A stretch of 45,716 nt of DNA from a bacterium (GCA_021157735.1 JAGGVZ010000057.1:1-45716), one strand, 5' to 3'. Shown: positions 1 to 45,716, counted from the stretch's first letter. Translations and numbers: made by a program. Notes: generated by a model not told the origin, from the letters alone.

Positions 1-221
1 ACTCCTGAAAATGTTTTCTCTTCTCTCGATTAGAAATTTCCTTTTTTGGTCAGAAACTAAGCATTTTGGATAATTTTTGTTTTCATTAAAAGTGGTGATT
101 GGGGGAGGGGTTTTGGAGATTTTGCGACATCAAAGTGGTGAAAGAACGGTGATTTTTTGGTTCTTTCCTGAAGATTGGGGGAATTGCAAAACCTGATGTG
201 ATTTGATGTAGAAATTGCTAG

Positions 222-250
222 TTGACAAGGTTTAAATCCTTTGCTTGAAT
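222..250 (+). promoter_or_regulatory. Candidate sigma70-type promoter upstream of nrdD (TTGACA-17 nt-TTGAAT)
   Basis: TTGACA at 222-227, a 17-nt spacer, then TTGAAT at 245-250, about 55 nt upstream of the nrdD ATG. The -10 matches consensus at only 4/6. Confidence 0.3.
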
Positions 251-306
251 TTTTTTACCAGAAAAAATCTTCCTGCCCCAAATCTGCACAGTCTTTTGCT
301 TGTTAA

Positions 307-2454
307 TTGTTTATGGAAAGAGAGGGAACGGTGTTGCGCTCACTAAAAACCAAAATTAAAAAGATAAAGAAAAGAGATGGAAGAGTGGTTCCTTTCCGTC
401 CCGGAAAAATAGAGCGGGCGATTTGGGGAGCTTTCAAAGCCTCCGGACAGCCAGATAGAGAAAGGGTGAAGTTTTTAACGGAAAAGGTTATCAGGGAACT
501 AGAAAAAAGATTTAACAGTACCATTATTCCTGAGGTAGAGCAAGTTCAAGATTTGATTGAGCAGACTTTAACTAAATATGGTCATGAAGAGGTAAGGCGG
601 GCTTTTACTCTTTATCGAGAACTTCACCGCCAGCTACGAAATATCAGCAATTTGGTGGACTCCGAGGAGTTAATTAAAAAATACCTTAATTTAGAAGATT
701 GGCGGGTAAAAGAAAACGCCAATATGACCTATTCTCTTCAAGGACTGAATAATCATGTTGCCAGCATTATTTCTTCCAATTTCTGGCTTAATAATGTTTA
801 TCCGCGGGAGATTAGAAAAGCCCATTTACAAGGAGATATTCACATTCATGATTTGGCTTTGCTTTCTGCCTATTGTACCGGTTGGGATTTAAAGGACCTT
901 TTGATTAAAGGGTTTGGGGGAGTGCCGGGAAAGGTAACCAGTGCCCCGCCCAAGCATTTCAGTTCTGCGTTGGGACAGCTGGTTAACTTCTTTTATACCA
1001 TCCAAGGAGAAGTTGCCGGAGCAGTGGCGGTTTCCAATTTTGACACCTATTTAGCTCCTTTTATCCGCTACGACAAGCTTAGCTACAAAGAAGTAAAACA
1101 GATGATGCAGGAGTTTATCTATAACATGAATGTTCCCACTCGGGTTGGCTTCCAAACACCTTTTACTAACGTAACCATGGATTTGCGTCCTACCAAGACG
1201 GTAGGGGAGGAGGCGGTGATAATTGGTGGGAAGCCGGTTAATGCCCGCTATAAAGATTTCCAAAAAGAGATGGATATGTTCAACCGGGCTTTTGCCGAGG
1301 TGATGAGTGAGGGAGACGCTCAAGGAAGAGTTTTTACTTTTCCCATTCCCACTTATTCCATTACCCGTGACTTTGAATGGGATAATCCTGAGTTAGAGCC
1401 GGTGTGGGAGATGACAAGAAAGTATGGAATTCCTTACTTTTCTAATTTTGTCAACTCCGATATGGACCCTGACGATGTCCGCAGTATGTGCTGTCGTCTC
1501 CGCTTGGACAACCGGGTGTTGCGCAAGAGAGGTGGTTTGTTTGCCGCCAATCCTCTCACCGGTTCAATTGGGGTGGTAACTATTAATTTGCCCCGTTTGG
1601 GATATTTGGCTCGGAAGGGAAGCAAAGGTGAAGGGTTTGCTAAAAGAAAATTCTTTACTATGCTGGGAAGGCTGATGGATTTAGCCAAGGAATCGTTGAT
1701 GATTAAAAGAGAAACGGTGGAGAAGTTTACTGCCCAAGGTCTTTATCCCTACTGCCGTCATTATCTGGAGGGGATTTACCAGCGCAATGGAGTTTATTGG
1801 CGAAATCATTTCAATACCATTGGAATTAACGGCATGAATGAGGCTTTGGTGAACTTAATGGGCAAGACCATTGCTGACCCTGAGGGAAGAGAATTTGCTT
1901 TGGAGGTGATGGATTATATGCGAGAAAAGCTCCTTGTTTATCAGCGCGAGACAGGGGAGATGTTTAATTTAGAGGCTACTCCGGCCGAGGGAACATCTTA
2001 TCGTTTTGCCCGGATTGATAAAGAAAAATATCCTGATATTATTTGTGCCAACGAAGAAGATGTTCAGAAAAGAAAAGCTGCTCCTTTCTATACCAATTCT
2101 ACTCATTTGCCGGTAGATTATACTGATGATGTTTTTGAGGCCTTGGATTTGCAGGATGACCTTCAGTGTAAATACAACGGAGGAACGGTACTGCATGTTT
2201 TCTTGGGAGAAAGTTTACCTGATACCCGAAGCGTTAAGCAGTTAGTGAAAAGGATTTCTGATAATTATCATCTTCCTTACTTTTCAATTACGCCCACCTT
2301 CTCTATCTGCCCAAAGCACGGTTATCTAAAAGGAGCGTGGGAGTATTGTCCTCTCTGCGACGAGGAGATTGGTTACAAAGAAAAAGGGCGGGTTAAAAGG
2401 TTAAGGTTAACCAGAAAGGAGGCAAAAAGTGGCCGCCAGAAAAAGAAAAGCTAG
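307..2454 (+). CDS. nrdD: Anaerobic (class III) ribonucleoside-triphosphate reductase, large polypeptide with N-terminal ATP-cone. It ends in a K/R-rich tail and lacks the glycyl-radical motif.
   Basis: 715-aa ORF. It has an ATP-cone-like N-terminus (KRDGRVVPFRPGKIERAI), NrdD-like core blocks (LLSAYCTGWD, FTFPIPTY, MCCRLRLD, NLEATPAEG) and a C-terminal Zn-site-like CPKHG...CPLC. nrdG follows. The RxxGY glycyl-radical motif is not in this frame. Confidence 0.9.
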   Translation: MFMEREGTVLRSLKTKIKKIKKRDGRVVPFRPGKIERAIWGAFKASGQPDRERVKFLTEKVIRELEKRFNSTIIPEVEQVQDLIEQTLTKYGHEEVRRAFTLYRELHRQLRNISNLVDSEELIKKYLNLEDWRVKENANMTYSLQGLNNHVASIISSNFWLNNVYPREIRKAHLQGDIHIHDLALLSAYCTGWDLKDLLIKGFGGVPGKVTSAPPKHFSSALGQLVNFFYTIQGEVAGAVAVSNFDTYLAPFIRYDKLSYKEVKQMMQEFIYNMNVPTRVGFQTPFTNVTMDLRPTKTVGEEAVIIGGKPVNARYKDFQKEMDMFNRAFAEVMSEGDAQGRVFTFPIPTYSITRDFEWDNPELEPVWEMTRKYGIPYFSNFVNSDMDPDDVRSMCCRLRLDNRVLRKRGGLFAANPLTGSIGVVTINLPRLGYLARKGSKGEGFAKRKFFTMLGRLMDLAKESLMIKRETVEKFTAQGLYPYCRHYLEGIYQRNGVYWRNHFNTIGINGMNEALVNLMGKTIADPEGREFALEVMDYMREKLLVYQRETGEMFNLEATPAEGTSYRFARIDKEKYPDIICANEEDVQKRKAAPFYTNSTHLPVDYTDDVFEALDLQDDLQCKYNGGTVLHVFLGESLPDTRSVKQLVKRISDNYHLPYFSITPTFSICPKHGYLKGAWEYCPLCDEEIGYKEKGRVKRLRLTRKEAKSGRQKKKS

Positions 2455-2602
2455 AGCGACAGGGACCAAGAAGTCTTTAGCCGCCCAAAGAACCCGTTGT
2501 GAGGTTTATTCCCGGATTGTTGGCTATCTCAGACCGGTTTCTCAATGGAATCCGGGGAAAGCGGAAGAGTTCTACAAAAGGACTCCCTATAAAATCCGAT
2601 GA
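2429..2602 (+). CDS. 57-codon ORF encoding the NrdD glycyl-radical domain (RTRCEVYSRIVGYLRPVSQWNPGK). It is in the +1 frame relative to nrdD and overlaps it by 26 nt.
   Basis: My own translation of frame 2 gives V/M-AARKRKARATGTKKSLAAQRTRCEVYSRIVGYLRPVSQWNPGKAEEFYKRTPYKIR*. AAGGAGG at 2416-2422 sits 6 nt upstream of GTG at 2429. The TGA stop (2600-2602) overlaps the nrdG ATG (2599) as ATGA. The ORF is under 60 aa, so it is absent from the ORF track. Confidence 0.6.
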   Translation: MAARKRKARATGTKKSLAAQRTRCEVYSRIVGYLRPVSQWNPGKAEEFYKRTPYKIR

Positions 2603-3324
2603 TTCTAGGAGGGTTGCAGCGGACAACCCTGATTGATTTTCCGGGGAAGATTGCCTGTACGGTTTTTACGGTGGGTTGTAATTTTCGCTGCCCGTTTTGC
2701 CATAATAAAGACCTGGTTTCCCTGGAAGCGTTTAAAAAGTCTCCTTATCAACAGCTTCCAGAAGAAGAGTTTTTTGCTTTCTTAGAAAAGAGGAAAGAGG
2801 TACTGGATGGTGTTTGTATTACCGGGGGAGAACCAACTTTGCAGCCTGACCTGGCTGATTTTTGTAAAAAAATCAAAGAGAAAGGATTGTTGGTGAAATT
2901 AGACAGTAACGGTAGCCGGCCAGAAGTTTTAAAAGCGTTGCTTGAGAAAAAGTTGGTAGATTTTATTGCCATGGATTTTAAAACCCGCTGGGAAGATTAT
3001 CCTAAAGTAACTAAATTTCCCCAGACAGAGAAGATAAAAGAGTCGCTTGATATTATCCTTACCAGCGGCTTGCCCTATACCATCAGAACAACTATTGTTC
3101 CCGGAATTCATGATGTTGAAGTTTTACTGACCATGGCAAGACAACTAAGAAAGGCCAATGGCGGGAAAAAGATTGACTGGTATTGGCAGAATTTTCAGCC
3201 CCACAACACTTTAGATAAAAAGCTGGAAAAAGAGATTCCTTTTGGTCGGGAAGAAATTGAGGAAGTCTACCGGGAAGCTAAAAAAATTGTGGGAAATATC
3301 ATCTTGATTGGTTGGGAAGGTTAA
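2599..3324 (+). CDS. nrdG: Anaerobic ribonucleotide reductase activating protein (radical SAM)
   Basis: CNFRCPFCHN radical-SAM cluster motif, a GGEPT SAM-binding motif, and a position immediately after nrdD. Confidence 0.9.
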   Translation: MILGGLQRTTLIDFPGKIACTVFTVGCNFRCPFCHNKDLVSLEAFKKSPYQQLPEEEFFAFLEKRKEVLDGVCITGGEPTLQPDLADFCKKIKEKGLLVKLDSNGSRPEVLKALLEKKLVDFIAMDFKTRWEDYPKVTKFPQTEKIKESLDIILTSGLPYTIRTTIVPGIHDVEVLLTMARQLRKANGGKKIDWYWQNFQPHNTLDKKLEKEIPFGREEIEEVYREAKKIVGNIILIGWEG

Positions 3325-3338
3325 GGGATAATTAAAGA

Positions 3339-3992
3339 GTGGAGAAAATAGTTGCTAGTTTAACCGCAATTATTCAAAGATGGGGGCCATGGGGAGTTTT
3401 TGGCGCTGGGATTTTGGAGCAGATAATTGCTCCAATTCCTTCTCCCATTGTTCCCATGGGAGGAGGATTTTTTCTGGTGACTGCCCAAACTATTGGGGGG
3501 GCCTTAAGAGAAGTAATTCCTAAAGTAGCTGTTCCTTTTTCTTTGGGGTCTACTTTGGGGTCAAGTTTTGTTTTTTTAATTGCCTATTTTGGGGGAGAGT
3601 TTTTGGTTAATAAACTGGAAAAATTTTTAGAATTTGGATGGAAGGATATCGAAAGGTTTAAAAAGAGATTTTTTGAAGGAAAAGCTACCGATGAGCTTTT
3701 AATTTTTCTTTTAATGGCTATTCCGGTAATTCCTTCTTCTTTTGTTTCTGCCACCTGTGGAGCGATAAGAATTAGAATGGTTAGTTTTTATCTTTTTACT
3801 TTTTTAGGGTTACTGGTGAGAGGAACTTTTTTGGGAATGCTGGGTTGGTGGGCGGGAGAAGCTTATCAAGAAATTGCCGGAGGAGTGAATAGGATAGAAA
3901 ATATTGTGTTTATTATTTTGGGTCTTCTGGCCCTAGCAGCTTTAGCCTTTGGCTATTGGAAAAGAGAAAAGTGGCTTAAAGGAAACAAATAA
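3339..3992 (+). CDS. Polytopic membrane protein, DedA/VTT (SNARE-associated) family-like
   Basis: 217 aa with a GTG start and several hydrophobic helices. The pattern is DedA-like. The family assignment comes from composition and motif impression only. Confidence 0.45.
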   Translation: MEKIVASLTAIIQRWGPWGVFGAGILEQIIAPIPSPIVPMGGGFFLVTAQTIGGALREVIPKVAVPFSLGSTLGSSFVFLIAYFGGEFLVNKLEKFLEFGWKDIERFKKRFFEGKATDELLIFLLMAIPVIPSSFVSATCGAIRIRMVSFYLFTFLGLLVRGTFLGMLGWWAGEAYQEIAGGVNRIENIVFIILGLLALAALAFGYWKREKWLKGNK

Positions 3993-4056
3993 AGAGTAAA
4001 CTTGCCTTTCTCTCAGAGGAATGATATACTAACATAATTATTAATTATAGGTAACG

Positions 4057-5817
4057 ATGAAAAGGTTCTTTTTTTCTCTTTCTTTTCTTTTGGGAAGTTT
4101 AGTTTTTTTAATTGGAGGAGAAAAGACTTTTGCATTTTATCGAAAATATCGAGGCTGGGAGGATTTTTTCCTTTCTCAATCTCCATTTGGATTTTCACAG
4201 ACAGGGTACTGGTGGGATACCTACGTTGAGTCTTCCATGCCTCTTTGGAAAGAATCAGGAGCAAGATGGGTGAGAGAGGTTGCCAATTGGTCTTTTGTTC
4301 AACATAGAGAGCAAGATTTAAAAGAGGGGAAATTCGACTGGTCATTGCTGGATCGGCAGATAGATAGATTTTGGAAAGCAGGAATTGCACCAGTGCTTGT
4401 CTTAGGTTTTAATGTAGAGCCCCAAGAAGATGGAAGCTTACGAGAAGTTGTTTCTATGCCTGATTTATCTCCGGTTATTTGGGAGCCTCACCTGGGAAAG
4501 AGAATCTCTTATTGGGAAAATTATGTTTTTCATTTGGTAGCCCGTTATGGGCCCAATGATTATGGCTTGGGAGAAGGATACGGGCGAAACAAGGTAAAGC
4601 ATTGGGAGATATGGAGCGGGGAGAATACTCCTTTCTGGAAAGACGGCCAGATTAAATCTCAGATTTCTCCTGAAGATTATTTTTCGCTTCTGAGAGCTTC
4701 CTATTTAATTATTAAAAGAGTAGATCCTTCAGCCAAGGTAATTTTTGGAGGGATTACTGATGAAGTTGCTGCAGCAGGCAGTCTTTCTCCCGGAAAAGTT
4801 TCTTCTTTTAACCAGAATTATCTGAAAGAAATTTTTAATCGCTGTGGTTGCTATTTTTTTGATATCTTTGCCATTCGTCCCTATAGGGCAATGCGTGAAG
4901 GAAAACTGAATGAATATACTGCCGATGTAGATGCTTTCCTGAAAAAGAACTGGTGTGAAAAGAAGATTTGGATTACTGAAGTAGGAAGCAACCCGGTCGG
5001 AAGCAGTTTTCAAAAAGTGGCTCAGGATATCCAGAATACTTATCACTCCTGGGAGAATGGCAGTTTGAAAGCAGAGAAGATTTTCTGGTATCGATTGATT
5101 CCTGTTGACATACCTAATCACTCTTTTGCTTTAACCCATTGTTTTGAGTGGGGGCCAGAAAAGCAATGTGGTGCCTGGGAGAAGTCGATTGCTTTTGACA
5201 CCTATAAAGATTTGGCATGGCGTTATTTTTGGCGTGGGGGACGGTTTAGTGGAATTTGGAAACAAAGAGACGTTTTGCCTTTCCCGGAAGAATTTTCTTG
5301 GGAGACAGGAATTGTTGATGGAGAGATGAGAAAAATTAATTATGGAACTAGTGCTTCAATTCTGGGTGGAGTAGGCCAGATTGATTCCATAGTAGGTGAA
5401 GACGGAGAGATAACGCGTCGTGGGCGTGGATATTATCTTCATCCTTATTGGCACTCTAAAGGGGTTATCAAAGGAAAAGGAAAACTCTTTTTGAGTTCCT
5501 ATGGGGGGGACAAGATTGTTCTATCGGGAAAGCTTGTTTTTCCTGCCGAGAAAAGCGGGACTGACGGAGTAAGAGTGGTGATTCAAATTAGAGACCCTAG
5601 CAATCCATTTTCTTCTCCTGTTGTTTTCGAAAAGACGGTTTATTATGACGGAAGAGCTGATTATTTCTATCTTGATCTTACTCCTTACCGAGGAGAAAAA
5701 ATAAAGCTGATTGTGAGTGAGTTTGCCTCTCCTCGAAAGGATTTTTCTGGTAATTCTTATTTTGATTTGCTTGTCTGGACAGATCTTTCTCTCGAATACG
5801 GACAATTTTCTTTTTAA
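4057..5817 (+). CDS. Secreted clan GH-A (GH39/GH5-like TIM-barrel) glycoside-hydrolase-like protein, paralog 1, with a variant acid/base motif
   Basis: It has an N-terminal signal/anchor (MKRFFFSLSFLLGSLVFLIGG) and a nucleophile-type motif, KIWITEVG. WEIWSGENTP sits where paralog 2 has WEIWNEPD. It aligns with the downstream paralog along its whole length. Confidence 0.55.
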   Translation: MKRFFFSLSFLLGSLVFLIGGEKTFAFYRKYRGWEDFFLSQSPFGFSQTGYWWDTYVESSMPLWKESGARWVREVANWSFVQHREQDLKEGKFDWSLLDRQIDRFWKAGIAPVLVLGFNVEPQEDGSLREVVSMPDLSPVIWEPHLGKRISYWENYVFHLVARYGPNDYGLGEGYGRNKVKHWEIWSGENTPFWKDGQIKSQISPEDYFSLLRASYLIIKRVDPSAKVIFGGITDEVAAAGSLSPGKVSSFNQNYLKEIFNRCGCYFFDIFAIRPYRAMREGKLNEYTADVDAFLKKNWCEKKIWITEVGSNPVGSSFQKVAQDIQNTYHSWENGSLKAEKIFWYRLIPVDIPNHSFALTHCFEWGPEKQCGAWEKSIAFDTYKDLAWRYFWRGGRFSGIWKQRDVLPFPEEFSWETGIVDGEMRKINYGTSASILGGVGQIDSIVGEDGEITRRGRGYYLHPYWHSKGVIKGKGKLFLSSYGGDKIVLSGKLVFPAEKSGTDGVRVVIQIRDPSNPFSSPVVFEKTVYYDGRADYFYLDLTPYRGEKIKLIVSEFASPRKDFSGNSYFDLLVWTDLSLEYGQFSF

Positions 5818-5922
5818 AATTAAAACTTCTTCATTTAGACTAAAAATAGTTTTTCAGAGGCATTTTTCTTAAGGGAAAAGGTTGACAGGTGAATCTTTTC
5901 TTTATATCCTCTAGAAAGTGGG

Positions 5923-8031
5923 ATGAAAAGAAGAAATTTCCTTTTGGCGGGAGGAGGGATACTATTTTCGTTAGTAATTTTGACAATTATTCTTGGCAGT
6001 AAAGTTTTAAAAGAGACTCAGGAAACTCGGCGAAGAGCGTATAACCAAGAAGAGACCCAAGGTTTTTCTTGGCAACCTCCGGCATCTCCTTTTGGTTTCT
6101 CGGGAACCGGATATTGGTGGGATAGCTATGTTGACTCTTCTTTACCTCTTTGGAAAGAATCAGGAGCAAGGTGGATTAGAGAAACGGTTAACTGGGTTTT
6201 TGTTCAGAACAAAAAAAGTGATTTGGAACAGGGAATCTTTCATTGGGAAGCGCTTGACCGTCACCTTAATCGTTTTACCCAAGCAGGGATAATGCCTTTG
6301 TTAGTTTTGGGCTTTAATGTAGAAGAGGAAAGTGGGGGAGGGTTGAAGGAAGTTGTCTCTTGCCCTGATTTAACTCCTGTTTATTATGAACCCCACCTTA
6401 AAAGAAGGATTTCTTATTGGGAAAATTACGTTTTTCATTTGGTTGCTCGTTACGGAAAGAGTCGCTATGACCTCGGCCCTGGCTATCGCCAAGGAAAAGT
6501 AAGATATTGGGAGATATGGAACGAACCAGATTTTAAAGGGGGAGGAACCTACCTAACTCCTCAAGACTATCAACGGTTAGTTAAAGCTACCTATCGAATA
6601 ATCAAAGAGGTCGATCCCGGGGCAAAAGTAGTTTTTGGGGGATTAAGTGATGAGATTTCTCCGGGAGAGAGCGAATTTTCCGGCAGTAAGCTCCTTCCCC
6701 GAACCAGAGAATATCTTCAGGGGGTAATTGGCAACGGAAGCACCTGCTCCTATTTTGACATTTTGGGTATTCATCCTTACCGGGCTTTAAGACAGAACAA
6801 ACTGGTTGATTATGTTCATGAGATAGAAAGATTTTTAAAAGACCGCCATTGCGAAAAACCGATTTGGATTACGGAAATAGGTCTAACTGGTTCGATGCGG
6901 GGGAGTTCTCAAGGAGAAGATGGTTTTTCAGAAGCAGTAAAAAGGGCATATCGGGAGGTGATTCCCGGAGGAAAGCTTTACCAAAAAGTAAAGAAGGTTT
7001 TTTGGTACCGGCTAACCCCGAATTGCTCCAATTGTTCTCTTAGTGAAGAAAGTTTTTCTCTTGTTTCATGTCAAAAAGAAGATTCGCAAGACCATCGTTG
7101 TCTCCAGTGGGAGCGAAGGAAAGGATTTTTTACTTATAAACAACTTGCGTGGCAACATTTTTGGCAGGGAAGGGAATTAAAACTAGCCAAGACTAGTAGT
7201 TTACAAGAGCAAATTTCCCGTTTTTACTGGGAGTCAGCGACTCTTGATAGTCAACCGAGAAGGATTTTTTGGGGAGAAGATGCAGAAAAGCGAGGATTGG
7301 TAAAGCCTCTTTCAGGAGGAGTAGTCGTGGAAGACGGAAGTGTTTTGAAACCAGAGGAGGGTTGTTTTTATCTCCATCCTTATTGGGATTCTAAAGGTTA
7401 TATCAAAGGAACAGGGGAAATCCAAGTTCCTTGGGGAGAAAGGGTAAGGTTGCGGCTTCTTTTGGCTTTTCCTAAAGACAGAGAAGGGACTGATGGGGTT
7501 AGAGTAAAGGTAGAGGTTAAAGATCCTGCCAATCCCAAAAGATTTCCTTTGCTGGCAGAAAAATCTGTTTTTTATGACCAAAGAAAAAAGGTGCTTTGGC
7601 TAGATATGACTCCTTATCGAGGAGAAAAGGTTGCTTTGATTTTAACTCAACTTGCCTCGCCAACAAAAAAGTTTGCAGGTAACTCATACCGAGATTTACT
7701 GGTGTGGTGTATGAAGGAACAGGTAGAGGAGGTGAAAGCGAGTCAGGTAATAACTCCAAGTCCAACAGTTGCTCCTACCAGAGTACCAGTTACCAATACT
7801 CCTGTTCCTACAGCCAGTCCCATACCTACCGCAGAACCCTCTCCAACTGGGGAATCAATGAGTGGTTGTCGATGTACCTCTCTTTTGGAAGTAGCTAGGT
7901 TTGCTTCAGAGTTAGTAGAATATAACTTTTACAGTCAGAATTACCAGAGTAGATTTGATTGTAATGGAGATAGAGAAATAAATAGTGGGGATTTATCGGC
8001 ATGTCTTGATAAATATATTTTTCAGCAGTAA
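5923..8031 (+). CDS. Secreted clan GH-A glycoside hydrolase-like protein, paralog 2, with a Pro/Thr-rich linker and a C-terminal dockerin/EF-hand-like module
   Basis: WEIWNEPDF (acid/base) and PIWITEIG (nucleophile) motifs. The N-terminus MKRRNFLLAGGG resembles a Tat signal. A PT-rich linker (TPSPTVAPTRVPVTNTPVPTASPIPTAEPSPTG) is followed by DCNGDREINSGD. Confidence 0.6.
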   Translation: MKRRNFLLAGGGILFSLVILTIILGSKVLKETQETRRRAYNQEETQGFSWQPPASPFGFSGTGYWWDSYVDSSLPLWKESGARWIRETVNWVFVQNKKSDLEQGIFHWEALDRHLNRFTQAGIMPLLVLGFNVEEESGGGLKEVVSCPDLTPVYYEPHLKRRISYWENYVFHLVARYGKSRYDLGPGYRQGKVRYWEIWNEPDFKGGGTYLTPQDYQRLVKATYRIIKEVDPGAKVVFGGLSDEISPGESEFSGSKLLPRTREYLQGVIGNGSTCSYFDILGIHPYRALRQNKLVDYVHEIERFLKDRHCEKPIWITEIGLTGSMRGSSQGEDGFSEAVKRAYREVIPGGKLYQKVKKVFWYRLTPNCSNCSLSEESFSLVSCQKEDSQDHRCLQWERRKGFFTYKQLAWQHFWQGRELKLAKTSSLQEQISRFYWESATLDSQPRRIFWGEDAEKRGLVKPLSGGVVVEDGSVLKPEEGCFYLHPYWDSKGYIKGTGEIQVPWGERVRLRLLLAFPKDREGTDGVRVKVEVKDPANPKRFPLLAEKSVFYDQRKKVLWLDMTPYRGEKVALILTQLASPTKKFAGNSYRDLLVWCMKEQVEEVKASQVITPSPTVAPTRVPVTNTPVPTASPIPTAEPSPTGESMSGCRCTSLLEVARFASELVEYNFYSQNYQSRFDCNGDREINSGDLSACLDKYIFQQ

Positions 8032-8063
8032 CCGGCAAATTTTTATGGTAAAATATTCCCGTT

Positions 8064-8237
8064 ATGGCAAAAAGAGGTAATCGTCTTATCATCGGTTTGG
8101 TTTGTTCTGTTTGCGGACAGGTTAACTATATTACCGAGAGGAATAAAGTTAATACTCCTGACAAATTGGTTTTGAAAAAATATTGTCCGCATTGTAAAAA
8201 AAGAACAGAACATAAAGAAACCCAAAAGTTAAAGTGA
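8064..8237 (+). CDS. rpmG: 50S ribosomal protein L33
   Basis: My own translation gives MAKRGNRLIIGLVCSVCGQVNYITERNKVNTPDKLVLKKYCPHCKKRTEHKETQKLK*. This is the typical L33 length with a CxxC...CxxC zinc ribbon. At 57 aa it is not in the ORF track. Confidence 0.85.
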   Translation: MAKRGNRLIIGLVCSVCGQVNYITERNKVNTPDKLVLKKYCPHCKKRTEHKETQKLK

Positions 8238-8311
8238 GGGCCCGTAGCTCAGTTGGCTAGAGCGTCCGTATGGCATGCGGAAGGTCAGGGGTTCGAATCC
8301 CCTCGGGTCCA
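8238..8311 (+). tRNA. tRNA-Ala(GGC)
   Basis: A hand-folded 74-nt cloverleaf. Acceptor GGGCCCG/CGGGTCC includes the Ala identity pair G3:U70. The anticodon loop is AUGGCAU and the T arm is AGGGG-TTCGAAT-CCCCT. It starts on the nucleotide after the rpmG TGA. Confidence 0.85.
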
Positions 8312-8433
8312 CAGGGGGGTAATAATCTACGGTAGGCTTAAAGAATAGAGTCTCTATTCTTATCGATAAAGAATTAAAAGGAGCGGGCGACAAGAATTTT
8401 GCTAAGAGTCGAGATAGGCTAATCGGCGGAAAA

Positions 8434-8931
8434 GTGACCTCTTATGGAGTGAAGACTTCAAGGATTAGAAAAATTGCCAAGAAATATTTTAAGCTATTTA
8501 AGACAAAGGGAACTAATAGAGATTGTTTGGAAAGTGTCGAGGAATTGATGTCAACAAAAGTGTTTGAAAACCAGTTGGCTGGAATATTTTTGTTAAATCT
8601 TTTCTTAAGAAGTAGTGGAGAGGTAAGCATTTCCAAGATTAGAGGATTAATTGCTAGATATATTGACAATTGGGCGACTTGCGACACAATAAGCAGTGAG
8701 GTAGTGGCAAGAAGGATAGTAGAATCGCCAGAAAGAGCCAAAGTTCTCTATTCTTGGATTAACTCTACAAATATTTGGTTGAAGAGAGCAGCTTTAGTAA
8801 CAGTGATAAAACTTAAGGATGGAAGCAAAAATTGGCAAGAGCTTGCTTTCCGAATATTAGTTTCCTCCAGAAAGGAAAAAGAGCCAATTCTTAAAAAAGC
8901 GGTTCGTTGGCTAGAGAGAGAACTTCTCTAA
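8434..8931 (+). CDS. DNA alkylation repair enzyme-like HEAT-repeat protein (AlkD/pfam08713-like). The N-terminus is uncertain.
   Basis: Family-like blocks are GVKTSRIRKIAKKY, DNWATCD and NIWLKRAALV. The family-like reading frame stays open upstream to 8326 without an ATG, GTG or TTG. Confidence 0.6.
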   Translation: MTSYGVKTSRIRKIAKKYFKLFKTKGTNRDCLESVEELMSTKVFENQLAGIFLLNLFLRSSGEVSISKIRGLIARYIDNWATCDTISSEVVARRIVESPERAKVLYSWINSTNIWLKRAALVTVIKLKDGSKNWQELAFRILVSSRKEKEPILKKAVRWLERELL

Positions 8932-9042
8932 CAGAACTGGCTAAATTGCGTCTTTATTTTTATGTCTGTACAATATTTATGGTTATTGGAGGCAGTCTTT
9001 CAAATTTTAAAAGTTAAACACGAAGATTAATTAAGAGAATTT

Positions 9043-9924
9043 ATGCAAGAAGTCTCTTTAGCTAAGGCGACTGATTCTTATGCTGGAGCAAGAAAAGCCC
9101 TTTTTACTTTTCGAGAAAAACTGGAGAAGAGAATTTCTTCGCTGGGAGAGATAGTAATTAAGGTGAATTTTGTTAGCGCAGAAAGAGAGTTGGCAACCAC
9201 ACCTTTAGATACAGTTCGGGCTTTTGTTGATTTCATCAAACCTTTTTATAAAGGAAAAATTATTGTTGCCGAAGAGGCAAGTTTGGGAGATACCCAGGCG
9301 GGATTTGAGAGATTTGGCTTTAAAAAATGGGCAGAGAAAGAACCACAGGTGGAACTTTTTGATTCTTCTTTATCACCAGCAAAAAGGATGACTTTTAAGT
9401 ATCCCGGAGGAAAAGTGACTCTTTCCCTGGCCCAAATTTATCTTGAGGCACCCTTTTTGGTTTCTCTTTGCCGGGCCAAGACCCACGACACGGTGGTGGT
9501 AACTTTAGGGATTAAGAATGTTTTGGTAGGAGCAATTCAGGGAGGGCTTTCGGAGAGGTCAAAGATTCACCAAGGAAAAAGAATTCATTGGATTATGAAG
9601 GAAATAGCAAAAGTAGTTTATCCCCACTTTGTGGTGATTGATGGGGTGGTGGGAATGGAAGGAAACGGGCCGGTAAGCGGTACTCCCAAGAAAGCTGGCT
9701 GGGTAGTAGCCGGAGATGATGCTTTAGCTGCTGATTCACTGGCTGCTTATTTAATGGGCTTTTCTGTTGACGATATTGGCTATTTTTGTCTCCTTAGGGA
9801 GGAAAAATTAGGCAAACTTTATCCTAAAGATAAAGTTGAAGTAGTGGGGGAGTCTCCCCAACAGCTGGTTTTTCCTTTTGTTCCTCATCATAGTTTTGAG
9901 CAACAGAGAGCCTGGCGAATTTGA
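9043..9924 (+). CDS. DUF362 domain-containing protein
   Basis: DUF362-like blocks: VIKVNFV, LCRAKTHDTVVVTLGIKN, IDGVVGMEGNGPVSG, and AGDDALAADSLAAYLMG. Confidence 0.6.
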   Translation: MQEVSLAKATDSYAGARKALFTFREKLEKRISSLGEIVIKVNFVSAERELATTPLDTVRAFVDFIKPFYKGKIIVAEEASLGDTQAGFERFGFKKWAEKEPQVELFDSSLSPAKRMTFKYPGGKVTLSLAQIYLEAPFLVSLCRAKTHDTVVVTLGIKNVLVGAIQGGLSERSKIHQGKRIHWIMKEIAKVVYPHFVVIDGVVGMEGNGPVSGTPKKAGWVVAGDDALAADSLAAYLMGFSVDDIGYFCLLREEKLGKLYPKDKVEVVGESPQQLVFPFVPHHSFEQQRAWRI

Positions 9925-9948
9925 CAAAAGAGGTTTTTCTGTTATACT
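9921..9948 (+). promoter_or_regulatory. Promoter for the RRM-protein gene (TTGACA-16 nt-TGtTATACT, extended -10)
   Basis: TTGACA at 9921-9926, TGT at 9940-9942 and TATACT at 9943-9948. This implies a 5' UTR of about 90 nt before the ATG at 10048. Confidence 0.5.
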
Positions 9949-10047
9949 CAAGATGTTAACAGTTTTTCTCTGCGTTTTCCTCTTGGTTAGTTAAGGTTCA
10001 GCTTCAACTGACCGCTCCAAGAAAGGCAGAGGATAAGGAGGGTTTCC

Positions 10048-10350
10048 ATGGCGACAGTGAAACTCTATGTTGGCAATTTGCCATGGTCCGTTACCTCGGA
10101 TGCGTTAGGGCAGAAGTTTTCCGAGGCAGGAACAGTTATTTCTGCTCAAGTGATTACTGACCGCTATTCCGGCCGCTCACGAGGATTTGGTTTTGTGGAA
10201 ATGGCAACCAAGGAAGAGGCAGACAAGGCAATTGAGATGCTCAATGGTCAAGATTTTGAGGGACGACAGATTGTTGTCAACCTTGCCCGTCCTCCTCGGG
10301 AAAAACCCAGTAGGGGAAATGACCGAGGCGGTTGGGGAGACAGAAGGTAA
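10048..10350 (+). CDS. RRM-type RNA-binding protein with a C-terminal RGG-like tail
   Basis: RNP-2 (LYVGNL) and RNP-1 (RGFGFVEM) motifs in a 100-aa protein. AAGGAGG sits 6 nt upstream of the ATG. Confidence 0.9.
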   Translation: MATVKLYVGNLPWSVTSDALGQKFSEAGTVISAQVITDRYSGRSRGFGFVEMATKEEADKAIEMLNGQDFEGRQIVVNLARPPREKPSRGNDRGGWGDRR

Positions 10351-10379
10351 TTTTCTTTATCTCAACCAAGAAGAAATTA

Positions 10380-10409
10380 AAAAGCGCTCCTTTGAAAGGA
10401 GCGCTTTTC
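10380..10409. terminator. Bidirectional intrinsic terminator hairpin
   Basis: AAAAGCGCTCCTT-TGA-AAGGAGCGCTTTTCT forms a 9-bp GC-rich stem flanked by an A-run and a T-run. It lies between the RRM gene and the convergent tRNA-Thr. Confidence 0.65.
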
Positions 10410-10414
10410 TGTTG

Positions 10415-10487
10415 AGCCCACGGGCGGACTCGAACCGCCGGCCTTTCCCTTACCAAGGGAATGCTCCACCAACTGAGCTACGTGGGC
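10415..10487 (-). tRNA. tRNA-Thr(GGU)
   Basis: The reverse complement folds as a 73-nt cloverleaf: acceptor GCCCACG/CGTGGGC, anticodon arm TTCCC-TTGGTAA-GGGAA, and T arm GGCGG-TTCGAGT-CCGCC. Confidence 0.85.
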
Positions 10488-10714
10488 AGGCAAAATATAT
10501 TTTAACATAGAAATGGTTTGGAATTTCAAATAGAGGTAGTAGATATTCGTTATAGATAGTGCTCGCCCGGTTTAAGGATACATTTATCTCAAAAATAATT
10601 TCTTTTTTGTTGGCGTTATAAAGTCTGATTGTTTTGCCAAGAAAGCGTTCATTAGTGAATTATCGAAGTCAATCTAGCTTCTAATTACCAGCTCTAACGT
10701 GATATAATCACTTT

Positions 10715-11308
10715 GTGTTTTACGAAAGATCAAATATTAATATTAACGAGAAGCTTATTTGCTATGCTCGTAGACGGTTAGAGAAGTTTTTAGAGAGATC
10801 AGGGTCAGCAATCTCCGCTTTAAGAACCCTGCGAAGAGAAGATGAGAGGATAGTTAGGCTTGATCCAGAGGAAGAAGAATTGTTGAGGAAAGAAGTTATT
10901 AATAACTCAGATGGGATACTAGATCCTGAGAATAGCGGCAGTCTGTGTCAACTGGAAAATGGAGGAATAATGAGACTGCAACACCAAGGAGAAGGGATAA
11001 ATTTTAAAAAATCCTCACAGAAAGATGTAGAGGCGATTAGAGGTTTTTACTTTAGTTTAGAGTTAGATGGATTTCCTTATGAGTGTTTTATTTTTGATGG
11101 AGGAGGATCTCGAAAGTATTATGATGATTTACCCGAGGAGGGAAAGAAAAAATTTTTTGAAGATTTTGCTAATAGAAGACGTAGTTCAGAGATTCCTTTA
11201 GACCCATCTTCCTCAGGGGAACTCTATTTTGTTGCCTTTATTAACGACACCCCTAAGGGGCTAAAGATCGATCGCTTCGGACTCGGTTCCTCTTTAGGTA
11301 ATCAGTAG
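10715..11308 (+). CDS. Hypothetical protein (orphan, acidic, GTG start) in a visibly A+T-rich pocket
   Basis: A 197-aa ORF with no motif I recognise. It is flanked by about 200 and 150 nt of AT-rich non-coding DNA between tRNA genes. Confidence 0.35.
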   Translation: MFYERSNININEKLICYARRRLEKFLERSGSAISALRTLRREDERIVRLDPEEEELLRKEVINNSDGILDPENSGSLCQLENGGIMRLQHQGEGINFKKSSQKDVEAIRGFYFSLELDGFPYECFIFDGGGSRKYYDDLPEEGKKKFFEDFANRRRSSEIPLDPSSSGELYFVAFINDTPKGLKIDRFGLGSSLGNQ

Positions 11309-11459
11309 TTTTCCGTGTGTTTTACTAATGGGCAGGTAGCTTTAAAATTTGGCTTCTGAGTTTTTATAATTATTATCTAGGTTCAAGATGATGCCTAAAT
11401 CGTAGATTAAGCATTTGTACTTCAAATTAGAGCTGTTTTTCGGTTATAATATAGAACAT

Positions 11460-11534
11460 AGGCCCGTCGGTTAACTGGCAAACCACTGGTCTCCAAAACC
11501 AGGACTGGGGGTTCGAGTCCCTCCGGGCCTGCCA
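11460..11534 (+). tRNA. tRNA-Trp(CCA), 3' CCA encoded
   Basis: Acceptor AGGCCCG/CGGGCCT, anticodon arm CTGGT-CTCCAAA-ACCAG, T arm GGGGG-TTCGAGT-CCCTC, and terminal GCCA. A TATAAT box lies at 11445-11450. Confidence 0.9.
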
Positions 11535-11544
11535 CTTCTTCTGG

Positions 11545-11618
11545 CGGGGATTAGCTCAGTTGGCTAGAGCGCAGGCATCGGGAGCCTGAGGCCGCCGGTT
11601 CAAGTCCGGCATCCCCGA
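11545..11618 (+). tRNA. tRNA-Pro(CGG)
   Basis: Acceptor CGGGGAT/ATCCCCG with the bacterial Pro-type C1:G72 pair. Anticodon arm CAGGC-ATCGGGA-GCCTG and T arm GCCGG-TTCAAGT-CCGGC. Confidence 0.9.
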
Positions 11619-11623
11619 CAATC

Positions 11624-11822
11624 GCCTCTGTAGCTCAACGGACAGAGCACTAGTTTTTGCTTCCCCGGAAGCTTCGGGGAAAAGCGAGCGAGTGCCCGTA
11701 GCTCAATGGACAGAGCGCCTGTCTTCGGAACAGGAGGTTGGGGGTTCGACTCCCTCCGGGCACACAAACTTGGGCACGAGGGAGCGAAAACCAGGGTGGG
11801 GGCTCGATTCCCTCCGGAGGCA
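11624..11822 (+). tRNA. Interrupted tRNA-like gene whose anticodon region carries a ~128-nt insert containing tRNA-Arg(UCG). One joining of the halves would give a tRNA-Gln(UUG)-like loop.
   Basis: The 5' part is GCCTCTG-TA-GCTC-AACGGACA-GAGC-A-CTAGT-TTTTG. The 3' part is AA-ACCAG-GGT-GGGGG-CTCGATT-CCCTC-CGGAGGC-A. The acceptor pairs 7/7. Non-canonical features are a 3-nt variable region, C54, and an A.C pair in the anticodon stem. Confidence 0.45.
11692..11764 (+). tRNA. tRNA-Arg(UCG), nested inside the interrupted tRNA-like gene
   Basis: A canonical 73-nt cloverleaf: acceptor GTGCCCG/CGGGCAC, D arm GCTC-AATGGACA-GAGC, anticodon arm CCTGT-CTTCGGA-ACAGG, and T arm GGGGG-TTCGACT-CCCTC. Confidence 0.9.
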
Positions 11823-11847
11823 CAAAGAAGAAGTTAAAAAGTAAAAA

Positions 11848-11931
11848 GGAGGAGTGCCGGAGCGGCCAAACGGACCGGTCTTGAAAACCGGTGGGGTTTT
11901 CCCTACGTGGGTTCGAATCCCACCTCCTCCG
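11848..11931 (+). tRNA. tRNA-Ser(UGA), class II with a long variable arm
   Basis: Acceptor GGAGGAG/CTCCTCC, anticodon arm CCGGT-CTTGAAA-ACCGG, a long variable arm (TGGGGTTTTCCCTAC), and T arm GTGGG-TTCGAAT-CCCAC. Confidence 0.9.
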
Positions 11932-11952
11932 CTTTTAAATTAAAGAAAAACA

Positions 11953-12825
11953 GTGAGAAAAAGAAAAATTCCCCGGTTGACGGTTATTATCACCGCCTTT
12001 AAAGAAGAAAAAACTATTGGCAGGGCTGTTAAGGCGATTGAGAAGCAATTGCGGAAAAGGGACCGTATTCTGGTTGTTGCTCCCGACAAGGAGACTTTAA
12101 AAGCAGCACGGAAGGCATTTTCTCGGGTAGAGATTCTTCAAGATAGGGGAGAAGGGAAAGCAAAGGCGTTGAACTTAGCGGTTAAAAAAGCAAAGGGGAG
12201 GTTGTTGGTTCTTACCGATGGTGATGTTTGGATAGGCAGTAAAGCTCTGCGTGCCTTAGAGAAAAAATTTACTGACCCGCGGGTGGGAATAGTCAGTGGA
12301 CGGCCCAAACCAGTCAACAAGAAAAACACTCTTTTTGGTTTCTGGGCCTGGTTGCTTACCGAAGCAGCTCATCGCTGGCGCCAGCAGCGGGTTAGGGAAG
12401 GGAAAAATATTGACTGTTCTGGGTATCTCTTGACTATTCGCAAAAAACTTTTCCCTCATCTTCCTACCCATCTTCTTGCCGAAGATGCTTTTTTATCGCG
12501 TTGGGTAGTGAAAAGGGGATATCGGAGTGAATATACTCCGGCGGCTTTAGTTTATGTAAAATTTCCGGAAAATTTTTCCGACTGGATAAAACAAAAAGTT
12601 CGTTCTGTTGGAGGGGCAGGGGAAGGGAGAGGAAGTCGGAACTTTTGGCAGGAGATAAAGGATGCGAAGATTCTTTTTTCTTTATGTCGTTCCCCCAAAG
12701 AGTATTTTTATCTTTTTCTTCTTTTCGGAGCCCGGCTTTATCTTTGGTTGCTAATTTTTTGGCGGCTGAAGATAAAAAAACTTCCTTTCGAGAAAATTTG
12801 GGTGCGGGTGGAGAGTACAAAATAA
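11953..12825 (+). CDS. Family 2 glycosyltransferase with a C-terminal membrane segment
   Basis: A GT-A fold N-terminus (VIITAFKEEKTIGRAV), a DGD motif (LTDGDVW), and a hydrophobic C-terminus. The start is GTG. Confidence 0.7.
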   Translation: MRKRKIPRLTVIITAFKEEKTIGRAVKAIEKQLRKRDRILVVAPDKETLKAARKAFSRVEILQDRGEGKAKALNLAVKKAKGRLLVLTDGDVWIGSKALRALEKKFTDPRVGIVSGRPKPVNKKNTLFGFWAWLLTEAAHRWRQQRVREGKNIDCSGYLLTIRKKLFPHLPTHLLAEDAFLSRWVVKRGYRSEYTPAALVYVKFPENFSDWIKQKVRSVGGAGEGRGSRNFWQEIKDAKILFSLCRSPKEYFYLFLLFGARLYLWLLIFWRLKIKKLPFEKIWVRVESTK

Positions 12826-12914
12826 AAAGGAGTATGTTTTTTAAAACTTCTTTAAAAAGGGAATTTTAGCCATAAAAAAAAGGAGCCTCAGGCTAGAAAA
12901 GATGTAAAAAGCTC

Positions 12915-12943
12915 TTGATAATTTCTTTTAATTGTTTTATGAT
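12915..12943 (+). promoter_or_regulatory. Candidate promoter for the SIMPL gene (TTGATA-17 nt-TATGAT)
   Basis: TTGATA at 12915-12920 and TATGAT at 12938-12943, which is 12 nt upstream of the ATG at 12955. Confidence 0.4.
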
Positions 12944-12954
12944 GGAGATAAGCA

Positions 12955-13692
12955 ATGGGAAAAAGTTTTTTTAGAATTGGCTTTTGGGGAGGAGTCTTTT
13001 TTCTGGCTCTCTTTTTTCTTCCTTGGGAAAAGGTAAATTGGGGAAAGATTCAGCTTGCCCCTTCGGAAACAATTACTGTTGTTGGTGAGGCTAAAACTAC
13101 AGAGAAAAACCAGCGAGCGCGGTTCACTGCTGGGGTAGTGGCGGTTAATGACGACAAAGACAAAGCTCTTGAGGAGGCAAACCAGAAGATAAGGGCGTTG
13201 ATTGAGGCGGTAAAGAAATTTGGAGTGGAAGAGAAGGATATAAAAACAGAAAGTTTCCATGTCTATCAAGAGCAGGAGCAGTATTATGAAGAGGGGAGGA
13301 AGAAAACAAGGCCCGGACAATGGCGAGTTTCTAATTCCATCGAGATTATTTTGAGAGAAGTTGATCGCGCTTCAGATTTGGCTTCGGTTTTGACTAGAAG
13401 TGGGGCGACCAACGTTTATGGTCCGAACTTTTTCTTGGAAGAGGAGGAGAAAAAAGAGGAGGAATTAATCTCTCAGGCGGTTAAGAATGCTCGGGAGAAA
13501 GCAGAAAAAATAGCTCAAGCCAGCGGGAGGAAATTAGGAAAGGTTATTAGTGTTACCGAAGGAGAGAATCCCTTTTCCTTTTACCGTGCAATGGAGGATG
13601 TAGGGAGAGCAGTAGGGGGAGGAGGAACTCCTCTTGAACCAGGCTCCAGCACGAGAGTCAAGAGAGTAACGGTTGTTTTCCAGTTAAAGTAA
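12955..13692 (+). CDS. SIMPL/DUF541 domain periplasmic protein
   Basis: An N-terminal signal/anchor and a SIMPL-like organisation (VVAVNDDKDKALEEANQKIRALIEAVKKFGVEEKDIKT ... GSSTRVKRVTVVFQL). Confidence 0.65.
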   Translation: MGKSFFRIGFWGGVFFLALFFLPWEKVNWGKIQLAPSETITVVGEAKTTEKNQRARFTAGVVAVNDDKDKALEEANQKIRALIEAVKKFGVEEKDIKTESFHVYQEQEQYYEEGRKKTRPGQWRVSNSIEIILREVDRASDLASVLTRSGATNVYGPNFFLEEEEKKEEELISQAVKNAREKAEKIAQASGRKLGKVISVTEGENPFSFYRAMEDVGRAVGGGGTPLEPGSSTRVKRVTVVFQLK

Positions 13693-13716
13693 AAGACTGT
13701 CGGAGAGAAGTGCTTT

Positions 13717-13959
13717 TTATCAGCTCCAAAGTCTTTTCCCAAGAAAAACACCCTCCCCAAGCTTGGACTGTGGGGGTTCTCGCCCTCCGGAGTGCTCGCT
13801 TCGCTGTGCGCCCGGAGGGACTCTCACCGCGGTATGATCCCACACTCAGAACCCTTTCTTATCAGCTCAATCTTTTTTCCCAAGAAAAACACCCTCCCCA
13901 AGCTTGGACTGTGGGGGTTCTCGCCCTCCGGGGCTTACTTTGTGCGCCCGGAGGGACTC
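13717..13959. repeat. Tandem ~141-bp duplication downstream (minus sense) of tRNA-Arg(GCG). It includes a 19-bp copy of the tRNA 3' end.
   Basis: An identical 57-nt core occurs at 13734-13790 and 13875-13931. The 19-nt TGTGCGCCCGGAGGGACTC occurs at 13805-13823 and 13941-13959, and the second copy is the real tRNA-Arg 3' end. Confidence 0.85.
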
Positions 13960-14015
13960 GAACCCCCAGCCTTCGGTTCCGCAAACCGACGTTCTATCCT
14001 TTGAACTACGGGCGC
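13943..14015 (-). tRNA. tRNA-Arg(GCG)
   Basis: The reverse complement has acceptor GCGCCCG/CGGGCGC, anticodon arm TCGGT-TTGCGGA-ACCGA, and T arm GGGGG-TTCGAGT-CCCTC. It is 73 nt long. Confidence 0.9.
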
Positions 14016-14091
14016 TGGAGCCGCCTCTCGGGCTCGAACCGAGGACCTACCCCTTACAAGGGGGTTGCTCTACCAACTGAGCTAAGGCGGC
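14016..14091 (-). tRNA. tRNA-Thr(UGU), 3' CCA encoded
   Basis: The reverse complement has acceptor GCCGCCT/AGGCGGC, anticodon arm ACCCC-CTTGTAA-GGGGT, T arm CTCGG-TTCGAGC-CCGAG, and terminal TCCA. Its CCA directly abuts G1 of tRNA-Arg(GCG). Confidence 0.9.
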
Positions 14092-14103
14092 AGATTTAAG
14101 GAT

Positions 14104-14112
14104 ATTATAGCA
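14104..14112 (-). promoter_or_regulatory. Extended -10 element (TGcTATAAT) for the tRNA-Thr/tRNA-Arg pair
   Basis: The minus strand reads TTGCTATAAT, ending 12 nt upstream of the tRNA-Thr 5' end. Confidence 0.4.
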
Positions 14113-14142
14113 ATAAAAAGGGAAGAGGGGAAACCTAACAAA

Positions 14143-14298
14143 GTCCCGCCGTGGCTCCTAAAACGGAATTTTCCCCGGTAAGGGAAAAGTGGGAGGACTG
14201 CCCCTCCGAGGAATCCCCGGAGAAGACCCGTCCCAACCCGTAAAGGTAGTTGTGGAGGAAAAACTTCCGTTTTAGATTTTCAAGCCTACCGGCGAGAC
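14143..14298 (-). ncRNA. Candidate ~156-nt rod-shaped structured sRNA (6S-like architecture; identity unproven)
   Basis: Hand fold on the minus strand. A 9-bp closing helix pairs GUCUCGCCG with CGGCGGGAC (14290-14298 with 14143-14151). There is a perfect 11-bp helix (CUAAAACGGAA/UUCCGUUUUAG), an 8-bp U/A-G helix, a large asymmetric internal loop (about 20/13 nt), and an apical GC-rich hairpin. A promoter sits so that the transcription start falls at the first base of the closing helix. Confidence 0.4.
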
Positions 14299-14304
14299 AA
14301 TTTC

Positions 14305-14334
14305 ATTGTAAACAAAAAAGAAGTTATTTGTCAA
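14305..14334 (-). promoter_or_regulatory. Minus-strand promoter (TTGACA-18 nt-TACAAT) for the sRNA candidate
   Basis: The -35 is the reverse complement of 14329-14334 and the -10 is the reverse complement of 14305-14310. The G at 14298 lies 7 nt downstream of the -10. Confidence 0.4.
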
Positions 14335-14365
14335 TATTGACAGGGAAGAGGTTTTATATTAAACT
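14329..14365 (+). promoter_or_regulatory. Plus-strand promoter (TTGACA-17 nt-TAAACT) whose -35 is embedded in the 14-bp perfect palindrome TGTCAATATTGACA. The palindrome is a candidate Rrf2 operator.
   Basis: The palindrome spans 14329-14342, TTGACA is at 14337-14342, and TAAACT is at 14360-14365. The Rrf2 gene ATG is at 14395. Confidence 0.45.
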
Positions 14366-14394
14366 ATTACCAATTTAGTATTAGTTTAAGAGAG

Positions 14395-14787
14395 ATGTTT
14401 ACCTTAAGTAGACAAACAGAATATGCTCTTTTTTTAATTAATTTTCTAAAAAAGAAATCAGTCCCGGTTTCTTTGGGAACGATTAGCAACCAGTTTGGCT
14501 TTTCCCGGCAGTTTCTTGGCCGGGTGGCGGGAAAACTAAAGGAGGCAGGGATTCTGGCAAGCAAGGAGGGCAAAAGGGGAGGTTTTTGGTTAAGAAAAGA
14601 TCCGGAAAAAATTTCCCTGGGGGAGATAATCTCTTTGTTTGAAGGAGAAAAAAGAATTGTTTCCTGCTTGAAAAAAAATCCTCCTCCAGGATGTCTTCCT
14701 CATTGTCGGCTACGAGCTTTTTGGCGACGTTTGGAAAAAAGTTTTTATCACCAGTTGCAGGAAATTAAGTTGGGAGAAATCTTATGA
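14395..14787 (+). CDS. Rrf2 family transcriptional regulator (IscR-like)
   Basis: An Rrf2 N-terminal winged-helix signature (LSRQTEYALFLINFL ... ISNQFGFSRQFLGRVAGKLKEAGILAS). It is the first gene of the Fe-S operon. Confidence 0.8.
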   Translation: MFTLSRQTEYALFLINFLKKKSVPVSLGTISNQFGFSRQFLGRVAGKLKEAGILASKEGKRGGFWLRKDPEKISLGEIISLFEGEKRIVSCLKKNPPPGCLPHCRLRAFWRRLEKSFYHQLQEIKLGEIL

Positions 14788-15962
14788 AAAGGAAAGCTTA
14801 TCTTGATTGGGCAGCAACAACACCCGTTTATCCCCAGGTGATAAAGGCAATGACTCCTTTTTGGCGAGAAAATTTTGGTAATCCTTCCTCTCTCCACCGC
14901 TGGGGAGAGAAGGCGAGAAAAGCGGTCGATGAGAGCAGAGAAAAGATTGCTGCGTTGCTGGACGTTTCTCCTTTGGAAATTATTTTTACGGGAACCACGA
15001 CTTGTGCGGATAATTTGGCCCTTCAGGGAATTGCTGAGGCGAAAAGATATCAAGGGAAAATTCTTGTTTCTGCGGTGGAGCATCACGCGGTCTTGGACGT
15101 TGCCAAAGCTTTGGCTAGGAAAGGAGTAAAGGTGGCGTTTGTCCCGGTAAATCGCTGGGGAGAGGTAAAAATGGAATTTTTAGAAAAGGAGATTACCAGA
15201 GACACTTTTTTGGTTAGCATAATGATGGCCAACAACGAGGTGGGAACAATTCAACCGGTCAACAAAATTAGCGAACTTATTCGCCGCAAGGAAAAAGAAC
15301 TGAAAACAAGAATTTATTTTCATACCGATGCGGCAGCAGCGGTGGGATGGGTGGAGATTTCTCCGCCCAAAACAGGGGTAGATTTGCTTTCTTTAGGAGC
15401 TCATAAATTTGGCGGTCCAAAAGGGGTGGGGTTGCTTTACAAGAGACAAGATGTGGTTTTATCGCCCATTACCTTTGGCGGTCATCATGAGTTTGGTTTA
15501 TGGCCGGGGACGGAGCCAGTTCCCTTAATTGTGGGCATGGCGAAGGCTTTAGAATTAACTTTGAGAGAAAAAGAAGAAACAAAAAAGAGGGTGGAGAAGT
15601 TAAGAGATCAGTTGATTGAAGGCATGCTGGCCCTCAAGGGAGTAACTTTAACCGGCCATCCCCAAAAAAGACTCCCTGACATTGCTAGTTTTATTGTTGA
15701 CGGAGTAGAAGGAGAGGCAATGCTTTTGAGTTTATCTGATTACGGGATAGCTGCTTCTTCGGGAAGTGCTTGCTCTTCCGGGGAATTGAAACCTTCTCAT
15801 GTGCTGTTGGCAATGGGAATTCCTCCCGAAAAAGCTCATGGTTCAATTCGATTTTCTTTAGGGAGAGAGACAACCGAGGAGGAAATTCGTTATGTATTGA
15901 GGGTTTTTCCCAAAATAATAGAAAGGCTAAGAGGTTTTCAGCGAGGAATTAAAAATGTATAG
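14784..15962 (+). CDS. nifS: Cysteine desulfurase (NifS/IscS class)
   Basis: A PLP lysine block (LSLGAHKFGGPKGVG), an active-site Cys loop (SSGSACSSG), and an ATGA overlap with the Rrf2 gene. Confidence 0.9.
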   Translation: MKRKAYLDWAATTPVYPQVIKAMTPFWRENFGNPSSLHRWGEKARKAVDESREKIAALLDVSPLEIIFTGTTTCADNLALQGIAEAKRYQGKILVSAVEHHAVLDVAKALARKGVKVAFVPVNRWGEVKMEFLEKEITRDTFLVSIMMANNEVGTIQPVNKISELIRRKEKELKTRIYFHTDAAAAVGWVEISPPKTGVDLLSLGAHKFGGPKGVGLLYKRQDVVLSPITFGGHHEFGLWPGTEPVPLIVGMAKALELTLREKEETKKRVEKLRDQLIEGMLALKGVTLTGHPQKRLPDIASFIVDGVEGEAMLLSLSDYGIAASSGSACSSGELKPSHVLLAMGIPPEKAHGSIRFSLGRETTEEEIRYVLRVFPKIIERLRGFQRGIKNV

Positions 15963-16353
15963 CCAGAAACTTTTGGACCATTTTCGCCATCCTCGTAATC
16001 TTGGGAAAATCAGAAATCCTAATGCCTGGGCCCAAGTGGGAAATCCGGTTTGTGGAGATGTAATGAAAATCTACCTTAAGATAGGTAAAAATCCTCAAGG
16101 AGAAGAGACAATCAAAGAGGTAAAATTTCAGACGTTAGGGTGCGCCGCGGCGATAGCAGTTAGCAGTGTTTTGACAGAAATGGTGAAAGGAAAGACCTTA
16201 AAGGAGGCTTTAGAGGTGAAGGGAACAGATATTGCCCGACAGCTAGGGGGATTGCCACCGATAAAGTTTCATTGTTCTCTTTTGGGCCAGGAAGCGTTAA
16301 AAAAAGCTATTCACCAATACCGCAAGAAGAAAGATGAAAAAAATAAAAGGTGA
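15955..16353 (+). CDS. iscU: Fe-S cluster assembly scaffold protein IscU/NifU N-terminal type
   Basis: Three conserved Cys contexts: NPVCGD, LGCAAAIA and HCSLL. The protein is 132 aa. Confidence 0.9.
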   Translation: MYSQKLLDHFRHPRNLGKIRNPNAWAQVGNPVCGDVMKIYLKIGKNPQGEETIKEVKFQTLGCAAAIAVSSVLTEMVKGKTLKEALEVKGTDIARQLGGLPPIKFHCSLLGQEALKKAIHQYRKKKDEKNKR

Positions 16354-16588
16354 CGTTACTTTGCAGGAGATTGGAGAGAAATATCCTCAGGTGGCCTCTT
16401 TTTTGATGGAGAGATACAACATTTGGTGTTTTGGCTGTCCGCTGGCAGCAGCGGAGACTTTGGAGCAAGGAGCGAGGGCTCATGGTTTTAACAAGGAAGA
16501 AATAGAAAAAATGATTGAGGAAATAAACGAGTTGTTAAATCATTCCCGCCGGAAAGGGAAGAAGCAGCCGCAAAAGAAAGTCCCTTAA
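16334..16588 (+). CDS. DUF1858 (hybrid-cluster-protein-associated redox disulfide) domain protein
   Basis: ITLQEIGEKYPQVASFLMERYNIWCFGCPLAAAETLEQGARAHG matches the DUF1858 pattern with its CxxC. Confidence 0.6.
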   Translation: MKKIKGDVTLQEIGEKYPQVASFLMERYNIWCFGCPLAAAETLEQGARAHGFNKEEIEKMIEEINELLNHSRRKGKKQPQKKVP

Positions 16589-17155
16589 AGGGACAAAGAT
16601 TATTTCCAGCAGAGATGTTCCTCCCGGAAGAGGGAGAAAAAGAAGAAGGAGAAGCACCAGGCCGTATTGAGAGAGAATTCTTTCCCACTCTTCAGCTAGT
16701 TCGTAAGGAAGAATTCCCAAAAGAACTTTGGCTCCATCAAGAGGACCAAGGGGAAGGAGGTTGAAAATTCCCAAGCCAAGGTTCATCGTCACTACTGAAA
16801 AGACAAAATAACTAAAAGAGAAATTAAAGGGAAAGAAATAATTTACTCCCCGCCAAAGAAGAGAAAAGAAAATAGCAGTCAGGAAATTGGCTAATGGCCC
16901 GGCCAGGGAGATGATAGCCATATCACGCCGCGGATTGCGCAGGTTGTAAACATCGACCTGAACTGGCTTTCCCCAGCCAAAGTGAAAAAGGAGAAGCGCT
17001 AGTGTTCCCCAAGGGTCAAGATGAGCGAGGGGATTTAAAGTTAGTCTTCCCGTTATTCTCGGGGTGGGATCGCCTAACTCATCCGCTGTTTTGGCATGAG
17101 CGTATTCGTGGACAGTAAGGGCGATAATTAAAGATATTATCCAAAAAATACTCAT
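16535..17155 (-). CDS. Site-2 protease family (peptidase M50) membrane metalloprotease
   Basis: An HEYAHA zinc motif and multiple TM helices. I prefer the internal ATG at 17155 (MSIFWII...) over the track start at 17212. Confidence 0.7.
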   Translation of the reverse strand: MSIFWIISLIIALTVHEYAHAKTADELGDPTPRITGRLTLNPLAHLDPWGTLALLLFHFGWGKPVQVDVYNLRNPRRDMAIISLAGPLANFLTAIFFSLLWRGVNYFFPFNFSFSYFVFSVVTMNLGLGIFNLLPLGPLDGAKVLLGILPYELAEEWERILSQYGLVLLLLLFLPLPGGTSLLEIIFVPLRDFLLRLLLPFPAGMI

Positions 17156-17234
17156 GGTTGCCAAATAGTTTTTTCTCTGGTATAGTATACAAGTTAATCT
17201 TTCGGGAAACAATCCCGGTTTTCAATATCAAAAA

Positions 17235-17507
17235 ATGGCTAAGTGTCAAATTTGTGGCAAGAAAGCAAGAGTAGGGCGGGTAAGTAAACACCGCCGGGGG
17301 GTGGCTTCTCGTCGTTTTGCCCACCGCGCTCCTAAAAAGAAAAAAGTTTTTCGTCCCAATATTCAGAAAACCACCATTACTATTGGTGGGGTAAAGTTAA
17401 GATTACGAGTTTGTGCTTCCTGCTTGAAGAAGATGAAGGCAGGGAAGTTAACTCTTAACCAAGTGAAGGCGGCCACTGATAAGCAGAAGAAAACTGAGAA
17501 AAAGTAA
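17235..17507 (+). CDS. rpmB: 50S ribosomal protein L28 with a Lys-rich C-terminal extension
   Basis: MAKCQICGKKARVGRVSKHRRG...RRFAHRAPKKKKVFRPNIQK follows the L28 pattern. The protein is 90 aa. Confidence 0.8.
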   Translation: MAKCQICGKKARVGRVSKHRRGVASRRFAHRAPKKKKVFRPNIQKTTITIGGVKLRLRVCASCLKKMKAGKLTLNQVKAATDKQKKTEKK

Positions 17508-18396
17508 CTGGCCTTTTTCCTTCTAGTTGTACTGCTTCAAGAAATACCTTTCCTTTTTTGTTTTCTAACTGGAGAAGTTTGAGTCTTTTTTTGGTTTTCC
17601 CAAAAGAAATTTCTGTAAATAGTCCTGGCCAGGGAGAAAGGGCCCGAAAAAGACGGGTTAAAAACAAAGGAGAGAAAGTCTTTTTTCTCGGAAAAAGCTC
17701 TTTTAACAAAGAAGGGGCGGTCTGGAAAGGGATGGGTTGATTTTTTAGGGCAAGAACAACTGCTTTTTCGGGAACAAATCCGTCCGCTTTTTTTAAACGG
17801 CGGGTAAATGTGGCTTGGGAGTGGTTTTGGGGAAGAGGAGTTATTTTTTTCTTTCGATATTGCCTGATTACAGAGGAAATTATCGTGCCCGCAAAGGAAA
17901 AGAGAGTTCGGTAGACTTCATCGCTATTTGCCCGAGGAGAAAGAGGAAAAGATTTTTGGTAGATAATTGGTCCATGGTCGCATTTTTCATCCATTTTAAT
18001 GATAGTAAGACCAGTTTCTCTTTCTCCCCTGAGGATGGCAAAGGGAACAGGAGCGCTACCGCGGTATTTGGGAAGGAGAGAGGGATGGATGTTAAGAATC
18101 CCCTCTGAGAAAGCATTCAGCCAGCAGGGAGGAATAATTTTTCCGTAAACACAACAGACTCCCAAGGTAAAAGAAGTGGCTTTTTTGAGCTTCTCAAGAG
18201 TTTTTTGATTCAGGGAGGCGAATTTCCAAAGGGGAAGGTTTTTCTTTTCTGCCCACTGGGCAAGAGGGTTAGGGGTAATTTTTTGCCCCCTTCCCGCTGG
18301 TTTATCAGGGGTAGTAACCACTCCTATCTTTTCTTTTTTGGCAAGAGCCTCAAGAACGGGAATGGAATATGAAGAAGAACCAAAGAAAATAATCAT
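17455..18396 (-). CDS. fmt: Methionyl-tRNA formyltransferase
   Basis: IIFFGSS start, an HPSLLPKYRGSAP motif, a C-terminal Fmt domain, and a position divergent from def. Confidence 0.9.
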   Translation of the reverse strand: MIIFFGSSSYSIPVLEALAKKEKIGVVTTPDKPAGRGQKITPNPLAQWAEKKNLPLWKFASLNQKTLEKLKKATSFTLGVCCVYGKIIPPCWLNAFSEGILNIHPSLLPKYRGSAPVPFAILRGERETGLTIIKMDEKCDHGPIIYQKSFPLSPRANSDEVYRTLFSFAGTIISSVIRQYRKKKITPLPQNHSQATFTRRLKKADGFVPEKAVVLALKNQPIPFQTAPSLLKELFPRKKTFSPLFLTRLFRALSPWPGLFTEISFGKTKKRLKLLQLENKKGKVFLEAVQLEGKRPVTFSQFSSAYQWPPSLG

Positions 18397-18458
18397 CTTT
18401 GAGTATATTTTATCATTACTGGAGGGGAAGAGAAAAAAGGGGTAAAATACATTTATAT

Positions 18459-19043
18459 ATGAAAAGAATAGTTGTTTATCCCGAGCCGATTTTGCGAGAA
18501 AAGTGTTTGGCGGTAACTAGTTGGGAAAAAAACGAGGAGGAAACAAAAAAAGAGCTTTTGCAAGCCTTGGAAAAGAGTAAAATTGGCATTGGTTTAGCCG
18601 CTCCCCAAATTGGCGAAAAAGAAAGAATCTTTGTTATCAAAGGAGTCCATCCTTTTCATCACGGCCGGGTTTTGGTTAATCCGGAAATTGTTGATAATTT
18701 TGACGAGGAAAAAGTTTATCCTTTAATGGAAGACGAAGAAGGGAACAGAGAGGAGTTTTTAGAGGGATGTCTTTCCTTTCCTGATATTTATGGACCGGTC
18801 AAGCGATGGTTGCGGATAAAAGCGAGGTGGTATGAACCTCGCCAGGGAGAGTTAGTGGAAACAGAAGCAGTTTTGGAAGGGTTAGGAGCGATTGTTTTCC
18901 AACATGAGCTGGATCATCTGGAGGGAATTTTGTTTATCGATCATCTTAAAGAAGAGGGACGATTGCCAGTAGTTTTTGACAAGGAGGGAAAAAAAAGAAC
19001 CCTCTCTTGGAAGGAATTTGAAGCAAAAGTTTCTTCTTTTTAG
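18459..19043 (+). CDS. def: Peptide deformylase
   Basis: The three PDF motifs are GIGLAAPQIG, EGCLSFP and HELDHLEG. I prefer the ATG at 18459 (MKRIVVYPEP). Confidence 0.9.
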   Translation: MKRIVVYPEPILREKCLAVTSWEKNEEETKKELLQALEKSKIGIGLAAPQIGEKERIFVIKGVHPFHHGRVLVNPEIVDNFDEEKVYPLMEDEEGNREEFLEGCLSFPDIYGPVKRWLRIKARWYEPRQGELVETEAVLEGLGAIVFQHELDHLEGILFIDHLKEEGRLPVVFDKEGKKRTLSWKEFEAKVSSF

Positions 19044-19062
19044 TTTGTGATAGAATAATTTT

Positions 19063-20940
19063 ATGCCTCAAGAAAAACTACGGCGGTGGATAAGAAATGT
19101 CTTTATTGCCTTTTTCTTTCTTTTGCCCCTTTTGTGGACTCCCTGGAATTTTGAGCTTTTTGAATTCAACAAAATGCTCTTTGTTTACCTGACAACGGTA
19201 GTTATCGCTAGTTTATGGCTGATATTGATGATTGGGGAGAAAAAGCTGATTTTCAAAAAGACCCCTCTTTTTTGGCCCCTGATGCTTTTCTTGGGGGGAC
19301 AGATTTTAGCCACGGTTTTTTCTATCGATAGATATACTAGTATTTTCGGCTATTATTCTCGTCTTCATGGAGGATTGCTTTCTACCCTTTCGTATCTTGT
19401 TCTTTATTGGGCTTTGGTTAGTTGTGGCGAGAAAGAATGGCGCGAGAAGATAATTAAAGCTGTTTTGCTTTCGGGAATTTTAATTGCCGGTTGGGGAGTA
19501 GCGGAACATTTTGGGGTAGACAAGGATTTTTGGGTTCAAGATGTCCAAAATCGAGTTTTTTCTACTTTGGGTCAACCCAACTGGTTAGCCGCTTATTTGG
19601 ACGTTTTAATAATCCTTGCTTTAGTGGCTGCGGAGAAGAAAGGAAAGATTTGGTGGGGGGTCTTTTCTCTCTTTTATCTTTGTCTTCTTTATACCAAGTC
19701 TCGCTCTGGTTTGTTGGGATTGGGGGGAGGGTTGGTTTTTTTCTATCTTTTTGCTTGGCGGAGAGAAAAAAAGAAAAAGGAGTGGCGAGGGGCGTTTTTA
19801 AAATCTCTGGGGATAATTGCTCTTCTTAGCTTTCTGGTAGGGACACCATATACGCCTTCCTGGCGGAAGCTTTTTTCCCGCCAAAAAACTGTTTCCTCCC
19901 AACCGCCATCTTCTTTGAAGATAACTCCTTCCAGCGAGATAAGGAAGATTGTTTGGCGGGGAGCATTGCGGCTTTGGCGTAAATATCCCCTGGTGGGAAC
20001 AGGAGTGGAAACTTTTGCTTACACCTATTATTGGGTGCGTCCGCGGGAGCATAATCTGACTTCAGAGTGGGATTTTCTTTATAACAAGGCTCACAATGAG
20101 TATTTAAACTTTGCTGCCAATAGCGGTACTTTGGGATTGGTTACCTATCTTTTAATTCTAGCCTTTTATTTCCTTTGGTTTTTAAAGAAAGGAAGAAGGG
20201 AATCCTTGTGGATAATAGGGTTGGGAGGAGGGTTGGTCTCTTTGTTAATTACCAATTTCTTTGGCTTTTCCGTTGTGGTTACCGGGAGTTGGTTTTTCTT
20301 TATTCCCGCCTTATCTTTTTTGGAGGAAAAGCCGGTTTTCACTAATAAAAATTGGCGAATAGAAAAACTTAAGGTAGGGGGACTTCTTTTTCTTGCTGGT
20401 TATTTAATTTTTCAGATTATCCAGTTTTGGTGGGGAGATTTTTATCTCCAGAAGGGAATTCTCTTGGAGAAGCAAAACCGGCCGGAGAAATCTCTGTTTT
20501 ATCTTAAAAAAGCCCTGAGGGCCAATCCTCGCGTTCCCCTTTATCACGACAAAATGAGCTTGACTTTAGCCAAATTGGCAGCAGTTCTTCATCAAGAGGG
20601 GAAGAAAGAGGCGGCTTTGCAGGCGGCAAAAGCGGCGATAGAGGAGAGCGATAAAGCTTTGGCTGGTTCTCCTTTTCATCTTAACTTTTACCGCGACCGG
20701 GCAAAAATGTTTTATATTCTTTCTACTATTGATTTGCGCTATTTGGAGCGGTCTTTACAGACTATTCTTAGGGCAATTGATTTGGCTCCTACCGACGCTA
20801 AACTCTATTATAACGCGGGGGCGATGTTTTGGTCTTTGGGAGAGAAAGAGCGGGGGATAAAATATCTTAAAAGAGCTCTAGAGCTGAAACCTGATTATCA
20901 GCGGGCGAAAGCTCTTTTGGAAAAATGGAGTCACCAGTGA
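19063..20940 (+). CDS. O-antigen ligase (Wzy_C)-like polytopic membrane protein fused to C-terminal TPR repeats
   Basis: About 12 hydrophobic segments and a Wzy_C-like block (LLYTKSRSGLLGL). The C-terminal 170 aa or so has TPR-like periodicity (ALELKPDYQRAKALL). Confidence 0.7.
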   Translation: MPQEKLRRWIRNVFIAFFFLLPLLWTPWNFELFEFNKMLFVYLTTVVIASLWLILMIGEKKLIFKKTPLFWPLMLFLGGQILATVFSIDRYTSIFGYYSRLHGGLLSTLSYLVLYWALVSCGEKEWREKIIKAVLLSGILIAGWGVAEHFGVDKDFWVQDVQNRVFSTLGQPNWLAAYLDVLIILALVAAEKKGKIWWGVFSLFYLCLLYTKSRSGLLGLGGGLVFFYLFAWRREKKKKEWRGAFLKSLGIIALLSFLVGTPYTPSWRKLFSRQKTVSSQPPSSLKITPSSEIRKIVWRGALRLWRKYPLVGTGVETFAYTYYWVRPREHNLTSEWDFLYNKAHNEYLNFAANSGTLGLVTYLLILAFYFLWFLKKGRRESLWIIGLGGGLVSLLITNFFGFSVVVTGSWFFFIPALSFLEEKPVFTNKNWRIEKLKVGGLLFLAGYLIFQIIQFWWGDFYLQKGILLEKQNRPEKSLFYLKKALRANPRVPLYHDKMSLTLAKLAAVLHQEGKKEAALQAAKAAIEESDKALAGSPFHLNFYRDRAKMFYILSTIDLRYLERSLQTILRAIDLAPTDAKLYYNAGAMFWSLGEKERGIKYLKRALELKPDYQRAKALLEKWSHQ

Positions 20941-22436
20941 AAGATACGGCAGCGATTGTTTTGGATTTAACCAAAGTTCACAACTACCATCATCTTTCTT
21001 TGGATGACTTGCTGGCGGCGATAAAAGAGCAAAAGCTCCAGATAGATATAGAGAAGGTTAAGAAAGCTTATCTGTTTGCGGAAAGGCAACATCGGGGGCA
21101 AAAAAGATTGAGCGGTGAGGATTTTATTAATCACCCTCTTTTTGTGGCCCAGATGGTGGTATGGTTGCGGTTGGATGAGACGTCTGTTTTGGCAGCCATC
21201 CTTCACGATACCATTGAGGAAGGAAAAGCAACTTTGGAGGAGATTGAAAAAGAGTTTGGGATAGAAGTTGCCCTCATTGTTGATGGCCTTACTGATGTTC
21301 GCCAAACTACCAAAAGGTTTGCTTTGCATCAGGAAAGTGTGGAGAATTTTCAAAAGCTTCTTTTGGCTTCGGTTGAGGATATCAGGGTTTTGATTATTAG
21401 ATTGTGCGACAAATTGCATAATGCTTTGACAATTGAGGGTCTCCCGCGGGAAAGGCAGATAAAATTTGCTCAGCGAGTTTTTCATCTTTACGGTCCCTTG
21501 GCGGAGTATATTGGTTTGGGCTTTTTCAAAAGGGAGTTGGAAGATATTGCTTTTCGCATTCTTTATCCGGAAGAGTTTCGGCGGTTGAAAAGAAAATTGG
21601 CGGTAAGAGAGCAGGAGAGGGAACAACGCGTGCGAAAGCTAATTGAAGAGCTGAAAAAACTTTTGGAAGAAAGGCACATTCCTTTTCTGCGAATTTTTGG
21701 CCGACGCAAGAGTCTTTATAGTATTTGGAAAAAGATGGAGAAAAAAGTGAGAGAGGGAAAGATTAAAAAGGCTCATCCGGCGGCCATTCTTGACCAGATT
21801 GGGGTGACAGTTTTAACAAGAGATATTCCCACTTGTTATGCGGTTTTGGGGGTGATTCATGCCCAGTGGGAGTTCCTTTTGGAAGAGTTTGACGATTATA
21901 TCGTTAATCCCAAACCCAATGGTTATCGCTCCCTACAGACCACTATCAAATATGCGGATCACACTGCCGAGATTCAGATTAAGACCTGGCGGATGCATGA
22001 ATACAATGAATTTGGCCCTGCTTCTCATATTGCTTACAAACAAGCAAAAGGAGGAAAAGCTGATGAGGCTTCATATTCCTGGGTAAAGAAGCTGGTTTCT
22101 TGGCAGGAAAGGAAGAACGGTTATCGGGTTAAGGTTTTTGATGAATACATTTTTGTGGTTACCCCGAAGGGAGATATCATCCAGTTAGAGAAAGGAAGCA
22201 CGCCAATTGATTTTGCCTATCGAATTCACACCCGCCTGGGAGATTCTTGTCAAGGGGTGAGGATAAATGGGAAAATTGCCCGCCTTTCTCAACCTTTAAA
22301 CAATGGGGATTTAGTCGAGATTATCAAAGCACGAAAGCCAATTGGTCCGCGGCGAGACTGGTTACAGTGGGCAAAAATGGCGGAGACAAAAAGAAAGATT
22401 CGCCAAGGACTAAGAGAGAGGATTGCCAATGGATAG
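20925..22436 (+). CDS. RelA/SpoT-family (p)ppGpp synthetase/hydrolase (HD + synthetase + TGS; short form)
   Basis: An HD domain (AAILHDTIEE), a synthetase block (RRKSLYSIWKKM, GYRSLQTTI), and a TGS domain (VVTPKGDIIQLEKGSTPIDFAYRIH). Confidence 0.85.
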   Translation: MESPVKDTAAIVLDLTKVHNYHHLSLDDLLAAIKEQKLQIDIEKVKKAYLFAERQHRGQKRLSGEDFINHPLFVAQMVVWLRLDETSVLAAILHDTIEEGKATLEEIEKEFGIEVALIVDGLTDVRQTTKRFALHQESVENFQKLLLASVEDIRVLIIRLCDKLHNALTIEGLPRERQIKFAQRVFHLYGPLAEYIGLGFFKRELEDIAFRILYPEEFRRLKRKLAVREQEREQRVRKLIEELKKLLEERHIPFLRIFGRRKSLYSIWKKMEKKVREGKIKKAHPAAILDQIGVTVLTRDIPTCYAVLGVIHAQWEFLLEEFDDYIVNPKPNGYRSLQTTIKYADHTAEIQIKTWRMHEYNEFGPASHIAYKQAKGGKADEASYSWVKKLVSWQERKNGYRVKVFDEYIFVVTPKGDIIQLEKGSTPIDFAYRIHTRLGDSCQGVRINGKIARLSQPLNNGDLVEIIKARKPIGPRRDWLQWAKMAETKRKIRQGLRERIANG

Positions 22437-23496
22437 ACATCAATTAGGCAGCTGGCTGAAAAAGTTCTGCGAATACAATTTAGGGGTAGATTTGGGCAGT
22501 GTCGAGGTGAAGATTTTTGTTGAAGGGAAAGGAGTTCTTTTTTCCGAACCGGCGGTGGTGGCGAGAAAAAAGAAAAGAGAAGGAGGAGAAGTTTTGGCGG
22601 TGGGGAAAAAGGCACGGTTGATGATTGGTAAGAACCCCCACCAGATAGAAATAGTCTTCCCTATCCAAAGGGGGGTAGTAGCCGATTTTGATACCGCCTT
22701 GATTTTGACCAATTATCTTTTTGGTTTAGTGAAACAAACTCCGGGGAAATGGTGGAAGATATTGGGTCCGAAAGTGGTGGTGGGGGTTTCTCTTAAGGCA
22801 ACAGAGGTGGAGAGGAGGGCGGTGAAGGCTTTGATGGTGAAAAATGGCGCTCGGGAGGTTTTTTTAGTAGAGAAGCCTCTTGCGGCTGCTTTAGGAGCGG
22901 GATTGCCAATTGAATCCCGAAAGGGAAGCTTGGTGGTCGATATTGGGGGAGAGACTACGGAAATGGCGGTTATTTCTTTGGGGGGGATCGTCTTGGATAG
23001 GTATCTTCCTTTTGGAAAGAGGGATTTTGCCTTGTCTTTGATTAACTATCTGCGTCTCAAAGAGGGAGTGATTATTGGCAAGCTTACCGCTGAGGAAGCT
23101 ATTGACCAATTGGCGGTAGTTTCTCCTCGGGAGCAGGCGGAAAGGAAACAAATGGTAGTTAGGGGGCAAGCTTTGGAGAGTGGCTTGCCAAAAAGTGTCC
23201 GGGTTAGCCAAAGTGAGGTGATGGAGGCAATTGCTCCTTTGGTTTTAAAAATAATTGCTGCTTTAGAGGAGATGCTGGAGGAAGCTCCCACGGAGATGAC
23301 CGAAGATATTGCCAAAAAAGGGATAGTTATTACCGGAGGAGGGGCAACTATTCCTGGTTGGGAAAGATTAATTAAGGAGGAAACAAAAATCTTTTCTCAA
23401 GTGGTTAAGTCTCCTCACGAAGCAGTTGTCCGGGGTTGTGGTTATCTATTGACCGACTTTTCTCTTTTAAAAAAGATTAAATTAGCAACAGGATGA
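22429..23496 (+). CDS. mreB: Rod shape-determining protein MreB
   Basis: Actin-fold phosphate motifs (GVDLGS, VVDIGGETTE, VITGGGA). mreC follows. The ATG at 22429 is preferred, and the TTG at 22423 is possible. Confidence 0.9.
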   Translation: MDRHQLGSWLKKFCEYNLGVDLGSVEVKIFVEGKGVLFSEPAVVARKKKREGGEVLAVGKKARLMIGKNPHQIEIVFPIQRGVVADFDTALILTNYLFGLVKQTPGKWWKILGPKVVVGVSLKATEVERRAVKALMVKNGAREVFLVEKPLAAALGAGLPIESRKGSLVVDIGGETTEMAVISLGGIVLDRYLPFGKRDFALSLINYLRLKEGVIIGKLTAEEAIDQLAVVSPREQAERKQMVVRGQALESGLPKSVRVSQSEVMEAIAPLVLKIIAALEEMLEEAPTEMTEDIAKKGIVITGGGATIPGWERLIKEETKIFSQVVKSPHEAVVRGCGYLLTDFSLLKKIKLATG

Positions 23497-24203
23497 AAAT
23501 GAAAGACCGGAAAATCTGGATAATTTTGTTGGGAATTTCTTTGTTTTTGTTTTTCTTGGATAAAACAGGAAAGACCGCTTTTCTTTACCGCTGGCTTTTT
23601 AGTCATCAAAAAAAGCCGGTGTCTTTACCGGAAAATAATCAGCCTCAGAAAAGTCGCGAGGTTCTGGAGCTTGAGCTGGCGCGTTGCCAGGAAAAGAATC
23701 AGGCCCTGCGGAGGCTTTTGGAGGCAAAGCTTTCTCCTCAAATCCAATTTGTTCCGGCAACTCTTTTGGGGGCGGGAAAAGAGAAGTTCTCTTTATCAGT
23801 GGGTAGCCAACAGGGAGTAAAGAAGGGTGCTTGGGTAGTTTGGGAAAATTTCTTAGTGGGGAAGATTACCAAAGTTTTCCCAACCACGAGTGAGGGAGTT
23901 TTTGTTTCCAGCAAGGATTTTCAGATGGCGGTGAGTATTTGGCGTCCTCCCCAGGAGGGGATTAACAAGCTATTGGTAGGGAAGGGAATTTTGGGCAACA
24001 GACCCTTGCTCACTGTTAAGGAAATTCTTCCCGATGAGGAGGTTAAAGAAGGAGATTTGGTGGCTGGTTTGGAACACAACGGAGAGTTTTTGATAGGAAA
24101 GATAAAGAGTGTTTCTTGGGACGAAGGGAAGGTTTTTAAAAAAGCAGAGATTAACTGGTTAGTTAACCCCCGACAGCTGGTTACTGTTTTTGTCGTTAAA
24201 TGA
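23493..24203 (+). CDS. mreC: Rod shape-determining protein MreC
   Basis: An N-terminal TM helix, a coiled-coil (LELELARCQEKNQALRRLLE), a beta-rich C-terminus, and an ATGA overlap with mreB. Confidence 0.75.
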   Translation: MKMKDRKIWIILLGISLFLFFLDKTGKTAFLYRWLFSHQKKPVSLPENNQPQKSREVLELELARCQEKNQALRRLLEAKLSPQIQFVPATLLGAGKEKFSLSVGSQQGVKKGAWVVWENFLVGKITKVFPTTSEGVFVSSKDFQMAVSIWRPPQEGINKLLVGKGILGNRPLLTVKEILPDEEVKEGDLVAGLEHNGEFLIGKIKSVSWDEGKVFKKAEINWLVNPRQLVTVFVVK

Positions 24204-24484
24204 AAAAGATAGTTATTTTTCTTGTGGGGATAGGAATCAGTTGGCTGGCGGCAAAATTTTTTCTTTTTTGGCTTTTGTTGCTTTTTGTTATTTTTGTTTG
24301 GCAAAGAGGAGTATTTTCAGAGAAAGTCTTTGCCCAAGGGTGTTTTAGTTGGGGGATTTTTTATGATTTGTTTCGGGGCCATTCCTTGGGGGAAACAGCT
24401 TTTTTTCTTCTTGTCCTGGGGTTAATTTTAGAAGGGGGATTGGCAAGATTTAAAAAACCTTCGTTGCTTTTTTCGCAAAAATGA
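24200..24484 (+). CDS. Small membrane protein in the MreD position (MreD-like)
   Basis: 94 aa with about 3 TM segments, lying between mreC and PBP2 with 4-nt overlaps on both sides. The assignment rests on position only. Confidence 0.45.
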   Translation: MKKIVIFLVGIGISWLAAKFFLFWLLLLFVIFVWQRGVFSEKVFAQGCFSWGIFYDLFRGHSLGETAFFLLVLGLILEGGLARFKKPSLLFSQK

Positions 24485-26115
24485 AAATCGAAGAAAGGCA
24501 GGAAAAAATCTTCTGGTTGGGGGGAGGAGTGCTTTTTTTGAGTTTTTTTCTGATTTGGGCAAGAGGTTTTGAATTGACGGTAATTAAAGGAAACTACTTT
24601 TATCAGTGGGCCCAGGAAAACCGCCTTCGCAAGCTTACCATTCCTGCTCCTCGGGGAAGGATTACCAGCCGCGAAGGCACCGTGTTAGCTGACAATCTTC
24701 CTGTTTATTTCTCTCCTCAAGGAGAGAAACTGTCTCGAGAGGAAGGTTTAATTCGGGAGGCGAGGGGAGAGGAGATAAAAATTCGCCTGCAAAGACGCTA
24801 TCCTTTGGGAGAAGCAGCGGCCCATTTGACTGGTTATTTGGGTGAGGTTACCCAGGAGGAAATTGCCCAAAAATCTTGCCCGGATTCTCCCTATCAGCCG
24901 GGAGATATGGTAGGAAAAGGGGGGTTGGAACAGGAAAAGGACTGCTTTTTGCGGGGAAAGAAAGGGGAGAAACTGGTGGAGGTAGATGCTCGGGGACGAA
25001 TTATCCGGGAAATAGGAAGAAACCCGCCCCAGCCAGGGAAGGAGTTAAAGCTAACAATTGCCAGCCGCCTACAAGAGTTTGCTTGGGAAAAACTAAAAGG
25101 GAAAAAGGGAGCGATTGTCGTTCTTGACCCTCAAAACGGTGATATTTTGGCTTTAGTTTCTTCGCCTTCTTTTAATCCTAACTTTTTTACTTGGCAGCGA
25201 AGTGAAAAGAAAATTGCTTTCTACTTGAATGATAAGGAAGGGATGCCTTTTTTGAATCGGGCAATTAGCGGAGCTTACCACCCCGGTTCTGTTTTTAAAC
25301 CCATTGTAGCGGTAGCGGCTTTAGAAGAAAAGAAAATTGATGCTCATTTTGTTGTTGAAGATATGGGGGTGATTAGGATAGGAAAGTGGGAGTATAGCAA
25401 TTGGTATTGGACTGATTATGGGAGAACAGAGGGGAAAGTGGATTTGGTAAAGGGAATTAAGCGTTCCAATGATATTTACTTTTATCGCGTGGGAGAGAAA
25501 CTGGGAGCGGAGAAGATAAGTCTCTGGGCAAAAAAGTTTGGGTTAGGAGAAAAAACAGGGGTGACTCTTCCCGGTGAACAGGCAGGATTAGTCCCCTCTC
25601 CTCAGTGGAAGTTAAAAGCAAAAGGAGAACCGTGGTTTTTGGGAAATACTTTTCATCTTGCTATCGGCCAGGGTGATTTGGCGGTTACTCCTTTGCAAAT
25701 TGCCGCCGCAACCGCGGCGATAGCTAATCAAGGCCAGTGGTGCCGTCCTCGTCTCCTCAACAGCGAGCCTTATCAGTGTCATTCTCTTTCCCTGAAAGAG
25801 GAAAATTTAGCCTTGGTAAAGAGGGGAATGGTGGAGGCTTGTTTGCCCGGGGGGACAGCGGCTTCCTTTTTTTATTACCACCCCTTCTCCCATTTACCTC
25901 CCGACAAGCAGATAGGCTGTAAGACAGGAACAGCTGAAGTGGGAGATGGAAGCGGGGATACTCATGCTTGGTTTGTCCTTTTTGCTCCGGTTGATAATCC
26001 CCAGTTAGTTGTGGTAGTGTTTATGGAGCGGGGGGGATCAGGAGCTAGTGTTTCTGCCCCGATTGCCAAAGAGATTGTTAGGTTCTGGAAGGAAAATTAC
26101 TATGGAGGCAACTGA
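24481..26115 (+). CDS. mrdA: Penicillin-binding protein 2 (elongation-specific transpeptidase)
   Basis: SVFK (SxxK), SND (RSNDIYF) and KTGT motifs, an N-terminal anchor, and a location in the mreBCD cluster. Confidence 0.9.
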   Translation: MKIEERQEKIFWLGGGVLFLSFFLIWARGFELTVIKGNYFYQWAQENRLRKLTIPAPRGRITSREGTVLADNLPVYFSPQGEKLSREEGLIREARGEEIKIRLQRRYPLGEAAAHLTGYLGEVTQEEIAQKSCPDSPYQPGDMVGKGGLEQEKDCFLRGKKGEKLVEVDARGRIIREIGRNPPQPGKELKLTIASRLQEFAWEKLKGKKGAIVVLDPQNGDILALVSSPSFNPNFFTWQRSEKKIAFYLNDKEGMPFLNRAISGAYHPGSVFKPIVAVAALEEKKIDAHFVVEDMGVIRIGKWEYSNWYWTDYGRTEGKVDLVKGIKRSNDIYFYRVGEKLGAEKISLWAKKFGLGEKTGVTLPGEQAGLVPSPQWKLKAKGEPWFLGNTFHLAIGQGDLAVTPLQIAAATAAIANQGQWCRPRLLNSEPYQCHSLSLKEENLALVKRGMVEACLPGGTAASFFYYHPFSHLPPDKQIGCKTGTAEVGDGSGDTHAWFVLFAPVDNPQLVVVVFMERGGSGASVSAPIAKEIVRFWKENYYGGN

Positions 26116-27400
26116 AAAAAGAGAGAAGATTGGTATTGTCGGTGGGGGAATTGGCGGTTTAAGCTTGGGATGGAAGCTGGCTAAAGATGGCAAAGAGGTG
26201 GTGATTTTTGAAAAGGAGGAGAAATTGGGAGGGTTGGTGGCCGGATTTCGTTTAAAGAAATGGTTGTGGTATTGTGATTTTTTCTATCGTCATCTTTTTC
26301 CTTCTGACCGGGAATTAAGAAAATTTTTAAAAGTTCTGGGAAAACAAAAAAAACTTTTTTTTCAGAAGGCAAAAACAGCAGTTTTTATTAAAGGGAAAGT
26401 TTTTAATTTCGATTCGCCCGGGGATATTTTGCGCTTTTCTCCGCTTTCCTTTTTCTCGCGCTTAAGGTTGGGGGGAGGGGTGGCTTTGCTAAAACTTTTA
26501 CCATTTTTTTCCTTTTATGATTTTCTTCCGGTTAACAAATGTCTGCCTTTGTTAATGGGAAGGGAAGGAGCAGAGAAAGTTTGGCAACCCTTGTTTATCC
26601 AGAAGTTTTCTCAGGAAAAAGCAATTCCTTTTTCCTGGTTTTGGGCGAGAGTCAAGAAAAGAACCGGCCAGTTGGGATATTATCAGGGAGGGTGGCAAAA
26701 GCTGATAAATTTTTTGAAAAAGGAGATAGAGGAAAGTGGGGGGAGGGTAAAAAGAGGCTTTAAGGTGGAGAAAATAAAGAAAGATAACAAAAGATTTTTA
26801 ATTTATGGAAAGGGAAAAACTTTTAGCTTTGATAAAGTTATTTTAACAACACCTTTGCCCGTTGCTTTAAAAATTGCCGGTAGTCTTCTCCAAGAAGAAA
26901 AGGAAAAATTTTCCCAAGCAAAGTATGTAGGTGCCGCGGTTTTTGTTCTTCGCTTAAAAAATGACTTTCTTCCCGACAATATTTACTGGTTGAGCATTTT
27001 GGAGAAAGATTGGCCCTTTACGGTGGTGGTGGAGCAAACCCATTTTTTAAAGAAGCATTTCTATGGAGGTGATGACTTAGTTTATATCGGCGGCTACTAC
27101 CCCCTTTCTCATCCTATTTTCTCCGAAAAAGAAGAATATTGGTCGGTGTTTTTGCCTTTCTTGAAAAAGATAAACCCCCGGATAGAGACAATGGTTAAGG
27201 AAAGGAAATTTTTTTCTTATCCTTTTGCTCAGCCTGTTCCCGAACTGGGTTGGGGCAAGAAAGTTCCTTCTTTAAAAACTAGTGTTCCCGGGCTTTTCTG
27301 GCTTAATATGAATCATATTTATCCATGGGATAGGGGGATGAATTTTGCGGTAAAGGAAGCTTGGAAGTTAGCAGAAGTAATCGAAAAAGAAAAAGGTTAA
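26102..27400 (+). CDS. FAD/NAD(P)-binding oxidoreductase (amine-oxidase/phytoene-desaturase-like fold)
   Basis: A GxGxxG Rossmann N-terminus (KIGIVGGGIGGLSLGWKLAKDGKEVVIFEKEEKLGG). I prefer the ATG at 26102. Confidence 0.6.
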   Translation: MEATEKREKIGIVGGGIGGLSLGWKLAKDGKEVVIFEKEEKLGGLVAGFRLKKWLWYCDFFYRHLFPSDRELRKFLKVLGKQKKLFFQKAKTAVFIKGKVFNFDSPGDILRFSPLSFFSRLRLGGGVALLKLLPFFSFYDFLPVNKCLPLLMGREGAEKVWQPLFIQKFSQEKAIPFSWFWARVKKRTGQLGYYQGGWQKLINFLKKEIEESGGRVKRGFKVEKIKKDNKRFLIYGKGKTFSFDKVILTTPLPVALKIAGSLLQEEKEKFSQAKYVGAAVFVLRLKNDFLPDNIYWLSILEKDWPFTVVVEQTHFLKKHFYGGDDLVYIGGYYPLSHPIFSEKEEYWSVFLPFLKKINPRIETMVKERKFFSYPFAQPVPELGWGKKVPSLKTSVPGLFWLNMNHIYPWDRGMNFAVKEAWKLAEVIEKEKG

Positions 27401-28590
27401 CTTGATTTTTTCCGGAAGTATTTTTTGTCTTTTAGTTTTTTCGGAAGAAAGGATTCGTTTTGGGGATACATTTGGTATCCTTTTCCGTAGCCGATTTTTT
27501 CCATAAATTTTGTTTCCGGGTTACGGAGCTTAAGGGGAATTTCCAGGTTTCGGTAGGTTTTAACGTCTTTTTTGGCCGCCAGGAGGGCTTCATAGGCAGC
27601 CCGGGATTTGGGAGCCAAAGAAAGATAGACAGTGGCGTGAACAAGGTTAATTTGACATTCTGGCAATCCCACCTGCTGACAAGCCTGGAAAGCAGCTACC
27701 GCTAAAGGGAGAGCGTGAGGATCGGCAGTTCCAACGTCTTCTGAAGCAAAGATTACCAAACGGCGGGCAATAAACAAAGGGTCTTCGCCGGCAACAATCA
27801 TTCTCGCCAGGTAATAAACAGCGGCGTTGACGTCTGAGGCGCGCATTGACTTGATAAAAGCAGAAATGGTGTTGTAGTGTTCTTCGTCTTTCTTGTCATA
27901 GCGAAGGGTGGTGGCGGAGATAATTTGGCGAAGTGTTTTCTCTTTGATTATTTTGTTTGGGGCAATAGCGGCGGCCTGTTCCAAAAGATTGAGAACCACC
28001 CGGGCATCTCCGTTGGCACTTTTAAGGAGGAGTTTTTGGGCGGCGGCAGTAAGAGAACAGGAAAGCTTGTTTGTTCCCCGGGAGATTATCTTTTTTAGCT
28101 CTTTTTCCCCGAGAGGGTGGAAGATAAGAGTTTGGCAACGAGAGAGAAGGGGAGGGATGATATAGAAGCTGGGGTTTTCGGTAGTGGCAGCAATAAGACT
28201 AATTTGTCCGCTTTCTACAGGAGAAAGGAGGATATCTTGTTGGGCTTTGGAGAAACGGTGAATTTCATCCAAAAAAAGGAGCACCGGTTTTTGGGGAGGG
28301 GAGAAAAGGTCGGTTTGGGTTTTTTCTTTGGCAAAAATTGCTTTTAGCTGCTCTTTTTTGGCAGTGACTGCAGAGAATTCTTGAAACTCAAAATTTAGAC
28401 TGTCGGCAATAATTCGCGCCAGAGTAGTTTTTCCGCACCCCGGTGGACCCCAGAAAATCAAGGAGGGAAAAGGGAGAGGTTTAGTTTTCAAAAGCCTTCG
28501 GATAAAGCCGTTTTTCCCCACCAGGTGTTCTTGGCCAATAAATTCCTCCAGTCGGTGGGGACGGATTAAATCAGCTAAAGGCTTCATCAT
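27397..28590 (-). CDS. rarA: Replication-associated recombination protein A (AAA+ ATPase MgsA/RarA)
   Basis: Walker A (GPPGCGKTT), Walker B (LFLDEIHR), and a MgsA C-terminal domain ([13 protein letters not shown]). Confidence 0.9.
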
Positions 28591-28638
28591 TTATATCTTA
28601 CCACAGACCCGAAAAAAAGGCGAAAGTAAAGGGGGGTT

Positions 28639-30084
28639 TTAGTAACTGCGGGCAAAAAGCCAGCGCTGGGAAGCAGGCTTGCCGCAGAAAACACATTTTC
28701 CTTTTTTAGTGGTGGCGTTTAAGGGGAGACAGCGAGTGGTGGCTTTGGTTTCTTCTTTTATTTTTTCTTCGCATTGGGGAGAACCACACCAATAAGCGTA
28801 GACAAATTTTTTGTTAGCAATTGCCTTTTTGAATTCTTGCCAACTATCCACGAAAAGAGAATTTTTTTCGGTGAAATCTTTATGTTTTTGGTAAAGAGAT
28901 TCCTGAATTTCTTCCAAAAGGGAAGAAAGTTTATCTTTTAGCTTTTCCAAACTGACCGTTATTTTTTCTCCCAGCTGGTCCCGACGAACCAAAGTAACGG
29001 TTTTTTCTTGTTGTTCCCGAGGACCAATTTCTATTCTTATTGGCACGCCTTTTACCTCCCATTCGTTAAATTTCCATCCCGGGGAAACCTCTTGGCGCAA
29101 GTCTACTTCTAGACGGACATTTCCGGCGGCCTTTTTGACTTGCTCCAAATAGGCTTTGGTCTTTTTATCTTCCTTTCCCCAGATAGGGATAATCACTGCT
29201 TGGATAGGGGCAACACGAGGGGGAAGGACCAGGCCATGGTCATCGCCATGTCCCATGATTAGACCTCCAATTGCCCGAGTGGAAAGCCCCCAGCTAGTTT
29301 GCCAAACGTATTTTGTTTTTTTGTCTTTATCCTGAAAGGTAATATTAAAGCTTTTGGCAAAATTTTGCCCAAGATTATGGGAGGTGGCCGCCTGAAGCGA
29401 TTTTCCGTCTTTCATCATGATTTCTACCGTGTAGGTTTTCTCCGCGCCAGCAAATTTTTCCTGGTTGCTTTTGACTCCTAAAATTGGGTAAAGGGCAAGA
29501 TACTTTTCGTAGAATTTTTGGTACATCCGCAAAGCTCGCCGCGCTTCCTTTTCCGCCTCCTCAAGGGTGGCATGGGCAGTATGACCTTCTTGCCAAAGGA
29601 ATTCAGTGGTGCGAAGGAAAAGAGAGGTTCTCATTTCCCAGCGGACAACATTAGCCCATTGGTTAATTTTTAAAGGAAGATCTCGCCAGGAGGAAATCCA
29701 ACGGGAGTACATATAATACATAATTGTTTCCGAAGTGGGACGGACAATTAAAGGCTCTTTTAATTTCTTGCCTCCTCCGTGGGTAACCACGGCAGTTTGG
29801 GGAGAAAAATTCTCAACGTGTTCTTTTTCTTTTTGCAGGAAGGACCAAGGAATAAAAAGAGGAAAATAGGCATTAGGAACACCAGCTTTTTTAATCATCC
29901 CGTCAAGAATCTTCTGGTATCTTTCCCAAAGAGCATAACCGTAGGGGCGGATTACCATACACCCCCGCACCGGAGCGTAATCGGCCAGCTGGGCTTTTAA
30001 GACCACATCGGTGTACCAGCGGGAGAAGTTTTTGCTTTGCGGGGTAATTTGTTCCGGCTGTTTTATTTTCATCTTTGTAAGCAA
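28639..30084 (-). CDS. proS: Prolyl-tRNA synthetase, archaeal/eukaryote-like type with a C-terminal zinc-binding domain
   Basis: FSRWYTDVV start, class II motifs, no INS editing-domain length (481 aa), and C-terminal cysteines (CGSPQCEEK...CVFCG). Confidence 0.9.
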   Translation of the reverse strand: MLTKMKIKQPEQITPQSKNFSRWYTDVVLKAQLADYAPVRGCMVIRPYGYALWERYQKILDGMIKKAGVPNAYFPLFIPWSFLQKEKEHVENFSPQTAVVTHGGGKKLKEPLIVRPTSETIMYYMYSRWISSWRDLPLKINQWANVVRWEMRTSLFLRTTEFLWQEGHTAHATLEEAEKEARRALRMYQKFYEKYLALYPILGVKSNQEKFAGAEKTYTVEIMMKDGKSLQAATSHNLGQNFAKSFNITFQDKDKKTKYVWQTSWGLSTRAIGGLIMGHGDDHGLVLPPRVAPIQAVIIPIWGKEDKKTKAYLEQVKKAAGNVRLEVDLRQEVSPGWKFNEWEVKGVPIRIEIGPREQQEKTVTLVRRDQLGEKITVSLEKLKDKLSSLLEEIQESLYQKHKDFTEKNSLFVDSWQEFKKAIANKKFVYAYWCGSPQCEEKIKEETKATTRCLPLNATTKKGKCVFCGKPASQRWLFARSY

Positions 30085-30152
30085 CTTTTGCTGGATTTTA
30101 ACAGATTTTCTCCTTGAAGAAAAGAGGTGGGTTGGTTACAATAAGGACACTA

Positions 30153-31163
30153 ATGGAAACAGAAAAGTTGTGGCAACAGTTTAAGAAAAAGTTGGCAGAA
30201 GTAGGGGATTTTGAAGAGTTGGAGAAGCTGCGGGTGGAGTTTCTCGGCAGAAAAGGGAAGATTAACCAACTCTTTCAAAAGGTAACTTCTCTTCCTCCGG
30301 AAAAAAGAAAAGAATTCGGTCAGGAAGTTAACCGTCTGAAGGGGAAGATTCAAAAGGCTTTTCTTTCCCGGGAGAGAAAAATTAAGGCGTCTTTGGAAAG
30401 GAATTTAACCGGAAAGAAAATAGATATCAGTCTGCCGGGAAAGGAGGTTTCTCTTGGTCATATTCACCCGATTACCCAGATGAAGTGGGAGGTAGCTGAT
30501 ATTTTTCAGCGGATGGGATTTGAAGTTTTGGAGCCGCAAGAGGTAACGACTGATTATGATAATTTTACTGCTCTGAATATTCCTCCTGATCACCCCGCCC
30601 GGGATATGTGGGATACCTTTTGGACGAAAGAAGGATATATTCCCATTACCCATACTTCTTCGATGCAAAATTGGATTTATCGCCATCGTCATCCCCCGAT
30701 TAGAGCGGTTGTTATTGGCCGTTGCTTCCGCAATGAAGCCACTGATATGGGCCATGAGCATACCTTTCATCAAATTGAAGGAGTTTATGTTGACAAGGGA
30801 ATAACCGTTGCTAATCTGATTGAAACGATGAGGGTTTTCTTTTCTGAGTTTTTCGGCAAAGAACTGCGGGCAAAAGTTCGCCCTTCCTATTTCCCTTTCG
30901 TTGAGCCAGGATTAGAACTGGCAATTGAGTGTGTTTTGTGTGGAGGAAAGGGATGCTCTGTTTGCAAGCAATCTGGGTGGTTGGAAATTCTTGGTTGCGG
31001 TCAGATTCACCCCCGGGTACTGGAGGAAGGGGGAATTGATTCCAAAAAGTACACCGGTTTTGCTTGGGGAATGGGGTTGGAGAGGATGATTATGTTGCGG
31101 ATGGGAATTGAAGATATCCGTCATTTTCATTCTGGAGATTTAAGATTTATTAGAAAGTTCTAA
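30153..31163 (+). CDS. pheS: Phenylalanyl-tRNA synthetase alpha subunit
   Basis: Class II motifs (FRNE, GWGMGLERM). I prefer the ATG at 30153 (METEKLWQQF...LRVEFLGRKG). Confidence 0.9.
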   Translation: METEKLWQQFKKKLAEVGDFEELEKLRVEFLGRKGKINQLFQKVTSLPPEKRKEFGQEVNRLKGKIQKAFLSRERKIKASLERNLTGKKIDISLPGKEVSLGHIHPITQMKWEVADIFQRMGFEVLEPQEVTTDYDNFTALNIPPDHPARDMWDTFWTKEGYIPITHTSSMQNWIYRHRHPPIRAVVIGRCFRNEATDMGHEHTFHQIEGVYVDKGITVANLIETMRVFFSEFFGKELRAKVRPSYFPFVEPGLELAIECVLCGGKGCSVCKQSGWLEILGCGQIHPRVLEEGGIDSKKYTGFAWGMGLERMIMLRMGIEDIRHFHSGDLRFIRKF

Positions 31164-31169
31164 AGAACA

Positions 31170-33521
31170 ATGAAGATATCAAAAGTTTGGATTAGTGATT
31201 TCTTGGAAAAGTTTGATTTAAAAGCCGAGGAGGTAAAAGAAAAACTCTCCAGTAGTTTAGCAGAGGTAGAAGAGATAAAAAAGAGGGGAGAGTGGTTGGG
31301 AGAAAAAATAGTAATTGCTAAAATAAGAAAGATTGTTCCTCATCCTCATGCCGACAGACTAAAGATTGCCCAAGTCACTGTTGGCAAGCAAAGTTATTCC
31401 GTTGTTTGCGGGGCGAACAATATTCGAGAAGGACAGATTGTTCCTTTGGTATTACCAGGGGGGAAAGTGAAGAGTCCGGAAGGGGAAATTGTTACTGTTA
31501 AAAAAGCCAAAATTAGAGGAGAGGAGTCGGAGGCAATGATGTGTTCTCAGTTAGAATTAGGAGTAGGGGAGGACCACACCGGAATTTGGATTCTTCCTTC
31601 CAGTTGGGAGAAGTTTTTGGGAAAGCCCTTGGCGGAAGTTCTTCCCGAAGTAAAAGATGTTGTTTGGGAGATTGAAAACAAAGCTTTAACCCATCGCCCC
31701 GATTGTTTTGGCCAATTAGGGATGGCTCGGGAGGTAGCGGCGGCTTTTGAAAAGAGATTTGTTCTTCCCGAGTGGTATCAAGAAAATTGGCGGCCTTCTG
31801 GGGAAGAGGGGGAATTCTCCCTTAAAATAGAGGTAAAAGATTCCCAGTTGGCACCCCGTTATTCTGCTTTGGTTATTGAAGGGGTAAAGATTGCCCCTTC
31901 TCCTTTATGGCTTCAGCAGCGGTTGGTTAACGTGGGTTTGCGGCCGATAAACAATATTGTTGATGTAACAAATTATGTCATGATGGAGTTGGGACAACCG
32001 ATGCATGCTTTTGATGGTAGGAAACTGGAAGAGGGAAAGATAGTCGTTCGTCGGGCTCAAAAAGGAGAAAAACTGGTAACCCTTGATGGCGAAGAAAGAA
32101 CTTTAAGTGAGGAGGATTTGGTAATTGCCGATGGGAAAAAGGCGGTGGCTTTGGCGGGGATTATGGGAGGAGAAAATAGTGAGGTAGGGGATGACACCAC
32201 AGTGGTGGTTTTGGAGGCGGCTACTTTTGATAAAGCCACCATTCGGCGCTCTTCAATGCGGCTGGGAGTAAGGACAGAGGCTAGTTTACGGTTCGAAAAA
32301 GGGCTGGATACGAATTTGACAATTCCGGCAATCAAAAGAGCTGCTGAGCTTATTCTTGAGCTTTGCCCCCAAGCGAAAATCACCTCTCCCTTGCTTGATT
32401 TCTATCCCCAGCCGAGGAAAGAGAAACAAGTTGTTACCACCGCTGCTTTTGTTAACAAAATTTTGGGAGGGAAAGTTCCAGAGAAAGAGATGGTGGCAAT
32501 TCTTAATCGGTTGGGACTAAAAACAGAAAAGAAAAAGGAAAGGCTGGTGGTGACTGTGCCTACTTTTCGCCGGGATATTGAGATTCCCGAGGACTTAGTT
32601 GAGGAGGTAGGGAGAATTTATGGATACGATAAGCTTCCTCTGGTACTGCCTCGCAAAGCTATTTCTCCCGCTCCCGTTTCCCCTCAGTGGCGGTTGGAAA
32701 AGAAGGTGAAAGAAAAACTGAGCGCTTTAGGTTTTGATGAGATTTATACTTATGCTTTTGTGGGAAAAGAATTGTATCAGCGTTGTCGTCTTTCCCCTGC
32801 AGAGTTGATTCCTCTCCAAAATCCTATCTCTCCCCAGTTAGCTTTCTTAAAAAATTCTCTGCTTCCTTCCTTGATAGAAAAGGCGGCTTTAAATGCGGCT
32901 AATTTTGAAAAGTTCTCTCTTTTTGAAGTAGGGAGGGTCTTTCTTTATCCTGAAGAGAAAACCAAACTACCCCTTCAACCCAAAAGGATAGGGGGAGCAG
33001 AGGTAGATGATTCTCAGCAAGAAGAGGAGCTGTTTTTGCAAACAAAAGGGAAACTGGAGGAGCTTTTCCGCCGTCTTCTTGTCAAAGAAATTAATTTTCA
33101 CCTCCCCTTAACTTTGCCTCCTTTCCTTCATCCGGGAATGGCTACAGAAATTTTTTCCGGGAAAGAAAAACTGGGAATTTTTGGAGTTCTTCACCCCTTA
33201 GTTAAAAAGGAGTTTTCCTTATCCGGGGCAGTAACGGTTTTTGAATTAGAATTTTCTGTTTTAGCAAAGAGACGAGAAAAGCGGATTCACTATACTCCGC
33301 CGGTGAAAGGAGCCTTAGTAAAGATTGATATTGTTCCCCAAGCCCAGAACTGGCAGGAGGCAGAAGAAAAAATTAACCGAGTTTTTGGTAAATTTTTGGT
33401 AAGAAAGAAACTAATTGATTTTTATCAAGGGCGGTATACGGTTCGTCTTTGGTTACGGTCTTGTCCGGAGACAACAGGAGAACGGCTTTCCCAACTGATT
33501 GCCAAGGTAGTGAAAGAATGA
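31170..33521 (+). CDS. pheT: Phenylalanyl-tRNA synthetase beta subunit
   Basis: An N-terminal tRNA-binding (EMAP/OB) domain, B3/4 and B5 blocks, 783 aa, and a position following pheS. Confidence 0.9.
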   Translation: MKISKVWISDFLEKFDLKAEEVKEKLSSSLAEVEEIKKRGEWLGEKIVIAKIRKIVPHPHADRLKIAQVTVGKQSYSVVCGANNIREGQIVPLVLPGGKVKSPEGEIVTVKKAKIRGEESEAMMCSQLELGVGEDHTGIWILPSSWEKFLGKPLAEVLPEVKDVVWEIENKALTHRPDCFGQLGMAREVAAAFEKRFVLPEWYQENWRPSGEEGEFSLKIEVKDSQLAPRYSALVIEGVKIAPSPLWLQQRLVNVGLRPINNIVDVTNYVMMELGQPMHAFDGRKLEEGKIVVRRAQKGEKLVTLDGEERTLSEEDLVIADGKKAVALAGIMGGENSEVGDDTTVVVLEAATFDKATIRRSSMRLGVRTEASLRFEKGLDTNLTIPAIKRAAELILELCPQAKITSPLLDFYPQPRKEKQVVTTAAFVNKILGGKVPEKEMVAILNRLGLKTEKKKERLVVTVPTFRRDIEIPEDLVEEVGRIYGYDKLPLVLPRKAISPAPVSPQWRLEKKVKEKLSALGFDEIYTYAFVGKELYQRCRLSPAELIPLQNPISPQLAFLKNSLLPSLIEKAALNAANFEKFSLFEVGRVFLYPEEKTKLPLQPKRIGGAEVDDSQQEEELFLQTKGKLEELFRRLLVKEINFHLPLTLPPFLHPGMATEIFSGKEKLGIFGVLHPLVKKEFSLSGAVTVFELEFSVLAKRREKRIHYTPPVKGALVKIDIVPQAQNWQEAEEKINRVFGKFLVRKKLIDFYQGRYTVRLWLRSCPETTGERLSQLIAKVVKE

Positions 33522-34177
33522 AAGGAAGGATTGAGTTTCAAGAAGTAATTTACCCCCAGCGCCTAAAATTGATTGATAGTCCTCCTCCTGTTCTTTATTA
33601 TCAAAGCGGATTGCCTCGGGAGGAAATAAAAACCCTTTTTCAGCTTCCGGCGGTAGCGGTAGTTGGGAGTAGAAAGATGAGTTTTTATGGAGAAAAGATG
33701 GCCAAGAAATTCACTCAAGAGTTGGTGGAATTACAGATGGTGATTGTTTCCGGGATGGCGCGGGGGATTGACGGTGTTGCCCACCGGACAGCTTTGGAAA
33801 AGGGAGGAAAAACAATTGCTGTTTTGGGAAGTGGAGTTGATGTTATTTATCCTCCGGAAAACAAAGATATTTATCAAAAGTTAGCGGAAGGAAAGCAGGG
33901 AATGGTTATCTCAGAATTTCCTCCGGGAACAAGACCTGAGGCAAACAATTTCCCCCGTCGCAACCGAATTATTGCTGGTTTGGCAGATTGTGTTTTAGTA
34001 GTAGAGGCAGCCCGGCGTTCGGGAACTCTAATTACCGCGCGGTTGGCTGCTGAGCAGGGAAAAGATGTTTTCGTTGTTCCCGGTCCCGCTAATTCTTTTT
34101 TATCAGAGGGAACAGCCTGGTTAGCTAATCAAGGAGCAAAGATAGTTACCTCAGCAAAACAGATGTTTGCTCCCTGA
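33518..34177 (+). CDS. dprA: DNA processing protein DprA (Smf)
   Basis: A Rossmann-like DprA core (VAVVGSRKMSFYG...SGMARGIDGVAH...VIYPPEN...FPRRNRIIAGL). There is an ATGA overlap with pheT at 33518. Confidence 0.85.
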   Translation: MKGRIEFQEVIYPQRLKLIDSPPPVLYYQSGLPREEIKTLFQLPAVAVVGSRKMSFYGEKMAKKFTQELVELQMVIVSGMARGIDGVAHRTALEKGGKTIAVLGSGVDVIYPPENKDIYQKLAEGKQGMVISEFPPGTRPEANNFPRRNRIIAGLADCVLVVEAARRSGTLITARLAAEQGKDVFVVPGPANSFLSEGTAWLANQGAKIVTSAKQMFAP

Positions 34178-34220
34178 TAATTTCCCAAAATTTGCCTTGA
34201 TATGTTAAGATGGGAAGACT

Positions 34221-36212
34221 ATGAGCCAAAAACTAGTCATTGTTGAATCACCGACAAAAGCGAAGACGATTGGCCGATTTTTAGGCGAAAAAGAGGGAGA
34301 GATTTTGGCAACCATGGGGCATATTCGCGATTTGCCCGAAAAGAGGTTTGGGGTGAAGATAACCGAGAATGGAGAAATTCACTTTGAGCCTCAGTATCAG
34401 ATTATTCCCAAAAAGAGAGATTTAGTGAAAAAGTTAAAGGAAAAAATTAAAGAGGCAAAGGAAGTCTTTTTGGCTACTGATCCTGACAGAGAAGGAGAAG
34501 CAATTGCTTATCATGTGATGGTGGTTGGAGGAAGAGCAGCTGCCAATCGGGAGAAATTCAAAAGGGTAGTTTTCCATGAGATTACTCCCGAGGCCATTGA
34601 GGAAGCATTTTCCGCTCCCCGTCAGGTAGATATGAATTTAGTTGATGCCCAGCAGGCAAGACGGGTTTTGGATAGGATTGTCGGTTACAAACTTTCTCCC
34701 CTTTTGTGGCGTAAGGTCCGACGAGGATTGTCCGCTGGAAGGGTGCAGTCAGTAGCGGTGAGATTGATAGTGGAGCGCGAGCGGGAGATAGAAAAGTTTA
34801 AGAAAGAAAGATATTTCCGAATTTGGGCAAAGTTTGTTACCGAAAGCAAGAAAGAGTTCTGGGCAGAATTAACGAAAGTTGCCGACGAACCGGTAGAGAT
34901 TAAAGAAAAAAAGAAACTCTTTGCCGGCGAGTACCAATTGGTAAAAACAATCTGGAAGACAGAAAAAGAGGCGGAAAAAGTAATTTTTTCTCTTCCTCTT
35001 TCCCCTCAGGTTAATTTGGTTGAGGAAAAAGAACGGAAGCGGTTTCCTTTTCCTCCTTTTACGACCTCAAAACTTCAACAAGAAGCATCGCGTCGTTTTG
35101 GTTGGAGTGCCAAACTGACAATGCGGGTGGCCCAGTCGCTTTATGAAAAAGGAATGATTACTTATCACCGTACCGACTCTGTAAACCTCAGCGAACAGTT
35201 TCTTTCCCGGGTAAGAGGACTAATTAAAAAGGAGTTTGGGAAAAAATATCTACCTTCTCGACCTTTTGCTTACAAAACCAAAAGTAAGTTAGCCCAAGAA
35301 GCTCATGAAGCAATTCGCCCTACTGATCCGCGGCGAAAGAAAATTTCCGGAGATAGCCGTCAACAACGACTTTATCAGTTAATCTGGAAAAGAGCCGTCG
35401 CTTCCCAGATGAGACCGGCCAAACTGGCAGTGGTGAAGGTAGAAGTAAAAGATGGTCCTTTCCTTTTTGTTGCCCGGGGAACGCGGGTAATTTTCCCTGG
35501 CTTTAGCAAAGTTTATCCCGTGGTTTTTGCCGAGAAAGAATTACCGCTTTTGAAAAAAGGAGAAAAAGTAAATTATTCCTATCTAGGAGTGACCGCTCAC
35601 CAAACTCAACCGCCTCCTCGCTACACCGAGGCCTCTTTAATTGCTACTTTAGAAAAAGAGGGGATTGGCAGACCTTCTACTTATGCCCCCATCATCTCGG
35701 TTATCCAACAGCGTTTGTATGTGGAGAAAGAAAAGGGACAGTTTTTCCCGACTAATCTAGGCACCGCGGTTAATGACTTTTTAGTGGCAGAATTTCCCGA
35801 TATTCTTAGTTTACCTTTTACTGCCCAGATGGAGGATTCTTTGGACAAAATCGCGGGAGGAAAAGCGGCGTGGATGAAGGTGGTCGGAGAGTTTTGGCGG
35901 CCGTTTATTAAGCGGGTAAAGAAAGTTTCTCAAAAAACCGAAAAGGTAAAAGTAGCCGTTGAGAAAATAGGGGAGAAGTGTCCTCAATGTGGGAAAGGAG
36001 AGTTGGTGATAAAAGAAGGCAGGTTTGGTAAATTTATTGCCTGTTCCCGGTTTCCAGATTGTAAGTATACTCGGCCGTTGACTAAAGAAGCTGGTTTTAA
36101 CTGTCCAGAATGCGGAGCGCCGGTGGTGATTAGGCAAACTAAAAAAGGGAAGAAGTTCTACGGTTGTTCCCGTTGGCCCGATTGTAAGTGGGCTTCTTGG
36201 AAGAAGCCGTAA
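34221..36212 (+). CDS. topA: DNA topoisomerase I with two C-terminal zinc ribbons
   Basis: A TOPRIM domain (LVIVESPTKAKTI, DPDREGE), an active-site Tyr region (ITYHRTDS), and CPQCG.../CPECG... ribbons. Confidence 0.95.
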   Translation: MSQKLVIVESPTKAKTIGRFLGEKEGEILATMGHIRDLPEKRFGVKITENGEIHFEPQYQIIPKKRDLVKKLKEKIKEAKEVFLATDPDREGEAIAYHVMVVGGRAAANREKFKRVVFHEITPEAIEEAFSAPRQVDMNLVDAQQARRVLDRIVGYKLSPLLWRKVRRGLSAGRVQSVAVRLIVEREREIEKFKKERYFRIWAKFVTESKKEFWAELTKVADEPVEIKEKKKLFAGEYQLVKTIWKTEKEAEKVIFSLPLSPQVNLVEEKERKRFPFPPFTTSKLQQEASRRFGWSAKLTMRVAQSLYEKGMITYHRTDSVNLSEQFLSRVRGLIKKEFGKKYLPSRPFAYKTKSKLAQEAHEAIRPTDPRRKKISGDSRQQRLYQLIWKRAVASQMRPAKLAVVKVEVKDGPFLFVARGTRVIFPGFSKVYPVVFAEKELPLLKKGEKVNYSYLGVTAHQTQPPPRYTEASLIATLEKEGIGRPSTYAPIISVIQQRLYVEKEKGQFFPTNLGTAVNDFLVAEFPDILSLPFTAQMEDSLDKIAGGKAAWMKVVGEFWRPFIKRVKKVSQKTEKVKVAVEKIGEKCPQCGKGELVIKEGRFGKFIACSRFPDCKYTRPLTKEAGFNCPECGAPVVIRQTKKGKKFYGCSRWPDCKWASWKKP

Positions 36213-36215
36213 AGA

Positions 36216-38396
36216 GTGGCGAAGGAGCAGGGAGTAATGATAAAATCAAAAGAAATGGAAAGCAAGCCCTTGTCCTTTTTTGAGATAAAAGTTCCTCGAG
36301 AGAATGAATATACCATTGAACAGACCCAGACTTTGTTAAACAATCTTCATCTTTGGGAAAAGAAGTTTCTTTTTTTGAAAAGACCCCTGCCGGTGGTTTT
36401 AGAAATCTTTTGTCACCAGCAAAAGATTTATTTTTTAGCAGGAGTTCCTCCTTCTCGAGCTTCTTTTTTTCAGTCGCAACTGTTGGCCCAGTATAAAGAT
36501 GCTTTAGTTGAACCTCAAGAAGATTACTTGAAGAGATTAAATCCCGAGAAATTTTTGGGATGCCAGCTGGTTGAGGGTCGCCCCTGGTATCTTCCCCTGA
36601 AGACAGCAGATCAGTTTCAGGATACCGATCCTCTTTCTTCTGTGCTAGCAACAATGGCAAAAAATGCCCAAAAGGACGATGTTCTTTTGTATCAGCTTTT
36701 ATTATTTCCAGCAGGGCGAAGGTGGCAGCGGCAACTGGGGAATTTAGCCGCTAATGGAGGAGGAAAAGACGTTAATGGTCAGTTTCTCCCTCATCCCCAA
36801 AAAGACCAAATCGAAATAAAAGCTTCCCAAGAGGGGTTTGTCACCTTTATCCGTTTGGCTGCCAATAATCAGTCTTCTCTGGAAGCTTTAATTGGAAGTT
36901 TTGGTAGTTTTGCTAATCCCAAAGGAAACTATCTGGTGGCTAAAAAGCCTTCTTGGTGGCAGAAGAAAAGGCTAACTGCGGCTATTTTTGCGCGGGAGAA
37001 GTGGGGAAAAGGGCAAATTTTGAATACTCTGGAGTTGGCTTCCTTGTGGCATCTTCCCACGAGACTAATTACTTTGCCCAATATTGCCTGGGGAAGAAAA
37101 ATTATCAGTGAGCCTCCTGACAATCTCCCTGTTGCCGATAATCTCAGTGAAGAGGAAAAAAAGCAAATTACTTTTATTGGCAAAACAGAATTTAAAAATA
37201 AGTTAACTACTTTTGGGATTAAAAGAAAAGACCGTGATCGCCATGTTTATATAATCGGTAAGACAGGCACAGGCAAGTCAACTTTAATTGCCAACATGGC
37301 GATTGAAGATATTCGTAAAGGGGAAGGGGTGGCGGTAGTTGACCCTCACGGTGATTTGATTCAAATTCTCCTCCAGTATATTCCCAAAAAAAGAATTAAT
37401 GATGTTTGCTATTTCAATCCGGCTGATCCGGAATATAGCTACCCTTTAAACCCTCTTGAGGTCACTAATCCTTCTCAGCGAGAACTAGTTGCCTCGGGGA
37501 TTGTTTCCATCTTTCATAAACTTTATGCTCAATCGTGGGGCCCACGCTTGGAGCATATCTTGAGAAATACCTTGTTAACGCTCACTGCTTTGCCAAATAA
37601 AACTTTGGTTGATGTTATTCGGATTTTAACAGAGAAAAGATTTCGTCAGTTCTGGGTTAAAAGATTGGAGGATAAAAATCTGGTCGCTTTTTGGGAGAGA
37701 GAATTTGAACCAATGGGAGATAGGTTGAGGCAGGAGGCGATTTCTCCCATTTTAAACAAAGTCGGCCAGTTTGTTACCTCGCCCTTGATTAGAAGGGTAA
37801 TCGGTTTTCCTTACAGCCGGGTAAAGATTGAGGAGATTATGAATGAAGGGAAAATTCTTTTGGTGGATCTTTCCGCCGGGAAGATTGGTGAGGACAACTC
37901 GGCTCTGTTGGGAGCAATGATTATTACCCAAATTCAGTTGGCGGCGATGAATAGAGTTTATGTTAAAGAGGAACAACGGCGTCCTTTTTATCTTTTTGTC
38001 GACGAGTTTCAAAATTTTGCCACCCGCTCTTTTATCAGAATTCTTTCTGAGGCTCGGAAATATCGCTTAAGTTTGACGGTAGCCAACCAATACATGGCCC
38101 AGTTAGACCGGGAGATTCAGGATGCTATTTTAGGTAATGTCGGAAGCCTGATTTCCTTTTTGGTCGGTTCTCAGGATGCGGAAATCCTTGACAAAGAGTT
38201 CGGCCGAGAGTTTACCGCTGAAGATTTAGTTTCCTTGGGAAGGTTTCAGATTTTACTTAAAATGTCCATTGACGGGGAAACTTCGCGACCTTTTTATGCG
38301 ACCACTCTTCCTCTTCCTGCTTGTGTCAATCAAAACAGAGAAAAGATAATTCGCTCCTCGCGGATGCGTTTTGGGTTAAAAAGGAAAAAGAGTTGA
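36216..38396 (+). CDS. TraD/VirD4/HerA-FtsK-superfamily P-loop ATPase (T4SS coupling-protein-like) with a ~340-aa uncharacterised, non-membrane N-terminal region
   Basis: Walker A (IIGKTGTGKST), Walker B (FYLFVDEFQNF), and a downstream RKYRLSLTVANQ block typical of TraD/TraG-D_C-type ATPases. I saw no N-terminal TM helices. Confidence 0.6.
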   Translation: MAKEQGVMIKSKEMESKPLSFFEIKVPRENEYTIEQTQTLLNNLHLWEKKFLFLKRPLPVVLEIFCHQQKIYFLAGVPPSRASFFQSQLLAQYKDALVEPQEDYLKRLNPEKFLGCQLVEGRPWYLPLKTADQFQDTDPLSSVLATMAKNAQKDDVLLYQLLLFPAGRRWQRQLGNLAANGGGKDVNGQFLPHPQKDQIEIKASQEGFVTFIRLAANNQSSLEALIGSFGSFANPKGNYLVAKKPSWWQKKRLTAAIFAREKWGKGQILNTLELASLWHLPTRLITLPNIAWGRKIISEPPDNLPVADNLSEEEKKQITFIGKTEFKNKLTTFGIKRKDRDRHVYIIGKTGTGKSTLIANMAIEDIRKGEGVAVVDPHGDLIQILLQYIPKKRINDVCYFNPADPEYSYPLNPLEVTNPSQRELVASGIVSIFHKLYAQSWGPRLEHILRNTLLTLTALPNKTLVDVIRILTEKRFRQFWVKRLEDKNLVAFWEREFEPMGDRLRQEAISPILNKVGQFVTSPLIRRVIGFPYSRVKIEEIMNEGKILLVDLSAGKIGEDNSALLGAMIITQIQLAAMNRVYVKEEQRRPFYLFVDEFQNFATRSFIRILSEARKYRLSLTVANQYMAQLDREIQDAILGNVGSLISFLVGSQDAEILDKEFGREFTAEDLVSLGRFQILLKMSIDGETSRPFYATTLPLPACVNQNREKIIRSSRMRFGLKRKKS

Positions 38397-38401
38397 TTTG
38401 A

Positions 38402-39313
38402 ATGGAACTGAAAAGAAACGCTTCTTTGCGAGAATATACTTCATGGAGAATTGGGGGAAAGGCGGAGTGGTTAGCAGAGGTAAAAGACAAGCAAGAGCTT
38501 AAAAAAGCAGTTGAATGGGGGAGGAAGAGGGGATTGCCGATTACTATTTTGGGAGGGGGAAGCAATGTTTTGATTAGTGATAAAGGGATAGAGGGGTTGG
38601 TAATTTTGAACCGAAAAGGAAAGAATTTTTCCCAGGAGAAAAAAGAAGGTAAGGTAAAGGTGGTGGTGGAATCAGGAGTGAATCTTGCTTGGTTGTTGAA
38701 AGAGTTGTTTGCCCAAGGGACAACGGGGTTGGAGAAATTTGTTGGCATTCCCGGCACTATTGGCGGGGCAGTTTTTAACAATATCCATGGTAAAGATGGT
38801 TATTTATTTGCGGAAGTGGTGAAAGAAGTGGAAGTTTTGACTCCCGAAGGAAAGGTGAAAAATGTTTCCCGGCGGGAAAGTGAATTTGCTTATGACTTTT
38901 CTCGATTCCAAAAAAGCGGAGAGATAATTTTGGCGGCTGACCTGGTTTTGCCGCAAACGCCCTTGGAGGAAGCAAAAAAAGTAGTTAAAGAATGGGGAAA
39001 AAGGAAGGTTCTCTCTCAACCACAAAATTCCGCCGGCTGTGTTTTTAAAAACCTCTCGGAGGAGCAGCAAAAAAGACTTGGTTTGCCAACAGCCAGTTTT
39101 GGTTATGTGATTGATAAGATTTTGGGATTAAAAGGAAAAAGAATTGGCGGAGCAAGAATTTCCGAAAAGCACGCCAATTTTATTGTTAACGAGACAGGAA
39201 AGGCAAAAGCAGCCGAGGTAATGGCTTTAATTCGCTTGGTTCAGAGAGAGACAGAAAAAAAGCTTGGTTTTACTCCTCAGCTGGAGATTTTTCTTCTTGG
39301 CTCTTTTGATTGA
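38402..39313 (+). CDS. murB: UDP-N-acetylenolpyruvoylglucosamine reductase
   Basis: An FAD-binding block (ILGGGSNVLISD), GIPGTIGGAV, and a C-terminal MurB domain (AGCVFKN). Confidence 0.9.
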   Translation: MELKRNASLREYTSWRIGGKAEWLAEVKDKQELKKAVEWGRKRGLPITILGGGSNVLISDKGIEGLVILNRKGKNFSQEKKEGKVKVVVESGVNLAWLLKELFAQGTTGLEKFVGIPGTIGGAVFNNIHGKDGYLFAEVVKEVEVLTPEGKVKNVSRRESEFAYDFSRFQKSGEIILAADLVLPQTPLEEAKKVVKEWGKRKVLSQPQNSAGCVFKNLSEEQQKRLGLPTASFGYVIDKILGLKGKRIGGARISEKHANFIVNETGKAKAAEVMALIRLVQRETEKKLGFTPQLEIFLLGSFD

Positions 39314-40331
39314 TGAGCTGGTCCAAAACTTGCCAGCGCCGCTTTTTCTCTTGGGGAGAAACATTATCTTCCATTTGAGCAGCTACTGTTCCTGGGCGAG
39401 GAGAGTAGCGGGCAATAAAGGCTTTTTTAAAACCTACTTTTCGACAAAGGTCAACCGTGTTTTGGAACTGTTTTTTTGTTTCTCCCGGAAAGCCAACGAT
39501 AATATCGGTGGTAAACTCCACCTCTGGGACAGCCTTTTTTATCTTCTTGACCAAAGTTAAATACTGGTGGGCAGTGTAGCCGCGGTTCATTTTTTTGAGA
39601 ATTTCGTCATCACCGGATTGAAGAGGAAGGTGAATAGTCCGACTAATCAAGGGATTTTTCTGAATGACAGCAATAAGTTTTTCGGAAAAATCGGCCGGGT
39701 TGGGAGAGAGGAAGTTGATTTTTTTTACTCCTTTGATACCGGCGATTATTTCTAACAATTGGGGAAAGTCAATTTTCTTTTGGGCATCAAAGTAAGAGTT
39801 AACATTTTGGCCGAGGAGGGTAATTTCCTGATACCCGTTTTTGACTAGACATTCTATTTCTTTAATTATCTCCCTGGCGGGCCGGTCTTTTTCTGTTCCC
39901 CGGGCATAAGGGACAATACAGTAAGTGCAAAAATGATTACAGCCGTTGCTGATAGGGACAAGGGCGGAGGTTTTCTTTTTTCTCTGGGGAAGAACCTTAA
40001 AACTAGCTAATTTTTCTGTGGGGATGATTTGGACCTTTTTACCAATTCTTTTGCGAAGTAGACGAAGATTTTGGGGGTTTCTTTTGGCCCAGCCTGCCAG
40101 ACAACCGGTAAGGATGATTTTGGGAGGATTTTTTCTCTTTTGGAGATTATTAATGAGACCGTAAACACGATTTTCTGCTGATTGGCGGACAATGCAAGAG
40201 TTGATGATAACTACCTCGGCCCGAAGAGGAGAAAAGACTTCTTGGTGCTTTTTTTTCAAAAATACCCGCCGGATTCTTTCTGAATCCGCCTCATTCATCT
40301 GACAACCAAAAGTTCGCAGGAAAAACTTCAT
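39270..40331 (-). CDS. MiaB/RimO-family radical SAM methylthiotransferase, apparently lacking the C-terminal TRAM domain
   Basis: An MTTase N-domain (TFGCQMNEADSE), a radical SAM CNHFCTYCIVP motif, and only 353 aa. Confidence 0.8.
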   Translation of the reverse strand: MKFFLRTFGCQMNEADSERIRRVFLKKKHQEVFSPLRAEVVIINSCIVRQSAENRVYGLINNLQKRKNPPKIILTGCLAGWAKRNPQNLRLLRKRIGKKVQIIPTEKLASFKVLPQRKKKTSALVPISNGCNHFCTYCIVPYARGTEKDRPAREIIKEIECLVKNGYQEITLLGQNVNSYFDAQKKIDFPQLLEIIAGIKGVKKINFLSPNPADFSEKLIAVIQKNPLISRTIHLPLQSGDDEILKKMNRGYTAHQYLTLVKKIKKAVPEVEFTTDIIVGFPGETKKQFQNTVDLCRKVGFKKAFIARYSPRPGTVAAQMEDNVSPQEKKRRWQVLDQLINQKSQEEKSPAEE

Positions 40332-40460
40332 AAGGCTATTTTATCAAATCGGGCTATATTTTGAGGTATTAAGTGATAGTTGACATTATCGAGGGGAGAA
40401 TTTATTTTAATCTTAGTAACAAGCACCTCCTGCCCCAAGGAAAGGATTGAAGTTTTACTA

Positions 40461-42131
40461 ATGGTAAGAAAAAAGCCAATTTTTATCTTTGTTTCTGGAG
40501 GAGTTATTTCCGGTTTAGGAAAGGGGATTACCACCGCTTCGATTGCCCTTCTTCTTCAGGCAGCAGGCTTTAAGGTCACGGTGATGAAATCCGATATGTA
40601 TTTAAATGTGGATGCCGGTAATATGAATCCTCTCGAACATGGGGAAGTATTTGTAACCGAAGATGGGGTGGAAACTGACCAAGATTTAGGACATTACGAG
40701 AGGTTTCTAGGAAAGAACTTGGGCAGGGAGAACTATCTTACCGCGGGAAAGGTTTATCTTGAAGTAATTGAAAAAGAGAGAAGGCTAGACTACAACGGCC
40801 GTTCTATCGATGCTTATTTCGACGTTCCCCTCCAGATAATTTCTCACTGGGAGAAGTTAAAGAGGGGTAATGATTTTGTTTTGATTGAAATGGGAGGAAC
40901 AGTTGGTGAGTATCAGAATATTCTTTTTTTTGAGGCGGCGCGGAGGTTGAAAATAAAATATCCCCAACAGGTTTTCTTCGTTCATGTTGTTTATCTTCCT
41001 ATTCCTCCTTCCCTGGGAGAGATAAAATCAAAACCGGCGCAGCAGTCAATTACGACTCTCAACACGCTGGGAATTCACCCTGATTTTGTTGTTTGTCGGG
41101 CAGAGAAAGAAGTAGATAAGAGGCGACGGGAGAAGATTGCTCTTGCTGCCGCTTTGCCGGTGGAGAGAATTTTTTCCGCCCCTGATGCGGAAACTATCTA
41201 TGAGGTTCCCTTAATTTTGAAAAAGCAGGGGTTTGACCGCACTCTTCTTCGGGTAGTGGGGAAGAAGTTGAGAAAGAGAGATTTGAAAGAATGGAAGAGA
41301 CAACTGGCCCGAAGAGCTCAAGCTAAAGAGAAAATTAAAATTGGCATCGTGGGGAAGTATTATCGCAGTGGCGATTTTTCTTTAGAAGATTCTTATGTCT
41401 CTGTAGTAGAGGCGATTAAACATGCCAGTTGGTTTTTCAAAAGAAAACCGGAAATTATTTGGATAGATAGTGAGCAGTTAGAAAGGGGAAATCGGGAGGA
41501 AGAGTTGTTGGGAGAGATAGAGGGGATGATTGTTCCCGGTGGTTTCGGCAGCCGGGGAGTGGAAGGAAAGATAAGGGCAATCCGTTGGGCAAGGGAAAGA
41601 CAAGTTCCTTATTTAGGTCTTTGCTATGGAATGCAGTTGGCAACGGTGGAATTTGCCCGCCATGTTTTGGGGTGGAAGAAGGCTAATACCACGGAAATAG
41701 ACGAAAAGACGCCTTATCCGGTAATCCATCTGATGCCCGAACAAGAGAAAAAGTTGCTTAATCGGGATTATGGAGGAACAATGCGTTTGGGAGGATGGCG
41801 ATGTTGGGTAAGAAGGGGAACAAAAACAGCCGCGGTTTATTCTCGCTTTGCCGGAGTAAAAGGGAGAAGAATGGTAATTACCGAAAGGCACCGTCATCGT
41901 TATGAGTTTAACAACCGATTCCGCCAAAAACTGGAGAAGGCGGGTTTGAGAGTAGCAGGAACTACCCTGGATAATCGGATTGTCGAGGTGGTAGAGCTGG
42001 AGAACCATCCGTTTTTTGTTGGGGTTCAGTTCCACCCCGAGTTTAAATCCCGCTTTTTAGCTCCCCATCCTTTGTTTTTAGGATTAATAGAGGCGGCAAT
42101 TAAAAGGAGGAAAAATGATTCTTTCCGATAG
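40461..42131 (+). CDS. pyrG: CTP synthase
   Basis: The N-terminus is IFVSGGVISGLGKGI. The glutaminase domain has GLCYGMQ and HRHRYE. I prefer the ATG at 40461. Confidence 0.95.
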   Translation: MVRKKPIFIFVSGGVISGLGKGITTASIALLLQAAGFKVTVMKSDMYLNVDAGNMNPLEHGEVFVTEDGVETDQDLGHYERFLGKNLGRENYLTAGKVYLEVIEKERRLDYNGRSIDAYFDVPLQIISHWEKLKRGNDFVLIEMGGTVGEYQNILFFEAARRLKIKYPQQVFFVHVVYLPIPPSLGEIKSKPAQQSITTLNTLGIHPDFVVCRAEKEVDKRRREKIALAAALPVERIFSAPDAETIYEVPLILKKQGFDRTLLRVVGKKLRKRDLKEWKRQLARRAQAKEKIKIGIVGKYYRSGDFSLEDSYVSVVEAIKHASWFFKRKPEIIWIDSEQLERGNREEELLGEIEGMIVPGGFGSRGVEGKIRAIRWARERQVPYLGLCYGMQLATVEFARHVLGWKKANTTEIDEKTPYPVIHLMPEQEKKLLNRDYGGTMRLGGWRCWVRRGTKTAAVYSRFAGVKGRRMVITERHRHRYEFNNRFRQKLEKAGLRVAGTTLDNRIVEVVELENHPFFVGVQFHPEFKSRFLAPHPLFLGLIEAAIKRRKNDSFR

Positions 42132-42681
42132 AGATATTATCAAAGCCATTAAAAGTCAGCATTTGGTAATTGACCCTTTTGAGGATGAGTGCGTTCAGCC
42201 TTCCAGCTATGACTTGCATTTAGCCCGGGAGGTGCTGGTTTTTGATAGTCACAAAACAGCGGTGGTTGATGTTAAGGAAAAAACCGAGGTAACCCGGTTG
42301 GTGCGATTGGATGAGGAAGGGTTTGTCCTTCACCCCCAGGAGTTTATCTTGGGGTCTACTGAGGAGTTTTTCAAAATTCCCGCCGATTTGGCGGCTAAAT
42401 TAGAGGGGAAGAGTTCTTTGGGAAGATTGGGACTGGTTATCCATGCTACTGCTGGTTATGTAGATCCTGGTTTTGAGGGGCAGTTGACTTTTGAGATTTC
42501 CAACATCTCGCGTTTGCCGATAAAGATTTATCCCAGAATGAAGATTGCTCAAATCTGCTTTTTCCAGATGACTTCTCCAGCGAGAGTTCCTTATGGGAGT
42601 CGGAAATTGGGAAGTAAATATAAAGGGCAAAGGGGGCCAACTCCCAGTAAAGTTTATCTTAATTTTCAAAAAAATGGCTAA
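42115..42681 (+). CDS. dcd: dCTP deaminase
   Basis: MILSDRDI start, a SSYDLHL block, and GKSSLGRLGL...GFEGQLTFEI. Confidence 0.9.
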   Translation: MILSDRDIIKAIKSQHLVIDPFEDECVQPSSYDLHLAREVLVFDSHKTAVVDVKEKTEVTRLVRLDEEGFVLHPQEFILGSTEEFFKIPADLAAKLEGKSSLGRLGLVIHATAGYVDPGFEGQLTFEISNISRLPIKIYPRMKIAQICFFQMTSPARVPYGSRKLGSKYKGQRGPTPSKVYLNFQKNG

Positions 42682-43393
42682 GGCAGTTAAGTTGAGGGTG
42701 CGGTTGATTGCCTGGACACAAAAGCCGCAACAGACGGTGGCCGCCGCTATTCGCCAGTGTTATTCACCAGTTGGGGCGGATGATTTAAGGAAGAAGATTT
42801 CTCCCCAGCAGCAAAAAAGGCTGATAAAAATGGTAATTGCTTCTGGTCATACCTCTACTATTGAACATGCCAGTTTTACCTTTGCTATTGAAGGAATTTC
42901 TCGAAGTTGTTCGCACCAGCTGGTGCGTCACCGGATTGCCTCCTATTCTCAACAGTCACAACGATATGTGGATCTCTCCCGGGAGGAGTTGCGCTATATT
43001 ATCCCTCCCGAGATTAACAAAGACCAAAAGCTTAAAAAGGAGTTTCAAGAAGCAATGGAGAAGGTAGAGGAGGAATATCGGCGGCTGATAAAAGCGGGGG
43101 TTAAACCAGAAGATGCTCGCTTTGTTCTTCCCAACGCTTGCGAGACAAAAATTGTGGTGACGATGAATGCCCGGGCTCTCCATAATTTTTTCCGGTTGCG
43201 ATGTTGCCAACGGGCCCAGTGGGAAATTCGTAATTTAGCCTGGCAGATGCTGCGTTTAGTAAGAAAAGTCGCCCCAGATTTATTTGCTAATGCTGGCCCT
43301 TCTTGCATGACGGAAAAGATTTGTTGGGAGGGGAAATTTTCTTGCGGACTATGGAAAAAAATTAAAGGAGCGCAATTAAAAAAGAGACAATGA
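42674..43393 (+). CDS. thyX: FAD-dependent thymidylate synthase ThyX
   Basis: The ThyX signature RHRIASYSQQSQRY (RHRxxSxxxxSxR). I prefer the ATG at 42674, which overlaps the dcd end by 8 nt. Confidence 0.9.
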   Translation: MAKAVKLRVRLIAWTQKPQQTVAAAIRQCYSPVGADDLRKKISPQQQKRLIKMVIASGHTSTIEHASFTFAIEGISRSCSHQLVRHRIASYSQQSQRYVDLSREELRYIIPPEINKDQKLKKEFQEAMEKVEEEYRRLIKAGVKPEDARFVLPNACETKIVVTMNARALHNFFRLRCCQRAQWEIRNLAWQMLRLVRKVAPDLFANAGPSCMTEKICWEGKFSCGLWKKIKGAQLKKRQ

Positions 43394-43983
43394 AGAGGGG
43401 AAAATTTATTGTTTTTGAAGGAATTGATGGGAGCGGTAAAAGCCTCCAGTTGAAGCTCTTGCAAAAGAAACTTCCCGAGGCAGTTTTTACCCAAGAACAT
43501 ACCCAGGGGGTGGTGGGAAAACTAGTTGAGAGAGTTTTAAATAAAGAAGTGTCCCTTAACCCTGTTTCTTTACAGCTTCTTTTTGTTGCCGACAGAGAAG
43601 ATCATCTGCAAAAAGTAGTTGTTCCGGCAATTGAAAAGGGAAAAATAGTGGTTAGCGACCGCTATTTTTGGTCTACGGTTGCCTACGGAGGGCTGGTGGC
43701 GCCGAAAGAATGGCTTTTGCAAGTCAACCGAATATGTCTCCCTCCTGATTTAGTTATTTTTCTTGATGTTTCTCCCCAAACAGCTTTAAAGAGGATAGGC
43801 AAACGGCGGGAGAAAAAAACGATTTTTGAAGAAAAAAAGAAGTTGGTGAAGATAAGGAAGAACTATTATTGGCTTGTTGACCAGTTTCCCAAGAGAGCAG
43901 CGGTAGTTGATGGAGAGCAATCCCCGGAGAGGGTTCATCAAGAAATTTGGCAAATAATTAAAGAAAGGATAAAATTACCTTGA
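43390..43983 (+). CDS. tmk: Thymidylate kinase
   Basis: A P-loop (FEGIDGSGKS), a DRY motif (SDRYFWST), and an ATGA overlap with thyX. Confidence 0.9.
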   Translation: MKRGKFIVFEGIDGSGKSLQLKLLQKKLPEAVFTQEHTQGVVGKLVERVLNKEVSLNPVSLQLLFVADREDHLQKVVVPAIEKGKIVVSDRYFWSTVAYGGLVAPKEWLLQVNRICLPPDLVIFLDVSPQTALKRIGKRREKKTIFEEKKKLVKIRKNYYWLVDQFPKRAAVVDGEQSPERVHQEIWQIIKERIKLP

Positions 43984-45209
43984 TGGACAAAAAGATTTTT
44001 TCTCTTCTGAAAAAAGAAAGAGAAAGACAACGATGGACGTTGATGTTGATTCCTTCGGAAAATTATACCTATCCGGAGGTAAGAAAAGTAGTGGGCTCGG
44101 TTTTGATGCACAAATATGCCGAAGGGTATCCGGGGAGGCGGTATTATCAGGGAATGGAGTTCGTCGATCAGATAGAAAAAGAAGCCATTTCTCGGGCTCA
44201 AGCCCTCTTTGGGGTTCCTTTTGTTAACGTGCAACCGTATTCTGGATCTCCAGCGAATAGTGCTGTTTATTTTGCTCTTTTAGAGCCAGGGAAAGATACC
44301 ATAATGGGATTAGCTCTTTCTCATGGCGGGCATTTGACTCATGGCCATCCCAAAATTACTTTTTCCGGAAAATTTTTCCCTTCTGTTCAGTATTTTCTTA
44401 AAGAACAACCGCCTTTTTTTGATTTTCAGGAGATTTTAGATACCGCTTTAAAATACCGGCCAAAAATTATCGTGGTGGGGACAACGGCTTTTCCGCGGCT
44501 TTTACCCTGGAGACAGTTTACCCAAATCGCCCAGAAAGTAGGCGCCTATTTGTTGGCCGATATCTCTCACATTGCCGGATTGATAGTCGGCGGAGCCCAT
44601 CCCTCGCCAGTTCCTTATGCAGATATTATTACCTCCACTACCCACAAAACCCTCCGTGGCCCCCGGGGAGCATTGATTATGGTAACCAAAAAGGGGCTTG
44701 AGAAAGATCCCAAGTTAGGAGAAAAAATTAACCGGGCAGTTTTTCCTGGTTTGCAGGGCGGACCGCATCTTCATACGATTGCCGGAATTGCTGTTGCCCT
44801 GAAGAAGGCAGCTAACAAAGAGTTTAGAGCCTATGCTAAGCAGATAGTCACTAACGCTCGGGTTTTAGCCGAGGAGTTAAAGAACAAAGGTTTTTCTTTG
44901 GTTACCGGGGGGACGGATAATCACCTTTTGGTGGTGGATTTGCGCAATCTTGGAATTGATGGGAAAGAAGCGGCGGAAAGATTAGAAAAGGAAGGATTAG
45001 TTGTCAATGCCAATACCATTCCCAATGACCCCCGTCCTCCTAGCCGACCTTCAGGAATTCGTTTGGGGACACCAGCGGTGACGGCCCGGGGGATGAAAGA
45101 AAAGGAGATGAAAATTATTGCCCAGATGATTGCCGATGTTTTAAAGAAAAATCAGTCAGTTAAAGAAAAGGTAAAGGCCCTGTTAGCTTCTTTTCCTGTA
45201 GACTTCTGA
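43980..45209 (+). CDS. glyA: Serine hydroxymethyltransferase
   Basis: LIPSENY, YAEGYPGRRYY, and the PLP-Lys block TSTTHKTLRGPRG. Confidence 0.95.
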   Translation: MMDKKIFSLLKKERERQRWTLMLIPSENYTYPEVRKVVGSVLMHKYAEGYPGRRYYQGMEFVDQIEKEAISRAQALFGVPFVNVQPYSGSPANSAVYFALLEPGKDTIMGLALSHGGHLTHGHPKITFSGKFFPSVQYFLKEQPPFFDFQEILDTALKYRPKIIVVGTTAFPRLLPWRQFTQIAQKVGAYLLADISHIAGLIVGGAHPSPVPYADIITSTTHKTLRGPRGALIMVTKKGLEKDPKLGEKINRAVFPGLQGGPHLHTIAGIAVALKKAANKEFRAYAKQIVTNARVLAEELKNKGFSLVTGGTDNHLLVVDLRNLGIDGKEAAERLEKEGLVVNANTIPNDPRPPSRPSGIRLGTPAVTARGMKEKEMKIIAQMIADVLKKNQSVKEKVKALLASFPVDF

Positions 45210-45210
45210 G

Positions 45211-45716
45211 ATGATTTTTAACGGAAAGAGTTTTGCTTCCAGGAAAATTGTCTATTTGAAGAAAAAAGTTGTTGCCTGGGAGAAAGAAAAAGGTCGTTCT
45301 CCCCGGGCGGCTTTTATTTTGGTGGGAGAAAATCCGGAGGGAGAGATTTTTGTGAGGATGAAAAGAAAGCTGGCAGAAAAGATTGGCGTTAAAACAGTAG
45401 TCGCTAAATTGCCTTCTGGAGTAGGGAAGGAGGCAGTTAAAGAAAAGATAAGAAGGTTTTCTTCGGACAAAGAAGTGAATGGGGTGGTTGTCCAGTTGCC
45501 CTTACCTTCTTCTTTGCGGCCTTTTTGCCAGGAGATTCTTGACGAGATTGCTCCGAAGAAAGATATTGATGGCTTGACGACCTTTTCTTTTGAGCGGTTA
45601 AAGAAAGGAGAAGAATGTTTCTGGCCCGCCGTGGTAGTCGCTACTTTTCAGGTAGTAAAGAGCTTTTCTCTCCTTGAGGAGAAGAAGAAAATAGCTATTG
45701 TCGGGGTGGAAGGATG
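45211..45716 (+). CDS. folD: Bifunctional methylene-THF dehydrogenase/cyclohydrolase FolD (5' part; runs off the window end)
   Basis: My own translation gives MIFNGKSFASRKIVYLKKKV...AAFILVGENPEGEIFVRMKRKLAEKIGV...VNGVVVQLPLP...DIDGL. The frame is open to the window end and is not in the ORF track. Confidence 0.85.
   Translation, partial: MIFNGKSFASRKIVYLKKKVVAWEKEKGRSPRAAFILVGENPEGEIFVRMKRKLAEKIGVKTVVAKLPSGVGKEAVKEKIRRFSSDKEVNGVVVQLPLPSSLRPFCQEILDEIAPKKDIDGLTTFSFERLKKGEECFWPAVVVATFQVVKSFSLLEEKKKIAIVGVEG

Follow-up and report, generated by a model that had tools for sequence, protein, structure and literature searches.

Anatomy of the nested tRNA locus

The locus lies within a Trp-Pro-...-Ser tRNA cluster of the window, the whole 45,716-nucleotide stretch of bacterial DNA that was analyzed (GCA_021157735.1, JAGGVZ010000057.1:1-45716), and consists of a complete tRNA-Arg(UCG) gene placed between the two halves of a second, outer tRNA-like gene. 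Its features are as follows.

11421-11450, + strand: promoter-like site TTCAAA-18-TATAAT, just 5′ of tRNA-Trp, from a consensus scan
11624-11659, + strand: 5′ half of the outer gene, with acceptor strand GCCTCTG, D arm, A26, anticodon-stem strand CTAGT and loop TTTTG
11660-11691, + strand: 5′ linker of the insert, holding the near-palindromic hairpin TTCCCCG-GAAGCTT-CGGGGAA (11661-11681)
11692-11764/5, + strand: inner, intact tRNA-Arg(UCG), called by ARAGORN and by Rfam (RF00005, 71.2 bits), 100% identical in the relatives L003 and L005
11763-11820, + strand: 58-nt segment absent from L003, L005 and L039 in alignments, its placement ambiguous within repeated CACAAA
11765-11787, + strand: 3′ linker of the insert, in which GGGCAC (11772-11777) copies the inner 3′ acceptor strand and GGGAG forms pairs with CTTCC in the 5′ linker
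11788-11822, + strand: 3′ half of the outer gene, with AA, ACCAG, a 3-nt variable region GGT, T arm GGGGG-CTCGATT-CCCTC (C54), acceptor strand CGGAGGC and discriminator A

The nested arrangement, first proposed in a sequence-only reading of the window, is confirmed: ARAGORN and Rfam both call the inner gene, and ARAGORN at default stringency accepts the joined outer halves as a tRNA in all eight (8/8) of the loop registers tried. The arms that had been assigned to the outer halves are present at 11624-11659 and 11788-11822, as are the hairpin, a single-copy near-palindrome unique within the window, and the odd features of the outer gene (C54, an A.C stem pair and the 3-nt variable region). The 7/7 acceptor pairing described there holds in that all seven positions pair, although one of the pairs is a G.U beside six Watson-Crick pairs. 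The insert is ∼128 nt long, of which 73 nt are the inner tRNA, and codes for no protein; its insert-specific inverted repeat is CTTCC/GGGAG alone (5 bp), its junctions show a possible CG...CG target-site duplication, and the longest exact repeat shared by the inner and outer genes at the locus is at most 16 nt. The intron modes of ARAGORN, proposed earlier as a check, left the outer gene uncalled, the single low-stringency call on the minus strand being spurious, and Rfam searches of 11400-12000, at the gathering threshold and at E ≤ 10, returned tRNA matches alone, with no intron, ribozyme or other family. The promoter consensus scan of the region gave 7 sites against 0.4 expected, and the TTCAAA-18-TATAAT site is the likely start of a single Trp-Pro-(outer 5′-Arg-outer 3′)-Ser transcript.

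The neighbors of the locus are ordinary bacterial housekeeping genes (NrdD, Fmt, Def, RelA/SpoT, MreB/C, PBP2, PheS/T, TopA and DprA); the ProRS of the window carries the ProRS-C_1 C-terminal domain, and bacterial L33 is seen on the contigs of relatives only. The best named relatives of the adjacent glycosyltransferase belong to Candidatus Shapirobacteria (∼53% identity). Judged from this match and the housekeeping neighbors together, the window is chromosomal DNA of a Microgenomates-like CPR bacterium.

Between tRNA-Thr (− strand) and tRNA-Trp lies a segment of ∼935 bp (10510-11444) with an orphan 197-aa ORF (10715-11308) that has no Pfam or PHROG match. The segment is absent from the 99.7%-identical strain L006 and from L003 and L005, and is thus an insertion/deletion polymorphism beside the tRNA cluster. 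Most tRNA genes of the window do not encode CCA; tRNA-Trp does. The sequence CA(A/G)A stands straight after the discriminator in many tRNA genes, including all three Arg copies of the window (11764-11769, 11822-11827, and 13935-13942 on the − strand).

Ancestry and decay of the outer gene

Joining five nucleotides of the left half to two of the right gives a tRNA-Gln(ttg) in ARAGORN, and Gln had been put forward as the identity of the outer gene. Comparison with close relatives leads to a different ancestor. L003 and L005, contigs that code for an identical RRM protein and span the tRNA cluster, derive from a relative ∼96% identical to the window (94-98% in the flanks) and share the same cluster with the same 72-nt interval from tRNA-Pro to tRNA-Arg. 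Their outer 5′ half reads GCCTCCG...CTGGT-CTTCG. When that of L003 is combined with the 3′ half of the window, every stem is paired, the loop becomes CUUCGAA, and ARAGORN calls a tRNA-Arg(tcg). Because the two halves form such a fully paired tRNA, the outer gene is, on this reconstruction, ancestrally a second tRNA-Arg(UCG) with the same anticodon as the inner gene. The Gln identity is rejected, the relatives showing UUG to be a recent C35-to-U change in a tRNA-Arg(UCG).

Within the outer 5′ half, the window differs from L003 and L005 by four transitions (11629, 11652, 11655 and 11658), namely C6U (now a G.U pair), G29A (the A.C pair), C32U and C35U (the apparent Gln anticodon), all of which weaken or alter tRNA features. 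C35 has a role in Arg tRNA identity. A fifth difference from L003, also a transition, lies in the hairpin, and all five (5/5) differences in the 324-nt block aligned with L003 fall within the 57 nt made up of the outer 5′ half and the hairpin, for which the chance probability is (57/324)^5, or ∼2e-4. The other 267 nt of the block hold no difference, and the real tRNAs are invariant. Divergence of the 57 nt reaches 8.8%, compared with 3-6% in the flanking genes.

The 3′ half has been lost altogether in close relatives. L003 and L005 lack 58 nt after tRNA-Arg, which is the whole outer 3′ half, and a third haplotype, L039, 99.7% identical upstream and with a window-type 5′ half, lacks the same 58 nt. 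Since this length equals the spacing of the direct repeat D1 (41 nt, 78% identical, formed by the inner and outer 3′ parts), the deletions look as if the inner and outer 3′ repeats had slipped against each other or recombined; a further direct repeat family, D2, is 82% identical at a spacing of 68. Missing from L039 as well are 31 nt (aligned to window 11681-11711) in which the inner tRNA-Arg(UCG) has its D arm and 5′ acceptor strand. This loss would destroy the sole intact copy at the locus, and could represent a real variant, a locus with a second copy elsewhere, or an assembly error.

The outer gene of the window therefore bears the marks of a tRNA pseudogene: its loop is interrupted, U35 replaces C35, an A.C pair stands in the anticodon stem, and the T loop has C54. 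The clustered substitutions, together with deletion of the 3′ half in L003, L005 and L039, show an outer gene that is evidently unconstrained and dispensable in the window lineage. The stem mismatch, C54, the unconstrained divergence and the deletions in sister haplotypes all speak against the earlier suggestion that the outer molecule is a maintained product; quite probably, it is a redundant, decaying pseudogene, the work being done by the inner gene. A synteny search via the downstream glycosyltransferase, in which homologue identity drops from 98% to 59%, found no intermediate state of the locus, and at 57-59% glycosyltransferase identity the tRNA cluster is rearranged (L035-L038).

Recurrence of nested tRNA genes

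A pattern scan for two Arg-type D arms too close together for two complete tRNAs gave 2 matches in species-representative genomes and 24 in metagenome contigs, and a follow-up script looked, in the 170 nt that follow the inner tRNA, for a stretch complementary to the 7-nt acceptor strand upstream. Full pairing (7/7, or six pairs and a G.U) was found in the window, L010 (Woesebacteria), L015, L017, L020, L022, L023, L028, L030, L032, L033 and L034, and L025 matches with one mismatch and one G.U. The search for the same arrangement elsewhere, also suggested in the sequence-only reading, thus yields at least 12 other loci with a tRNA-Arg nested in a tRNA-Arg, on bacterial metagenome contigs and in one deposited Woesebacteria genome, or at least 13 with the window. 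An exact 7-mer complement is expected within 170 nt by chance in ∼1% of cases, and chance is excluded because matched halves recur at at least 12 independent loci. The nested class is recurrent in Microgenomates-like CPR bacteria and involves mostly tRNA-Arg and sometimes tRNA-Pro: tRNA-Pro(CGG) is nested at L020 1130-1310, L033 2575-2750 (+) and L092 4435-4600. The contigs sampled for gene content (L010, L017, L022 and L023) are bacterial (PilM, MreB, HtrA, XerD).

Inner and outer genes share their anticodon (TCG, TCT, CCT or CCG) wherever that of the outer gene can be read; it has mutated from CCT to CTT in L010, and the outer 5′ anticodon arm of L015 is unreadable. The two genes have different acceptor stems, and in many cases their D and anticodon arms are identical. 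The L015 nest is homologous to that of the window, with alignment across the outer 5′ part, the inner gene and the outer 3′ half, and in L028 the inner gene sits in the T loop of the outer one. About half of the outer genes are damaged by script counts of their stems, which were used where an alignment of six motif-family nests proved too ragged at its 3′ end for pair counting; decayed outer genes are found in L015, L032, L033 and L034, and deletion derivatives in L013, L021 and L003. At a syntenic locus (MreB-PEGA-tRNA-M16 peptidase), Arg(CCT) is nested in L010, L020 and L033, and plain in L094, L096 and L097. The outer gene of L010 matches the plain tRNA-Arg(CCT) at this site in L094 and L096, with C35 changed to U and one stem pair lost, as in the window.

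The L033 (+) nest is flanked by halves of two different tRNAs, the 5′ one Pro-like and the 3′ one Arg-like, a mismatch suggesting that interrupted genes have recombined. L011/L012/L019/L026, L018 and L031 contain another type of tRNA-gene remnant: 5′ fragments of tRNA-Arg arranged in arrays, with a promoter-like GGTATAAT/TTGACA sequence and a complete tRNA-Arg behind each fragment, in that order, and no matching 3′ halves. The two-D-arm pattern found nothing in a viral collection, and the 50 places matched there by the GC-helix pattern described below all lie on contigs of 51-74% GC without a tRNA and were rejected as chance matches; neither pattern linked the nests to viruses in that collection.

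Junctions and the conserved closing motif

Inserts in the other loci are closed by an inverted repeat of 7-17 bp. Eight loci share a GC-rich junction sequence (5′ CCCGCCTGCC, 3′ partner GGCGGGCAGG; slightly degenerate in L030), in which the junction motif CCCGCCUGCC is conserved, as is its partner GGCGGGCAGG where the 3′ side survives; that side is gone in L013 and L021. The closing helix formed by CCCGCCUGCC/GGCGGGCAGG comprises 10 bp, with one C.A and one G.U, and lies directly against both junctions, which follow nt 35 in TCT genes and nt 37 in CCT genes. The motif accompanies differing insertion positions (35/36, 37/38 and the T loop), and none of its family shows a target-site duplication. 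Removal of insert and helix restores CUUCUAA or GUCCUAA exactly, and a canonical 7-nt Arg anticodon loop is restored exactly in L017, L020, L022, L023, L025 and L030, as well as in the reconstructed ancestor of the window. In L033 the same helix, without a tRNA, lies in the outer T loop. Homologous outer genes also differ in a compensatory manner, at 7-66 and 29-41 between L023 and L025, and at 3-70 and 6-67 between window/L003 and L015; such paired changes across the insert hint at selection on the outer stems in some lineages.

AT-rich CPR contigs contain a family of GC-rich palindromes (CCTGCCTGCC/GGCAGGCAGG and variants), which in nearly all cases checked coincide with or adjoin tRNA genes (L015 2183-2202, L024 ∼1190, the outer T loop of L033, L097 3775-3800 and L022 2848-2900). 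Some copies follow a 5′ tRNA fragment and are empty, perfect palindromes; others stand on either side of a complete tRNA.

Predicted folding

The complementarity reported between 11650-11664 and 11780-11794 is confirmed at all 15 positions (12 Watson-Crick, 2 G.U and 1 A.C). Four of these pairs (TTCG/CGAA) follow from the ancestral loop, CTTCGAA, which is a palindrome in its own right, and from the presence of CG at both junctions. The 15-bp arm with a tRNA at its tip had been proposed as a possible fold of the primary transcript, and is absent from both the predicted minimum free energy structure and the centroid fold: the predicted structure of the 199 nt in the window keeps the outer acceptor stem and D arm (z-score -2.2), and loses the long arm because the local hairpin competes for TTCC and the GGGCAC copy (11772-11777) for the inner acceptor strand. 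With ViennaRNA, most nested loci are predicted to fold as clean double cloverleaves (n=9), with z-scores of -2.5 to -8.2 relative to mononucleotide shuffles.

Comparison with known systems

The full-text literature searched, which covers part of the journals, contains no report of a tRNA nested in a tRNA or of non-group-I tRNA introns in bacteria or CPR, in line with the remark in the sequence-only reading that no such bacterial arrangement was described. Bacterial tRNA genes are regarded as structurally uniform, with group I and group II introns as the only significant interruptions (2014 review, PMC4033280). The nearest concept is the tRNA-dependent lysogeny of mycobacteriophages, in which phage integration destroys a tRNA gene of the host, which is not rebuilt, and the phage supplies its own (Guerrero-Bustamante & Hatfull 2024, PMC10865867). 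That system involves a whole prophage, a tyrosine integrase and a common core of ∼10 bp, whereas the present insert is ∼128 bp long, free of protein genes, and placed exactly in the anticodon loop between matching halves.

The partial tRNA copies at integrase att sites resemble the nests in that fragments adjoin a complete tRNA of the same type and in that recombinase genes lie near L022, L030, L013 and L023. Unlike the nests, they are one-sided repeats, usually of the 3′ part, at the ends of large islands; here both halves flank ∼130 bp (128 bp in the window) and the loop is not duplicated. A scan of 28 window ORFs (all but about a dozen, which lie after 38.4 kb) gave no match to a transposase or integrase, a splicing endonuclease (EndA) or an RtcB-type ligase. 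Large serine recombinase genes adjoin the nests of L022 (106-1653) and L030 (884-2227, − strand) and are 45% identical to each other; a homologue in L013 (7534-8967, − strand) lies ∼5.5 kb from the nest, and a XerD/integron-integrase-like gene is found near the nest of L023 (1307-2281).

In archaea, intron-containing, multi-intron and split tRNA genes are processed by bulge-helix-bulge splicing (PMC4033280, PMC4090602). The nests share with these the position of the break in or near the anticodon loop (35/36, 36/37 or 37/38), sometimes in the T loop, a helix that joins the junctions, and a canonical loop that excision would restore. They differ in that the hosts are bacteria, the arrangement of 3-nt bulge, 4-bp helix and 3-nt bulge is absent, the insert holds a whole tRNA, and the outer gene of the window is decaying. 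By inspection of the junctions, the flanks in the window form a continuous, bulge-free helix, and in L020 and L022 (site 37/38) nt 32-35 (GUCC) cannot pair with the four intron nucleotides before the last two (GGCA and GGCG, respectively). The archaeal analogy drawn in the sequence-only reading fails on this geometry.

In split tRNAs of the Nanoarchaeum type, the halves lie at separate loci, each with its own promoter and with complementary leader and trailer sequences; here a single strand carries both halves at a distance of 128 nt, downstream of one promoter-like site. Group I introns occur in the anticodon loops of bacterial tRNAs (cyanobacteria, proteobacteria), and are thus alike in location. 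They possess a conserved catalytic core (P3-P9) and are typically longer than 200 nt, whereas the present insert of 128 nt, 73 nt of it tRNA, has no ribozyme core. Intervening sequences of bacterial 23S rRNA, which RNase III removes without religation, are likewise helix-bounded inserts in a structural RNA gene and sporadic among relatives. They are excised at the RNA level and the fragmented rRNA still works, whereas a tRNA cut in its anticodon loop would not, and the present case is known from sequence. In L094 (Blackburnbacteria), a gene for a 23S rRNA intervening-sequence protein (PF05635, 4000-4539) directly follows a plain Arg(CCT)-Pro(CGG) pair, and an ArgRS gene lies ∼2 kb beyond it.

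Origin and fate of the nested genes

The best explanation of the whole, and in our judgment a probable one, is that a resident tRNA-Arg(UCG) was split by a tRNA-bearing insert, that the inner gene works and the redundant outer gene decays, and that the locus belongs to a recurrent CPR class. A clean insertion of ∼128 bp would have interrupted the resident gene after G36, in the anticodon loop, and brought a complete second tRNA-Arg(UCG) with a different acceptor stem and short linkers whose ends pair with each other. Insertion of such a paralogous segment best explains why the outer halves match each other and differ from the acceptor stem of the inner gene. Transcription, probably from the promoter-like site 5′ of tRNA-Trp, would be followed by RNase P cleavage and 3′ processing, releasing Trp, Pro, the inner Arg and Ser and leaving the outer halves as leader and trailer fragments. 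The outer halves presumably cannot give a decoding tRNA because their anticodon loop is broken, and the outer gene would be redundant and decaying because it duplicates the anticodon of the inner gene. Decay would proceed by point changes in the window lineage and by loss through slippage or recombination between the 3′ repeats in sister lineages, and gene conversion between copies ∼100 nt apart could account for identical inner and outer bodies. Several findings count against this explanation: clean junctions that restore canonical loops are also the expected look of an intron, a conserved 10-bp sequence abuts the junctions in eight loci, homologous outer genes show the paired changes described above, and the ORFs scanned in the window include no transposase or integrase near the locus. 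As to mechanism, a tyrosine or serine integrase origin was set aside for the class, the loop not being duplicated at the junctions; the 2-bp CG repeat of the window leaves open a serine-recombinase-like or other 2-bp mechanism there.

Local partial tandem duplications of one tRNA-Arg, with a 68-nt period for the 5′ part, a 58-nt period for the 3′ part and later divergence of the inner acceptor, are an unlikely origin. The direct repeats D2 and D1 exist at these spacings (82% and 78% identical), a 5′ fragment followed by a complete tRNA alone is found in L009, L011, L014, L016, L018, L024 and L031, and the plain gene of L096 combines an acceptor like that of the L010 outer gene (one compensated pair apart) with the 5′ anticodon-arm strand and loop of the L010 inner gene. 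However, the acceptor stems differ at most positions, each remaining complementary, even where the bodies are identical (L028 and L017), a pattern that fits two paralogues with gene conversion better than drift after duplication, and the linkers show no relation to the sequences that flank tRNAs. The CAAA trailer that the copies share was rejected as evidence for duplication, as tRNA-Arg(GCG) has a CAAAG trailer and tRNA-Pro starts with CAA.

A functional interrupted tRNA appears improbable. RNase P and RNase Z would here release the inner tRNA from a double cloverleaf, and the outer halves, held by the helix, would be trimmed and ligated or used as two pieces. The coherent double cloverleaves predicted at most nested loci are in its favor, as are the exact restoration of canonical loops at six other loci and in the window ancestor, the junction motif that abuts junctions at differing positions in eight loci, the compensatory differences between homologous outer genes, and halves that remain recognizable where the flanking DNA cannot be aligned. 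Yet the window copy, with U35, C54 and the A.C pair in its stem, diverges at a rate equal to or above neutral, and the 3′ half is gone from close relatives; neither bulge-helix-bulge geometry nor a group I core is present; nesting is sporadic at syntenic loci, with about half of the outer genes damaged; and an outer gene that shares the inner anticodon wherever it is readable adds nothing. No bacterial enzyme is known to cleave a helix of this kind at its base and to join the ends again. We give equally little credence to a protein-dependent tRNA intron system in some CPR, in which the 10-bp helix CCCGCCUGCC/GGCGGGCAGG would mark cut sites at its base, the inner tRNA would be cargo, the exons would be ligated, and the window would be a degenerate relic.

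That the nested contig is a metagenome assembly artefact joining strain variants across short tRNA repeats is very improbable: the locus has three haplotypes in related samples and the 58-nt 3′ half is seen in the window alone, but assemblers use k-mers much longer than the shared repeats (16 nt at most as exact matches), the 3′ half, a unique sequence, forms perfect pairs with the 5′ half of the relatives, L015 holds a homologous complete nest, and nesting recurs at no fewer than 12 independent loci, among them one from a deposited Woesebacteria genome.

Insertion of a tRNA-bearing segment remains the preferred reading. A decaying pseudogene and a small insert that carries a tRNA and is bounded by inverted repeats, both named as alternatives in the sequence-only reading, are favored by the evidence. 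We conclude that takeover by the inner gene with decay of the outer one is the usual fate of these loci and would describe the state of the window.

The novelty lies in an insert that divides a tRNA gene within the anticodon loop and brings along a tRNA to replace it, with the stages (intact, mutated and half-deleted) all visible across at least 13 loci of little-studied bacteria. These form a natural series for the interruption, replacement and loss of tRNA genes, and bear on the origin of tRNA introns and split tRNAs. Standard tRNA finders report the inner gene only, and the nested repeats promote deletions able to remove tRNA genes. Should any of the outer genes mature, this would represent a new bacterial RNA-processing pathway.
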